Positions 1 to 64,000 of a stretch of DNA of 64,000 nucleotides are shown here, in pieces. Each line of letters begins with the position of its first letter. The stretch's first letter is position 1. The position numbers were made by a program, and so were the translations under genes. Below the pieces are notes generated by a model. The model did no database searches and had not been told where the DNA came from. It saw only the letters and a program-made list of their open reading frames with translations. This stretch comes from Cyanophora paradoxa CCMP329 (taxonomy: Eukaryota > Plantae > Glaucophyta): NCBI GenBank assembly GCA_004431415.1, contig QPMI01000484.1, positions 62,001 through 126,000 of the forward strand. The letters run 5' to 3'.

Positions 1-3000
1 CGGCAGGCCATCGGTCTGAGGAGTGATTTCAGAAACCAGCCCCAGGCCGAGCATGAGCAGCTCAAGAGCCGCAGCGTTCTCGCGGGCGATCCGAATGGAG
101 CTCGGCGCGCGGCGGGCCGGGAGGCCGGCCAGCGGTACGACGGCGGGGAGCGGGTTGTCCGCGCGCTCGTACGGCTGCGAGCCGCACTCCTCGATGATGA
201 AATCTTTCAAGTGGGGGACGCGGAGCGTCTCGAGCGTCCCCTTGACAGCGGACGTTTCAATACCCCAGCGTGCTGCCAGAATTTTGCGCTGGGCAGGCGG
301 CCAATTCTCAAGGCTCTTGCCGCGGTTGTGCGGCGAGACCCTGGGCACTACGAGGGCTCCGCCAATGACCCCAAGCGCTTCGTACAGGGCGTACTGGGCG
401 GGGTCGTCGGCGTCGGGAGTCCCGGCAGGCTCAGGCTGGGACGCGGGCTGCGTGGGCTCGCTGGGGCCCTCGCCGCCACCTCCCCCCTCATCGCGCTTCT
501 CCGACATGGGCACATCACCCTCCTTGTCCTTCTGGGGCTCCTGGCCCTGGGCGCCCTTGCGGCCCCGCCCCTGGCCCCGCCGGCCGCCTCCGCGGCCCTG
601 ACCCTTCGCGCCCCCAGCCGCTGCCTGCCGCGGCTTCCCGCCAGCTAGTGGGCCAGGCTCGTGCGCAGGGTTGAGGGCGGGCGTCGGCGTCCGCGGAGGC
701 GAGAGGCGGCCGCCGGGCAGGATCGCCGGCTCGGGCGCGGCTGTCTGCGGCACGAGAGCGGCCGCAGCCTGCAGCGTGAGCCCGATGGCCTTCACGGTGG
801 CCTGGCCGTCGAGAGCGCGGGCGTGCGCCTCGCGATCGAGCTTCGAGGCGACCGGGGTCGTCGTCGGGCAGCTCGGATCCAAGCGCCACTTCTCTGCGAA
901 CGCGATGAGCTGGTCGACCTCCTCGTCGCTCAGACCGCCGCTCTTCCGCTTGAGGCGGCGGTACAGAAGGATGAGGTGTGCGCGCGAGTGGGGCGGAGTG
1001 CCCTCAATGTACTTGATGAGGCGGGCGCTGCCGGCACTCCCCGTCACAGTCTTAATGTGGACGAGGCTCTTCAGGGTTTCCAAGGGCTCGGTGGGCCCCA
1101 GGGGGCTCAAGATCGAGACCTCCTCCGGGATGATAGTGGGCTGACGCCCAGCATCCTTGTCGGCATGCAAGGTCAGCTGCGTGCCCCGCGTCGCCGGCCG
1201 CACGAGCCCCAGGTACCAGCCCGTCGGGACTGGCGCCTTGGAGTCGCCAGGGGCCGGCGGGCGGTGACCCAGCAGCGCGTAGAGCCAGGCGGTGCACAGC
1301 GGAAGGTCGCGGAGCGCGAGGATGCGCTCGGCGGCGAGGCCCTCGCCGACCGACATCCGCTCGACGACGCAGGCGTCGCTGAGCCGGCTGTAGTCCGGGG
1401 CGCGCCCCTTGCGGTACGCCTCATGGCGCTCGTGGGCGGCCCTGGCCAGCCAGCCCTCAGTGTCCTTCACCGAGTGGAGCACCTTCGCTGACGGAACTGG
1501 CAGCTCGAGCGAGAGCGCCGCGGTCGTGAGCAGGTGCACCGCAGTCGTGAAGTCAAAGTCCGAGGGGGCAGGCACGGCCTCGCTCGCGAGGAGAGCGGCA
1601 CACTTATGCAGGTCGATGCGACCGGTGTGGCCCCCGAAGCTTCCCGCAGTTTTCCAGCGAGCCCAGTGCTCGAGGAGGACGAGCGCGAGCCCGTAGGCAT
1701 CCGTGTGCTCGTCGACCATGAGCGGGGCCGCGAAGTCGAAGTACCGCTGGAGAATTTTCTCGGCGGCCTTAGACGACCCCGGGGCACCGTAGTCGAGGCG
1801 GTGCAGGTAATAACCGGCGACGCAGGCCGCAGCTGCCAGCCGCAGGCGGGTCTGGTCGGAAACCAACTGGCCGCGACCCAGGCGCGTCGATCCCATCAGC
1901 TGCATCTCGTGCGGCGCGAGTGCGAGGGCGATCGGGGACTGCGAGCCGACGCTCTCGTGGCCCCGGTAACCCTCGAGCCAGCCCGCGATCGCTATCTCGC
2001 CCGGCCGAAGCTTCTGGAGGTCCGGTTCCACCTCCTGCTTGCCGAAGGCGGTCAGGCCCTTCGTGGGCCACGGCCTCCCCTTGGCAACGCGCTGGGCGTG
2101 AAGGCCGACCTGCCGTACCAGGTGCATCGTGCTGAGGTAGCGCGTCGGCCAGGCGTGCGCCAGCAGGTCGCGCGAGGCGCTGCTGTGCCCCAGCATGTGC
2201 AAGAAAGCCGTCGGCAGGGTCGGGGAATCGGTATACACACTCTCATCCGCAAACGGCTGCGTGAGCGCCGAGAGCAGGAAGGAGAAAGCCTGGCGAGTGC
2301 GGCCAGGGCAGCGGAACGCGGTAGCGTACCACTGCACCTCCGGCTGCTCGACCAGGCCCTCGAGGCAGTACGTCACACAGTGGCTGAGGCGAGGGTTCGG
2401 GTACACGAAACCCTCGCGCCCTAGTTCCACGGGAGCGGCACCCTTCAGCTTGTGCCCCTGAACATCCCAGAGGATGGCCGGGCCCAGCTCGGCCTCGCGG
2501 CCGGGCTCCTCCGTGAGATTTAGGGCGCCGAAGTGTGCTACAGTGAACCCAGCGCGCGCAAGGTAAGCGCGGTTGGTGCGGATGCACTCCTTAGAGGCGG
2601 CCTCGCGATCCTCCTCGGCCGCCGAAGCGCCGTCGTCCGTGACCGAGAGGCTCGCAACGGTCTCAGCGCCCGACGAGTACTCCAGGCAAGGGCCGACCCC
2701 GGCGGCGGGGTCGACGTCGCCCTTGACGCAGGTGGCCGCCACGGCGGACTCCAGGCTGCCAATTGCCAGTGCGTCAGCATCCCCGCCCGAGCTCGCCGGC
2801 TGCAGAGCAGCGACATCAGAACCCTTCGCTTCTGCGTCAGCGCCCTCAACCTCCGTTGGGTCCGGGGCGGCCGCAGACTCGAGGGCAAAGGTGCCCAGGT
2901 CGGCGGCGTTCATGATGTCGGCAAATGAGCTCAGGCCGGCGGAGAGCCCAGGGCCGATGCCGGCCGCGATCGGCTCGGTCGCGGTCTTTTCCGTCTCAGC

Positions 3001-3870
3001 GAGGCCCGACTCCGGGCGGGCCCGCATGTCGATCACGGTTTCCTCCTCCGGGCAAAGGTCCGGCCGCGCAGCCGAGATAATCTGCACGAGGCCGATCGCG
3101 AACGCCGTTGCGGCTGCGGCGCAGGTGCTCAGGCTCTCATCCTTGTGCAGGGCTGCGGCATGCTCCGTAGTGACGGCGCTGAAGCGCTCGAAGGCGCGCG
3201 CAAGCTCGAGACCGGTGCTCGCGCTGGTGCGGTCGATTTTGACGCGGAATACGCGGCGCTCTTTGCCGAGCTCCGCGGGCGCAGGAGCCGCAGTCGGGCC
3301 GGAGCCGGGGCTCGCGGCCGGGGTGGACGGGCTGCCCAGAAGGCTCGGGCCTCCGCGGACGGCCTCCGAGAGGATGGCGCGCGCGATCGCGAAGGTCGCG
3401 GCCTCGCTCGCGGGGCTCGTCGCCGGCGCAGAGGCGAGGGCTTCCTTGTGCTCAGCGAACGCGCGGCGGACGGCGATCCCAACCTCACTCGCGATCTTGG
3501 AGTCGATCGCGGGGCAGTTAGCCTGGCGGTGCCCCGGCTTTCCGCACCCGTAGCAGACAGGGGCCCGTTGCCGGACGGCGGGGCGGGGCTGAAGTTCCCA
3601 CCCTGAGGGCGGCGCTTGGCCTCGCCTCCGAACCCGCCGGCGCGGCGCTTGTTGGGGTTGATCACCGCCCAATCGGGCAGCGGCGTCGGGCTCACGTCGC
3701 ACTCGAACTTCCAGTGGCGCTTGCCGCAGTGGCACGGGTTGCGCGGCTGAGCCGGCAGACCGCGCTCGCGCAGGAATTCGGTGATCTTCTGGCGGTATAC
3801 CGGGTCGTCGGGCCGCGGCGGCGGCGCGGAGGAGGACGGGTAGATCGCGCGGATCACCACGTCAACTTCC
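1..3870 (-). CDS. Retroelement ORF2 (partial; canonical zinc knuckle then >1,100 aa of unrecognised protein)
   Basis: The minus frame with codons starting at positions divisible by 3 has an upstream TGA at 3873-3871. The segments I translated by hand (3870-3481, 2520-2341, 1260-1) contain no stop. The ORF track lists nothing in this frame, as expected for an ORF running off the window. Confidence 0.7.
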
Positions 3871-5069
3871 TCATCGTCGCCCGCGAATGCGTACCGGCAG
3901 AACATCACGAGTTCCTCCGTCTGCGCGTCGTCCGCGACGCCGTCATCGTACCCGCCGTCGTACGCCTCATGCGTGTGCGCTCGCATCACGCGCGCGTCCT
4001 TCGATGCGCGGCTACCGGGCGGGACGACGGGGACGGCCGGCGGCGCAGCGTGCATGGCCGCGCGCTGCAGGGACTGCATAGCGCTCGGGGCCTGGGCCGG
4101 CGCCGCGCTCGGCAGCGCGCTGCGTTTGACGACGTACGCTGAGCCCGGCACGTTCGAGATATCCGTGTCCCATGCGCCGAGCTCGCGGCAGCGCTTGCGT
4201 ACGTAGTTGACGAGGGCAACCTCGTCTTTCAGCAAGCCCTCGCGCACGCGCTGTGCAAGTTCGGCTTGCACTACTGTCAAGACCTCGAGGTTCTTGAGCA
4301 TGCGGCGCCGGTCTTTCTCCGACAGATCCTTCACGTCATCGAATTCGCGGTACGCGCCGCGATTCCGGCGTGCGATCATGTCACCGAGCTGGCGGACCAG
4401 CGCCGAGAGCGGGTTCTCGAGGAGCTGGCGCGCGTCCGGGTGCATGCACAAGCGGCAGGTGCGGCGGACGCACGCCTCGGGATTCTCGCCTAGATAGGGC
4501 AGGCGCAGAACTTCCTTCAGGTCGTCCGGGTTGCGCTCGCCCGAGTCGGACTCCAGGCGGGCGCGGATCGCAGCGAAGGTGGTCTCGCGCTTAGACGCCA
4601 CGATGGCCTCTTCGATTTCTGCGATCTGCTCGCCGAGCCCTTCGAGCAGCATGAGCTCGTGCTCATTAGCAGCGCCCAGCCGTTCCTTTTCGGCCTTTTC
4701 GCTCTTCAGCTTCGCCAGCTCGCTCTTGCGCGCGCGCTGGCCGGCGTGGAAGAGCTCGATCTCGCTCCGCACGCTGTGCGCGGGGTCGAGAGTCTGTACG
4801 AGCGCGAGGCCAGTGTTCTGCTGCTGGCTATCGCCTGCATCTTCAGCCAGATTCAGGATGTTCCGGCTAAGTGCGGCGGCAGCCTCGAAGGCCGCGAGGT
4901 GATCCTCGACGGTCTGGCGGTCGGCGCCTGGCTGCAGCGGCGGAATCCGACGCAGCATCTCTAGCGCATTCGTCGGAATGCCGCTTAGAGTGCTCGGCTC
5001 TGCCGTGAAAGGAGCCAAGTTCGCCATCCGGATGTGGTACTCCGCGGAAGCTCCGGTGCCGGAGGACAT
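3129..5069 (-). CDS. Gag-like ORF1 (coiled-coil region, degenerate zinc knuckle)
   Basis: First ATG at 5069 (MSSGTGASAEY). Helical/coiled-coil N-half and NPCHCGKRHWKFEC near 3740-3700. After ~3560 this frame becomes Arg/Pro low-complexity, while the meaningful sequence continues in the -1 frame. Confidence 0.6.
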   Translation of the reverse strand: MSSGTGASAEYHIRMANLAPFTAEPSTLSGIPTNALEMLRRIPPLQPGADRQTVEDHLAAFEAAAALSRNILNLAEDAGDSQQQNTGLALVQTLDPAHSVRSEIELFHAGQRARKSELAKLKSEKAEKERLGAANEHELMLLEGLGEQIAEIEEAIVASKRETTFAAIRARLESDSGERNPDDLKEVLRLPYLGENPEACVRRTCRLCMHPDARQLLENPLSALVRQLGDMIARRNRGAYREFDDVKDLSEKDRRRMLKNLEVLTVVQAELAQRVREGLLKDEVALVNYVRKRCRELGAWDTDISNVPGSAYVVKRSALPSAAPAQAPSAMQSLQRAAMHAAPPAVPVVPPGSRASKDARVMRAHTHEAYDGGYDDGVADDAQTEELVMFCRYAFAGDDEEVDVVIRAIYPSSSAPPPRPDDPVYRQKITEFLRERGLPAQPRNPCHCGKRHWKFECDVSPTPLPDWAVINPNKRRAGGFGGEAKRRPQGGNFSPAPPSGNGPLSATGAESRGTARLTAPRSTPRSRVRLGSPSAARSLSTRKPSPLRRRRAPRARPRPSRSRAPSSRRPSAEARAFWAARPPRPRAPAPARLRLLRPRSSAKSAAYSASKSTAPARAPVSSLRAPSSASAPSLRSMPQPCTRMRA

Positions 5070-6099
5070 TCTTTTCACGAAAAGCTCGCGGCGTAAAGCC
5101 AAGCTTATCGATCAGAATGTCCGCGATCCGGCTCCTCTGAGGTCCGCGGTCGCGCGACGAGGCTTCTCGAAGCCAAGTCGCCGATGTCCTCTGATCAAGC
5201 ACGCCCTTTCAAGAAGACAGGCTCACTACGCGGTAGTAGAGCAACTGCTTCGGGCGGCTAGCGATGCAACGGCGATCCGAGCAGTCTGCCTCGGTCCCGG
5301 TTCGCTTTTCGATTCTCTCCGTCGCTCGGTGCCGCGGGCAGCCGAGGTGAGCAAGCTCACGTCGCACGAAACCGGAGCGATCTGCCCCCGGCTCGTGTTT
5401 GCGCTCTACTTGCGAGAGCAGCACGCCCCAGTTCGTCAACCTGCTCGCTCAGCCTTTGCGGGCACGGGCGGGGAGCGTCCGCACGCTCCTCGACCTCTTT
5501 CGAGGTTCTCCCGTGCGCCGGCTGAGCTGCGGGTGCTGGATTGGGCTGGTTGCTGAGGATGGTCGCTGAAGATCGCTGGTTCGTGCTCCGTAGGCACGTG
5601 GCGCCTGTCGGATGGGAAGAAGCCCACCCGGTACGCCCTGCGCGGTCTAGCGCAGGCGGTGGTGATAGCAGGAAGCACAAGTGGTCTATTCACAAGTGTA
5701 CCCGTACAGGGACGGCGTACCCCTCAGATGGGGCCGCGCCCGGCGCTAAGTCACAACACAGAGAGCACTACAAGCTAGAAGCTTACTAGCGCTAGACTAA
5801 GGCTAGAGGCTAACCATAGACTACCAGCTAGCCTAGTCCGAGGGCATCGCGGCATGCGACATCGTGCTCTTTTTTTTTGCAACTTTGAAATTTTGCGATG
5901 TACATACGCGCATGTGGTGTCGATCACACAGTGTTTTCCAACTTGAAATTAGAAATTAAATGCAATTGTACCGCAATTGCAACTCCTTGGTCGCAGGACA
6001 ACAAGCATCTCTTTAATTTCTCGGACCTCCGGAATCACTAACATGTACAGTTCTCAGGCTCGATCATAGAGCTCCCAGAAACCAGCCTGGCAGAATAGC

Positions 6100-6156
6100 T
6101 CCCCCCCCCCCCCCCCCCCCCCCCCAACACACACACACACACGTGCACACACACAC
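6100..6156. repeat. poly-C plus (CA)n microsatellite
   Basis: Directly visible. Confidence 0.9.
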
Positions 6157-7118
6157 CGCCCCACATGCACAGCCAATAAGTCTCAAAGGCTTGGTTTGAT
6201 TTCGGTTGAACGCCCTGCAGCTGGCCATGGTCTGTTCCAAATTCGCTGCAGACGTCGACGTACGCGTGCGATCGATGCCTATAGGCGCCCCGCGGCGGCG
6301 GGGGCGCTGCGGAGCCCGCAAACGACCTGGCGCGCGCACGGGGCCGCGGGCCGCGCGCCGGCTCGGCGGTGGCTGCGTAGTACGTGCTGCCGCCCGAGCC
6401 GCTCGCGATCGGGCCCCCGGTATCCCCCCCGACTCCCCCCCCCCGGACTCCGGGAGGCCGTCCACGCGATGGCGGCCCGAGGTCGGAATCTCCGTACCCA
6501 CCACCGTCTCCGGGTAGACTCTCCTACCCTCTGGCCATGGGCCCTCGAGCTCGCGATCGGGCAGGGGGGCGCGCCCCTTCCCCAGCCCCTCCTCCTCCCC
6601 CCGCCCCCGCCCCAAGCCCGCCGCACTTTCGAATTCGGCGCAGCCGTCCGCAGCCCCGGAGCACTGGGGCCTCCCCAGCGGCAGCCGCAGCCGGCGGCGG
6701 GGCCCGGGCCCAGCCCGGGCCCCACCCAAAGAGGAGGGGGGGGAAGCCCGACCCGCTCCCTTCCGACCTGCACCCCGGAAAGAAACTCAGGGGGGCAGCC
6801 GAGGCCGCCGGCGCCGGCCCGCCGGCCACCATCCGCGCCCGCGCCTATAGCTAGCCATGCCCTCGCTCTTCCGTCCCCCCCCTCCCCCTTTCCCCCCCCG
6901 GCCCCCGGCCCCCCCCCCCCCCTCTCTCATCCCGGTATTCTAATTTATTGGTTTGAATTCTGACCATAAGCCATTCGGCTGGCTAGCCGCCGGCGCCTGC
7001 ACCACCCATTGCGCATGCCACGGGCCGCATGCGCATCGCATATATGCGTCCGCTACTGAGCTCGAGCGAAGCTGCAGCTGCTTTAACTCGAATTCAGCTT
7101 CGAATTCACTCATCGCGA

Positions 7119-8807
7119 TCAGTCAAGGACGATAACATCGGGCGGGGGCGGGGGCGCGCGGGGGGGTACAGGGGGCCCGGGCCCAAAGTTCCCGGCCGCG
7201 CGGCTCAAGCTCGAGCCGGCCCCGGGCCCGGCGTCCGAGGGGGGTACGAGGGCGGGGGCGGAAGTGGGAGGGGCCGGATTCGAAGCGGGTCCAGAGGGGC
7301 CGGAGGGGCCTTGGAGGGGTACGGGTGCGGAAGTGGGCTCCGATCTTGAGCTCCGAGGGGCGAAGAAGCGCTCGAAGGCGGCGCGCTCGCGGCTGCGGGA
7401 CGGCTGCTCGCTGAAGGGCGCGCGCTGTACCCCGGCGAGGTGCTCCACGCAGTTCGCGCGCACGAGGGATACGCGCAGCGGCATCAGGAGCCGCCCCGCC
7501 GGTCGCGGCGCATGCTTGAGGGGGAGGGGAGGAGCCGGCTCAGCTGAGGCCCGCGCCCGCTTGCCGGGCGGCTCCGGATCCGGATCCTCTGCCGGGGCCG
7601 TGGAGGGTACGGGGCCGGCCGACGCGACCTCCAGCTCGAAGAGGGCCGAGTTGCGTACCCCCGGGAGTACGGGCGGGGCCCCCGCGTCCAGGGCGCCCCC
7701 GCGGTGCAGGAGCCAGTTCACGAACTCCCGCAGGAACGTTCCTGAGAGGACAACAGAGAACGACGGCGCGTGAGCTAAAGAGAGCAAGGCGGTGCGCGTG
7801 CTCTCGCGCGGGCGGGCGGCGGGCGGGCGGCGGGCGGGCGGACCATGCGTGACAAGGAGCACCGTCGGCGCCAGCGGCGGGGCGGCGGCGTCGGCCGCGG
7901 GTGCGGGCGCGGGCGCGGGGGCCTCGGGCGCGAGGAAGCGGGGGACGAGCTCGTCGTGGAAGAACTCGATCGCCCGCCGCTTCACGTCCTCGAGGCTCTC
8001 GCCGCCCTCGGGGCGGAGCGCGCGCTTGGAGGTACCGGTGCTGGAATTTGATCCGGCCGCGGCCGCCGCCTCCTGCGCTCCCTCGGCCGCCAGAGAGGAG
8101 GCCCACGGCTTTCCCTCCTGGACGCCGTAGTGCTGCTCTCGAATCCGCCGCTCGTAGATCGGCACGACGTGCCGGTGGGCCCTGCAGATGGGCGCAGCGG
8201 TGTCTTTGCATCGGTCCAGGTCCGAGACGTAGCTGCGGGGCCGGGGCGCATCAGGCGCGTATGCGGGCGATGCGGACGAGCATGAGCGGCAACCGCACAT
8301 GTGGTTGATGGTGTGCGATGCGAGACGTGTTGCCAGCAGCTCAGCTTGCTTGGCGCCGTGCACTGTCAGCACGCCGCCGTCCCCTTGGCCCTGCAGAAGC
8401 CGCTGCCTGTTCGCGACGGTCTCGCCATGCCGCACAAGCAGCAGGCGGACGGCGCGCCGCGCACGCGGCGGCGCGCCGGAGCTCTGCGACGCGGCGCAGC
8501 CTTCCACTGCTGCTGCTGCCGCTAATGTTGCTGCTTTCGCTGGTTGGCGCGGCGCGCAAAATTTCTGAGAACGCAGTGATCTCTGTACCCTTCTTAATCG
8601 GGGGGGTCCGGGTGTGTCGTGGAGACTTGATTTCTCATTTTGTTTTTTCACGTCTGTGGAGGAGAACCGCTCCGAGCGGCGGGAGGACGTCAAAGCCAGC
8701 TCGAAACGCACCCCGTTCGGAGCAGTTCCCCGGCCGCGGTCTGCAAATGCGACCAGCTTGCGCACATGCATAGCTAGCTGCTCCATCCTCGAGCTCGCGC
8801 CGGCCAT
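7119..8807 (-). CDS. Histidine phosphatase superfamily protein (phosphoglycerate mutase/TIGAR-like), spliced
   Basis: LLLVRHGET catalytic motif, LQGQGD, YVSDLDRC, RIREQHYG, PEGGESL, VLLVTHG and NCVEHL. GT-AG introns interrupt TINHI|YVSD and VTHG|TFLREF. The 5' exon structure is uncertain. Confidence 0.85.
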   Translation of the reverse strand: MAGASSRMEQLAMHVRKLVAFADRGRGTAPNGVRFELALTSSRRSERFSSTDVKKQNEKSSLHDTPGPPRLRRVQRSLRSQKFCAPRQPAKAATLAAAAAVEGCAASQSSGAPPRARRAVRLLLVRHGETVANRQRLLQGQGDGGVLTVHGAKQAELLATRLASHTINHMCGCRSCSSASPAYAPDAPRPRSYVSDLDRCKDTAAPICRAHRHVVPIYERRIREQHYGVQEGKPWASSLAAEGAQEAAAAAGSNSSTGTSKRALRPEGGESLEDVKRRAIEFFHDELVPRFLAPEAPAPAPAPAADAAAPPLAPTVLLVTHGPPARRPPAARPRESTRTALLSLAHAPSFSVVLSGTFLREFVNWLLHRGGALDAGAPPVLPGVRNSALFELEVASAGPVPSTAPAEDPDPEPPGKRARASAEPAPPLPLKHAPRPAGRLLMPLRVSLVRANCVEHLAGVQRAPFSEQPSRSRERAAFERFFAPRSSRSEPTSAPVPLQGPSGPSGPASNPAPPTSAPALVPPSDAGPGAGSSLSRAAGNFGPGPPVPPRAPPPPPDVIVLD

Positions 8808-8983
8808 CGCACCGTAGTAGCTGCCAGCAGCGCCGCCCCGCGGCCGGCCGCAGCTTTGTATCACGCCGCAAGATAGCGCAAGTTCAGCAACGATAGCGCC
8901 GACGTGTCGGGCGAGGGGCGGATGGCGTTCCGCAGCCGCTCGATGATCCGAATCGCAATCGCATGAACGACGCCCGCTGAGCC

Positions 8984-11900
8984 ATGGACGACCCGGATGC
9001 GATTCTGCGGCGCCTGGTGCCGCAGCTGGCGTACACGGATGGCGCGCTGCCGAAGAGCACTCCGCACCTTCGCCCGGTGCGAACGAAGCTCGGCGGCCCG
9101 CGGGAAAGAAAGCTCAGCTGCCGGCGCCTGGGATTGGGGCTGCGATTGGGGCTCGTTCTCACCTCCGTTCCCCGCTCTGGGGCCGCGCACGCAGCTCCGC
9201 GGGGCGGCGCTGTTCGCCGACATCGTCGGGGTGCGAGGCCGCCCGCCCGCCCGCCCGCGCCTCTTCGAATTCAGCCGCCGAAGCTTTAGCCTGAACCCGC
9301 CCCCGCGCCCGCCCGCCCGCAGTTCAGCGGCCTCTCCGCGCGCCTGGCGGACGACGCGGAGCGCCTCTCGAGCTTCCTGAGCCTCCTGCTGGACGGGATG
9401 GCGTCCCTGGTCGAGAGCGGCGGCGGCGACGTCGTGAAGCTCGCCGGGGACAGCGTCATCGCCGTCTTCCCGGCCGAGTCTTCGGAGCCCGGGGCGGGGG
9501 CGGGGGCGGGGGCGGGGGCGGGGGCGGCGGCCTCCTCGGCGCCGCCGCCGCCGGGCGAGGAGGCGGCTCGGGCCTTGCTTTGCGGCCTGGAGCTCGCGCG
9601 GGCCGTGCCCCAGCTCCTGCGGCGGGGCGCCCCCGCCGGGCGCGTCGCCCTCCGCGTCGGTACCCCCTCCCCTTCTTCCCCCCCCCCTCTCCCCCGACCC
9701 GACCCGCCTTCGCCCTGACCGGCGGTCGGCGCAGGCATCGGGTGCGGTCCGCTGTACGGGGCCCACGTCGGCACGGCCGGGCACCGCGTCGAGTTCTTCG
9801 TGGGGGGTACGGCCGTCACGCAGGCGCGCCCCCGCCCCTCTACCCCCCCTCCGCACATGTACCCCGGCTCAGGCTCGAGCAGGCGTTCCGTGCCCAGGAG
9901 CGGGCGGGGCCCGGCGAGGTCGTACTGTCCGCAGACGCGCGCGCCGCCCTTCTGCCGCTTGGGGCCCTCTCGGCCCGGCCCGCCCCGGCCCCGGCCCCGG
10001 CCTCGGCTCCCGGCGGCCCCCCCTCGACGCCCCTGGGCGCCGCCTCCTCCGCCCGCTCGCTCGCCCCATCGGCCTCGGCCTCGTCGTCGTCCCTCGGGGC
10101 CGGCCGCCCCGTTGTTTCGCGTACCCCCGCGTTCCTCTCCCGGCTCCTGGCCCGCCTTCGCTGCGGCTCCGCCACCGACCCGAGCGATCACGGCGAGGAA
10201 GGGGACGGGAACGGCGGGGACGGGGCAGGGGGGTACGCCTTCTTCGTGGCGCGCTCGTTCCGGCCGCACCCGCGGGCGGGGCCCTCGGCGGGGCCCTCTG
10301 CTCCCCTCTCCCGCGCCGTATCCCTCCGCGGGACGCGGCGGTTGTCCCCTCCCGAGAACGGGGTGTACCCCCTGACCCCCTCCGGCCTGCGTACCCCCGC
10401 CTCCGTCTCCAACAACGTTTCGGGGGTATTCGCCTTTGGCGGGCCCCACTCGGCCGACGCGTCGATGCGGCGGCTGCGACCGCTGCAGCTGGCGGAGGGG
10501 GGTACGTCTTTCTCGCATTCGGAGCGGCTGCGCGCGTACGTCCCGTGGCCAGTCCGCGAGCGACTCGACGCACGCCAGGTACCCCCGCGCCCCCCCCCCC
10601 CCCCCCCCCGCCCACTATCTATCTATTTATCCATCTATGTATTCTACTACTACTACTAGCTAGCTAGCTTCTAGAAGTAACTCTAAATGGGCTATTTTCT
10701 TCTTCTACTGCTTCTTCTTCTTCTCACTCTTGACCATTTGCAGGGCGCATTCCTCGCCGAGCTGCGCCCCCTCTCCGTGCTCTTCCTGGCGCTGCCCCCC
10801 GCCCTCCTCGACCCGGGGGACCCGGCCGGCCTCGCCGCGCTCAACGCGGCCGTGGAGGCCGTCGAGGCGGCCGCCGCCGAGCACGGCGGCTCCGTCCGCC
10901 AGGTAAAAACCAACTAGCTTCTTTAGCCGACCAGCTTCTTTGCATGCTGCTGGCTCTATAAGGAAACGCACTAGAACGCGTTCTTTTCTTAAGAATATCC
11001 AGATATGTTCTTCTGACCCCTAGATCTCCGCCTCCGCCCCTGCGGCAGGTTGCGCTGGACGACAAGGGCATGGTCGCCATCGCCGCCTTCGGCCTCCCCT
11101 TCCAGCTCCACGAGGGTGCGCCATGGCCACGCCAGAGCAGAGCATAGAGCCCGGTCTAGAGCTTAGAAGTCAAAGCTGAGGCTGAAATCGAGGCTGAGGC
11201 TGAGGCTGAGGCTGAGGCTGAGGCTACAGCTAAAGCTGAAACTTGGAAGTTAAAAGAGTTTAGAACGAGATCTTAGAGCGCCTTCGGCCTCCCCTTCCAG
11301 CTCCACGAGGGTGCGCCAAAGCTCAGTCTGAACTAAAGAGTTAGAACTAAGGCTTAGTTAGAACGGGTGCGCCAAGTTATGTTAAAGAGTTTAGAACTAA
11401 ATCTAGAGCGTCCTAAGCTTAACGGGCCATTGTATATTGCCGCCTTTGGCCTCCTCTGCCAGCTCCACGAGGGTGCGCCATGCGAGATCCTAGAGCCGAA
11501 AGACGTGGCGCTTAAGCTGAAGGCAGAAGCGTTCCTCGCGCTCGGCCCGCGAGGAGGAGGGCTCACCCGCCTTTGCCCCCAGACGACTAAGCTAGCTAAG
11601 CTAGCGTGTAATCTTACGTACTAAGGCTAACTTAGACTAATTATAAGCTGATCTTGGGCATCACCTAAGCCAGCGTCTTGCGCTTCTCGCGTTCGGCCCG
11701 CTTGCTCGCTCACCCGGCCTCGCCCCCAGACGACCCGGTGCGGGCGCTGCGGGCGGCGCAGGGGGCGCGCCGGCGGCTGCGGGCCGCGTGCGGCGGGTGG
11801 GAGGCCCCCGCGGGGGTCGCCACGGGCGCCGTCTTTGTGGGCCTCGTGGGCGCCAAGGCCCGCTCCGAGTACATGCTGGTCCGCCCCTTTCGATCTACCT

Positions 11901-14900
11901 CGGAACGATCTATCTTTTTAAACAGAATAGGAACCAAGATCTACTTCTAATCTAATTTCTGCTCAGGTGGGAGACGCGGTTGTGACGGCGGCGCGGCTGA
12001 TGTCCAAGTCGGGCGGGGGCGGGGGCGGGGGCGGGGGCGGGGCGGGGCGGCTGCTGTGCTGCTTCGAGACGTACCGGCGGGCGGCCGCGCACGTCGAGCT
12101 GCGCGAGCTCGCCCCCGCCCGCCTCAAGGGAAAGGTCCGTTTGCCCTGCACTCCTTCATTCGCGTCTGTCTATGATGGCGCGTGAGCGAGCGGAACTGAC
12201 CGGCGGCGCGCGTTCGCGCGCGCGGTGCGGCAGGCGGTGCCGGTGCGGGTCTTCGAGGCGGGGGAGGGCCCCCCCGGGCCCCGCCTCTCCCGCTGGAGCG
12301 CCTGGGGCCGCCAGGTCCGTCCCTCCGCGAGACGTCCTTGAAAGACTCTTTCTTAGTAAGAGCTTAAGAACTTAAGAACTTAAGAACCTGATGGGGCGAG
12401 TCCGATTAGAACTTAAGATAGACTTGGGACGCCCCTGAGACGCTCTCTGAGGAGCTCGCAACAGGTCGCCGGCATCGACGAGTCCTTTGCACCCCCCTCG
12501 TCGCGGAATCTGAAGGCCGCGGTACCCCCCGAGCCCCTGGGGCGGGCCCACGAGCTCTCGGCCTTCGAGGCGGCCCTCGACCGGCTCCAAGCCGGCGGGC
12601 CCGGGGGGGTACTGGTGCTCTCGGGCGAGGCCGGCCTCGGCAAGTCGGCGTGCCTCGCGGCAATGGAGGCGGCCGCAGCCTCCGTACCCCCCTCCGCCCG
12701 CTCCGCCTTCGCCTTTTCTGTGGCGCGGGCCGAGGCCGACCCGCTGGAGCGAAGAGAGCCTTTCTTCGCCCTAAGGCGGCCCCTCGGCGCCCTCCTAGGA
12801 GCCCTCTGCCCCTCGGACACGCCCCCCGCCGCCCGCGCCGAGGTCCGTCCGATCGATCGCGAAGCCTTCCGCCCTCCCTCCGCCCCGTTCTCCGCTGACC
12901 GCTCGTCAGCTGTGGCGCCGCCGGATCGAGGAGGCCCTCCTAGGAGCCCCGCCCGAGCTGAAGAAGCACGTACCCCTCCTCGCCTCCGTCCTCCCCCTGG
13001 ATCCGGATGCTTCCGTACCCGGCCCGGGCTCCTTCCCCCCGGGCGGACCCGCCTACGAGGCCCGCTCTGCTCTCTTTGCAGAGCTGTTGCGGCGGGCGGG
13101 GACGGCGCCGCCGCCGCCGCCGCGGGGGTCAGAGGAACGTTCCTCGTCCGCCGTTCCTCCTCCTCCCCCCCCGCCCCTCGTCCTCCTCGTGGACGACGCC
13201 CAGGACCTCGACGATGCCTCCTGGGAGCTCCTCTCCGAATGGGACTTCTCGGCCCGACCCGCGCTCCTCGTCCTCGCCCACCGCCCCTTCTCCTCCTCCT
13301 CGGAGACCCCGGCCCCGCCCGGCCCCGCCCCGCCCGCCTCCTCTTCGTCCCTCCGCCTTGCGCCCTCCGGCTTCTCGGCGCTCCCGCGGCGCCTCTTCCC
13401 GGCCCCCTCCGCCCCGGCGCCCTACGGCCCGCCTCGCCTTGACCCCGGATCCGGAGGCCTCCTGGGTACCCTCCTCGACCCGTCCTCCTCCTCGTCGTCC
13501 TCCTCGGGACACGAGGGCGGATCAAATCACTCGGGCTCGGGAACCGGGGATCCAATTCAGAATTCGAAGCCGGCGTGGGCGATGCCCCGCGGGCCGCGGC
13601 CCCCGCCGCCCCTCGCCTCGCTCCTCGACCGCCTTCCGCGCTCCTCGTCGCTCTGCCTTCGGCTCGAGCCGTTGCCGCCCGACGAGACCCGACGCCTCGC
13701 CGCGCGCGCCCTCGGCGTCGCGCCCGGCGCCGTACCCCCGGCGGCGCTGGCCGCCCTGCAGGACCTGGCGGGGGGTAGCCCCCTCTTCGCCGTCGAGATC
13801 CTCGCTCAGCTCCAGCGCGCCGGCCTCGTGCGAACGAAGCTTTCTTTTCGTCCGTTCTGTTCGCGTACCCCCCTCACGCGCGCTCCGTTCGCAGCTCCGA
13901 ATCGTCCCGCGGAGCTCGCTGGCCCCTGGGGCGGCGGCGGCGGCGGCGGCGGCCGGCGCCCCAGAGCCGGCGCCGGGCACCTCCTGCCCGGATCAAGTCT
14001 CGTCCTCAGACGACGCCGCTTCCTCCCCCCACGCTGTGCTGCTGGCGGAGGGCTTTGAGGAGGCCGCGGGGCGCGAGGCGGCGCGCTCGGAGCGGCTGCG
14101 CGCCCTCGTCCTCGCCCGCGTCGACCGCCTCAGGTGAGAAGCTGTATGGATGGATAGGATACCTCTTAAGGATGTGAGATAGGATATGATAGGCGTGCCC
14201 CGCGCTCCCCACTGCCTATGTCACCGAAGTCTAACAGCATCTAAGAGGTCTAAAAGTGTAGATTCATCTGGACTAGAAGTCTAGTCTACAAGTCTAGAAG
14301 AAGAAGAAGGAGAAGGAGCGTCTTGGAGTTCTAAGAAGCTTTCTACTGCCTTTCTCACCTCGAATCTCGCCCCAGGCCCTGGGCCCAGCTCCTCCTCAAG
14401 GCCGCCGCCGTCCTCGGCCGCGCGTTCCCCGCCGACGCCCTCTGGGGTACCCCCCCTCCGCTCCCCCCTCCCTCCCTCCCTCCCTCCAGGCCCACCTGAG
14501 CGACTTCGTTCTTCGCTGGCAGGTCTGTACGGGAAGGTGGCGGGGGCGCGGGGCGGCGGCTCGCTGCTCCCCGGCCGGTTCCGCGAGGACGCGCTGTCCC
14601 TATTGGAGGCCGAAGGCTTCCTCCGCCCCTGCGACGCCCCCCGCGCCGCCGAGCTCGCCCCTCTACCCCCCTCCTCCTCTTCTTCCTCCTCACCTGAGCA
14701 CCTCTTCTTCCCCTCTGGCCTCGTTTGGGCCGCCTGCTACGAGCTCCTGCCCCGCCCCCAGCGCGAGGCGGTGCGTCTTCGCCGTGTTACTCCCTACATC
14801 TCCTCGGATGATTCGTTTCTCAGATGCACGCGGACGCGGCGCGGTGGTTCGAGGGCGGGCTGAGGGCGTCATCCGGTACCCCCCGGGGGCGGCTCCCCGG

Positions 14901-17509
14901 GCTGCGGCTCCTGGCCCACCACTGGGGCGCCGCGGGCGACGAGGGCCTCGAGAACGCCGCCCAGTGTCCGTACCCCCTCAGCTTTCCCCGCTTAGCTTCG
15001 CTTGCTGTACCCCCGCTGACGTCGAAGCGTTCCCGCACCCCTCCAGACGGCGAGCGCGCGGCGTGGGAGGCGATCCGAGCCGGGCGGCCGCAAGTCGCGG
15101 CGGCGCTCTGCCCGACCCTCTTCCGCCCCGGCGTGCGCGCGCCGTACCCCCCGGGGGCCCGGCTCCGTCCTTCTCCAGGCCCCGTATCTAAATTTAGAGC
15201 TTCGTTCGCAGGGCCGGGAGCCGGCGGAGAGCGCGGCGCTGCTCGCGACCCTCGCGGCGGCGGAGCTCGAGGCGGGGTACGAGTCGCAGGCCGAGGCCCA
15301 CGCGATTGCGGTACCCCCTCCCGTCTCCCTCCCCCCTTCCCTTCCAATCCCTTACCCCTGGACGCCCCGCAGGCGCTGGAGCGCGGGGGGTACTGGGGCG
15401 GCCCGCCGCGCGCGGCCGGACTCCTGAAGCTCGCGGGGGCAGCCCTCCTCGCGGCTCTACCCCCCCGCCGGCGCCGCCGCGGGGCGGCCGGCGCCGGGCC
15501 CCCCTCGCCGGGGGTACAGGGCGCGGACCCGGTGGTAGAGGGCGCATGGCCCCGGAAGGCATCGGACGCGTTTCCGAGCAGCGGCTCCAGCGCGGCGGAG
15601 GGGTACCCCCGCGCCGCCTCCCCCGGCCCGGAGGTCCCCTGGGGCCCCGGGGAGGTGGGTACCGCCGACGGCCCCGAGGACGCCGCCTCTTCCCGCCCCG
15701 CCGTGCGCCTTCTTCTTCGTACCCCCCTCCTTCCCGCCCCCCCTCTCCACCTTAATCCGACCCGCTTCGTTCGCAGTCGGCGGCGGAGCTGGGGGGCCAG
15801 CCGCCGGCCGCCGTCCTTCGGCTCGCGGAGGAGCTGAGGGCCATGGACGCAGCCGCCAGGGACCGGCCCGCCTCCGCCTCTTCCCGCTCCCTCTTCGGCC
15901 CCTTTCGCCGCTTCAGCTTCACTGGATCGGGCTCGAAACCAAGATCGGGGGTACCGGTGGCGAACCGCGTCCCGTCGACGAACGCCATACCCCGGGCCCT
16001 ACTCTCGGCCGCGGCGGCCGCGGCGGCCGCGTCCGGTGGCCAAAAGGAAGGAGACGAAGGAGAAGGGAAAGGCCGGGGTGGGGGGTACGAGGACGGCTCG
16101 AAGCCGGCGAGGAGACCCTCGGAGGCCGCAACGCGGCCTCGGCTCTCGCGGGGGCCCCATTCCACCTCCTCCTCGTCCCCCTCGTCCTCCTCCTCGGAGG
16201 TCGACGCGGCCCGGGCGTACCGGGTACTGGGCGAGATCGAGCTCGCCCGGGGCGCCCCCCGCGCGGCCCTCTTCGCCGCGCTTCGGGCGCTGGCCCTCCT
16301 AGGAGCGGACCCGCCGGCGGCATCCGGCGCGGCCGCTGCTGCTGCTGCCTCCGCTGCTCCACAAAGAGGCCGCCGCGGCCGCCGCACCAGCATCAACCAG
16401 GCCCCGCTTCCAGCGGAGGCGGTGGCGGCGCCCCCTCCTCCTCCTCCCGCCTCCGGCCCGCACGCCTCGGAGGCCCTCGCGGCCCGCATCCTCGTCGCCT
16501 CTACGGCCGCGCACTTCGCTCCGCTGCGGCGCGCCGCCCGCGCCGCCCTCCGGTCGTCCCTGAAGGGGATCGAGGGCCCCGGGCCGCCCCCGCCCCGCGT
16601 CGCCGCCCTCGCCGCCGCCGCCGCCCTCGGGCCGGCCGGCGCCGACTCGGACCTGCCTTCCGTCCTCGCTGCCCGCGCCCTCGCGGGCGCCGTCCGCGCC
16701 CCCGCCGCCGCCCCAGCAGCTCGCTGGGCGCGGGCGAGCCGGCGGCCGCGCCCTCGGGGCTAGAGGAAGCGCTGTTAATCGCGGCCGTCTGCGGGGCGGA
16801 CCTCCCCCGGCCTCCGCCCTCCCGGCCCCGCCCCGCGCCGCCGCCGCCGAGGGCGCCGCCTCGTCGGCCGCGCTCGCCTCGGCCGCCGCCACCTGCGCCC
16901 TCGCCCTGCGCGGCGGCGGCCCCGCCGCCTCGCTTGCCGAGGCGGCCGCCTACGAGGCCCGCGCCCGCGCCGCCGCCGCGGGCCTCAGCGGCCCGCGCGT
17001 CCCGCCCCGGGCCCGCGCCGCCCTCCTCGCCGCGCGGGCCCTCCTCGCCGGCTTGAAGGAGAAAGAAGGAGGAGCCGCCAGCTCCGGCTCCGGCTCAAGC
17101 CCGGGCATGGCTCTGCCTCTGGCTCTGGAAGCCGCGGCCCTTGTCTCGAACCTCCCGCCCCCCTGCGGGCCCCTCGACGCGCCCCTCGCCGCCCTCCTCG
17201 CCCGCGCCGCCCTCTCCGCCCTAATCGTACGTATCCACTCGCCTCGTCCTGGCCCTCGCCCTTCCGCTTCTGACTTTGACGGCGCGAATGATTTCGCAGG
17301 CGGCCGGCGTCTTCCGGGGCGGCTCGGGCTCGGATCCGGAGCGCGCCGCGGCCTGGGGCCTCGTTCGCTGCGCGGAGGCTGCGGCCGGCGCGGCCGGCGG
17401 CGCGGGCCCCGGCGCCCGCCGCCTCGCGAGGGCCCACCTCGAGGCGATGCGGCGCGCCGCCGGCGGGCGGCTCGGAGCCGGAGACTCGGGCGGCGTTGTG
17501 GACATCTAG
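8984..17509 (+). CDS. Soluble adenylyl cyclase (ADCY10)-like protein: two class III cyclase domains, STAND P-loop NTPase and helical C-terminal region; multi-exon
   Basis: C1: ALFADIVG|FSGL, GGDVVKLAGDSVIAVF, RVG|IGCG. C2: AELRPLSVLF, VALDDKGM, AFGLP, HE|DDPVRA, GVATG, VGDAVVTAARLM, LKGK. Walker A VLSGEAGLGKS (12615), Walker B LLVDDAQDLD, GGSPLF, ARVDRL. The 3' end is approximate. Confidence 0.85.
11177..11226. repeat. (GAGGCT)n intronic microsatellite
   Basis: Directly visible tandem hexamer. Confidence 0.85.
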
Positions 17510-18246
17510 CTATTCCTAGTTTGATTAGCCGCTATATAGCTAGTTTGATTATCATGATTTGGAGTTTCAAGTAACAATAAATAGTACTTGTGAATAGTGC
17601 TTCCGTCACATGCACATGTACAGGCTCAGTGACCGCCTCGAAATGGAAACTTTCTCTTGACAATTTCAAGGGTTTGAGCCCGACTCGCGGCGAGCTCGAG
17701 CCCGAGGAATCCGTCGAGCCGACGGTCGGGGCCGGGGGCCGGGCCCTGCATGCGCCCCGGGCCCGGAGCTCGGCCTCGAGCTCAGGGCCTCGGAGCCTCA
17801 GAGGCCGCCCGGGCGCCCGGCCACGGTGGGCTAGCTATAGCTACAGGGGACGACGCGGGGCCTCTCACCGGCAGAGCCCGCGGGGCAGAGCGTAGCCTCA
17901 CTCACTCTGGAAGTCATCATGATACTTTGATGATAACGGCAGTAGCCACTGAAGTAGTACTGGGGCACGCCGTCATGATGCATTTGCAGGGAGCCTGGAG
18001 GGCACAATAAAAAATAACGCGACACGCGATAACTATCCAAAGCACTGGGCCAGTGATATGACTGCACAGAACTCGCAATAACTGACTGACCATGACGACC
18101 CTGCAGCTGAAAGATTGAATATACCAATAACAAGAGCACAAAGCAATGCGACCCTGCAGCTGCGATGCCGCCCACGATGCACTTATCTCGCTAAAAGAAA
18201 AAGCTCAAGCTATGCACATAATGAAGTCTCGGAAGCTAAAGAGCGC

Positions 18247-21200
18247 CTACGCCTGCGCCTGCGCCTGCGCCTGAGCCTGCTGTTCCCGCTGCTTCTTCGT
18301 GACGCGGGACGTCTGCGCCCAGCTCGGCTGCTCGATCTTCCCGATGCGCCACTCCGGCAGCGGGATCTGCGAGCGGCCGGCGCTGGGCGGCGTCGACTTG
18401 CGCTCCGGGCCGATGGGCGCGGGCGAGACGGGGAGCGTGGGGAGGGGCAGCGGGGCCATCGCTTCGTCCTCGCTGGACCGGCGCGGGGCCGGGCGCCCCG
18501 CCGCCTGTTCCGGCTCCGGTTCCCTGGGGGGGCTCTCCTCGTGGCGCGGGGGGGTACGCGCCGCTTTGGGGACGGGTACCGGGATCGCCGAGGGCGAGAG
18601 CGGCGCCGGCCGCGGGGCGGGCCGCCGGGCGTCGCGGGCCGGCTTCTGGGGCGGGGCGAGCTGCGCGGCGTCCTGGCTCGTGCGGAGGGCCGACGTCTCC
18701 CGCCCGCCCTCCTCTCCTTCGGAGGCCGGGGCCGGGGGCGGAAGCGGAGGAGGGGGCGGAGGAGGGGAGGCGCCGAGGGCCGCGGCGCGGGCGGCCCGGC
18801 GGCCCGCGCGGTCACCCTTGACCGAGCTCGAGGGCGCCGGGCCGTCCGTGGCTGCCCGCAACTGCGACTGGATCTGCGGGGTACCGGAAATGAGCGCCGG
18901 CCCGGCCTGGGCGGGCGAGCCGAAGTTCGAAAAGCGGCACCGCGGCGATTCGAGCCATGATCCCTTCGTACTCCGCGCTGCCGGGCGCCCTCTTCCCGGA
19001 AGAAGGCGGCGCGGGCGCCGGCGGCGTCCCGTGCGGCCGGTCGGTCCCCGGGCTCAGCGTCTGCTGCTGGTCGGGCGCCGCCGCCGCCGGCCCAAGCGAA
19101 GACGTCGAAGAAAAAAAAGATGGCGTGCGCGCCTCCTGCTGCCGCAGCACTCGAGCTCAGCGGACAGCGGAAGAAAGGAGGAAACGGGCGCACGGGCGCG
19201 GCGACGGGGGCCGAGCGCCTGGCGGAGAGCTCGGAGACTTCCCTCCTAAACTCCTCCTCGAGGCCCCGCACCGTCGTCAGGAGCGAAGCCACCGAGTCCC
19301 GCGTGGCTGCGGAGGGGGGTACGGGTCAGCGCGACCCGCCCGTGACTCACCACTGAATCGGTGACTCACGCACCGTAGTAGGTCTGGCCGAGGAAGGAGA
19401 GGCTGGGGGGCCCGGCGCCGCCCCCGTTCCCGCCATCGATCTCGGGGGCTCCCGACTCGGGCGGCGTGGCGCCGGCCCCCGCCCCCGCCCGCTGCTGCTT
19501 GCGGCGCGGGGGGGTAGACGCGACGTGCTCGGAGGGCGGGGCGACGAGCGCGGGGCCCGCGGGCTGGCGGGCCGCCGCGCCCTCCGCCGCCGCGGCCGCC
19601 TCGGCGGCCGCCGCCGCGGCACGCGCCTTGGCGCGCGCGGGAGAGCCGCTGGGAGCCGAGGCGGGCGTCCGGGGCGCGAGGGCCGGCGAGGCCGGCGCCG
19701 ACGCCGCCGCCGCAGCCGCGGGGGCTCGGCGGGGGGCGCGACGGAGAGGACGGGGCCGGGGCCCGCGGGGACGGGGCCGCCTCGTTCGCGGGGTACGCCG
19801 AAGGCCGCTGGGGGGCGGTGGAGGTGGGCGAGAAGAACGGGTTCACCTTTGGCGCGACAGAGGAGGAAGGGGTGGGCGAACGCGGCCGAGGAACGGGCGG
19901 GGGAGCGGTCGCCTGCGAGGGGAGCGCCGGCCCGCTGAGGGGCGGCGGGCGCGCCAGCGTGGCCGACTCGCGTCGGCGGGGCGGGGAGGAGGGCGCCGGC
20001 GTGGCGCCGGGCGGGGCGGCCGGGAGGAGTGGCTCGGGCCCGGCCGGGCCGCCGAGCTCCGTACCCGGGTTCGGGCTCGGGCGGACGGCGCCGTACCCGA
20101 GGCGAGGGGGCGTCCGGGGGTACCGGAGGCGGCGGGGCCGGCGGGCCTCAAGGAGGGCCGCGGGCCCTGGGCCGGCCCGCCGTCGGGGCCCGGGGAGGCG
20201 ATGCAGGGCGCCCCGCCGCAGCTGCTCCCGCCGCCGCCGACGACGCTCTGGTCGAGGAGCGCCGCGGAGAGTTCGAGGGCGCGAACTACGGAGGCGCCGG
20301 CGCCGGAGCCGGGGCCGGCCGCGCCGCGGGCCGGCGTGGATCCGGAGCGGGCGCCGGCGCCCGTCGCCCCCTCCAGGAACCTGAGCGGCGAGCTGGGGCG
20401 CCGCGTCGAGTGGAAGAACGCCGAGGCGGGGCCGCCCGAAGAGGAGGAGGCCGCCCCCGGGGCCCCCGGGCCCGCGGCGAGGCGGCGGCCGACGCGGGCT
20501 GGGAGGAGGCGGCCGAGCCTGCCGCGAGGCCGAAGCCTCCCCAGGAGCGCGGCGCGCTGGCGCTCCGGCGGCGGGCCGAGTAGGCTTCGGCCTCGGCCGC
20601 AGCCATGCTGCTCCGGTCTAGGAGGACAGAGGCGTCGAAGGAGACTCCTAGGTCCGCCTGAGCCCCGGCGGCCGCCGCCGCCACGGCCGCCGACGCGGCC
20701 GCGGCCGCCGCCGCCGCCGCCATCGCCGCCGCGTGGGGCCCGTTGGCGGGCACCACCGAAGTCTCTCTGGACCGGGACGTGGATGGGGCTGGGGCCCAGG
20801 CCACCGCCGCCGGCTGGGGCTGGGGCTGGGGCGCGGCGAGGGCGAGGGGCGGCGGGGCGCCGCGCGACGGGTCGGCGCTCCGCGAGCGGGCGCGGGGCGG
20901 CGGGCTGGAGGCCGGGCGTCCGGCCTGGCGCGCCCCCTCCGCACATACACGGAAGGCGAGCCGCCGCCGCCGCCGCTGCCGTCCCGGCGCAGCGTGCGGC
21001 GGCGGCTGATCGGGGAGGAGGCAGCGGGCGGCTCCGGCGGCTGCGAGGCGTGCCGCCGGCGGCCCCGGCGGCGAGCGCTGAGGGAGGGAGAGGCGGCGAG
21101 GCGGCGGGGGCGGGGCGGCGAAGCCGAGCGAGAGGGGGACAAGGAGGAGGAGGACGAGGAAGCGGAACGAGAGGCGGGGGCCGAGCGGGCGGCGGCGGCG

Positions 21201-22707
21201 CGGGCGCGCCGGGCGCGGCGGGGCGGGCAGACGGACGAGTCGGACGACGAGCGCCGAGAGCCGGCGGCCTCCAGGGCCGGGGCCGGGGCGGGGGCGACGG
21301 AGACGGGCGGGGGAACCCGGCGCCGGGCCTCAGCGCCAGCGACTCGGCGTACTGTCGGAGGGCGTCCAGGCGCCTCCGCTTGCGCTCGGAGTCCGAGAGG
21401 GCCGCCAGCTGACCCCCGCCGGCGCCCCGCCCGAGGGCGGGCTCTTCCGCTCGGGCAGCGGCGCCGCCGAGCGCACCGCCCGCGGCGGCGGCGGCTTCCC
21501 CTCCGGCGACCGCCACGGCGAGTAGGCCGGGAGGGCCGCCGGCCGTTGCCGTAGAGTGGGCGACCGGGAGCGCGCGCGGGCGGCGGGGGCGGCGTCCGTG
21601 TCTGACGCTGAGGCGGAGCTTGAGGAGAAGAGGGTCCGACCCGCCACCAGCGGCGGCGGCGCCGGCGTCGCAGCCGTCCGCTGCGCCCGCGGCGGCTCCG
21701 CGCCCCCCTTCGTCGGAGTGGACGCGGCGGAGCCTGCGGCGGCTGTCGGTCCGGCCCCGGGCGGAGAAAGAAGGCGGGCGGGCGGACCGGGGTTGGAGGA
21801 GAGCCCGGCGCGCGCGCGGTTGCGGAGGAGGTGTCGCTGGATCGCGTCCAGAATCTCCTATGGGAAGTGTGAAGTGCTGTGAAGTGCTACGTTAAAGATG
21901 AATGAAGGAGGAGCACCTGGTTGGTGACGAGGTTGCAGGCCAGCTCGAGCTGAACGACGCCCGAGTTCCTCGCGAGCGCCTGCGAGAGCTGGTTCGCGCC
22001 CCTGTTCGTGATGTTGCTGCGCGGGCCGTGTCGTGTCAGGATCGTTCGTGCGCGGCGAGAGATAAAGGGGGAGCAACCGCGCGGCGCCGCACTTCGAAAC
22101 TGCGCACGCGAAAGGAGTAAGGGGCGCGAGCGAACGAGCGGGCGGGCGAGCGTACAGAGGTTGATGTAGCGGAGGGACTCGTTGTTCTGCAGGGCGAGCG
22201 CGAGGCCCTCGGCGCACTGGTTCCCGATCTGGTTGTCCTTCGCTTCGAGCCGCTGGAGGCTCCGGCTGCGCTGCACCAGCTCCTGCAGGTGCGTCGCCGA
22301 CTCCTCCCCGAGGCCCGACCGGTCCAGGCAGAACGCCCGCAGCGCCGGCAGCCGCGCCAGCGCGCGGAACATCTGCGGGGCGCACTCCGCCAGCATGTTG
22401 CCGCCGAGGTCGACCTGTCAGGAGCGGAGTGGTTTGCAGTGAGCGCTCGGCGCCGAACGGATCCGGCGATCGGAGGCCAGCGCACCGACGTCAGCGACTC
22501 GTTCTCGCCAAGGCTAGCCGCGATGTCAAGGAGGGCACGCCGGCGAAGCCCGCAGCTCCAGAAGTCGAGAGTCTTTACTCGGCATGAGGCGGTCTGAAGG
22601 TACACGAGGGCGGGCTCGAGCTCCGTCGGCCCGACTCGCTGGAAACGAAAGCTGAGCTCGCTCTCTTCGTCGGCCGTGCGATTGGCGACGAAGCTAGACG
22701 ACGGCAT
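18247..22707 (-). CDS. Ribonuclease-inhibitor-type LRR protein with a long low-complexity C-terminal region; spliced
   Basis: N-terminal repeats VKTLDFWSCGL, SLTS|VDLGGNML, LQRLEAKDNQIGNQCAEGLALALQNNESLRYINL, NNITNRGANQLSQAL. Pro/Ala-rich downstream exons end in QAQAQAQA*. Internal exons are not fully resolved. Confidence 0.7.
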
Positions 22708-23844
22708 CGCTGCCGTCGTGTTCGAACTGGACGACGGAGGGGTGCGCTGGTCTCGTCGCCAAAGTGCTGGTGTCAGCGAGCTAGAGGACAAGCCGATGAT
22801 GGCGGCCGCACCGAACTCCGGCCACTCAAATGGCAACTGGCAACTGCCAGTTGGGGGCTACGCGAATTCAGCAGTGGCTAAAGCGAAAGCTGCAGCTGGG
22901 AGCGAGAGAAGCGCTAGCGCGCTAGGCGCCGCTAGCGCGGCTCCTGCAGGCCAAACTTTAAGCGGAGGGCGGCGTGCTGCCAGGCTGACGCACTGCGCGG
23001 CACGCGCACGTAGTACATACGCTTGCGCGAATTGCGCGCGGCCGCAGGCCGGAGCCTCGCAGGCTCCGGAGCGAGAGATTTAGAAGCGGCTTCAAGCGGG
23101 CACGTCAACTTATATATCTACGTACACGATGGACTCGAGCTCGCGCGCTCAGAGACCATGTGCGCTTGCGCATGCAACGCTCCGCGAACGCTTCGGATGC
23201 CATGATTTGCCGATGCAACTGTCAACTTTTGCAAGTTAAGCTAGCTCTTGCGCGCGCAACACATAGATACCTATACTGGCGCCGGCGCCGGCCACACCCC
23301 GGGCAGAGATCTCTGTATATAACTAGCTAAAGCCGCGCCTGCGTACGCGTGCCTCCGAGGATGAGGAGGAGAGGAGGAGCAGATGCACGACCATCTTGTT
23401 TTCACTGAGACCACAAACTGCTTCGATGTCTAGAGGTGCGTATGCACGCAGATCTACAGCCTGAACAACAGCGCCTATTTGAAGAGTCAGAAAGAAGCAG
23501 AGAAGACATCGAGAGCGAAGGATGATCGAACGAAAGCCTGCCGATGACACAAACACCATGGCCGCCCAAAGTTCGCTATATGCGCTGCTCCGACGCGATG
23601 CTTGGCAAAAGCCGCGCATGCGATATAACTGCAGATTGGCTGAAGTCCAGCAGGAAGAAAGTTCGCTGCAGCTGGGAACCAGAAGCTGCGCCATGTCGTG
23701 GCATCGGCCGTCGGACGCGCCCCCGTAGCTGCAGGCCTAGGCCTGGTGGCCACCGAGCCGAACAAGTGCTTGCGCGCGAAGCAGCGATGATAAGGCGCGG
23801 CTGAACGTCAATGACGGCGTCGAAGTTCAGGGACAGTGTGCCGA

Positions 23845-24255
23845 TTACGCCCCGAACTCCTCCACCGTGCGGTTTGCGAGCTGCAGAAAGTCCATGAACG
23901 AGCTGAACGCGATCCGCAGAAGCCGGAGCTCAGAGCACTCGAAGTTCCTTCGAAAGCGTCAGCTTCGTAGTCCACAGAAGCGTCAAGCTGCGAACGGCGA
24001 ACGACGCACACGATTAGCTTCTGTCCCTCGACCCGCATCGTGCGGTGGATCTTGTCCGGCTGGAGCTCGCCGTCCACGATCAGCGCGTTGTACACTACGC
24101 TCGCGCTCTGCTCCGTCGGATACTGCACCTCGAGCGTGCTGCGGCGCGAGCGATGAGTCCGCACTGCGAAGGGGCCGCGGGGGCACGGCTATGGCAAACG
24201 TCAGCGGGAAAGCATCCGCGCACTACTTGTGTGGCAGCTCCATCGCAGCCGCCAT
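23845..24255 (-). CDS. PCC1: EKC/KEOPS complex subunit Pcc1/LAGE3
   Basis: Three exons (24255-24224, 24138-24010, 23947-23845) give MAAAMELPHKYTLEVQYPTEQSASVVYNALIVDGELQPDKIHRTMRVEGQKLIVNFECSELRLLRIAFSSFMDFLQLANRTVEEFGA*, a typical Pcc1 pattern. Confidence 0.9.
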
Positions 24256-24650
24256 GCTGGTGCTTGCTTTTGCACTGCTTTCCGCTTCCGGGGTACAGGG
24301 TTTGGTATCTCAATCGGCCCGTGGCATTGTCGGATCCCGGCCGTCTGGGCAGAGTCCCAAGCTCTCCACGGAGCAGCGGCGCAGACCAGCCCAGCCGGCT
24401 CGCACCGCTTTCAAGGTAGTTATACGCATTACGCGGCAGGCGCTGCCCTCCCCGAACAGCAATTGCAACCTCAACGCTCATTCGCGGCGTGTCGCCCCGC
24501 GGTCCGACTAGCTGTCAGCACATTCGGGTATCTTCGGATGAGATGCAGCCTGTTTGCGGAAGCATGCTAGGCAGATAACAGAGTCGAGCGCCCCAGCGTT
24601 ACAGCCGAGGGCGGGGCGCGGGCGAATCGCCTCCCCCGCCCCCACCAGCC

Positions 24651-27600
24651 ATGGCGGACTCACAGGAGCATGCAACGGCGGCGGGCGCCAATGCCATGGC
24701 CGCACTGCTCGGGCTTGACATGGCGCCGCCGCGGAGGCTCTCCAACGCTGGGCTTCACGGTCTGGGCACCGGCCGGCGCGGAAGCAACGATGTCGCTACC
24801 AGCCCGGAACGCAGGAACAGCAACGCGTTGGCTGAGCCCAGGCACGAGAGCGGGGACTTCCGGACCCCGAGCTCAGAGCTCCTGCGCCGGAGCAGCAGCG
24901 GCGGCGGCGGCGCGGACCGGCGGGGCAGCGGGGTCGACCAGCGGCCGCGGAGGGACAGCTCCGTGAGCCCAGCGCCGCCGGGCAGGGCGGAGCCGGCGGC
25001 CGCGATTCCGGCACCGGCTTCGGGCCCCTTGCAGCCGATCCGGCCCTCCTCGATTCCCCTAGCTCGGCACGGGGACAGCGGCGAGGACCCGAGCAACGAT
25101 CGCCGGCGGCTTCGGCGCAGCGAGTCGGGGCAGGCGCCCAGCAGGACGCGGTTGGCATCTTCCGGCAGCTGGCGGGCCGAGGAGGGTCCCGCCGCGGTGC
25201 CCGAGGCCCCGCCGGGGGCCTCGCAGGCCGTCGTCGTGCAGCCGCTCTCGAGCGGGGCGGCCTCGAGCGGCGATTCCTCGGGCAGCCCGCGCGGCCTGGC
25301 CGCCGCCGTGCGACCCTCGCGGACGGCCCGAGTGGCGCCGCTGCCGCTCGGGCGCGCTCGGGAGGACACTCGGGACGGCGGCGGCGGGGCGAAGACGGGG
25401 CGGTCCGTCAGCAGCTCGACGGGGCGCATGCGCATGCCGACGCCGACGGGAGACCGCGCCACCCCCGACACCGGAACGCCGGGGGGACCCGGCCCCCGGG
25501 CCGCGCGGCGCATCCCGACCAACTCGCAGCTGCCGCTCACCTTCCGCATGCTGTCCCCCGGCGACTCCGACGGCGAAGACACCGACGAGGAGGCGGCGGC
25601 GGCGGCGGCGGCGGCCGGCCCGCGGCAGTCCCGCAACAACGCCTCGCAGAGCGACGCCGGGTCCCAATCGGGAGTCGGGGAGAAGCGGTCGAGCTCGGGC
25701 GCGGCGCGGCGGGTGCGGCGGGGCCTCCGGACGTGCAGCGCCCCGTTCCGCGCCCTATGGAGCAAGTACCTCGACATCAACGTGAGGAAGAAGCAGGTGC
25801 GGGCGGGACGGCGGGGCGGGGCGGCCCCCTCCGCTCTTAAGAAAGAAGGATACCTTTTAGCTAAAGCTTAAGGATACCTCTTAGCTCTGAGCTTAGCGGA
25901 AGGAGCAGGTGGGTTCCGCCCAAGCAAGAGCACCGCCTAGAGACTGCCGCCCGCCCCCGCCCCGCCGCCCCCGCCCGCCCCCCCGCTCGCTCGCTCACCG
26001 TGGGACGTACGCCCCCCGCCCCGCCCCGCCCCGCGCAGATTATCGCCCTGATCCTGTGCGAGTTCATCTCCGTCTCCGTCCTCATCTCCAGTGCGCCGCG
26101 CTTCGTCTGGTCTAGTCCAGTCCAGTCTAGCCTCGCCTCGCCTCTCTGCCTCTCCGCCTCGCCTCACCGACCGCCCGCCCTCGCGCAGTCCACGTCGGGC
26201 TTCTCGTGGCGGCCTCGCGCAACGACCTGGAGGCCATGGCGAGCAGCGGTGCGCGGGGCCGGACCGAGCTGCGCGGGGCCGGGTCGAGCCGGGCCGGGCC
26301 GGGCCGGGCGGCTGGGCCGGGCCTAGCTTAGTTAGCTTAGTTGCCCCCCCCCCCCCCCCCCCCCCCCCCCGCCCCGCTCCCTCCCCTCCCCCCCCTCCTC
26401 CTCCTCCCCCCGCCCCCCTGTCCCGCGCCCCTTATCAATCGCGGCCGAGATTAGCCGAGCGCCGCGCGCCCCTTGGAAGCGCCCGAGGCAGCAACAGGGC
26501 CTCTCGTCTAACCCCAACTTCCCCCCCTCCCCTCCCCCTCCCCCCCCCTTCAACTTCTTAGCGACCACAACTTCGCTGAGAGAGCGCGCGAGCGCGCCCC
26601 TCTTACGAACCTCGCGACCGCAGAGGTAATCACGGCGGAGCTGGTGTACGGCCAGAAGCTGGCCGAGCTCAGCGCCGCATTCAGGTGCGGCTCTTTCGTA
26701 AGGACGCCAAGACGCCCCTTAATGAGAGTCCAAGACGCCAAGCCAGTCTCTTGTTATTATCATCATTATAAGCTTCTAGAAGCCAAGCCTTCTAGGGTCT
26801 AGTCCATTCCAGTCTGGCCTAGCCTAGCCTAGCCTCGCGCCGCGCGGCATGGCCGACCCCCACAGCCTCCGCTGAGCGCCGCTTCTACAGCGGCCCAAAT
26901 CTAGCAGGCTCATAAGAGATCGAATGATTCGCTACGCTCATAGAGATCATAAAAGAGGCCATAAATCTGCGCTTGCCCGACGCCCTCCAGTAGCGGCGCC
27001 CCCGCCTCCGCCCATCCATAGCGAACCGTGGGGCCGGAGGCCTCAACCCCCCCGGAGAAATCTGCGCTCGCTCGCTCGCTTGCTTGCTCCGCCAGTAATT
27101 TGATCCGGGCCTTCGCTCGCAGCGGGCTGGCCGAGAACGTCAACGTGCTCCGGGCCATCGAGGCGTACTACGCGGGGGGCGGGGAGGGCCAGGCGCTGCT
27201 GGAGGCGGCGAGCAAGGCCCGCGCGGCGCTGCAGACCGAGGCCATCCGCTCCAAGATCGAATACGCGACGTGCGTCTTTGGTCTCGTCGATCTTAACCAA
27301 GCCATCCAACGAGGCTTCTTCTTCTAACGATGTTTCTAACTAGCGTACGAACTAACGAGTTCCTATCTAAGCCTCTTGTTCTAAGCCTCTTCTAGCCAAC
27401 CTTGGCTCCGGCTCCGGCTCCGGTGCTCTTAGCGTTCGGAGCGCGCAGGCTGGTGGCGGAGCGGGACCACCAGGTGATCGCGGGGGCGAACAAGAACCGG
27501 GTGGGGGAGCGCAAGTTCGACCTCGGCGGCCTCGTCGAACGCGCCATGCGCACCAACACGCAGGCGCGTTGACGCGCATACGCGTTCTCTAGAAGCTGGC

Positions 27601-28752
27601 TGTAGATGTCTCCTTGCTTCTAGCTTCTAGCTTCCCTCTTCATTCTCCCTCTCCCCCTACTCTCCGCCTCCTCTAACCTCCAGCCTCCTCCAGGTGCGGG
27701 GCACGGTGCTGGTGGGGCGGGCCGAGGTCGAGATCCAGGAGGGGATCATCCACCTCCAGTCCGCCCCGGACGGGCAGTACCTCGTCCGCGTCGTCGTCAC
27801 CCCGGTGCTTGATTCCCTCCTTCCACACTTCCCTCGAGTAGTAGTACTCGACCTATTTAGAAGATCGAAGCTGGATCGAAGCTCTAGTTAGAAGTGCGAC
27901 TGCAACTCCTATCAACTCTCATTTTCTTCGAGCTGATCGGCTTTCTAGACCAACTCACCGCTTTGTGCTTCTGACTTATCTAACCTCGCCTCGGCAGGTG
28001 TACCTCGTGGGCACCGTGGACACGAACGGGCGGCCCTCGGCCGTGCTGGTGGCGGGGGACATCGTCAACGGGAAGAGCGCCGTCGTCTGGCCCACCATGA
28101 TGGCGTTCAAGGCGGGGTACGCGCGCTTTCGCTTTCCCCGTCGGCCAAGATAGATAGATGGCCCATGATAGGCCCGCGGTGTTCTTATATATCTTTTGCG
28201 CGCGCAGCTACGTCGCTGTGTACCAGCAGGGACGCGACTCGGGGCGGGGCCTCCTCTCCTGCTCCCTATTCACGCCGGCACCCCAGCGTGCGAATTTCAA
28301 ATTTCAAATTTCCGAACGTTCAAAGTTCGAATTTTGTTTCGCAGGCTCCGTGACGGACAACCTGGACTTCGGCAACCCGAAGGGGTACGACCTCCTGGCG
28401 GACGCGCTGGCCGACCCGAACGCCGTACCCACCATCCGGTTCGACGTCAACGGCCACACCATGACCGTCGCCGCCAAGGTGCTGCCCATTGCGTACTTGG
28501 CTCTCTGTTTGCTAGCTGGATAGCTTGTTTATGTTGCCTTTTAGGCTAGATTCCCCTTCTTAGAGGAGCTAGCCGTTCGTTCTTCCGCTTCCCTGACGCT
28601 TTCTTTCTTCCGCCTCTTCAGGTCATCAAGGACGAGTCGAGCGGGCGGCCTGTGGGGTTCCTCGTCCGCGGCACGACGCACGCGAAAGCCAACGGTACCC
28701 CCCTATCTATCTATCTATCTATCGATCTATCTATCTATCTATCTATCTATCG

Positions 28753-28801
<49 letters not shown>

Positions 28802-31800
28802 CGTATCTATCGATCTATCTGTCTATCTATCTAACCGACCAAATCGAATCATCAGAGGTGCTGCGGGACACGCTCGTGATATCGCTCTCGGTCGTGGCGC
28901 CCATCCTCCTCATCAACTGGACGCTGGCGCTGTGGATGGGCAAGGCGATCTCGGACCCGCTGGCCTCGCTGCACCACACGGTGGAGCGGTTCTTCTCGGA
29001 GGACGTGGAGGGCGGCGGCGGCGGTGGAGGAGGCGCAGGAGCAGCTCAGAACGCTCAGAACGGCGGCGCCTCGGCTCCTCCGACGGCGAACAACAACAAC
29101 AAGCGGCACCCGTCGCTGAGGGCGACGATAAGGCAGAAGGACGAGGTGGGGAAGCTGGCGCGTGCCTTCCTTCAGATGGGCAAGCGCGTCAGCCAGGTCC
29201 GTCATCCAGGCAGGAGGGACGGTTAGATTCGATAAAGAGCACCGAGTGCATCATAAAGAGCACCGCCTTTCCTTAGAGTTAGGGTCCGTCCGTGCCAGCG
29301 CGCGCCGCGCGCTCTCCCCGGGACAGCTAGACTATAGGAGACACCGCCCGCCTCCGCTGCCTTTCCGTGCGCTGCATGCCTCCTGCAGGCTTGGGCCGCT
29401 AGCGTTCCTCCCTCGCACACCCTCGAGCGGCGCCCCCCTCTGACCCCCCCGACCTTCCCCGTCTTTGCCCTGGCGAACAGGCGTACCTGCGGGTGGAGGA
29501 GGCGCGCCTGAAGGCGAACGCGGAGGAGCACCGCACGCGCCAGATCATGGACACCGTGCGCGCACCCCAGCCCGCCCCAGCCCGCCCCGCCCCGCCCCCG
29601 CCCCCGCCCACCCCCGCCCCGCCCCGCCCCGCCCCGCCCCCGTTCCCGCCCCCGCCCCGCGCGCCCTCCGACGACCCCCCGGCCCCAGGCGAACGATGCG
29701 ATCTTCCTCATCGACGCCCGCTGCACCGTGCGCGATCCCAGTTCCTTCTTCTCGTCCGATCCGCCCCCTAACTAGAGCTCCGCCAGGTGGTGACGCTGAA
29801 CCGGCGGGCGGAATCGATGTTCCAGTACCCCGCCGGCGAGCTCGTGGGCCGCAACATCAACCAGGTCCGTCCCCCCGCCCCCCCGCCCCCCCGCCCCCCC
29901 GCCCGTCCGCCCGCCCGCCCGCCCGCCCGCCCGCCCGTCTGTCCGGGGGAGGGGGCGCCCCTCCTGTAAATATATCCTTCCTTTTCTTGCCCCTAGCTTC
30001 CGTCGCTCGTTCTAGCTTCTGTATGGGTAGAACGGCCCTCGGGCCCTTACTTACTCACGCCGGAGGCAGCGTTCCCCCCTGTAAACCAAATAAATACTTC
30101 CTTGCTTTTAGCTTCCTAGAAGCTTCCGTCTCTCCTAGAAGGGCCGTCTCTCTTAGAAGCTTCTGGCTTCCGTCTCTCCTTAGAGTGGCCCTGGTGCCCT
30201 TGCTCACTCACGCTGGGCGTGCAGATCATGCCCGAGGACACCGCCGAAGTCCACGACATCTACGTGCAGGTGCGGGCGGGCGGGAGGGCCGGCGGGCGGG
30301 AGGGCGGGCGCGGGGCTAGGAGGCGGCCAGCTTAGTTAGAGATAGAGAGAGAGAAGGGAAGAAGGGGCCTAGCCCGCACGACATCTACGTGCAGGTGCGG
30401 GCGGGCGCGGGGCTAGGAAGCGGCCAGCCGAGGCGCTCGGGGCTACGAGCCCATGCCCTCCGCGGCCCGCCCTCTCCTCGCCCATCACCTCACCTTCGTT
30501 CGCCTCGCAGCGGTACCTGAAGACGGGCCAGGGGCGGATAATCGGGAACATCCGCACGGAGTACGCCCTCCGCAAGGACGGCTTTGTCTTCCCTATCGAG
30601 CTCTGTGCGCACCGCCCCCGCCCGATCTCGCCCGCCCCCGCCCCACCCTGCCCCGCTTTCCGCTAGAAACTCGATAGAATCTAGGATAACCTTCCCCATC
30701 GGGATCTGTCCGCACCGCCCCCGCCCCTGCCCCGCCCGCTCTGCCTGCTACGCCCTCTCCGCTCGAAACTAGATAAAATCTAGGTAAACCCATCGAGCTC
30801 TGTCCGCACCGCCCCCGCCCGATCTCGCCCGATGTCGTCGCCCCGCCCGCCCGAAACTGGAGTACAGACGTTAACTTAGCTCCACGCGCTAGATAGAATC
30901 TAGGTGACCGTTCCTTCCCCATCCAGCTCTGTCCGCACCGGCCCCGCCCGCCCCCGCCCGATGTTGTCGCCCTGCCCGCACCGGCCCTGCTGCCACGCCC
31001 GCCCTCTCCGCCCGCTCGAAACTAGAGTGTACAGACGTTAGCCTAGCTCCACGTGACGGGCTAGCTCGCCGCCCACTGGATCGAGTGCACCGCGCGCGGC
31101 TCGATATCCTACCCGCTTTATGAATGTAATCCTTTACACGTCCGCAGCGATCAGCGAGATGGTGATCGCCGGGAACACCTTCTTCGTCGGCATGTGCGCC
31201 CTCCTCCTCCTCCTCCTCCTTCTTCTTCTTATAGGAGTCGTTTCCGAGCTTCTAAGGAGCTTCTAAGAGCTTTTTTCATACATCAAGCTTCTATCTACAT
31301 CTAGAAGCTGCCCCGCCCCCGCCCCGCCCCCGCCCCGACCGGCTTGATCTTAGCTTCTTAGCTTCTTAGCTTCTTAGCTTCTCGATCGCGCCCCCCCCCC
31401 CGCCCCCCCCCCCCCCCCCCCCACCCCACCCCCCCACCCCCCCCCTCTCGGCCCGCGCCCCCCCGGCCCCCGGCCCCCGCACCGCGAAGAAGACCGGCTT
31501 GATCTTAGCTTCTTCGCTTTGCCCCCGCCCCGCCCCGTACCGTCGATATCTGTGGGATGCCGAATAACCCAGCGGCCGCTCCGCCCCGCTCCGCCCCGCC
31601 CCGCCCCGCCCCCCCCCCCCCCCCCTTCCCCCGCCCCGCCCCGCCCCGCCCCTCCTCGGTCTTCGCCCCTGATCCTAGCCCCCTTCGTTCGCAGGATCCG
31701 GGACATCACGCAGCGGCGGGAAATGGAGGAGGAGCTCGAGCGGGAGCGGCACCGCACCGAGGCCCTCCTCGCCAACATGCTCCCCGCGGGGTCCGCCCTC

Positions 31801-34284
31801 CCCGTCTCTATCATGTATATATATGTCAGAGGCTATTTAGATCATGTAAACATCTCCTATCATGTATATCTATTTTAGAGGCCCCGACCCGGCCCGCCCG
31901 CTCCATATATCGCTTAGAGGCCCTCCTCGCCAATATGCTCCCCCCCCCCCCCCCCCCCCCCCCCCCGAGGCCCTTCCCAGCCCCGGCCCCCCGCTCTATC
32001 TACTTTTTATCTTTTATGCTATCCCATGCCAACATGCTATCTATCTGGGCTATCTATCTGGCCTGTCTATCACCTTAAATCATCCCCCCATCCCCCCCCC
32101 TCCCCCCATCCCACCGCCCCCCCCCCCCCACCCCACCCCCCTCACCCTCTCTCCTCCTATCTATCTGGCCTATCTATCATCTACTAGTATCACCTCTCAT
32201 TTATCTATCTGGCCTATCTATCACCCCCCTCCCCCCCCTTCCCCCTTCCCCCCCCGCCCTCCCCCCGCTCCCCACCCCACCCCACCCCCTCACCCTCTCT
32301 CCTGCTCTCGTTCGCAGGGTGGCGCAGCGTCTCAAGGAGATGCAGGACGCGGCGCTGGGGGAGGCGTTGAAGGGCGAGCGCGACCCCTGGGGCTCCGGCC
32401 TCCCCGCGCCCCCCAGGTCCGTCGACGCTAAAAATAGCTCTAAGCTCCGAACCGTTGGGGATAGCTTGGGCCGCCAGTCCGTCTTAGCTGGGGCTAGCTA
32501 GTGCTCAAGGGGGAGCGCTATCCTTGGGGCTCCGGCCTCCCCGCGCCCCCCAGGTCCGATCTGACCCGTCTGATCTGATCCGTCCCCCCTCCCGTCCGTC
32601 AACGCCAAAAATAGCTCCAAGTCTTGAGTTTCGGACAAAGTCCGCCCATCCGTCTCAGCCGGCGTCAGCTAGCTAGCTAGTCCACCCCTTCCCTCCCTCG
32701 TTTTGCCCAGCCCAGCTGCCCAGCTCTCTTGGGTCCTCCCGCCCACCCGATCGCACACTCGCGTTAGAACCTTTCACGGGACGCCCGGCCAACCTCCTTC
32801 TTCTCCTCCTTACTTCTACCCTCCTCTAACCTATCTAACCTACCCTAACCTCCACCCTAACCTCTTCCCGCTCGCTCGCCCGCCGCGCAGCGCGCCGCCC
32901 GTGATCGCGGCCTCGATGCTCTCGGGGCGGGGCGGCTCCCGCGGCGCCGTCAAGGGCGCCCTCGCCGACCGCGTCGAGAACGTCTCCGTCATGTGCGCCC
33001 TTTCTTCTTAAAGAAACGTGACTTCTCTAAGATCTTAGCTTATAATGTTATATTATACTCCTTGTTGCTAGATCGTCATCTCCGCGCCGCGCCCTTTTCT
33101 TTCTTCTTCCCTCTTGCAGGCATCCCAGGGCCCTAGCTAGCCCTTGCTTGCAATGACCCCGTACCGTGTCTGACCCCGTACCCCGCCAGGTTCGCGGACA
33201 TCGTGAACTTCACGCCGCTGGCCGGCTCTATGGACGCCGCCGACCTCGTCGGCATGCTGAACAGTGCGCGCGCCCGCCTCTGATTAGATTAGATTCGATC
33301 TTAGAGCTTGATTTAAAGCGCGCGCGCGCCTTCGATTCGATGCGATTGCGTCTCTCTTAAATTTGATCGCGTTCCGGGGGTACAGACATCTTCTCCGAGT
33401 TCGATTCCCTGGCGGAGAAATACGGCCTGGAGAAGATCAAGACGCTGGGCGACGCCTTCATGTGCGCCGGCGGCGTACCCCCCGAGAAGAGCGACAACCT
33501 CAGGGGCACCTACCACGTCGAGCGCATGGCGGTGCCCCTCCCCCCCCCCTTTTTCCTTCGCCCCTGTACCCCCCGATCGATCCTGTACCCCCCAGATGAT
33601 GGCCTTAGAGATGCACGAGGTGATCACGAAGTACAAGACATTCGACGGGCGCCCCTTCCGCATCCGAATCGGCATGCACCTGGGTACTGTCATCGCCGGC
33701 GTCATCGGAAAGAAGAAATTCCTGTACGATCTCTGGTGCGAACGAAGCGAAGCGGATCGAATGTTCTCGGATTCGATCCGGATCGAATGTTTTCGGCGCA
33801 GGGGCGACACGGTGAACATCGCGTCTCGCATGGAGAGCAGCGGGCTCCCAGGAGCCTCCCAGGTCTCCGCCGAAGTCTACGCGATGCTCCGCTACAAGTT
33901 CGCGTTCGAGGTCCGTACCCGTACCCCCCTTCCCGTCTCCTCTCCTCTCCTCTGCCAGCAATCCCGTCTGTTTGTTCTCACCGGATCGCTGTCGCGGTAG
34001 GACCGAGGCCGGATCCACGTGAAGGGCAAGGGCGACATGCACACCTACTTCCTCTTGAGGCCCCTGCAGGTCCGTCCGAGCTTTTTTAAGCTTAAGAAAG
34101 CATTTCTAAATAACTTAAGCTAAGAGCCACGTGTTACTTAAGCTAAGAGCAACGGTGAAGCTAACGCGTCGCACCTTTTTGCGCGCCCCTCTCCTCTCCC
34201 CCGCCGCTGCCGGCTTGACCCGCCCGGGCCCGCGCGTGCGCAGGCCCCGAAGCCGACGGCGGGACCCGCCTCCGCCTCGGTCAT

Positions 34285-34318
<34 letters not shown>

Positions 34319-37300
34319 CGCGAGCCGGCGGCGCTCGCGCTCGCTGTGGGCGCGCCCCTCTCCAAGTCGAAGCTCCCGCCCCTCGTCGTCTCCGGCGCCG
34401 GCGGTGGCCCCGCCTCCTCCTCCCCCCCGGCGGGGGCGCCGGGTCAGGACGGGATGGCCTCGCTCGTCCCCTCCGCGCCCCTCCCGCCCCTTCTTCGCCT
34501 ACAACACGACCGTGCGCCGCCTCTCCCCACCCCTCGCCCCCCATCTCTGAGTCGCTCCGCAGCGTTCGCGGCGGCTTCGGCGGCGGCGGCGGCGGCGCCC
34601 GCAGCGAACGAGTCGTCCCCGGGGCCCGAACAGGTTCGCTCGCTCGTTTGCCCTCCACTCCGCTCCGCTCTGCTCTGCTCCACGCACCCTCTAGACCTAA
34701 CCTAACCTAACCTAACCTAATCTGATGCAATTTAAGTGAGCCTCTCCAATCTAATACATGGCCCGGCCCAGCGGCGCCGGGCAGAAGGAGGCGGAGTGGG
34801 AGGACCTAATTGGGGATAAAAAGAGGGATAAGAGCAGAGACCCAACCTAAACTAATCAACCTAAGATTCTAAAGAGAGACCAGCCTAAAGAGATTTGATC
34901 CGGTCCGGTCTGATTTGATCCCGAGCAGAAAGAGGCGGAGTGGGAGGACCTAATTGGGGATAAAAAGAGGGATAGAGCAGAGACCAAACCTTAACTTATC
35001 AACCTAAGATTTTAAAGAGAGACCAGTCTAAAGACATAGTCTAAAGAGATTTGATCCGATCCGGTCTGATTTGATCCCGAGCAGAAAGAGGCGGAGTGGG
35101 AGGATACAGCGCGCAACCGCTCTTGGGGCCGCCACCACATTGGCCGCGGCGCCCTCACGCAGGCGGCCCTCTCGCTGCTGCTCCCCGCGCGGCCCGAGGA
35201 GCTCGAGGACGACGCGTACCCCCTCTACACCGTGAGTCACGCGCCCCGCCCCGCCCCGCCCTGCCCCGCCCCGCCCCACCCCACCCCGCCTCGCCCCGCA
35301 TGCCAAGCCTTCGCTGCGATCCGCTAACTAACTAGCCCCTCGATGTATCGCGCCCCTTCTTCCTCCCGCCCACATAGCCCTCCGCCCACATGCCAGGCCT
35401 ACTCTCTTGCTTACTCTCCCGGGCAGGTGCCGCACGGGGCGTACTGCAACCTCTTCCACTGGATGCTGGGGCGCCTCGGCCTCGTCGAGGCCTGCCGCAT
35501 CAAGGAGAAGCACCTCCGGTAACTTCTATCTAGGCTTCTATCTAGGAGAAGCACCTCAGGCCCGCCCCGGCCCCTCCCCGCCCGAAACTAGAGGCCATCC
35601 GCTCCAAGACCTCAATCTTCAGTCTCGTCGATCTTAATTAACCGAGCCCTCGCCCCTCGCCCTCCTCCTCCTCCTTCTTCTGTCCTTCTTCTTCTCATCC
35701 CTAGGTGCTCGATTTAATAAAACAGGATGGTTTTGAATAACTTGGATCGTTAGATTGAATTAATTTCTTGGCAGCCTTCTCATCGTACCCCCCTCCTCAG
35801 GACGTTCGCGGCGGCGGCTCTCTCGGGGTACCGCGCGGGGAACGCCTTCCACAACGCCGCGCACGCCCTCGACGTCGCCCAGATGCTCTTCGCCATGGTC
35901 CGCGACTATAAAACTATGAACTATAAAATATCAACTAGCTATGAACTATGAACTATGAACTAGTACATCCCAATTTGTCTCATTTTTAGTGTCTCTAGGT
36001 CTAGAGTTAGAGATGCTCTTCGCCATGGTCTCTCCGATCTGATCTAATACATACATCTGGCCAGGCTATGAACTCTTGATACATCTAATACATCTAATAC
36101 ATCTAGCTGATACAGCTCTGGCCATACATCTAATAGCTCTGGCCATACATCTAATACATCTAGCTGATAGTAGTAGCTGATATCATCTTGAGTCTAGAGA
36201 TGCTCGTCGCCATGGTCCGCGACCCGCCACTGGCTAGTTAACTATGAACGATAAACTATGAACTATGAACTATAGACTATGGACCAACTATGAACTATGA
36301 ACTAACAACTATGAACAACCTAACGAACCCGAACAACTCCCGCAGACGTGCTCGATGGAGCGGGAGCGGGTGACGCTCGCGCCGCCCGTCCCCATGGAGA
36401 TCACGGGGGGCGACGTCGCCACCTCCGCCGCCGCCAGCAGGTCCGCCTGAGAGAGGGAATCTCAGGGGGCGGCCTTAGAGAGAGCGAAGGGCCTCAGAGG
36501 GAACCTTAGAGGGAACCTTGGAGGGAACCAGCAGGTCCGCCTGCGCCGCCTGAGCCTTAGAGAGAACCTTGGAGCACGGCCTTAGAGAGCGGCCTTACAG
36601 CGCGGCCTTAAGAGCGCGGCCTTAGCGGGCGCGATGGGCCGAGGAGCATCAGTCAGCCTAGTAGCCGATGCGCTTAAGCTTTCTGACGCTGGGAACTCGT
36701 CGCCGGGCAGCGGCGGGGGCGGCGTGGGGATCCGCGCCCGCAGCGGCCGCATGCCCCCGCTCGACCACGTCGACCTCTTCGCCATCCTCGTCGCCGCCCT
36801 CTGCCACGGTACGCTTTGAAGTGATACGATACGATGTGATGTGATGTGATGTGATGTGATGTGATGTGAGCAGACCTCGACCACCCCGGCCTCACGAACC
36901 TCTTCCTCATCAAGTCCAAGGCGCCAATGGCGCTCCTGTACAGCAACAGCAGCCCGCTGGAGCGGCACCACTCGAGCCGCTTCCTCATGCTCCTCGAGCG
37001 GCCCGACCTCGACATCTGCTCGGGGCTGTCCCCCGCGGAGCGCCAGCGCTTCACGCAGTTCGTCGTGGACATCATCCTAGGTATCTAATCTGAAATCTTA
37101 TAGGAGAATCCTCTAATCTAATTTAATCTATCGATCCATCTAATCTAATCTAATCCAATCTAATAAGTATCTTCTAATAGAATCTATCTATCTAATCTAA
37201 TCTAATCTAATCTAATCTATCCATCTCAGCGACGGACATGATGGCGCACGGGGACTATATGGCGGCCTTCGCCCGCCGCTTCCGGGACCTTCCCCCCGAG

Positions 37301-38038
37301 GCCCTCGCCCGCCTCCCGTCCTCCGGCCAGCGCCTCGCCGCCCTCGACGACCGGGTGCGCCTTTTGTCGTCGTTGTTGTTTCTTCTTGCTTAGAGCGCGC
37401 TTTCTATCTTACTGGAGACCTAGAAATATTTAGTGAGCTGCATATTTATAGTACTAAAAGGTTTTGGGCGATCTACTAAATATTTGTTGTTTCTTCTCAC
37501 TTGGAGCGCGCGTTCTGTCTTACTAAGTTACTTTCTTTTAGACGCTGTTCGCCGGGATGCTCCTGAAGTGCGCGGACCTTGCGAACGCGGCGCGCACCTT
37601 CGAGAACAGCCAGCACTGGGCCGGCGCCATCCAGCACGAGTTCTTCGAGCAGGGGGCCCTCGAGCAGCAGCTGGGGCTCGAGATCTCCCCGGGGATGTCC
37701 CCGACCACCGAGCCCGACCTGGGCTCCTCCGCCCGCCAGGTGCTTCTATTTTTAGCTTCTCCCCCTCTCTTTATTTTTAGCTTATTCTCGATCAGGTCTT
37801 CTTCCTGGGGAACATCGTCCAGCCCCTCTACCAGGCCGTGGCCGAAGTCGCCCCCGACGTGCGTCCTTGTTTACTTGTGTTACCTAGTAGTGGATCATCT
37901 TCTTGCATTATATCTAACCATCTTATTACACCCATCTATCTTATTTTCGTCTTGCAGATCATGAGGCGGCCCCTGGCGAACGTGAAGAACAACCTGGAGT
38001 GCTGGAGGAGGGCGCACGCCTCCCTGTCCGCCCCCTGA
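24651..38038 (+). CDS. Membrane sensor - HAMP - heme-PAS - adenylyl cyclase - class I cyclic nucleotide phosphodiesterase fusion protein (~30 exons)
   Basis: TM1 IIALILCEFISVSVLIS (26039), TM2 TLVISLSVVAPILLINWTLALW, HAMP (ISDPLASL...QKDEVGKLARAF), PAS (29689-31715). Signalling helix RTEALLANMLP. Cyclase FADIVNFT, EKIKTLGDAFM, RIGMHLG, YDLWGDTVNIASRMES, VKGKGDM (33190-34069). PDE FHNAAHALDVAQ, AALCHDLDHPG, LERHH, ILATDM, LLKCADLAN, EFFEQG (35427-38038). Intron phases across the cyclase-PDE linker are compatible. Confidence 0.88.
28704..28832. repeat. (TCTA)n intronic microsatellite
   Basis: Directly visible. Confidence 0.95.
34781..35105 (+). repeat. ~145-155 bp tandem duplication containing three copies of an acceptor/exon start (GCAGAARGAGGCGGAGTGGGAGGA)
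   Basis: Copies start at 34781, 34925 and 35081, with near-identical spacers. Confidence 0.9.
35905..36320. repeat. Intronic (AACTATG)n / ATACATCTA arrays with duplicated exon end
   Basis: Directly visible. AGATGCTC(T/G)TCGCCATGGTC occurs at 35881, 36011 and ~36197. Confidence 0.85.
36832..37220. repeat. (GATGT)n (36832-36867) and (TCTAA)n (~37135-37220) intronic microsatellites
   Basis: Directly visible. Confidence 0.85.
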
Positions 38039-38624
38039 GAGGGGGACGTCCGCCTTCTGGGGACGCCTTCTGAGAGATGATGATAACAATAATCCTTTCG
38101 CGCCTCCTCTAGCTCCGGCCCCCCATAATACTAACCATCCTTTCACGTTGTATCTACCTCCACTTTCCTCCTCCCTTGGCTTTGATTTTTGCTTCGCGAC
38201 TTTCTATCTATTCAAGTAGTACGTATGGACTCATTTGATAGTGCTCGCCACCCGGCTAGGGCTTGCAATTGTAGGTGCTAGCTGGAGTCAGCCTCTTCTA
38301 GTAGTTACGGGGCCGGCACGGTACCGTAGTAGTTTGCCTTTCGAATTCGATTCGTGGATTAATGATTGCTTGCAAATGTGCTCCGTAGTTTTAATCGACG
38401 TGATCGTGGTCACGTTCGTCTCGTCTTCGAATTATGTATCAGTGCACTAAGGATTTATAGGTTTCGTCTCTACATTAATATTCGCGTCGTGTGCGCACTT
38501 CGTACAGTACCGTACTGCCGTAGACTGGGGTTCCTGTGAATTTCGAATTTGAATAACATAACACTTCTCTCCGGGATCCGACCGCGCGGCCTGCGGATCC
38601 GGCGCCTGCAGCTGGGTACCCTAT

Positions 38625-41600
38625 CTAAGCGGGGGCGCTTCTGCTGTACTCGTCTTCCGAATCGTCGCTGTCCTCCCACCAGGCCCCGCCCTCGATCTCG
38701 GAGGCGATGGCCGCCTGCGAACGAAGCGATCAACGCTCGTTGGGGGTACGGGCGGGCCCGGTCCCGGGGTGGGGGGGGTACAGGGCGCACCGGCTCGTCC
38801 TCCTCCACCTCCTCTCCGTCGTCCGCGAGCGGATCGTCGACGTCGAGGTCGGGCACGGGGGGCACTTCGGAGAGGGGTACGCGCCTCGCCCCGCCCCGCA
38901 GCAGCGAGGGCGCGGCCGGCGGGGGCGGCTCGGCGGCCGGCGCGCGAGTCCGAGGGCCGCCGGGGGCGCAGATGACGACCCGAGCGCTGGAGGGGCCAGC
39001 CGTGCGGGGGCCGCGGCGGCGGCGGCCGCCGCCGCCGGGGACCGCGCGGGGGCGAGGGCTGGGGCTGAGGCGGGGGCGGGGCGGGCCGGCGGTCGGGGAG
39101 GGCGGGGCGGGGCGGGACCGGCCAGGGATTGCGAGCTTGAGGCTGGCGCGAAGGCCGACGTGGTTCCCCGGGGGCGAAGGGACGAGCCTGCGAGGAGCAG
39201 TCAAGCTAGACGCAGAAGAAGGCCGGGGTACATGATTGAAAGTTGGGGCACCTTGCGCGGGTCGGCGGGGGAGGGCGTGGCCGGCGCGGGAGGCGCTGGC
39301 GGGGCGGCGGGCGGCGGGGCGGGCGGGGGCGCCGGAGCGATCGGAAGAGGCGCTCGAGGGGCCGAACCCGAGCGGGAGGGGCTCCAGCTGAGGCTCCGCC
39401 GGGGCCGGCCCCGCGCCGGCGGCGTCCTCACGAGCGCGGGCGCCGCGGCGGGCTCCGTGGGGGCCCAGCCCGAGGCGGCGTGTCGGGGCCCGTGGGCGGG
39501 CGGCGGCGACGAGGGCGGGGGCGGAGACGGGAGGGGCGGGCGGCGGCGCGGCGGGCGGCGCGGGGCTCACTGCCGGGCTCCCCACCGACACGCTGTCGTC
39601 CATGCTGGCCTCAAGCTCCTCGGAGAGCCTATCGACGAGCAGCTTGAGCTGCCTCACGTCCGGGCTGAGGCACAGGCTGCCGTCCCCGGAGGACCCCAGC
39701 ACCGACCCATCCACGCTGGCGCTCGGGGAAGCCTCCGGCGGGCCCTCCGCGGGGCCGGCGCCGCCGCCGCCGCCGGTGCACGAGCCGGCGATGCTGCCGC
39801 GTCGGCTGCCGCTGGCCGCCGAGGCGCCGCCGCCGCTGCGGTTGCTGCGGGCGCTGCGGTGCCCGTCGGAGCGCGCGGTCGGCTGCGGGCTGGGGCACGC
39901 GATCGGCGAAAGAGGCGCAAAGAGCGCGGGGGAGGAGGGCGGCGGCGCCTCGCTGCCCGTCGATCGCGCCGAGAGCAGCGGCGTGCGCGGGCGGGGCGGC
40001 GTCGCCTGGATGGCGGCGGGGGGCGCGGGAGGGGGCGGAGGAGGGAGGGGGAAGAAGCCACGGGCGAGGCGGCCGGGGCGGGCGGGGCCGGGGCCGGGGC
40101 CGACGCGGCGGGCGGCGGCGGCGAGGCGGCGGAGGCGGCAGAGGCGGGACGGAGGGGCGCTTCCTCGGCTACAGAGGCGCGGACGGGGCGAGCGAGGAGA
40201 CGGGACATGAGAGCCGAGAAGGGCCGCGGGGCCGCTGACGAGGGGCTCGGCTCCGGGCTCTCGGCGCGCGGGGGCGGCGCCGGGGACGGCGAGGGCGGCG
40301 CCGCGGAGGCGGTATCCCCCGCCGCCTCGTCCTTCGGGGGGGTAGAGGGGTCCACGCGGAACGCGGGGGCAGGCAGAACGTGCGCGCCGCCCGCCGCCGC
40401 TACCGCCGCTGCTGCTGCTGCCGACGCGGCCGCCGGGGAGTGCTGCGCGGGGTGCGAGGGGGGCGTGGCCAGCGCGGCCGAGTGACCCGGGCTCGGCTCC
40501 GGCGCGGACGAAAAGTTGAGCTTCTTGGGCAGGATCGGGGAGGCGATGGAAGCGGAGGCAGAGGCGGCGGCCAGGCGGCCCACCACCGTGTGCTGGGGCG
40601 ACGGCGGCCGCGGCGGCCGCGTCGCCGTCCCAGCGATGGCGAGCGCCCAGCCGCTGGGCGTGCCGGGCCCGAGCCCCAGCGGGTTGGGCGCCCTGGCGTC
40701 CGGAGAGGGTAGCATCGGGCTGCAGCGCATGGGGCTGTAAGCGCCCCGCATGATCGCCGAGGCGTCCGGGAGCAGGGAGAGCTCGTGCTCGATGCTCTGC
40801 AGGTCCTTCCGCAGCGTCTCCAGCGTCTGGTCCGCTTCGGCCTTGAGGGCCGCAGACTCGGCCGACCGCCGGAACTGCTCGAACCTGCGCCGCGGCGTCG
40901 GAAAGGGGCGGGCGTAGCCCGCCTGTGCTGCTGCGCTCTAGAGACGCGCGTGCGCACTGCGAGATCTGCGCGATCAAATGCCGCTTGAGGCGCAACAGCA
41001 CGCGCCGCTCGTCCTCAGCCGACGCGTCTCCCGGCGTGCCCTTCTCGAAACTCGCATTCATCGGCACGTGCAGGAACTGAGGAAAGCCTAGCATGAGCGA
41101 GATCCCCGCGGCGCGTTCCCGGCGGGCCCCGCACCTGCCCCGAGGTGCGTACGGGTGACATCCCACGCATGAGGCTCCGGTCCAGCATCGGCGACGCGGG
41201 CACTGGTGAGAACAGCTGGCTGACATCCAGGTTCACCCCATGCATCTTGAAAAGCTGCGGAGCGCGAGTGCGCGTGAGGCCGAGCTCTTGGGCACATGGT
41301 CGCGCCCGCACCTCCTGCATCAGCTGCGCCTCGCGCTTGCGGAGGTTGTTACGCTCTATCCTGGCGCTCTTGAGAGTTGCTGTGTACTTTTCCACCAGCA
41401 GCTTGCCTGCGGGGCGCGCGCTCAGCTTGTCCGCTTGAGAGCGGTTGGGCTATGATGCCAAGCTGCGCACCGTTCGCGGCGGTCGCGGCTTTTGAGCTGC
41501 CGTCCACGCATTGCAGAAGGTTCACAAGGAGGGACTCCTGTGAGGGCGAGGAGAGCTAAGCCCAGGAAGCCGAGCGGGCAGGAGACTACACTCACCGATC

Positions 41601-41700
41601 GGCGGTAGCTTTTTTCGAGCTTCCGCCGAACATCCGACACCTCCTTTGCGTTTTGGGTTATCGCCGCGTGCAGCGGCGGGCCCTCTACGCTCGCCGACAT
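38625..41700 (-). CDS. Hypothetical protein: N-terminal coiled coils, Pro/Ser-rich remainder; spliced
   Basis: MSASVEGPPLHAAITQNAKEVSDVRRKLEK, coiled-coil exons (EKYTATLKSARIERNNLRKREAQLMQE; EADQTLETLRKDLQSIEHEL), last exon AWWEDSDDSEDEYSRSAPA*. Confidence 0.55.
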
Positions 41701-41950
41701 CGCGGCAGTTTGAACCTACCGCTGCGCCGATTGCGCTCGGTACCCCTCCATCGATCAGGTCGCGCTTCGAGCTGCAGGCGGCCCGGAGATGCACACTACC
41801 GGCTCGAACAGGCGGACAAGAACCACCTCGTGCGCGCCACCCGCATCCCGCACAACGATCAGAGACCCGCCAGCGCGAACCCTTAGCGAGCGCCTCTCAC
41901 ACCCTCCCCCCGCGTAAGGATGGTCTTTTCGAACCGCACTTGTCTCGCAG

Positions 41951-42808
41951 GTTCGTGGTCGCGGCGGCGCCGGCGGATGCTCGATCTGCGTTGATTGGGG
42001 GCGGCGCGGCGAGCTGGCGGCGCGGCTCGTCTGCCCTTTGCCTCCGAAAGGCTCCGGAGCGCTTGACTACGCGCGCGCTGACCATCTCGAACAAGGCAAG
42101 GTGCGGCAGGCCTTGCCGCCCCCGCGCGTACTTGTTTCGATATCGATCTCACGAGCCGCTCGCCCCCGCAGGGTCGCGAGCAGCCCTGAGCGGCATCCTG
42201 AGCGGCGAAGGGACCATCAGAGCTCCTGGTTCGGACTCTGGGCGGCCCGTCGCTTCCAGCACAACGCGGCGTGCGTCGCGTCCCCGAAGGACGTGCAGGC
42301 AGTCCTCGCCTCCCCTCAGTCCGCTGGCCTGGGCCCCTACGCCTTCCAGCCCCTCGTGGCCTCTTCGAAATTGATCGACGCGGAGACTCACACGTACTCG
42401 GTCGAAGAGCGCATCCCCCTCGGCCCCTTCCGCATCCCCAACCGCTTCCGCGCGCGCATCGAGCCCCACAGCGACGGGCGCGGGTACTCCGTCGAGTGCT
42501 GGTGCGCATGCGCATGCCGCAGCCGTCGGTGTCTGCTTCTGCGCCCTTTCCGGCTCCCCGCCTCCCTGACGCGTACGCTTTCCCGGCGCAGGGCTTTCGG
42601 GGGCGTGTATCTGGAGGGTACGCTGCGGTGGAACGGCTCCAAGTCGGGCGCCGTGCGCGTGTACGAGAAGGCGTCCATCCACGGGCCCTTCTTCTGCATC
42701 GATTTGATCGCGCGGACCGCCTCGGCCGCCCACGCCGAGATGATCAAGCGCATCGCCTCGGCCGCCTCCGCCGCCGCGCGCGACAAGAGCTCCGCCGCCT
42801 GGCTCTGA
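41951..42808 (+). CDS. Hypothetical protein, possibly SRPBCC/START-like fold, with a possible organellar transit peptide
   Basis: Globular exons (FQPLVASSKLIDAETHTYSVEERIPLG...YSVECW|AFGGVYLEGTLRW...ASAAHAEMIKRI) end in a long helix. The upstream exon is Ala/Ser/Arg-rich. The start codon is not resolved. Confidence 0.45.
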   Translation, partial: VRGRGGAGGCSICVDWGRRGELAARLVCPLPPKGSGALDYARADHLEQGKVRQALPPPRVLVSISISRAARPRRVASSPERHPERRRDHQSSWFGLWAARRFQHNAACVASPKDVQAVLASPQSAGLGPYAFQPLVASSKLIDAETHTYSVEERIPLGPFRIPNRFRARIEPHSDGRGYSVECWCACACRSRRCLLLRPFRLPASLTRTLSRRRAFGGVYLEGTLRWNGSKSGAVRVYEKASIHGPFFCIDLIARTASAAHAEMIKRIASAASAAARDKSSAAWL

Positions 42809-43054
42809 TCATCGGATCATGAGATCTAGATCTAGCTACTAGGCTAGAATGCGAGGTTCCATTTTTGCGCGCGTTCTTCAAGGCTTTTTCTGCCAACTCT
42901 GTGGTCCGATCCGGAGTTTACGGCGTAGTTTGCTTGTCTTTGCTTGCTTGTTCGCTTGCGTGTTTTGACTTAGTTTCATTACAGGAAGTCGCCGCGAATA
43001 CGTATACAGAAGGGTTGAAAGAGTCTAGGAGGACAGCAGCTGCTAGGGACGGGT

Positions 43055-43942
43055 CTACAGGTCGTCGGTGAGGTCAATCACGGGAACGATCGACGCCACA
43101 TCCACCGTACCCAGGCCCCGGGTTGGCGCCGGCGGGGCGGCGGCCGGAGCGGCGGGGGCGGAGGCTGCAGCCGCCGGGGGCTTCGGGGCGAGTGCTGGGG
43201 CGGCCGTAGCCTTCGAGGCGGGGGCCGGGGGGACGGAGGGCCGGTTCGAAGTGGGGGTCGGAGCCGAGGGGGCCCGGGCGGGGGCCCGAGATGAGTTCGC
43301 AGCTGCGGCGGAGGCGGCAGCCAGCGCCGCCGCAGACGCTTTTGCACTGTTGGGGGCCGCGAGGGACCGGGGCCGCTTGGCCGCCGGCCCCACGTCCTCC
43401 TCCTCCCGCTCGCGGGGAGGCTGCCGCTGCCCCAGGATGGAGGCGGCGGGGGGTGTCGGCGCCGGCAGCGAGATCATGGGCGGGTAGAGCGGCGGCCCGG
43501 GCCCGGGCCCCGGCTGCTGAGGGGGCGGGTACGGCATCGCTCCGCTGAAGGCCGGCTGCCACCCCATGTAGCTCGGATGAGGGGGCGGCGCAGGAACGGA
43601 CTGCTGGGCGGGAGCGCCGGCCGCCGTCTGCGGGAAGTTTGGATGCGGGTGGCTCTGGGACGGGCCCGGGGCGGCCGCCAGCTGCTGGGGCGCCGGGACA
43701 GAGCTTTGGTGCGGGAGGGAAGCCGCGGAGGAGGCGGCGGAAGAGGAGTGGTGGACGAGTACGGGGATCGAGTAGCACAGGAGGGGTACCGTGGTGTTGG
43801 ACGGCGGCGCGGAGTACACTTGGCCTCCAGCGGGGGGCGGCTGCTGCTGGTGCTGCGGGCCAGGCTGCTGCGGGGCCCGCTGGCTCTGAGGCTCGGGCAT
43901 GATCGGCTGCGGCCAGAACTGGCTCTGCGACTGCAGCGGCAG

Positions 43943-43973
<31 letters not shown>

Positions 43974-46900
43974 GGCGGTGGCGGCTGCTGCTGCAGCACG
44001 GCGGGCGGAGCGAACATGGCCAGCGGGTGGAACTGCGGGGGCGGGGGCAGCAGCATGTTGGGGCCGGGAGGGACGGAGCGGGCGTGGAGGATCCACTGGG
44101 ACAGCTGCTCGTGCCGCCTCTGCAGCTCGGCCCACATCGGGTTGCCCGCGATTGCGTAGTTGAGGTTCGACCCCGGCGCCGAGGCGCCTAGCAGCACCTG
44201 CGTGAGACGGGGGATCAGGGACGGGGCGGGGTACAAGGGGTACAAGAAACCCGGCACGCACGTTTGGGGTTAGCCCGGCGGCGACGGCGTCTCGCGCAAA
44301 GAGGGCGCAGGTTTGCGCTACCTGGAGCACTATCCGGCTGTTCGTCATCGAGATCCAGGCGTTGGCCGCGCTCGCCTGCGGCCCGCGTCAGCGATGCGCG
44401 GCGAAGCGCGCGCCGGCTGGGGCGGCGGGCGGGCGCCTGCAAAGGGACCGGCGGAGGGGCGGGTGCCGCCTGCTGGGGCGCCGGTGGCCGCGGGGGGGCG
44501 GGGCGGGGGGGGAGAAGGAGTCCGGCGTTCTGCGGGAAACAGGGGAGGAAGGGGCGGGGCCGCGGCCAGAGGCGCGGCGGCCTTCGGCGCTGGCGGCGGC
44601 CCGGGCTTCGCCGGGGCCGCGGTTGGCTTCGAAGGCCCGGGCTGGGCGGGGGCGTTGCGGGGCGGGCCGGGCGCGGGGAAGTTGGACGGGCGGGCGGCGG
44701 GAGGAGCGGAGGCGCGCGGGGCGGGCGGCGTCGGGACAAACTCGTCGGAATTTGCGGGGTCCGTGGCCGCCACTTTCGAAGGCGGCTCCCTGAAAAACGT
44801 AACGCAGCGTTGGCTCCCAACGAGACGGGAGGCGAGAAACGCGGCGCGCACGTTGCGAATCGGCCGGCGGGTCGCTTCGAAGAGGGGCCGGCGACGGGTA
44901 CGGCGCCGGCGCCAGCGCCCACCCCCGGGGGCGCTTTGGCGGAGGAGGGACCAGAGGAGGAAGAGCTGGCGGCGGGTACCGCGCCCGACGCGGCGGGGTT
45001 CGATTTGGAGGGGGACGGCGTAGAGGACGCGCTGCGCCCACCCCCCGGGGGGGTACTACAATAAGCGAAGCGGCGCAGGGAAGGAACGAGGAAAAGGCGC
45101 GCGCGGCGCACCGCGCAGGGGCGCGCGGGCCGGTCTTGGATGAGGAAGCCTCCGGGCGGATGGCGTTGCTGGCTACGGCTCAGCCTAGGCGACACCAAGG
45201 AAGCAGAGGCGAGAGGCGGGGACGGAGATGCGCGCACGAGCCGAGGGACAGGAACGCGGCGACCCGGTAGGCGGCGGCGCGCGGCTCCTCGGAGGCCTTA
45301 GGGTCCAGGAACCCAACTCGGGGCCGCGCGGCGGGCGGCCCCTGGAAAAGGGATTGGTAGAAGCGCTCGCCGGCGTAGTCCTCCGGAGCAAAGTTGACAA
45401 GGTGCCGCGAGTTGTTCCCGTGGCAGACCAGGACGAGACGGTCGTACCCCCTCGCCGCCAACTTCGCATCGTCCACGGCCACCGTGGCCATCTGAGGCGC
45501 CCGAGTCAGGCGCAAGGGCGCGGGCGGCGGATGAGGGGCGGGAGGGGAAGGGGACGCCACCTCGATGCCGTGCCAAGAGAGGTAGCCACGCCAGTACCCC
45601 CGCTTGTCGCACACTACGCCGTGGAGCATGCGCCACATCGGCGCCGCCGCCGCGGGCTGCGACTGAGGGTCCGCAGGAGCCGACGCGGCCGCTGGGCCGG
45701 CGTGGGCGCCGGCAGGGGCCGGATTCGCAGGAGTCGCGGCCGCCGCCGCAGGAGCCGACGCGGCCGCTGAGGTTGCGGGCGCGTCGGCAGAGGCCGCCGC
45801 CGCAGGAGCCAACCCGGCCGCTAAAGTTGCTGTTGCGTCGGCAGGGGCTGCCGGCGCAGGATCCGATCCGGCCGCTGAGGTTGCGGGCGCGTCGGCAGGG
45901 GCCGGATTCGCAGGAGTCGCGGCCGCCGCCTCAGGAGCCAACCCCGCCGCTGAGGTTGCGGGCGCGTCGGCAGGGGCCGCCGCCGCAGGAGCCGACCCGG
46001 CCGCTAAAGTTGCTGTTGCGTCGGCAGGGGCTGCCGGCGCAGGATCCGATCCGGCTGCTGAGGTTGCTGGCGCGTCGGTAGCGGCCGTTGAGGTTGCGGG
46101 CGCTTCGGCAGGGGCCGCCGCCGCAGGATCCGACCCGGCCGCTGAAGATGCGGACGCGTCGGCAGGGGCCGCTGACGTTGCGGGCGCGTCGGCAGGGGCC
46201 GCCGCCGCAGGATCCGACCCGGCCGCTGAAGATGCGGACGCGTCGGCAGGGGCCGCTGACGTTGCGGGCGCGTCGGCAGGTGCCGGATTCAAAGGGGGTG
46301 CGGCCGCCGCCGCAGGAGCCAACCCCGCCGCTGAGGTTGCGGGCGCGTCGGCAGGGGCCGCCGCCGCAGGAGTCGACCCGGCCGCTAAAGTTGCTGTTGC
46401 GTCGGCAGGGGCCGCCGCCGCAGGATACGATCCGGCTGCTGAGGTTGCTGGCGCGTCGGTAGCGGCCGTTGAGGTTGCGGGCGCTTCGGCAGGGGCCGCC
46501 GCCGCAGGATCCGACCCGGCCGCTGAAGATGCGGACGCGTCGGCAGGGGCCGCTGACGTTGCGGGCGCGTCGGCAGGGGCCGCCGCCGCAGGAGCCGGCC
46601 CGGCCGCTGAGTCTGCTGGTGCGTCGGTAGCGGCCGCTGAGGTTGCGGGCGCGTCGGCAGGGGCCGCCGCCGCAGGATCCGACCCCGCCGCTGACGCTGC
46701 GGGCGCGTCGGCAGAAGCCGGATTCGCAGGAGGCGAGGCCTCCTCCGCCGCTGCAGAAGCTGCAGACGCGCTCGCTGCGGATGAGCCGGCTGCGGGGGAT
46801 GGGTCGCTCTCAGCCGGCGCCGATGTCTCCGGGGTCACACCCTTCGACACGGCGGAATCTGTTGCAGCCAATGCGGGCAACGCGTCCGGGGCATCTACTG

Positions 46901-47165
46901 GAGCTTCGCTGTCTCGCCTTGCTTCGGCTGTGGCGGGCGGCGCTCCTGTCTCCGCGCACTTCGCAGCTGCAGCTGGAGGCGCTGGTCCATTCTCCTTGTC
47001 CGACAGCTCCTCCTGATGCTCTAAGCTCTGTGCGGGCTGTGTGCTGCTATTGGCTCCCCCATGCGCGCCGCTTGCGCAGGTGCCATCGGACGTGTCATCG
47101 CGCAGAGACTCGGGCCTCTCGACTTCCGGAGTGTTGCTCTGACCGGCGGGTGCAGCGGTCGTCAT
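43055..47165 (-). CDS. AP2/ERF-like domain protein with an Ala/Pro/Asp tandem-repeat N-terminus and Pro/Gln-rich C-terminus
   Basis: LHGVVCDKRGYWRGYLSWHGIE|MATVAVDDAKLAARGYDRLVLVCHG...LVNFAPEDY (69-nt intron at 45560-45492) resembles the AP2 consensus (GV...W.A....A..AARAYD...G...NF). The C-terminus ends VPVIDLTDDL*. Confidence 0.6.
45690..46740 (-). repeat. Coding minisatellite (units of ~30-90 bp) encoding AAAAPADAPATSAAGSDP variants
   Basis: Many near-identical GCGGGCGCGTCGGCAGGGGCCGCCGCCGCAGGA units, all in frame. Confidence 0.9.
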
Positions 47166-48089
47166 AAGGCCTGCACAAGCGGCACAAAGAGCCGGGAAGA
47201 TCCCTCAGCACGGCAGCGGTTCATGTTCGCGGTAAAAGTCGCACTTTGTCACAGAATCACGGTTGAATGGTTGAATTCATCTCCGGAGCGGCAACTGCGG
47301 GAGGCTTCAAAAGTTATCAGAGCACTGTCGACACGCCAAAAAGCTATGCTGCGTGGAGAACGGGCGTGGGGTCGGAAGCGGACTAACCTCATTGTGCGCC
47401 CGATTCTTGGCGTTCCGCGAGGCCACGATCGGGGAAGGGCGAGCGAGAGACTTTGATCAAAAGCTTCGGCAATCGCGACTACTAGCGATAGCAGGGCTCA
47501 GTCGGCCGCTTTGCTGCAGTAAAGGGCGTCGAGTGTTCGACAGTTCGAGCACTGCTCCCACGCCAAAGCCGCGCACGGGATGCTACCTACGCACTCAGAG
47601 TGCACCGCGCTTGGCGTCAGCCGCGAACAAGCCAGCCACTTTTTTTCTCCTCTACCCCGGCACGTCCAGTCGGGACTCGGGACTCGCTCTCCGACAGCCC
47701 CGTCCAGCAAGATGAAGGCCCAGCAGCGTCCTTCGAGGGTTGCGAAAGCGAAATCGAGGACGTTTTCGACGGACGTCGCCGACGTCGCCCGCCGTCGGAC
47801 CCGGGCGGCGTTTTCCCAGTTCGGGCCCCGCCGGCGGGCTCCTCTCGTCGTGGGCTTTTCGGCGGGAGAGGGTGAAGGAGAGAAGAGCGATGGACCGGTT
47901 CGTTCGCATCCACGCCTCCAAAGCTCGGCAGCGGCCGCACACATTTTGCTTAACCGCCCGCATGGGCGTGCTCTGGCTGACGGCACGTTTTGGTACGTTA
48001 CAGGCACTTCGCATCGACATCCCGAAGAGCCCCATCCCGGTGAGCCGGCCGTAACGGCTAGAGCTGATCAGCGCATTGATAACACAGGC

Positions 48090-51000
48090 ATGCTAGCTGC
48101 GGACATCGCAAAGAGCTTAGCTGGGTCTGTGCCACCTACGGGGGCGACAAGCCTGCGGGCAACGCAGGCAGGGCCCGCTGTAGGGGGGTACGCGGTCCCC
48201 CTATCCTGCCTAAACTACGACGACGAGGCCGGCGTAGCGAGCTGCCTATGAGCAGCGATCGACGCGGCCTGCGCCGCAGCTTGGGGGGCGGGGGCGGCCG
48301 CGGGGGCGGCCCGCAGCGGGCCGGAGCCGGCCAGCAGGAGGGGCTTGAGGCGGAGCCCTGCGTCCACGCCCGAGAGGAACCGCAGGAGGATGAGGAGGAA
48401 CCTAGAGCTGATCAGCCCTGCAAATCTGCCTGTTGCCCGAGAGCTGATCGGCCCTGCAGGGTGACATCCCGGCAGTGTGGTACGTGTGTGCTGACTGCTC
48501 GCGCTCTTCTCACCCGCTGATCATCGGATTTGATCCCTCTCAACGTCCAGGGGCGCACTGATGTGAGTGCCGCTGTGTTCGCGTCGCGTACCCGCCCGCG
48601 CGGCCGAAATGCGCCCCGAAGCCGCTCACGCACTTCAAACAGGTGCTCGGTCGCCGGCATGGCCGGTGAGATCGTGACCAAGTGCGCCCCAGCTAACGGA
48701 TCAAATTCGAAATCAAACTCGAATCCGCTGAATTCGAACCCGGGGCAGCCCGTTCGACGTCGTCCGCACGCGCCTGCACCTCGACGCCAAGCGGTACCAG
48801 GGACCCATGGACTGCCTCATGAAGATCGCCAAGAACGAGGGCGTACCCGGCCTCCTCAAGGGCGCGTACCCCGCCCCGCCTCGCCCCGCCCCGGTGGGGC
48901 CGGCCGGCCGGCTCTTAGCGTGCGTACCCCGCAGGCTGCGGGGCGGCGCTGGGCCAGGAGGCCGTGGCCACCACGTTCGGCCTAGGTAAGCACCGGCGGC
49001 CTCGCTCGGACACCTCTTGACCTTAGGCCGTGGATTAGCCGCGTCGTCCGTACTAGCTCGTCGAGTTACTCTTGCGAAAATGACCCCTGCCGCAACCAAC
49101 AGGCATCGTGCCCCCCGTCCTGAAGTTCTTCACCAGCGTTCGCTACCCCCCCCATTCCTCCCCCCTCCCCCTCCGCTCGGCTCGAGCGAGCCGTACCCAT
49201 CCCGCAGAAGGACAAGGGCCACATCCCCGTCTACAAGCGCCTCCTCGTCGGCGGCCTCTGCGGCTGCATATCCGCCCTCTTTGTCAATCCGGTACCCCCC
49301 TTCCTGCTTATTCTTGTTCCCCTTGCTCCCGCCTCCGGGGTATCAAAGCGGCCCGCGCGCAGTTCGAGGTCATCAAAAGCCGCTCGCAGTCCGATTCCGC
49401 GGAGGGCAACAAGGGCGTCGTCCAGGCGCGTACCCCCCTGAACTTCTTCCCCATCCCCTTCCCTCACGCCCCGCAGATCGCGCGCGACATCCTTGCCGGC
49501 CCCGGCGGCTTCTTCGCGCTGTACGAGGGCGCTCCGGTCACGTGCGCCCCCACCCATCTGCGCCCGTACCCCCCTATGACTCATCCTACCCCCAGGATGG
49601 CCCGCGCCTCGATGAACTGCGCCCTCACCACCACCGGTACCCCCCCTCCTCCCCTGCCATCCGTCGCTCCTACCCCCTACCCCCCTAAACATCTCCCCCC
49701 CCCTCCCCCCTCCCAGCGTACTCGCTGTTCCGCAACTTCGCGGTGAACAAGGGGATGTTCTCTGAGGGTCCCGGGCTCGACACCGCCGCGGGTTTCTTCT
49801 GCGCTACCGTCACCTGCTCCATCCTTAACCCGTCCGCGCTTCCCCCCTCCCCCCCCCTCTTTTTCGAATTTGATCTGAGAGTGTACCCCCGCAGGGTCGA
49901 CGTCGTTCGCGCCCGCCTCTGTGCGTGTCCCCCGCCCTTCCCGCCCATCCCGCCGAGCCGCCCTGATCCGGCCGTACGTACCCCAGACAACCAGCCGCGC
50001 GCGGCGGACGGCTCCGGGGTACGTACCCCCTTCCCTCCTTCCTTCCCTCTGCCTTTCAAGCGAACGAACGTTCGGCCCTCCAGGCGCTCTACAAGAACCC
50101 GCTGGAGGCCCTCCTGAAGGTCCTAGAGAAGGACGGGCCGAAGGGGCTCTACGCGGGCCTGCTGACCTCGCTGATCGTGACGGCGCCGGACCGCGTGGTT
50201 ACCTTCAGCGTGATGGAGTGGATGCGCCGCGTCGTCAAGGCGGCCCTCGTCGCCCGCCGGCGCCTCCTCGCCGCCGACCTCGCGTTCGCGGCCGTCGACG
50301 CCGACGGCAACGGCCGCATCGACCTCGCCGAGCTCGAGGCGGCGTTCGCCGCCGCGTTCCCCCCGGAGCACTCCGGCGTCGCCGCGGCCAAGTGCGATCG
50401 AGCCCGGAAGAAGGGGTACGCGATCTCACGCGGCTGGCGGGCGGGGGGTACAGGTACTCCGCGTTCGTGAAGGAGGGCGCCGCGAAGCTGATGGCGGAGG
50501 GCGACGGGGACGGGGACGGCTCCATCGACAAGAAGGAGTTCGCGAAGATCTCGACCGCCCTCGTCGACCTCGTCAAGAGGCGCACGCGCTCCTCGGCTTC
50601 GATTCCGATTTCCCGCCAAATTTTGAATTTTCAAACATTTGATCCGATCCGGGCGCAGGCGGAGCCAGGAGGAGGCCTTCAAGGAGTACGACGTGGACGG
50701 GGACGGCCGCCTGACGCTCGACGAGGTCCTCACGGCGCTCCGCACCGTCGCTCCCGAGCGCCAGAACCGCTTCCTCAAGCAGGAGCAGTACGAGAAGGTG
50801 GGCGGGGCCCGCGCCGGGTCCGCGGGTTCGAATCGGGCCGCTCGTACTGAGCCGGGGTACGCCTTTCAGGTCCTGGAGCACGACGCGCGCAAGATCTTCA
50901 AGAAGGTGCGCCGGCTTCTTCCCCCTCCCCCCCCCTCGAACCTTACGGGGGTACACGCAGGCGGACGCGGACGGGAACGGGTACGTCTCGTTCGAGGAGT

Positions 51001-51095
51001 TCGCGAAGGTGATCGACGACACGCTGGACCTGGAGACGGGCCGCGCCCTCGGCGCCTGGCTCCGCACCGCCGGCGTCAGCGCCGTCCAGCCCTAG
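48090..51095 (+). CDS. Mitochondrial carrier (SLC25; OAC1/SLC25A34-35-like) fused to four C-terminal EF-hands; spliced
   Basis: Three PX[DE]XX[KR] motifs (NPFDVVRTR, NPFEVIKSR, NPVDVVRAR), EGVPGLLKG, ARLYNQP, DGPKGLYAG. Then DADGNGRIDLAE, DGDGDGSIDKKE, DVDGDGRLTLDE, DADGNGYVSFEE and a stop at 51093-51095. Start at 48090 is the likeliest ATG. Confidence 0.88.
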
Positions 51096-51332
51096 GCCCA
51101 GTACTAGTCCCACGAGTCCCGCTCGCCCCCGAACTGCACCCGGCCCCGCTGCGGCCGGCTCGCCTTTTTGCACAGCTCTTCGGCGCGCCCCGGCCCCATG
51201 GCCGCTTCCGTTTTTGTTTTTCAAATTTTGTTACTGTAGCTGCATGTAATCTGCTTTTCTAGATCTTAGTGTTGCTAACTTAGTAATGTGTCAGTAATCA
51301 TAATCATCATAATGTCTGCGGCGCGGTCGCAT

Positions 51333-52652
51333 CTAGAATTGCCTACGGAACCGCCTGGGATCGGCCTCGGATTCGGAGAGGTACCCCCCGCTGGGGCCGG
51401 CTCCGGTTCGGCCGCCTTCGGGGTACGAGAAGCGGGCGAGGGCGGCCGGCGCCGGCGGGGGCGCCCCCGATCCGGATCCGGGGCCCAAGAGCATGGAGGG
51501 GGGCGGGGGTAGGGCGCCGTAGGAGTGGGAGCGCCGGACGCGCAGATCGACCGGGTGGGGTACCAGGAGCACAGGCGTCTCGGGCCGGACGAGCGGAGGC
51601 CCGCCCGGCTGAAGCTGCATTCCTAGGGGTGGCAGGGGCGGCGGGCCGGGGGGGTAGAGGGCCGGGAGGGGCATGGGCTGTAGCGTGGGGTGCGGCGCGC
51701 CCTGAAGTATGCTATGGGAGCGCGAGCGCTGGAGGTCTGACGGCTGCAGCGAAAATTGGAGGGCTGAGGGGCCACCGGAGCCGGCGGGGGCGAGCGGGCC
51801 GATCCCGGGGGGGGCGGAGCGGCTCGCCTGCATCGTCGCCGCTTGCTGCTGCTGCTGCTGCTGATGCTGCTGCTGCGCGGCGGCGGCCGATGCGACCGCC
51901 GCCGCAATGACTCCGCCGAAACCGACGGGACCGGAGGGGACGGAGACGGGGGGTAGGGGGGCGCTTGGGGCGCGGGATCCGTCCGTGGGGGAGAAGGTGA
52001 AGGCGAGCGGGGGCGGCCCGCCCCGCCAGTCCGGGAGCGATGCGGGGCTGGAGGGCGTACCCGGCCCGCTGCCGCTGCTGGGGGCCCCGGACAGCAGCGG
52101 GGAGCGGGGCGCGGCGGTCTCGGCGAGGATTCGGAGGGACGGGGCGCGCTGCAGGGGGCCCGGCGAGTGCGAGAGCGAGCGTCCGGCCGGCGCCGAGGGG
52201 GCGCTCAGCAGCGGGCCCGACCGCCCGAAGGACCCCTCGCCTCCTGGGCTTGAGCGGAAGGGCGAGACCTCCCGCCCGCGCCGCGCGATGCGCGCCCGCT
52301 CGGCGAGGTGGGCCGGGGCCGGGGCCGGGGCCGGGCCCTCCTGGGGTACTGCGCCATCCGCATGGGCCGGCGCGGAGCGGGCGGGGGCGATGGAGGGGGC
52401 GGAGGCGGGGGCGGGGGCCTGGACGGGGCCGGAGCTGGCCTCGGCGGCGGGGAGTGGGCGGGACTGTACGGGGGAGGACGAAGAGGCGGAGCGGAGGGAA
52501 GGCGCCCGCCGCATAAGGGCCATCACCTGCGGTACCCCCCTCAGGGCTCAGAAAGGGGGGGGGGGGGGGGGGGGGGGGGGGGGTACGGGGGCTCGCTCGC
52601 CTCGGCCATGCGGCCCCTGCGGAAGGCGGCGCCGGGCGTGTCGGCGGGCGGG

Positions 52653-52685
<33 letters not shown>

Positions 52686-54961
52686 GCAACGGCTGCGGCG
52701 GCGGCGGAAGCGGAGGCGGAGGCGGAGGAGGCGGAGGAGAGGGCGGCGCCCGGGCGGCGAGCGCCTGCGAAGCTTCGGACGCGGGTCGCTTCCCGCTGGG
52801 CCACCTGTTGAGAACAAAGACAGAATCTCATAAGCGCCTATAAGAAAGAATGACAGAATCTCATAGAAACGGACCGTGCCGGATCCGACCTCGCGCTCCA
52901 GCTTCTCGGCGGCCCAGCGCGCCCGCAGGAGCTGCGGGGGGCGCGCCGCCAGCGCTCAGAGATTGCAGACGGAGGAGAAGGAGGAGACAGAGTTCTATCA
53001 TTCATTCTCATAGGCGCTTGTACTCAAAAAAAAACTTTCTTTCTCATAGGCGCTCAATAGATTCTATCTTTCTTTCTCTTTCGCACCTGGAAGGCGCGCC
53101 GCCAGCGCTCGCGGGGCCGCATCTTGGCGAGGTAGCGCCCCCCCTCGGCCGCCTGCATCTCCCTCACCTGGAAGAGAGTTAGTAGGACTCTATCGTTCTT
53201 TCTTCTAGGTGCTTATGAGATTCTATCGATCTTTCCTTCTTACATACCTCCTCCACGAGTTTACGGTCCTCGAGGGCCGTCGCACGGAGCGCGTCCAGGA
53301 TGCGCTGCTGCTTCTTGTGGGCCTCGTCGGGCCAGACCGCCGCGGACACTGCGGCCCGGCTCGGATCAAATGTGGAGGGCTCAGGCTATTTATCATATCG
53401 GGGCGCGCCGGCCTCGGTGAGGAGCGGGTCGTCGGTCGCGCCCTGCAGGGCGTAGGGGTAGATCGCAGAGAGCGCCTCCTGCGCCAGCGCCGACGGCCGG
53501 TGCTTCGCTGAAGTTCGACGAAGTCAGACAGGAGAGAGGGGGGGGTACAGGAGAGGAGAGGAGGCGGGCGGGGCGCACTGTTGCGGCAGACGGCGGCGAC
53601 GGTGATGGCAGCCTCCCTAAACGAGCGGCCGGCGGGTCCCACTTTTACGGCCTCGATCAGCCGCGGCATCGCCCCTGCGTCCGTCCGGCCTTAAAAGAAG
53701 AAAAAAAGATAAAAATAGATAGAAGGGGTACCCCTGGAGACGATGGTGTCCTGGACGCGCTCCTCCCCGCAGAGGGAGCAGAGCGCGCCGACGGCGGCCC
53801 GCTCCGCCTCCGCAAAGTGGGGACCCGGCGCCGCCGGGCGCTGAAGAGAGTTAGTAGGATTCTATCTTTCTTTCTTCTAGGCGCTTATGAGATTCTATCT
53901 TTCTTTCTTCTAGGCGCTTATGAGATTCTATCTTTCTTTCTTCTAGGCGCTTATGAGATTCTATCTTCTTTCTTACCTCCGCGACGAGGCGGGCGCAGAG
54001 GACGTCGGCGATGCGGCGGCTCACCAGCGCCGCCCGGCCCCGCTCTGCAAGAAGAGCAACTCGACTCAGACTTGGGACGGCAAATCTTAAGCTCTCTTCA
54101 GCTTAGCTCAAGCTGAGCTTAAGCTCAAGTAATTAAGCGTAATTAATCAGCTTAGCTTCAGCTCAAGTACTTAAGCTTAATCTCAAGCTAATCTTAAGTA
54201 CTTAAGCTTAATCTAAGGGGGTACGTATCATGTATGCGCGTTTTACGCACCGGCGGTGGCGAGGAGGCGGACGGCGGTGGCGCCGTTGAGGCGGACCTCG
54301 TCGATGGGGTAGTTGACCGCCATGCGGAGCACCTGCGCGGGGGCGGGCGCGGGAGCGCGCGGCTCTGACTCAGCCTCTGAGCTCGAGTTCGGAGCGGAGC
54401 GTGCGGGGCCAGGCTAAGCTTAAGCTGAGCTAAAGCTGATGCGGAGCCAGGCTAACGCGCCTGAACGACGAGGGGCGTGGCGCCGTCGTCGGAGAAGCCG
54501 ACCTCGGCCTCCTCGCGGCGCCCCGGGACGGAGAGTAGCGCCGCGTGCAGCGCGGGGACGCTCGCCAGCCTCACCTTAGGATCGAAGTTAGTTTAGTTAG
54601 TTAGTTAGGTGGCTAGGTGGCTCGAAAGGCTTGCGGCGGGGCGGAGGAACGAAGTTAGTTTAGTCGACCCTCAGGTGCGGCCAGCCGCACCTTAGGATCG
54701 AAGTTAGTTTAGTTGGTTTAGTTTAGGGCTAGGCTAGTTTGGGCTAGGAACGCACGAGAGCCAGGGAGGGCTTAGTTTAGGATCAAAGTTAGTTTAGTTA
54801 GTTTAGTTTAGGGCTAGGCTAGTTTAGGCCAGGAACGCACGAGAGCCAGGGAGGGCGGCACGCGGTACTCGTTCGACATGAACCTGAGAGGGGGAGCGCC
54901 GGATCAAATCGGAGCTCAAGCGAGGCGCGAGGCTGGGGGAGTAAAGGGGTGGGGTGGGGAT

Positions 54962-54999
<38 letters not shown>

Positions 55000-56591
55000 G
55001 GCTTCGGATCAAGGTTCAAGGTGAAGCGAAGCGATTATGCCGGAGCGGAGACAGGAGGAGGGAAACGCGATATATGCTAGAAATGTGCTATAGCTACGGA
55101 AATTAAAGCGCGCACGGGTCGGTGAGGTCCTCGAGGAGCCTCTCGTGGAGGCCGGCCTTGACGAGCGCGCGGCAGCCGCCGGCGGCGCGGCAGACCCCCG
55201 CCACGCAGCGGTAGACCGCCTGGTGCGCCTCCACGTCGTCCCGCAGCCGCTCCTGCGGAGGAGGTAGGATGAAGGGGAGGAGGAGGCATCGGGTGCAGAT
55301 GGATTGGATTAGGATAGTGGCTTGGGTAGATTCGAGCTCGGAGAGGCGGGATGAAAGGCTCAGGGCCTCGGGATGAGCTAGGGGAGGCGGGACGAATCGA
55401 GCGCGCACGAGGATGCTGAACATGTCCTGGACGCTCCACACCGCCCGCACTGCCTCCGCCGGCTTGGCTGCGGCGCGGGGACGGATCAGTTGTTTTCGGC
55501 GCAGCGATCGAATTCGTTCGAGGGGGTACGAGGTACGGGCGCACCGTTCTCAGCGTTGGAGAGCAGCGCGGAGATGCAGAGGAGGGCGCGCACTCGCGCC
55601 TCGGGGTCCGCCCCGCGCGCCGTCTGCGGCGCCGGCGCCGGCAGCCCTTCAGATTTGAAAACATTTGATCGCCTTGAAATTTGATCTTAGAGGTCTTCCT
55701 CTCGAGCAGGAGGGACGCACGGCGGCGGTAACGAGGAAGACGAGCACAGCCTTGTCGCCCGCCGCCTCCGCCCGCGCCGGCGCGCCTTCCCGAATTCAAA
55801 TTTGAATGAATTTGATCCGAGCAACGGGAGGGCGGAGAGGAACGCGGAGACAGCGCACTGGAGGCTAGGAGCCGAGCGAGGTCGTCCAGGGGCTTGAACG
55901 TGTCCGCCGGGCCGCTCGCGTTCTGAAGGACGCCGAGGAGGTGGTGCACCTCCGCGCGCCGCTCCGTGCCGCGCGACCGGACGCTCTCCCCTGCGCGTAC
56001 GCGGCGCGGCGCGTTTGCGGCGAGCTTGAGCTATGAGCGGAGCGCCGCGCACCTTCTTCGGGGGCGGGCGCCGCGAGGAATGAGACCCGGGAGCTGGCCG
56101 AGGCGCCGGAGCCGCCGGCCGCGACTTCTTTGAACTGGGCCCACGCCTTCGCGGCCATTGCCGTGATCTCGTTCTTGGGGACGACCAGCGCGCTCGCCGC
56201 GTTTCTGGCCCGCCGCTCCGTCTTGATGAAGTCCTCCGCCTGCGGGCGGGCGCGTTGCGTCGACGTCGGCGGCACGTCGATCGGCGGCCGCGGTGGGTCG
56301 CGACGAGCGGGGCGTGGGCGGCGGTGGGAGGGAGCGGGCCCGCCGCGTCTCGCGCACCGCATGTTCAGGCTCCTTCTCGTGCGTGCGCCGCGTCTCGAGC
56401 AGGTACGCCTCGTAACGTCGTGTGATGGCCCCGATGCTGCCCTCTGCGTCCCGCTCCTTCGCCAGCCGCTGGCGGAGCGCATTCAGGTCGGTCGCTCCTT
56501 TGAACGCGCGGGGGTCGTTCGCGGCCAGCGTCGTCGGGCCGCCGCCGCGAGCGCCCCCTTGCGCTCCGGGGGTCGAGCCGCTCGCCCCCAT
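51333..56591 (-). CDS. Armadillo/HEAT-like helical repeat protein with a Pro/Gln-rich C-terminus; possible N-myristoylation
   Basis: MGASGS start. Helical exons include RVRALLCISALL, AVYRCVAGVCRAAGGCRALVKAGLHERLL, EVRLNGATAVRLLA, GAMPRLIEAVK. Exon structure is only partly resolved. Confidence 0.6.
53860..53972. repeat. 33-bp intronic tandem repeat (CTAGGCGCTTATGAGATTCTATCTTTCTTTCTT, ~3 copies)
   Basis: Directly visible. Related copies occur in three nearby introns. Confidence 0.9.
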
Positions 56592-56868
56592 CGCCCGAGC
56601 TGGCGCCCCGGATCCCCGCTACCGCATCAGCAGCTCATGCCAGCGAGCGCTGGGTGCATCCTCGCCGCTGGCTGCCGCTCTTCAAGCGAGTCGATCCGGG
56701 AGCGGAACCGGCCAGCTAGCTACCCCTAGCTCGGCTATGTGCACTTGATGCAGCCGAGCTGCCGCGTGAGCAGGAGAGCGCAAACCTGGGCCGGCGTGAG
56801 CTTTGCAGGCTTCGCAGCCGAAACGCGATACCCGGGCCCTGAAGCGGACCACTAGCTTTAGCGGCACG

Positions 56869-58401
56869 ATGGGCCTGCTGCGCGAGATCTTCGTCGACCC
56901 CGCCGCTCTCGCGTTCGCCATCTGCGACGTTTGCAAGGACGTCCTGGATGACCCGGTGCGCTGCATGCCGGCCAGGATCCTGCGGCTCGCATTGCGCGCC
57001 GCTCACTTCCCGCCCCGCAGGTCAGCGTGAGCTGCGAGCTCGAGCACCCCTTCTGCAGGGTTTGCGCCGAGGCCGCTCTCAGCGCCGCCGGCGAAGCCCA
57101 CTTCTGCCCAACGTACGCGCGGTCCGCCCTGTCCGCGGCTGTCCACCATTCCAACGCGCGTTCCCAGGTGCAAGGCGGAGATCGCGGCCGACAGGACCCG
57201 TCCGGAGAAGGCGCTGCGCCGGGCGATTGGAACGCATTCAACCTAGTACGTCCCCCGCGCGCGCCGATCCTTTGCCTTCGTCGTTTCTCATCACCGGCGG
57301 AGCGCAGCTGCAAGAACAAGGACGACGGCTGCGACTGGACGGGGCCGCTCGCCGACCGCGGCACGCACGTCGAGTCGTGCCCGCTCTCGCGCGGGCACTG
57401 CCGCGGCTGCGACGCCGCGATGCCCCTCGTCGACCTCGCGGTGCCCGCTGCGCGCTCGTTCGTGCGCGAATTCGAAACCCCGCGCGACGCTCGCGCGCGG
57501 ATCAAATTAGATCCACGAGGCGGAGTGCAAGCTGGTCCCGCGGCCCTGCAGCAACTCCGACATCGGCTGCCGCGAGCTCGTCTCCTCCGCCAACGCCGAG
57601 CAGCACCTTGGTGCGCGCGCGCGGGCCGCCCTGCTCTCTAAAGCCGCGCGTGAGCTTCCTGAGCCGCGCGCGCGCAGCGGAGTGCAGAAGGCGCTGAGGG
57701 GAGCGGCTGCTGGCGGCCGAGTCGGAGGCGGAGCGCGAAAGGGAGCGCGCCGAGCTCGAGCGGGCCCGCACGGTGCGCGGAAGCTTAGCGACCTTTATAG
57801 CGCCCGCGCCGCCTCACTCACTCGCGCTTGCGCTCGGCGTGCAGGCGCAGTCCGTATCGTTCCGCGTCGTGTACCCCGGTTACCAGGAGGCCGTGAAGGC
57901 GCTGAGGGAGGCGGGGCACGGCCCCGGCAGCCCCGGCGCCGTCCTCACCGCCCGCCCGGAGAACACGCACCCCCAGGGCCTCCCCTGGCGCGCCGCGCTC
58001 ATTCCGCGCCAAGACCCTCGCTCACGTACGAGTGCAGGAGCCTGGACATTTACCCCCTGGGCAAGATCGGCCTGGATCGCGATTCTCTGGCCGTGGAGCT
58101 CAAGCACGCGCCGGCTGCAGCGGCTGCAGCGGCGGCCGGCGGCGGTCCCCCAGCGGCCGTCAAGGCCTGCTTTAGCGTGACGCTCCTGAGCGGGAGCCAG
58201 GGGCGGCCGGGCGGCGCCAGGCACCAGCACCACTTCCAGTACCCCGCCGTGGAGTTCGGGGCCGGCTCCGGGTCCGGGGCGCCCCCGGCCTCCTGCTTCC
58301 CCCTCGGGAAGCTGCAGGCGATCGCGAACCCGGCGACGGGGATCCTCCAGAACGGGGCCCTCCACCTCTTCGTAGCCGTCTGGCCCGAGCCGCCCGCGTG
58401 A
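56869..58401 (+). CDS. TRAF-like protein: RING finger, TRAF-type zinc fingers, coiled coil, MATH-like C-terminal domain; spliced
   Basis: ICDVCKDVLDDP|VSVSCELEHPFCRVC...CPT; CKNKDDGCDWTGPL...HVESCP; HEAECKLVPRPCSNSDIGC; beta-rich end ILQNGALHLFVAVW. Confidence 0.75.
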
Positions 58402-58685
58402 CGTCACCGGGCGGCTCGCCGGGCGAGGGCGTGCAGGGCCGGGGCGCGGCTCCCTTTCCCTTCCCCCTGCCACCCGGCCGCCCGCGTGACGGGCGCCGGG
58501 CGGCTCGGCGGGCGGGGCGGGGGCGCGGCCCCCACTCCCTTCCCCCTGCCACCCGGCCGCCCGCGTGACGTCACCGGGCGGCTCGCCGGGCGGGGCGGGG
58601 GCGCGGCCCCACTCCCTTCCCCCTGCCACCCGGCCCCCCGTGACGTCACCGGGCGGCTCGCCGGGCGAGGCAGGGGCGCGGCTCC
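58390..58685 (+). repeat. Tandem ~75-85 bp duplications spanning the stop codon and 3' UTR
   Basis: GTGACGTCACCGGGCGGCTCGCCGGGCG at 58398, 58565 and 58640, with a variant at 58486. Confidence 0.9.
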
Positions 58686-58877
58686 GATTCCGTTCCCCCC
58701 GCCCTTCCGCCTTCGAGCTCACGAAAAATACTCGCCCCCACCTCCCCGCCCCACCCCCACCCACCACTACCACCCCTTCCATCGAGCCCCAACCCCCGGC
58801 CCCCAATCACCCCGGCGGCTGCCCCGCCGTCCGCCGCGCGTGCCGTGCAGCTTTACAGCGACCCCCCCCCCCCCCCA

Positions 58878-58914
<37 letters not shown>

Positions 58915-59513
58915 CGGCTCATCATCTCTCCGGTCTCCCTCGAGCACTCTCACGAACATCCACCCCACCCCACCCACCCCCCACCCCCCACCCCCGCCCC
59001 CCACCCCACCCATCCCCCACCCCCACCCCGCCCCCCACCCCTCCCCCCATGGCCACCCCCTCCCCCTTTCCATCCACGCCCGATCGTGAGCCGCCCGCTT
59101 GACACTCGCCGGGCTGTGGCTCCTCCCAACTCAACCCGCGCCCACCACGGGCGCTTCGTTCCGTAATTTACCCCCCACTCCACCCCGCACCGGCCGGAAT
59201 TCGACCCTTTGAGAGCACAGCCGCCGCGCACATAGATTGCGATTGGCTGATTTATTGAAGTTCGAAACAGGAAATAAAAGACAATCAATGCGCAAGCTTA
59301 AGGTCGAATTTAATTATGCAACGAGTACATCACTCTCATTTACTGCCTGCAGCTGTCAACATTACATCTCTAGATATCCTAGGCCTGAATCCATGCATAT
59401 GGCGGAATCGAAATCGAAATCGAATTCGAAAGATGTATGCATATGCGAGGAAGGGGGGGGGGGGGGGGGGGGGGCGATCGCGATCGCCGCGTTTAAAGCG
59501 GAGTGCAGTCGGC

Positions 59514-62500
59514 TCACATTCCGAGCGCGAAGGCGGCGGCCGCGGCGAGGAACGCGGCGAGGGCGGCGAGGAGCGGGCTCGCCTGCTGCGCCGCCGCCGC
59601 TCCCATCGCGGGCCAGTACGGCACGCTCGACGTCGACCCCGCCGTGGACGCTGGCGGGGAAGTTAGAGAGCGCGTTAACGTTGCGGCCTCGGGCCCCGGG
59701 GTGCGGGGGACGGGGGGGGAGGGGCCGCGGGTGGCCGCGGGCGCACGGGCGAGGGCGCGGGAGATGGTGGAGGCGGTGACGTTGAAGCCGGGGATGTCGA
59801 GGCCCCCCGAGGCGGCCAGCGTCCGCAGCTGCGCCTCGATCGCCGCCAGCGACTTGGACGCTGCATGCGCACCCGCATCCGCCACCCGGCCCCGCGATCA
59901 GGCCCCAGCCCGGGAATTCGAAGGGGAGATGGGAGGGGGAGGCGGGGCGCGGACCGGCGGTGCTCCCGCCGAGCGCTTCGGTGATAAGGGTGGTGATCTC
60001 GAGGGAGGTCGCCCGCAGGCCGCGCCGCCGCGAGTTCTTCTCCTTCACGTCCGTCACGAAGATGCGGTCCTTGTCGACCGGCGGCGGCGGGTTGCTCAGC
60101 ACGTCCGCCACGCCCTTAATGTAGTTCTCCTGCGCAGCCCGGTTGAGGCACTGCAGCCGCCGCAAGCGCGCGTGGCGCCTGCAGCTGGCGCCGCCCTGTC
60201 TGGATCCGGAGACTCGCCTCGGTTTCCTCGTCGAAGTTCTCGGCGGTGGCGTTCTTGCCGCCGGGGAGCTCGAAGAGCGTGACGACGAACTCGACGGCGT
60301 TGACGCCCGGCGCCACGTTCGGCGCCGGCGTCCCCTTCGGCTTCGACGCTGCCGCGCGCCGCGGGGATCAGCCGTGGCGCGCGGCGCTCGCACCCAGCGG
60401 GGCGGGCGGCCGTAAGCGGGCTCACTCGGGGTCGGAGCCACCGGGGTCGGAGCCACCGGGGTGGGAGCGCCGCCGCCGGCACTGGCGCCGGCGCCGCCCG
60501 GAGGCGAGGGCGAGGGGCTCGCGATCGGGCTCGGCGAGGGGGTCCCGCTGGGGGACGGCGAGGGGGACGGGGCGGCTTGGACGCAGCGGCCGGCCGTGGG
60601 CGTCGGGAAGTTGCCCGTGGCGAAGAGCGTGAAGAGGGCGGGGCCGACGCTCGCGGCGGAGGCGAAGGTCGTCACGTTGACGGAGACCGTGTGCTTGCCC
60701 CGCGCCGACGCGGGGAGCGCGATTTGCTCCACGACGTTGAGGTTGTCAGGCCCCTGCGCGCGATGAAGGCCGGTCGCAAAAGCTGTGAGAGACTGCATGC
60801 AGCTGTAAATAAAAATCGACCACGATCCAAATGCACCGTCAAGCCGTTGGGGTAGTACTTCTTGCCGGTGCCCAGTTCCTGATCGCGATGGAGGGAAGAG
60901 GGATTATATATATTACGTGCAAGTTCGCGAAAGCTCAAGGGAGCTAGATGATTAGAGGGCGGACCACAACGGAGAGGTCCATGTTGTTGACGAGGGTCAG
61001 AGAGGCGCCGACCTCTGCGGCGGGGTCCAGGTAGACCTGCACCGCGCATCCGTATACAACAGCGTCGGGGATTGATCGCGATCAGCACTCGCGCGCCGAT
61101 GGCGACGAGCTCGAGCGCACGAGGGTGGTGCGGAAGGGGGCGGCGCCTCCGTCCTGCCCCGTCAAGTCGACGCAGAACTCGAAGGCGGCCCCGAGGTTCG
61201 CCGCTGTCACGTTCTTTTCGTGGAACCACATCCTGCGGTCGAGGGTGTAACCGTGCCATTAATATTGACGCACGACAGCTCGTAATCACAACTCGCGATC
61301 GCGAGTTCGAACGCACGAGAAGTTGGAGTCGGCGAAGCGCAGCGAGTGCGCCACGGTGGGCTGCCCCCATCCCTGATACCTGGTGCGCTGCACTTCAGCT
61401 CGCCCCCTCGCAGAGCCCGATGCGCGCCGGGCGCACTTGTCGGGCTTCTCGGTCTGCAGCGGGATTTTCACGAAGTTCGGCTCGCCGTCGGTGACAGCGC
61501 CGCCGAGCATGCGCGCCCCGTTCGTCAGGACCGCGCGGATCAGCGTGCTCGAAGGCGAAAATCCGTTCGAGGCCGTCTGCATGCACAGAGGCTTTGGTTA
61601 ACGTTGTCTGTACATCGAAGCTGGGCCGAACATATGCTAGAAGATGGTTCTAAAACTCGAACCTTGGAGCCCGTTGGGTAATATCTGATGCGGTGCGAGA
61701 TCATGATCATGATCGATATCATGATCATAAATATGATGCTTTGAACGCATGCGCATCACGCACCCCTCAACGAAATACTGGCGAACAAGAGTGGCAAGCC
61801 CCGCCATCTGCAATAAATTCCAAGGAGATTCGATCATGATCACGCCCAGCAACCCCAAACCGTTGAACTACCGTAGCACGCGCGCCCTGTCTATCCGAAA
61901 ATGCTCACCGCCGGGGTTGCCATCGACGTGCCGTGAATCGCCAGTAGAGCCGGCTTGACGCCTGGCGTGCCCGGGCCATCTGAAGCACGTTGCAAGAATG
62001 AGTCCGGATGCATCATGGCATTGCGCGCAACGTAAACACAAATCCGCCGCGCACATGCTGAGCACTGGTTCGACCTGCAACGTAAACGAAACAACGATTA
62101 GAATGAAGTCGACAGAAGTGCGACTCGACGTGCGATTGGAAGGGGCCGGCGAGCTTGAGATCGATATCTAGACGCACGTCCAGTTTTTGTCCGCGTTCGC
62201 CGAAACGATCTTGAAGCCCGGAGCCTGCGTGGGCGCACGCGCAACGCCCTCACGCGCGCGCGCCTGATCGAGCCGAGGAAATAGATGCGGACCACCAGAT
62301 CCGGCTGCGCGCATATGCATGATCAAAACTTTGGATTCGATGAAGACAAGGCCCGGGATCGGAATGGAAGGCTCGATCGTGTTCAATGAAATTGCGAACC
62401 TTGATGCGCCCATCGTGAGCAGGACCGCGAGATGAGAATGCTGCACCGGAAAACTATCAGTGCCACAAGTACACCCACAAACAAGAACAATTTAATCCTA

Positions 62501-62656
62501 GATCTTCATCCTGAGCAAATGCCAAGCTGCAGATTGTGCTGCAGGACATTTCGGCGACAGCGAGTTCGCGCACAGGCCATGTTGCTCTGGTTGTAAGCGC
62601 TTGTGTCAATGCGATCCCCGCAACAGCGGGCTACCCGCCAGTGCGTAAGTTTCCAT

Positions 62657-62695
<39 letters not shown>

Positions 62696-64000
62696 CAAAT
62701 GCATTGCACACCCTCTTGCCATCCCCTCGGAGTGAGGTCCGAACAGTCCACGCCCGAAGTTACGCATGCCGTGTCTGCTCAAACGTAGTAAGCTCAAAAG
62801 GCTGAGAATCAACAAATTGGTGGGCAAGGATCAGAGGCCGTACAGTATTCTTCGTCGAACTTGCCGAGGGTCTTCCAAGCTTCCACGGAGTTGTGAGAAG
62901 CGCCGACCGCGATGCAGTTCTTGCACGTTGCCGGCTGCCGGCACCACACAAAAGAAATTAGGCGTGCTCGTGTTCATTCGAATTCATACTATGATATTCC
63001 CGCTCGGCGCGGCGAGAGTGAACTCATTGTAATCTTAAGCTCGCGCATGCGCACGGCTGCGAGAGTGCCCTCGGCGGCGCCCCGTCTCCCTGCAGTGCGA
63101 GCGTAAATGAGCGAAAAGAGGTCGTACGCGTGTTTGGAGCAGGGTCGCACGTTGTTCCCGGCCGCGATGAGCACCAGGAAGTCCTGCAAGTACGCGGGAT
63201 TGAGCGCCCAGCGGGCCATCCAACGATAACGCTCCAGAACTTTCGCAGAAAGCTCAATCCAAGCAATGTCTAATGCACCTGCCTGCTGAACGAGAAAGCA
63301 TCGACATTCTTCGAATCGACGCTGTAGCGGTTACAGCTGTACACAGTTAGCGCGGTGTGAGATTGTATTGCTTGTACCAGCATCATCGCGAGGAGCAAAG
63401 CGTACGCACCTGGTTTGCTCGGGGAATGATGGGGCGCAACCATACTGCAATGAAAAATGTCAGACGAGAATTGAGAGGTTCGGTCCAAGACCTAAAATCG
63501 AGTCGGTCACCGAATTCGTGTGAACGCGTGCCCCGAGCTGCCGCGGCCGGTCAACGTTGCGGAATGTTATCACGGGCCGGAGATTCCTGCGAGCCCAGCT
63601 GCAGAGTTCGGTTTCACCTCGTATGCGGGCTGGAACAGGTCGAACAAGCTATCGGGGGTTGCCATGCCGCCAGCTTTAGAGAGAATGCCAAGGTGCTGCA
63701 ACAGACGGCGTCATCAGCCATAATCGATATCAGGCGTATACAAGGCAGCCCCAAACGGCAATGGCGATCCAAGATCGATATTTTTCTCGAAGCGCTGGCG
63801 ATCCATGATCGATCGCGAATTCAAGCGGATCGGACCTGGAAGAAGAGCTGCGCCTCGTACGCGATCCCGTTGTACTTGGACATCTGAGGGCGCGCGCGGA
63901 TCGCGCTCAGCACACCCGGCGTCCGCCGCTGGCCATGGCGCCCTGGACGGGCCCGCCGTGCACCTCCGCGGCCTCCGTCGCGTTCGCCCAGTCGGTCGGG
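59514..64000 (-). CDS. Subtilisin-like S8 serine protease (KP-43/TagC-like), 3' portion, with a hydrophobic GPI-signal-like tail
   Basis: DFLVLIAAGN (oxyanion Asn), PATCKNCIAVGAS, SSRGPAHDGRIK|PDLV|APG, HGTSMATPA (catalytic Ser 61926-61924), VRQYFVEG, QGWG, LVNNMDL, DNLNVVEQI. Ends PLLAALAAFLAAAAAFALGM*. The N-terminal catalytic Asp/His lie beyond the window. Confidence 0.85.

What the first reader, a model, noticed from the sequence alone, without database searches (positions are those of the whole stretch)
24651..38038. One polypeptide that senses, makes and destroys cAMP: TM-sensor-TM-HAMP-heme PAS-adenylyl cyclase-phosphodiesterase
Seen: the cyclase's last exon (ends 34069) joins 34244-34633, 35085-35231, 35427-35518 and 35801 onward with matching intron phases and no stop, leading into a complete class I PDE. 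The cyclase keeps both metal Asp residues (FAD, GDA), the ATP-specifying Lys/Asp pair (KIKT, YDLW) and N-x3-R. The PDE keeps FHNxxH, CHDxDHPG, the KCAD Asp and the invariant Gln. Known: AC+PDE fusions exist as CAPE in bryophytes and charophytes, but there the PDE is N-terminal and there is no sensor/HAMP/PAS input. Inference: this is a self-contained cAMP pulse generator gated by an external ligand and an internal gas/redox signal. I do not recognise this architecture from characterised proteins.
Basis: partly seen in the sequence, partly recalled or inferred. Interest (0 to 1): 0.92.

Follow-up and report, generated by a model that had tools for sequence, protein, structure and literature searches.

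The report
Algal receptor making and destroying cAMP
This is a real, expressed gene of the alga Cyanophora paradoxa for one membrane protein that joins a cyanobacterial-type outside sensor, a probable oxygen-binding haem sensor, an enzyme that makes cAMP and an enzyme that destroys it; similar make-and-break fusions are already described in diatoms and mosses, so it is a new variant, not a new kind.

Summary
Observation confirmed. A 38-exon model (24651-38038, 1730 aa, no internal stop) gives TM-dCache-TM-HAMP-PAS-class III adenylyl cyclase-class I PDE. The organism is Cyanophora paradoxa; its public model holds only the last 282 aa, but seven paralogous models also join cyclase to PDE. All catalytic residues of both enzymes are present. 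The PAS keeps the FixL haem His and both key Args. The sensor is about 30% identical to periplasmic domains of cyanobacterial taxis receptors. New here: six RRxS (PKA-type) sites in the cytoplasmic tail (0.9 expected), a possible feedback input. The fusion principle is known: diatom receptor GC/PDEs (two TMs, both enzymes inside) and plant CAPE (reverse order). 'Pulse generator' is unshown; a sensor-gated cyclase with a loosely tethered PDE that sets a bounded local cAMP level is likelier. Exons 1-19 rest on homology, not RNA. The scan found this architecture before on paralogous DNA of this genome.

The parts
24651..38038 (+). Whole gene, 38 exons, 1730 aa
   Evidence: model, open frame; RNA joints for exons 20-38
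24651..25787 (+). Cytoplasmic low-complexity N-terminal tail (aa 1-379), exon 1
   Evidence: not RNA-tested
24732..24959 (+). Cluster of six RRxS (PKA-consensus) sites, aa 28-103
   Evidence: 6 observed, 0.92 in shuffles, p 0.0004; reversed motif 0
25788..26221 (+). TM1 (aa 380-410), exons 1-3
   Evidence: hydropathy; aligns with TM1 of cyanobacterial receptors
26222..28694 (+). Extracytoplasmic double-Cache sensor, exons 3-11, related to periplasmic domains of cyanobacterial GAF-MCP taxis receptors and histidine kinases
   Evidence: 29-35% identity over about 370 aa; fold from paralog g16603:
28858..28944 (+). TM2 (aa 700-728)
28945..29196 (+). HAMP domain with a Gly/Asn-rich insert between its helices
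   Evidence: PF00672, E 3.5e-5
29535..31728 (+). FixL-type PAS (aa 832-950, exons 13-19); H887, R893, I902, I903, R907, L923 match SmFixL His194, Arg200, Ile209, Ile210, Arg214, Leu230
31729..31790 (+). Signalling helix and cyclase transducer element (NMLP)
   Evidence: HNOBA hit on exon 19
32318..32967 (+). About 50-aa insert between transducer element and cyclase core (exons 20-21)
32968..34069 (+). Class III adenylyl cyclase catalytic domain, exons 21-26, all catalytic residues present
34244..35231 (+). Pro/Ala/Gly-rich linker, exons 27 (34244-34511), 28 (34563-34633), 29 (35085-35231)
   Evidence: joints
35427..38038 (+). Class I (HD-type) cyclic nucleotide phosphodiesterase, exons 30-38
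   Evidence: last 282 aa = EukProt tig00020849_g14635

Best explanation
The gene encodes one dimeric membrane receptor. Shown: a single spliced open frame with the domain order TM-dCache-TM-HAMP-PAS-cyclase-linker-PDE and intact active sites. Inferred: a small outside ligand bound by the dCache domain, and O2 (or CO/NO) bound to haem in the FixL-type PAS, act through one coiled-coil spine (TM2-HAMP-PAS-signalling helix) to set the activity of the homodimeric adenylyl cyclase. The PDE hangs on a long flexible linker, so it is probably not switched by that spine; it fixes a 1:1 ratio of sink to source at the same membrane spot, giving a bounded, local cAMP signal that falls quickly when the input stops and depends little on how much receptor is made. 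The six RRxS sites in the tail may let a cAMP-dependent kinase feed back on the receptor (weakest step). The protein is a chimera of a cyanobacterial-type sensor, a bacterial-type PAS and cyclase, and a eukaryotic PDE, expanded into a family in Cyanophora.
For: Open frame over 37 introns; RNA joints cyclase>linker>PDE in three runs, no coverage inside intron 28; seven public Cyanophora models with cyclase then PDE, forming one clade in the cyclase tree (8 rows, support 99) and PDE tree (7 rows, 100); catalytic residues; FixL best structural-sequence match and conserved haem residues; dCache fold; linker composition; RRxS enrichment.
Against: No activity, haem binding or ligand has been measured. 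No single RNA contig spans the GGC run in exon 27. Exons 1-19 untested by RNA. The sensor's conserved helix motif (YxIKxNQMxFGFxGQ in relatives) is altered in this copy. The RRxS cluster is absent from the tails of two paralogs, and PKA presence in Cyanophora was not checked. The public model splits the gene.
Confidence: 0.62

Rival explanations
1. Reciprocal switch or true pulse generator: the sensors turn the cyclase on and the PDE off (or the PDE is turned on after a delay, e.g. by phosphorylation of the tail), as in some GGDEF-EAL hybrids.
For: Both active sites intact; fusion kept in at least eight paralogs; RRxS cluster could supply delayed feedback.
Against: About 160 unconserved low-complexity residues separate the enzymes (no paralog match to the linker); no GAF, UCR or cNMP-binding regulatory domain before the PDE.
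Confidence: 0.2
2. One polypeptide, but the PAS is not a haem gas sensor (it binds another cofactor or only relays the HAMP signal), or only one of the two enzymes is active in the cell.
For: Many PAS domains with the HD motif are uncharacterised; paralogs g16603, g12720 and g12721 have lost the RIIG-x-R loop, and g22247 has a degenerate PDE, so the family tolerates loss of function.
Against: This copy keeps His194, Arg200, Ile209, Ile210, Arg214 and Leu230 equivalents without gaps and every catalytic residue of both enzymes.
Confidence: 0.15
3. Two adjacent genes (receptor cyclase, separate PDE), as the public annotation implies.
For: Public model g14635 covers only the last 282 aa; RNA contigs break in exon 27.
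Against: The cyclase exon is spliced to exon 27 with no stop; the break lies in a 32-nt GGC run entered from both sides at similar depth; g14635 starts after the first two catalytic His, inside an intron; seven paralog models are fused.
Confidence: 0.03

Closest known systems
Diatom receptor GC/PDE fusions (Seminavis robusta; PMC4726125, PMC8027222)
   Same: Two TMs around an extracellular stretch; cyclase and class I PDE together in the long cytoplasmic C-terminal part; multigene family
   Different: Predicted guanylyl, not adenylyl, specificity; no HAMP or haem PAS described; no diatom protein came up as a full-length relative, so probably independent (not tested with diatom sequences)
CAPE of liverworts, mosses, ferns, charophytes (PMC5159850)
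   Same: Class III AC plus class I PDE in one chain; both activities shown for MpCAPE
   Different: Reverse order (PDE-TMs-AC), single copy, no dCache/HAMP/PAS; a CAPE-order protein found here (P0014) has a cyclase only 25% identical
Cyanobacterial Cache-HAMP-PAS-adenylate cyclases (e.g. Roseofilum, P0156)
   Same: Same input spine and the most similar named cyclases outside Cyanophora (55-60%)
   Different: No PDE; their Cache and PAS are different families from those here
Cyanobacterial GAF-MCP taxis receptors (PixJ/PtxD type) and related histidine kinases
   Same: TM-dCache-TM-HAMP segment, 29-35% identical over about 370 aa
   Different: Output is MCP or kinase; none of 80 loci has a cyclase output. 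The PixJ label rests on architecture and gene order (patA-cheY-cheW-MCP-cheA) and my own knowledge
FixL / DosP haem-PAS O2 sensors; Leishmania globin-coupled adenylate cyclases (PMC7719234)
   Same: Haem-type gas sensor upstream of a signalling enzyme; O2-sensing cyclases exist in eukaryotes
   Different: FixL drives a kinase, DosP an EAL domain; Leishmania uses a globin, is soluble and has no PDE
Bacterial Cache-HAMP-PAS-GGDEF-EAL hybrids (e.g. P0176)
   Same: Same logic and order: sensors, synthase, hydrolase; P0176 has the closest non-Cyanophora PAS found (41%)
   Different: c-di-GMP, unrelated catalytic domains: analogy only

Membership tests
CAPE | N-terminal PDE, C-terminal AC | tested here: not met
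   Order is AC then PDE
CAPE | TM segments between the two enzymes | tested here: not met
   Both TMs precede both enzymes
CAPE | Class III AC and class I PDE with conserved metal ligands | tested here: met
Diatom GC/PDE | Two TMs, extracellular stretch, both catalytic domains cytoplasmic and C-terminal | tested here: met
   against PMC8027222
Diatom GC/PDE | Guanylyl-type substrate residues | tested here: not met
   Lys1081/Asp1156 adenylyl pair
Diatom GC/PDE | Common descent of the fusion | not tested
   No diatom sequence was retrieved, so none is in the trees
Class III adenylyl cyclase | Two metal Asp, Lys/Asp adenine pair, Asn-x3-Arg | tested here: met
Class III adenylyl cyclase | ATP to cAMP activity | not testable with these tools
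   needs assay
Class I cNMP PDE | H-x3-H, HD, Asp metal ligands, invariant Gln, Phe clamp | tested here: met
Class I cNMP PDE | cAMP selectivity | tested here: inconclusive
   Best PDB matches PDE4 and trypanosome PDEB1, Asn after CADL kept, but PDE3 and PDE9 score only 6-10 bits lower
FixL-type haem PAS | Proximal His, distal Ile/Ile/Leu, Arg200 and Arg214 | tested here: met
FixL-type haem PAS | Haem and O2 binding | not testable with these tools
   needs spectroscopy
dCache sensor | Long helix plus two PAS-like modules between two TMs | tested here: met
   Model of paralog g16603 sensor, pLDDT 89; top matches TlpA, DctB, LuxQ; this gene's sensor is 31% identical to it. No Pfam Cache hit

The most novel reading that the evidence does not exclude
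A glaucophyte took a cyanobacterial taxis-receptor sensor (possibly from the plastid ancestor) and built a eukaryotic single-chain cAMP circuit that integrates an outside chemical with cellular O2 through a FixL-type haem, with its own PDE and a kinase feedback tail giving adaptation. It would be the first haem-PAS-gated cyclase/PDE and a direct cNMP counterpart of GGDEF-EAL receptors.
Probability: 0.3. Interest if true: 0.78.

Novelty: new variant of a known kind. Interest (0 to 1): 0.56.

Why it matters
Nothing on cyclases or PDEs is mentioned in the Cyanophora genome paper's main text, and no paper found describes this family. It gives a testable one-gene model of how fusing a source and a sink shapes cAMP, a candidate O2 input to cAMP in an early-branching photosynthetic eukaryote, a case of a cyanobacterial periplasmic sensor reused in host signalling, and a natural scaffold for self-limiting cAMP tools. 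This copy is a good one to test, since it keeps the full FixL residue set. It also corrects a split public gene model.

Tried and rejected
Separate PDE gene: rejected. Cyclase-only isoform through the two decoy copies of the exon 29 acceptor (34785, 34929; both would stop after 21 codons): no joint to them among those listed and zero depth at 34688-34886; minor use is not excluded. Pfam and PDB sequence searches of the sensor: no credible hit. Relatives of the family outside C. paradoxa: none in the 50% library, the 90% library or metagenome contigs; only 26-48% generic PDEs without a cyclase hit nearby; length filters, candidate caps and introns limit these blanks. Cyanobacterial origin of the cyclase: most similar named hits are cyanobacterial, but the quick tree leaves the Cyanophora clade outside them and unresolved (careful search unfinished), so not claimed. 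Shared origin with CAPE-order P0014: a join at 89 flagged as long-branch meeting, not accepted. First intron-copy control was uninformative; redone. Paper searches for glaucophyte cAMP, FixL-like algal proteins and PixJ Cache ligands gave nothing relevant.
Full report
Gene model. The region is a GC-rich, intron-dense eukaryotic gene. Using splice-site anchors I built a 38-exon model from ATG 24651 to TGA 38038: 5193 nt, 1730 aa, no internal stop; 36 GT-AG introns and one GC-AG; donors mostly GTGCG or GTCCG; third-position GC 0.89-0.97 in all parts against 0.59 GC in introns. Method note: the joined model was built and compared only inside local scripts; searches with the database tools used single exons or one intron-spanning open frame by reference, or stored paralog proteins. 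The joined search step was left out.

RNA. Six runs guessed to be RNA hold 24-35% of the words of 33100-38100, about the exon share. Four were laid on 32300-38250. Listed GT-AG joints match the model at 13 of my introns among exons 20-38 when the stated offsets are applied, including 34069>34244 (three runs, two studies) and 34633>35085 (four runs, three studies); 11 further joints were not shown. From record lengths I infer that a 464-nt contig runs from cyclase exon 23 to about 34313 and a 903-nt contig from about 34292 through the linker into PDE exon 34. They meet in a 32-nt GGC run inside exon 27 at similar depth (34/26, 14/15, 38/42). This is not a one-molecule bridge, but two transcripts ending and starting in the same short run of one open exon is very unlikely. 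One contig carries about 109 letters beyond exon 20 on the 5' side, consistent with exons 19 and 18. Exons 1-19 were otherwise not tested (one call, 6 kb limit). Low-depth intronic pieces at 35920-36292 in X15 may be unspliced RNA or DNA.

Organism and family. The PDE exon 36876-37079 is 100% identical to EukProt Cyanophora paradoxa tig00020849_g14635, a 282-aa model that begins in an intron and lacks the first two catalytic His. Seven other Cyanophora models carry cyclase then PDE: g13247, g14659, g16603, g12720, g12721, g22247, g21544; g16603 (1499 aa) and g12721 (1417 aa) have the full sensor-HAMP-PAS front. They group with this gene in quick trees of the cyclase (support 99) and the PDE (100, g21544 not included). 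g22247 has lost PDE metal ligands.

Domains. Single exons hit HAMP, PAS, the HNOBA helix, Guanylate_cyc and PDEase_I in order. The cyclase has D1041, D1085, K1081, D1156, N1163, R1167 and VKGKG, the full set for a homodimeric adenylyl cyclase (roles from established class III knowledge). The PDE has H1427, H1431, H1506, D1507, E1536, T1577, D1629, N1632, Q1683, F1686, aligned to PDE4; selectivity for cAMP is likely, not settled. The PAS of paralog g16603 matches FixL best in the PDB (E 3e-23), and exon 17 of this gene alone finds only FixL. Counting from the proximal His without gaps, H887, R893, I902, I903, R907 and L923 equal SmFixL His194, Arg200, Ile209, Ile210, Arg214 and Leu230; PMC10765370 names His194 as haem ligand, Ile209/Ile210/Leu230 as the distal face and Arg200 as important for signalling; the O2-binding role of Arg214 (Bj Arg220) is from my own knowledge. 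Three paralogs have lost this loop, so this copy is among the most FixL-like.

Sensor. The segment TM1-sensor-TM2 aligns over about 370 aa at 31% with a Leptothoe chemoreceptor (E 6e-34 pairwise), in frame across ten introns, which also supports the untested exons. A genome scan found 358 related loci; 77 of the best 80 are labelled cyanobacteria (the patterns and ranking came from an alignment led by a cyanobacterial sequence, and the other 278 were not seen). Their outputs are GAF-MCP or histidine kinase, never a cyclase, and several lie in patA-cheY-cheW-MCP-cheA clusters. The paralog's sensor folds with pLDDT 89 as a double Cache domain, as the language-model search also suggested. The ligand is unknown. 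A cyanobacterial source is likely; plastid descent against later transfer was not tested.

Tail. Residues 28-103 carry six RRxS sites; shuffles give 0.92 (p 0.0004; still below 0.01 after 15 tests), and the reversed motif occurs 0 times. Two paralog tails lack such a cluster, though several paralogs have two or three RRxS elsewhere. RRxS is the PKA consensus, but other basophilic kinases use it too.

Mechanism. Shown: one frame, domain order, intact active sites, expression of the 3' half. Inferred from bacterial receptor cyclases: dimer, signal passed along TM2-HAMP-PAS-signalling helix to the cyclase. Inferred from the long unconserved linker: the PDE is a tethered sink rather than an allosteric partner; a fixed source-to-sink ratio would make steady cAMP depend on the input rather than on receptor number, and would reset it fast. 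A pulse needs feedback, for which the tail is the only hint.

Known kinds. CAPE has the reverse order and no sensors (PMC5159850). Diatom GC/PDEs have two TMs, an extracellular stretch and both enzymes C-terminal, occur as a family, and were thought unique to diatoms (PMC4726125, PMC8027222). So a receptor cyclase/PDE fusion is a known kind; the adenylyl version with a cyanobacterial dCache, HAMP and FixL-type PAS is not described in papers I could search. Earlier notes of this scan reached a similar verdict on paralogs and gave me the diatom lead, which I checked in the papers; their agreement is not independent evidence.

Verdict. Real; new variant of a known kind; interest 0.56.

Noticed in passing
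window introns at 30377, 30695-30979, 31919, 32525, 34785 and 34929, 35544, 36011: Introns hold copies of the neighbouring exon end plus splice site (up to 67 nt at 97%). Exon 14-mers found in introns: 39 of 1483 near exon edges against 2 of 2877 internal. Local duplication at splice boundaries could be a route to intron growth or splice-site sliding.
   Followed up: partly
window 35593-35645: Intron 30 carries a decayed copy of the end of exon 5 and its downstream intron (about 27238-27300), 8.3 kb upstream in the same gene.
   Followed up: partly
window 27564-27693: GC-AG intron needed to keep the frame in the sensor; not RNA-tested.
   Followed up: no
window 38038-38560: RNA contigs run about 300 letters past 38250, so the 3' UTR probably overlaps the end of a convergent minus-strand frame at 38470.
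   Followed up: no
window 23808-24164 (-) and 21860-22590 (-): A short minus-strand gene lies head to head within 500 nt of the ATG (resembles the EKC/KEOPS Pcc1 subunit, from memory, untested); further upstream a leucine-rich-repeat gene.
   Followed up: no
P0275 (g22247): Paralog with two FixL-like PAS domains, intact cyclase and a PDE lacking metal ligands: a pseudo-PDE member.
   Followed up: partly
L081:795-5828 and L082:4001-11554: Two intronless metagenome proteins (1677 and 2517 aa) with a divergent N-terminal cyclase and C-terminal class I PDE, unrelated to this family: further independent cyclase-PDE fusions of unknown eukaryotes.
   Followed up: partly
P0014: Metagenome protein PDE-ion-channel-like TM-cyclase, CAPE order, source organism unknown.
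   Followed up: no
L001-L080: A widespread cyanobacterial dCache family with no Pfam model and no solved structure.
   Followed up: partly
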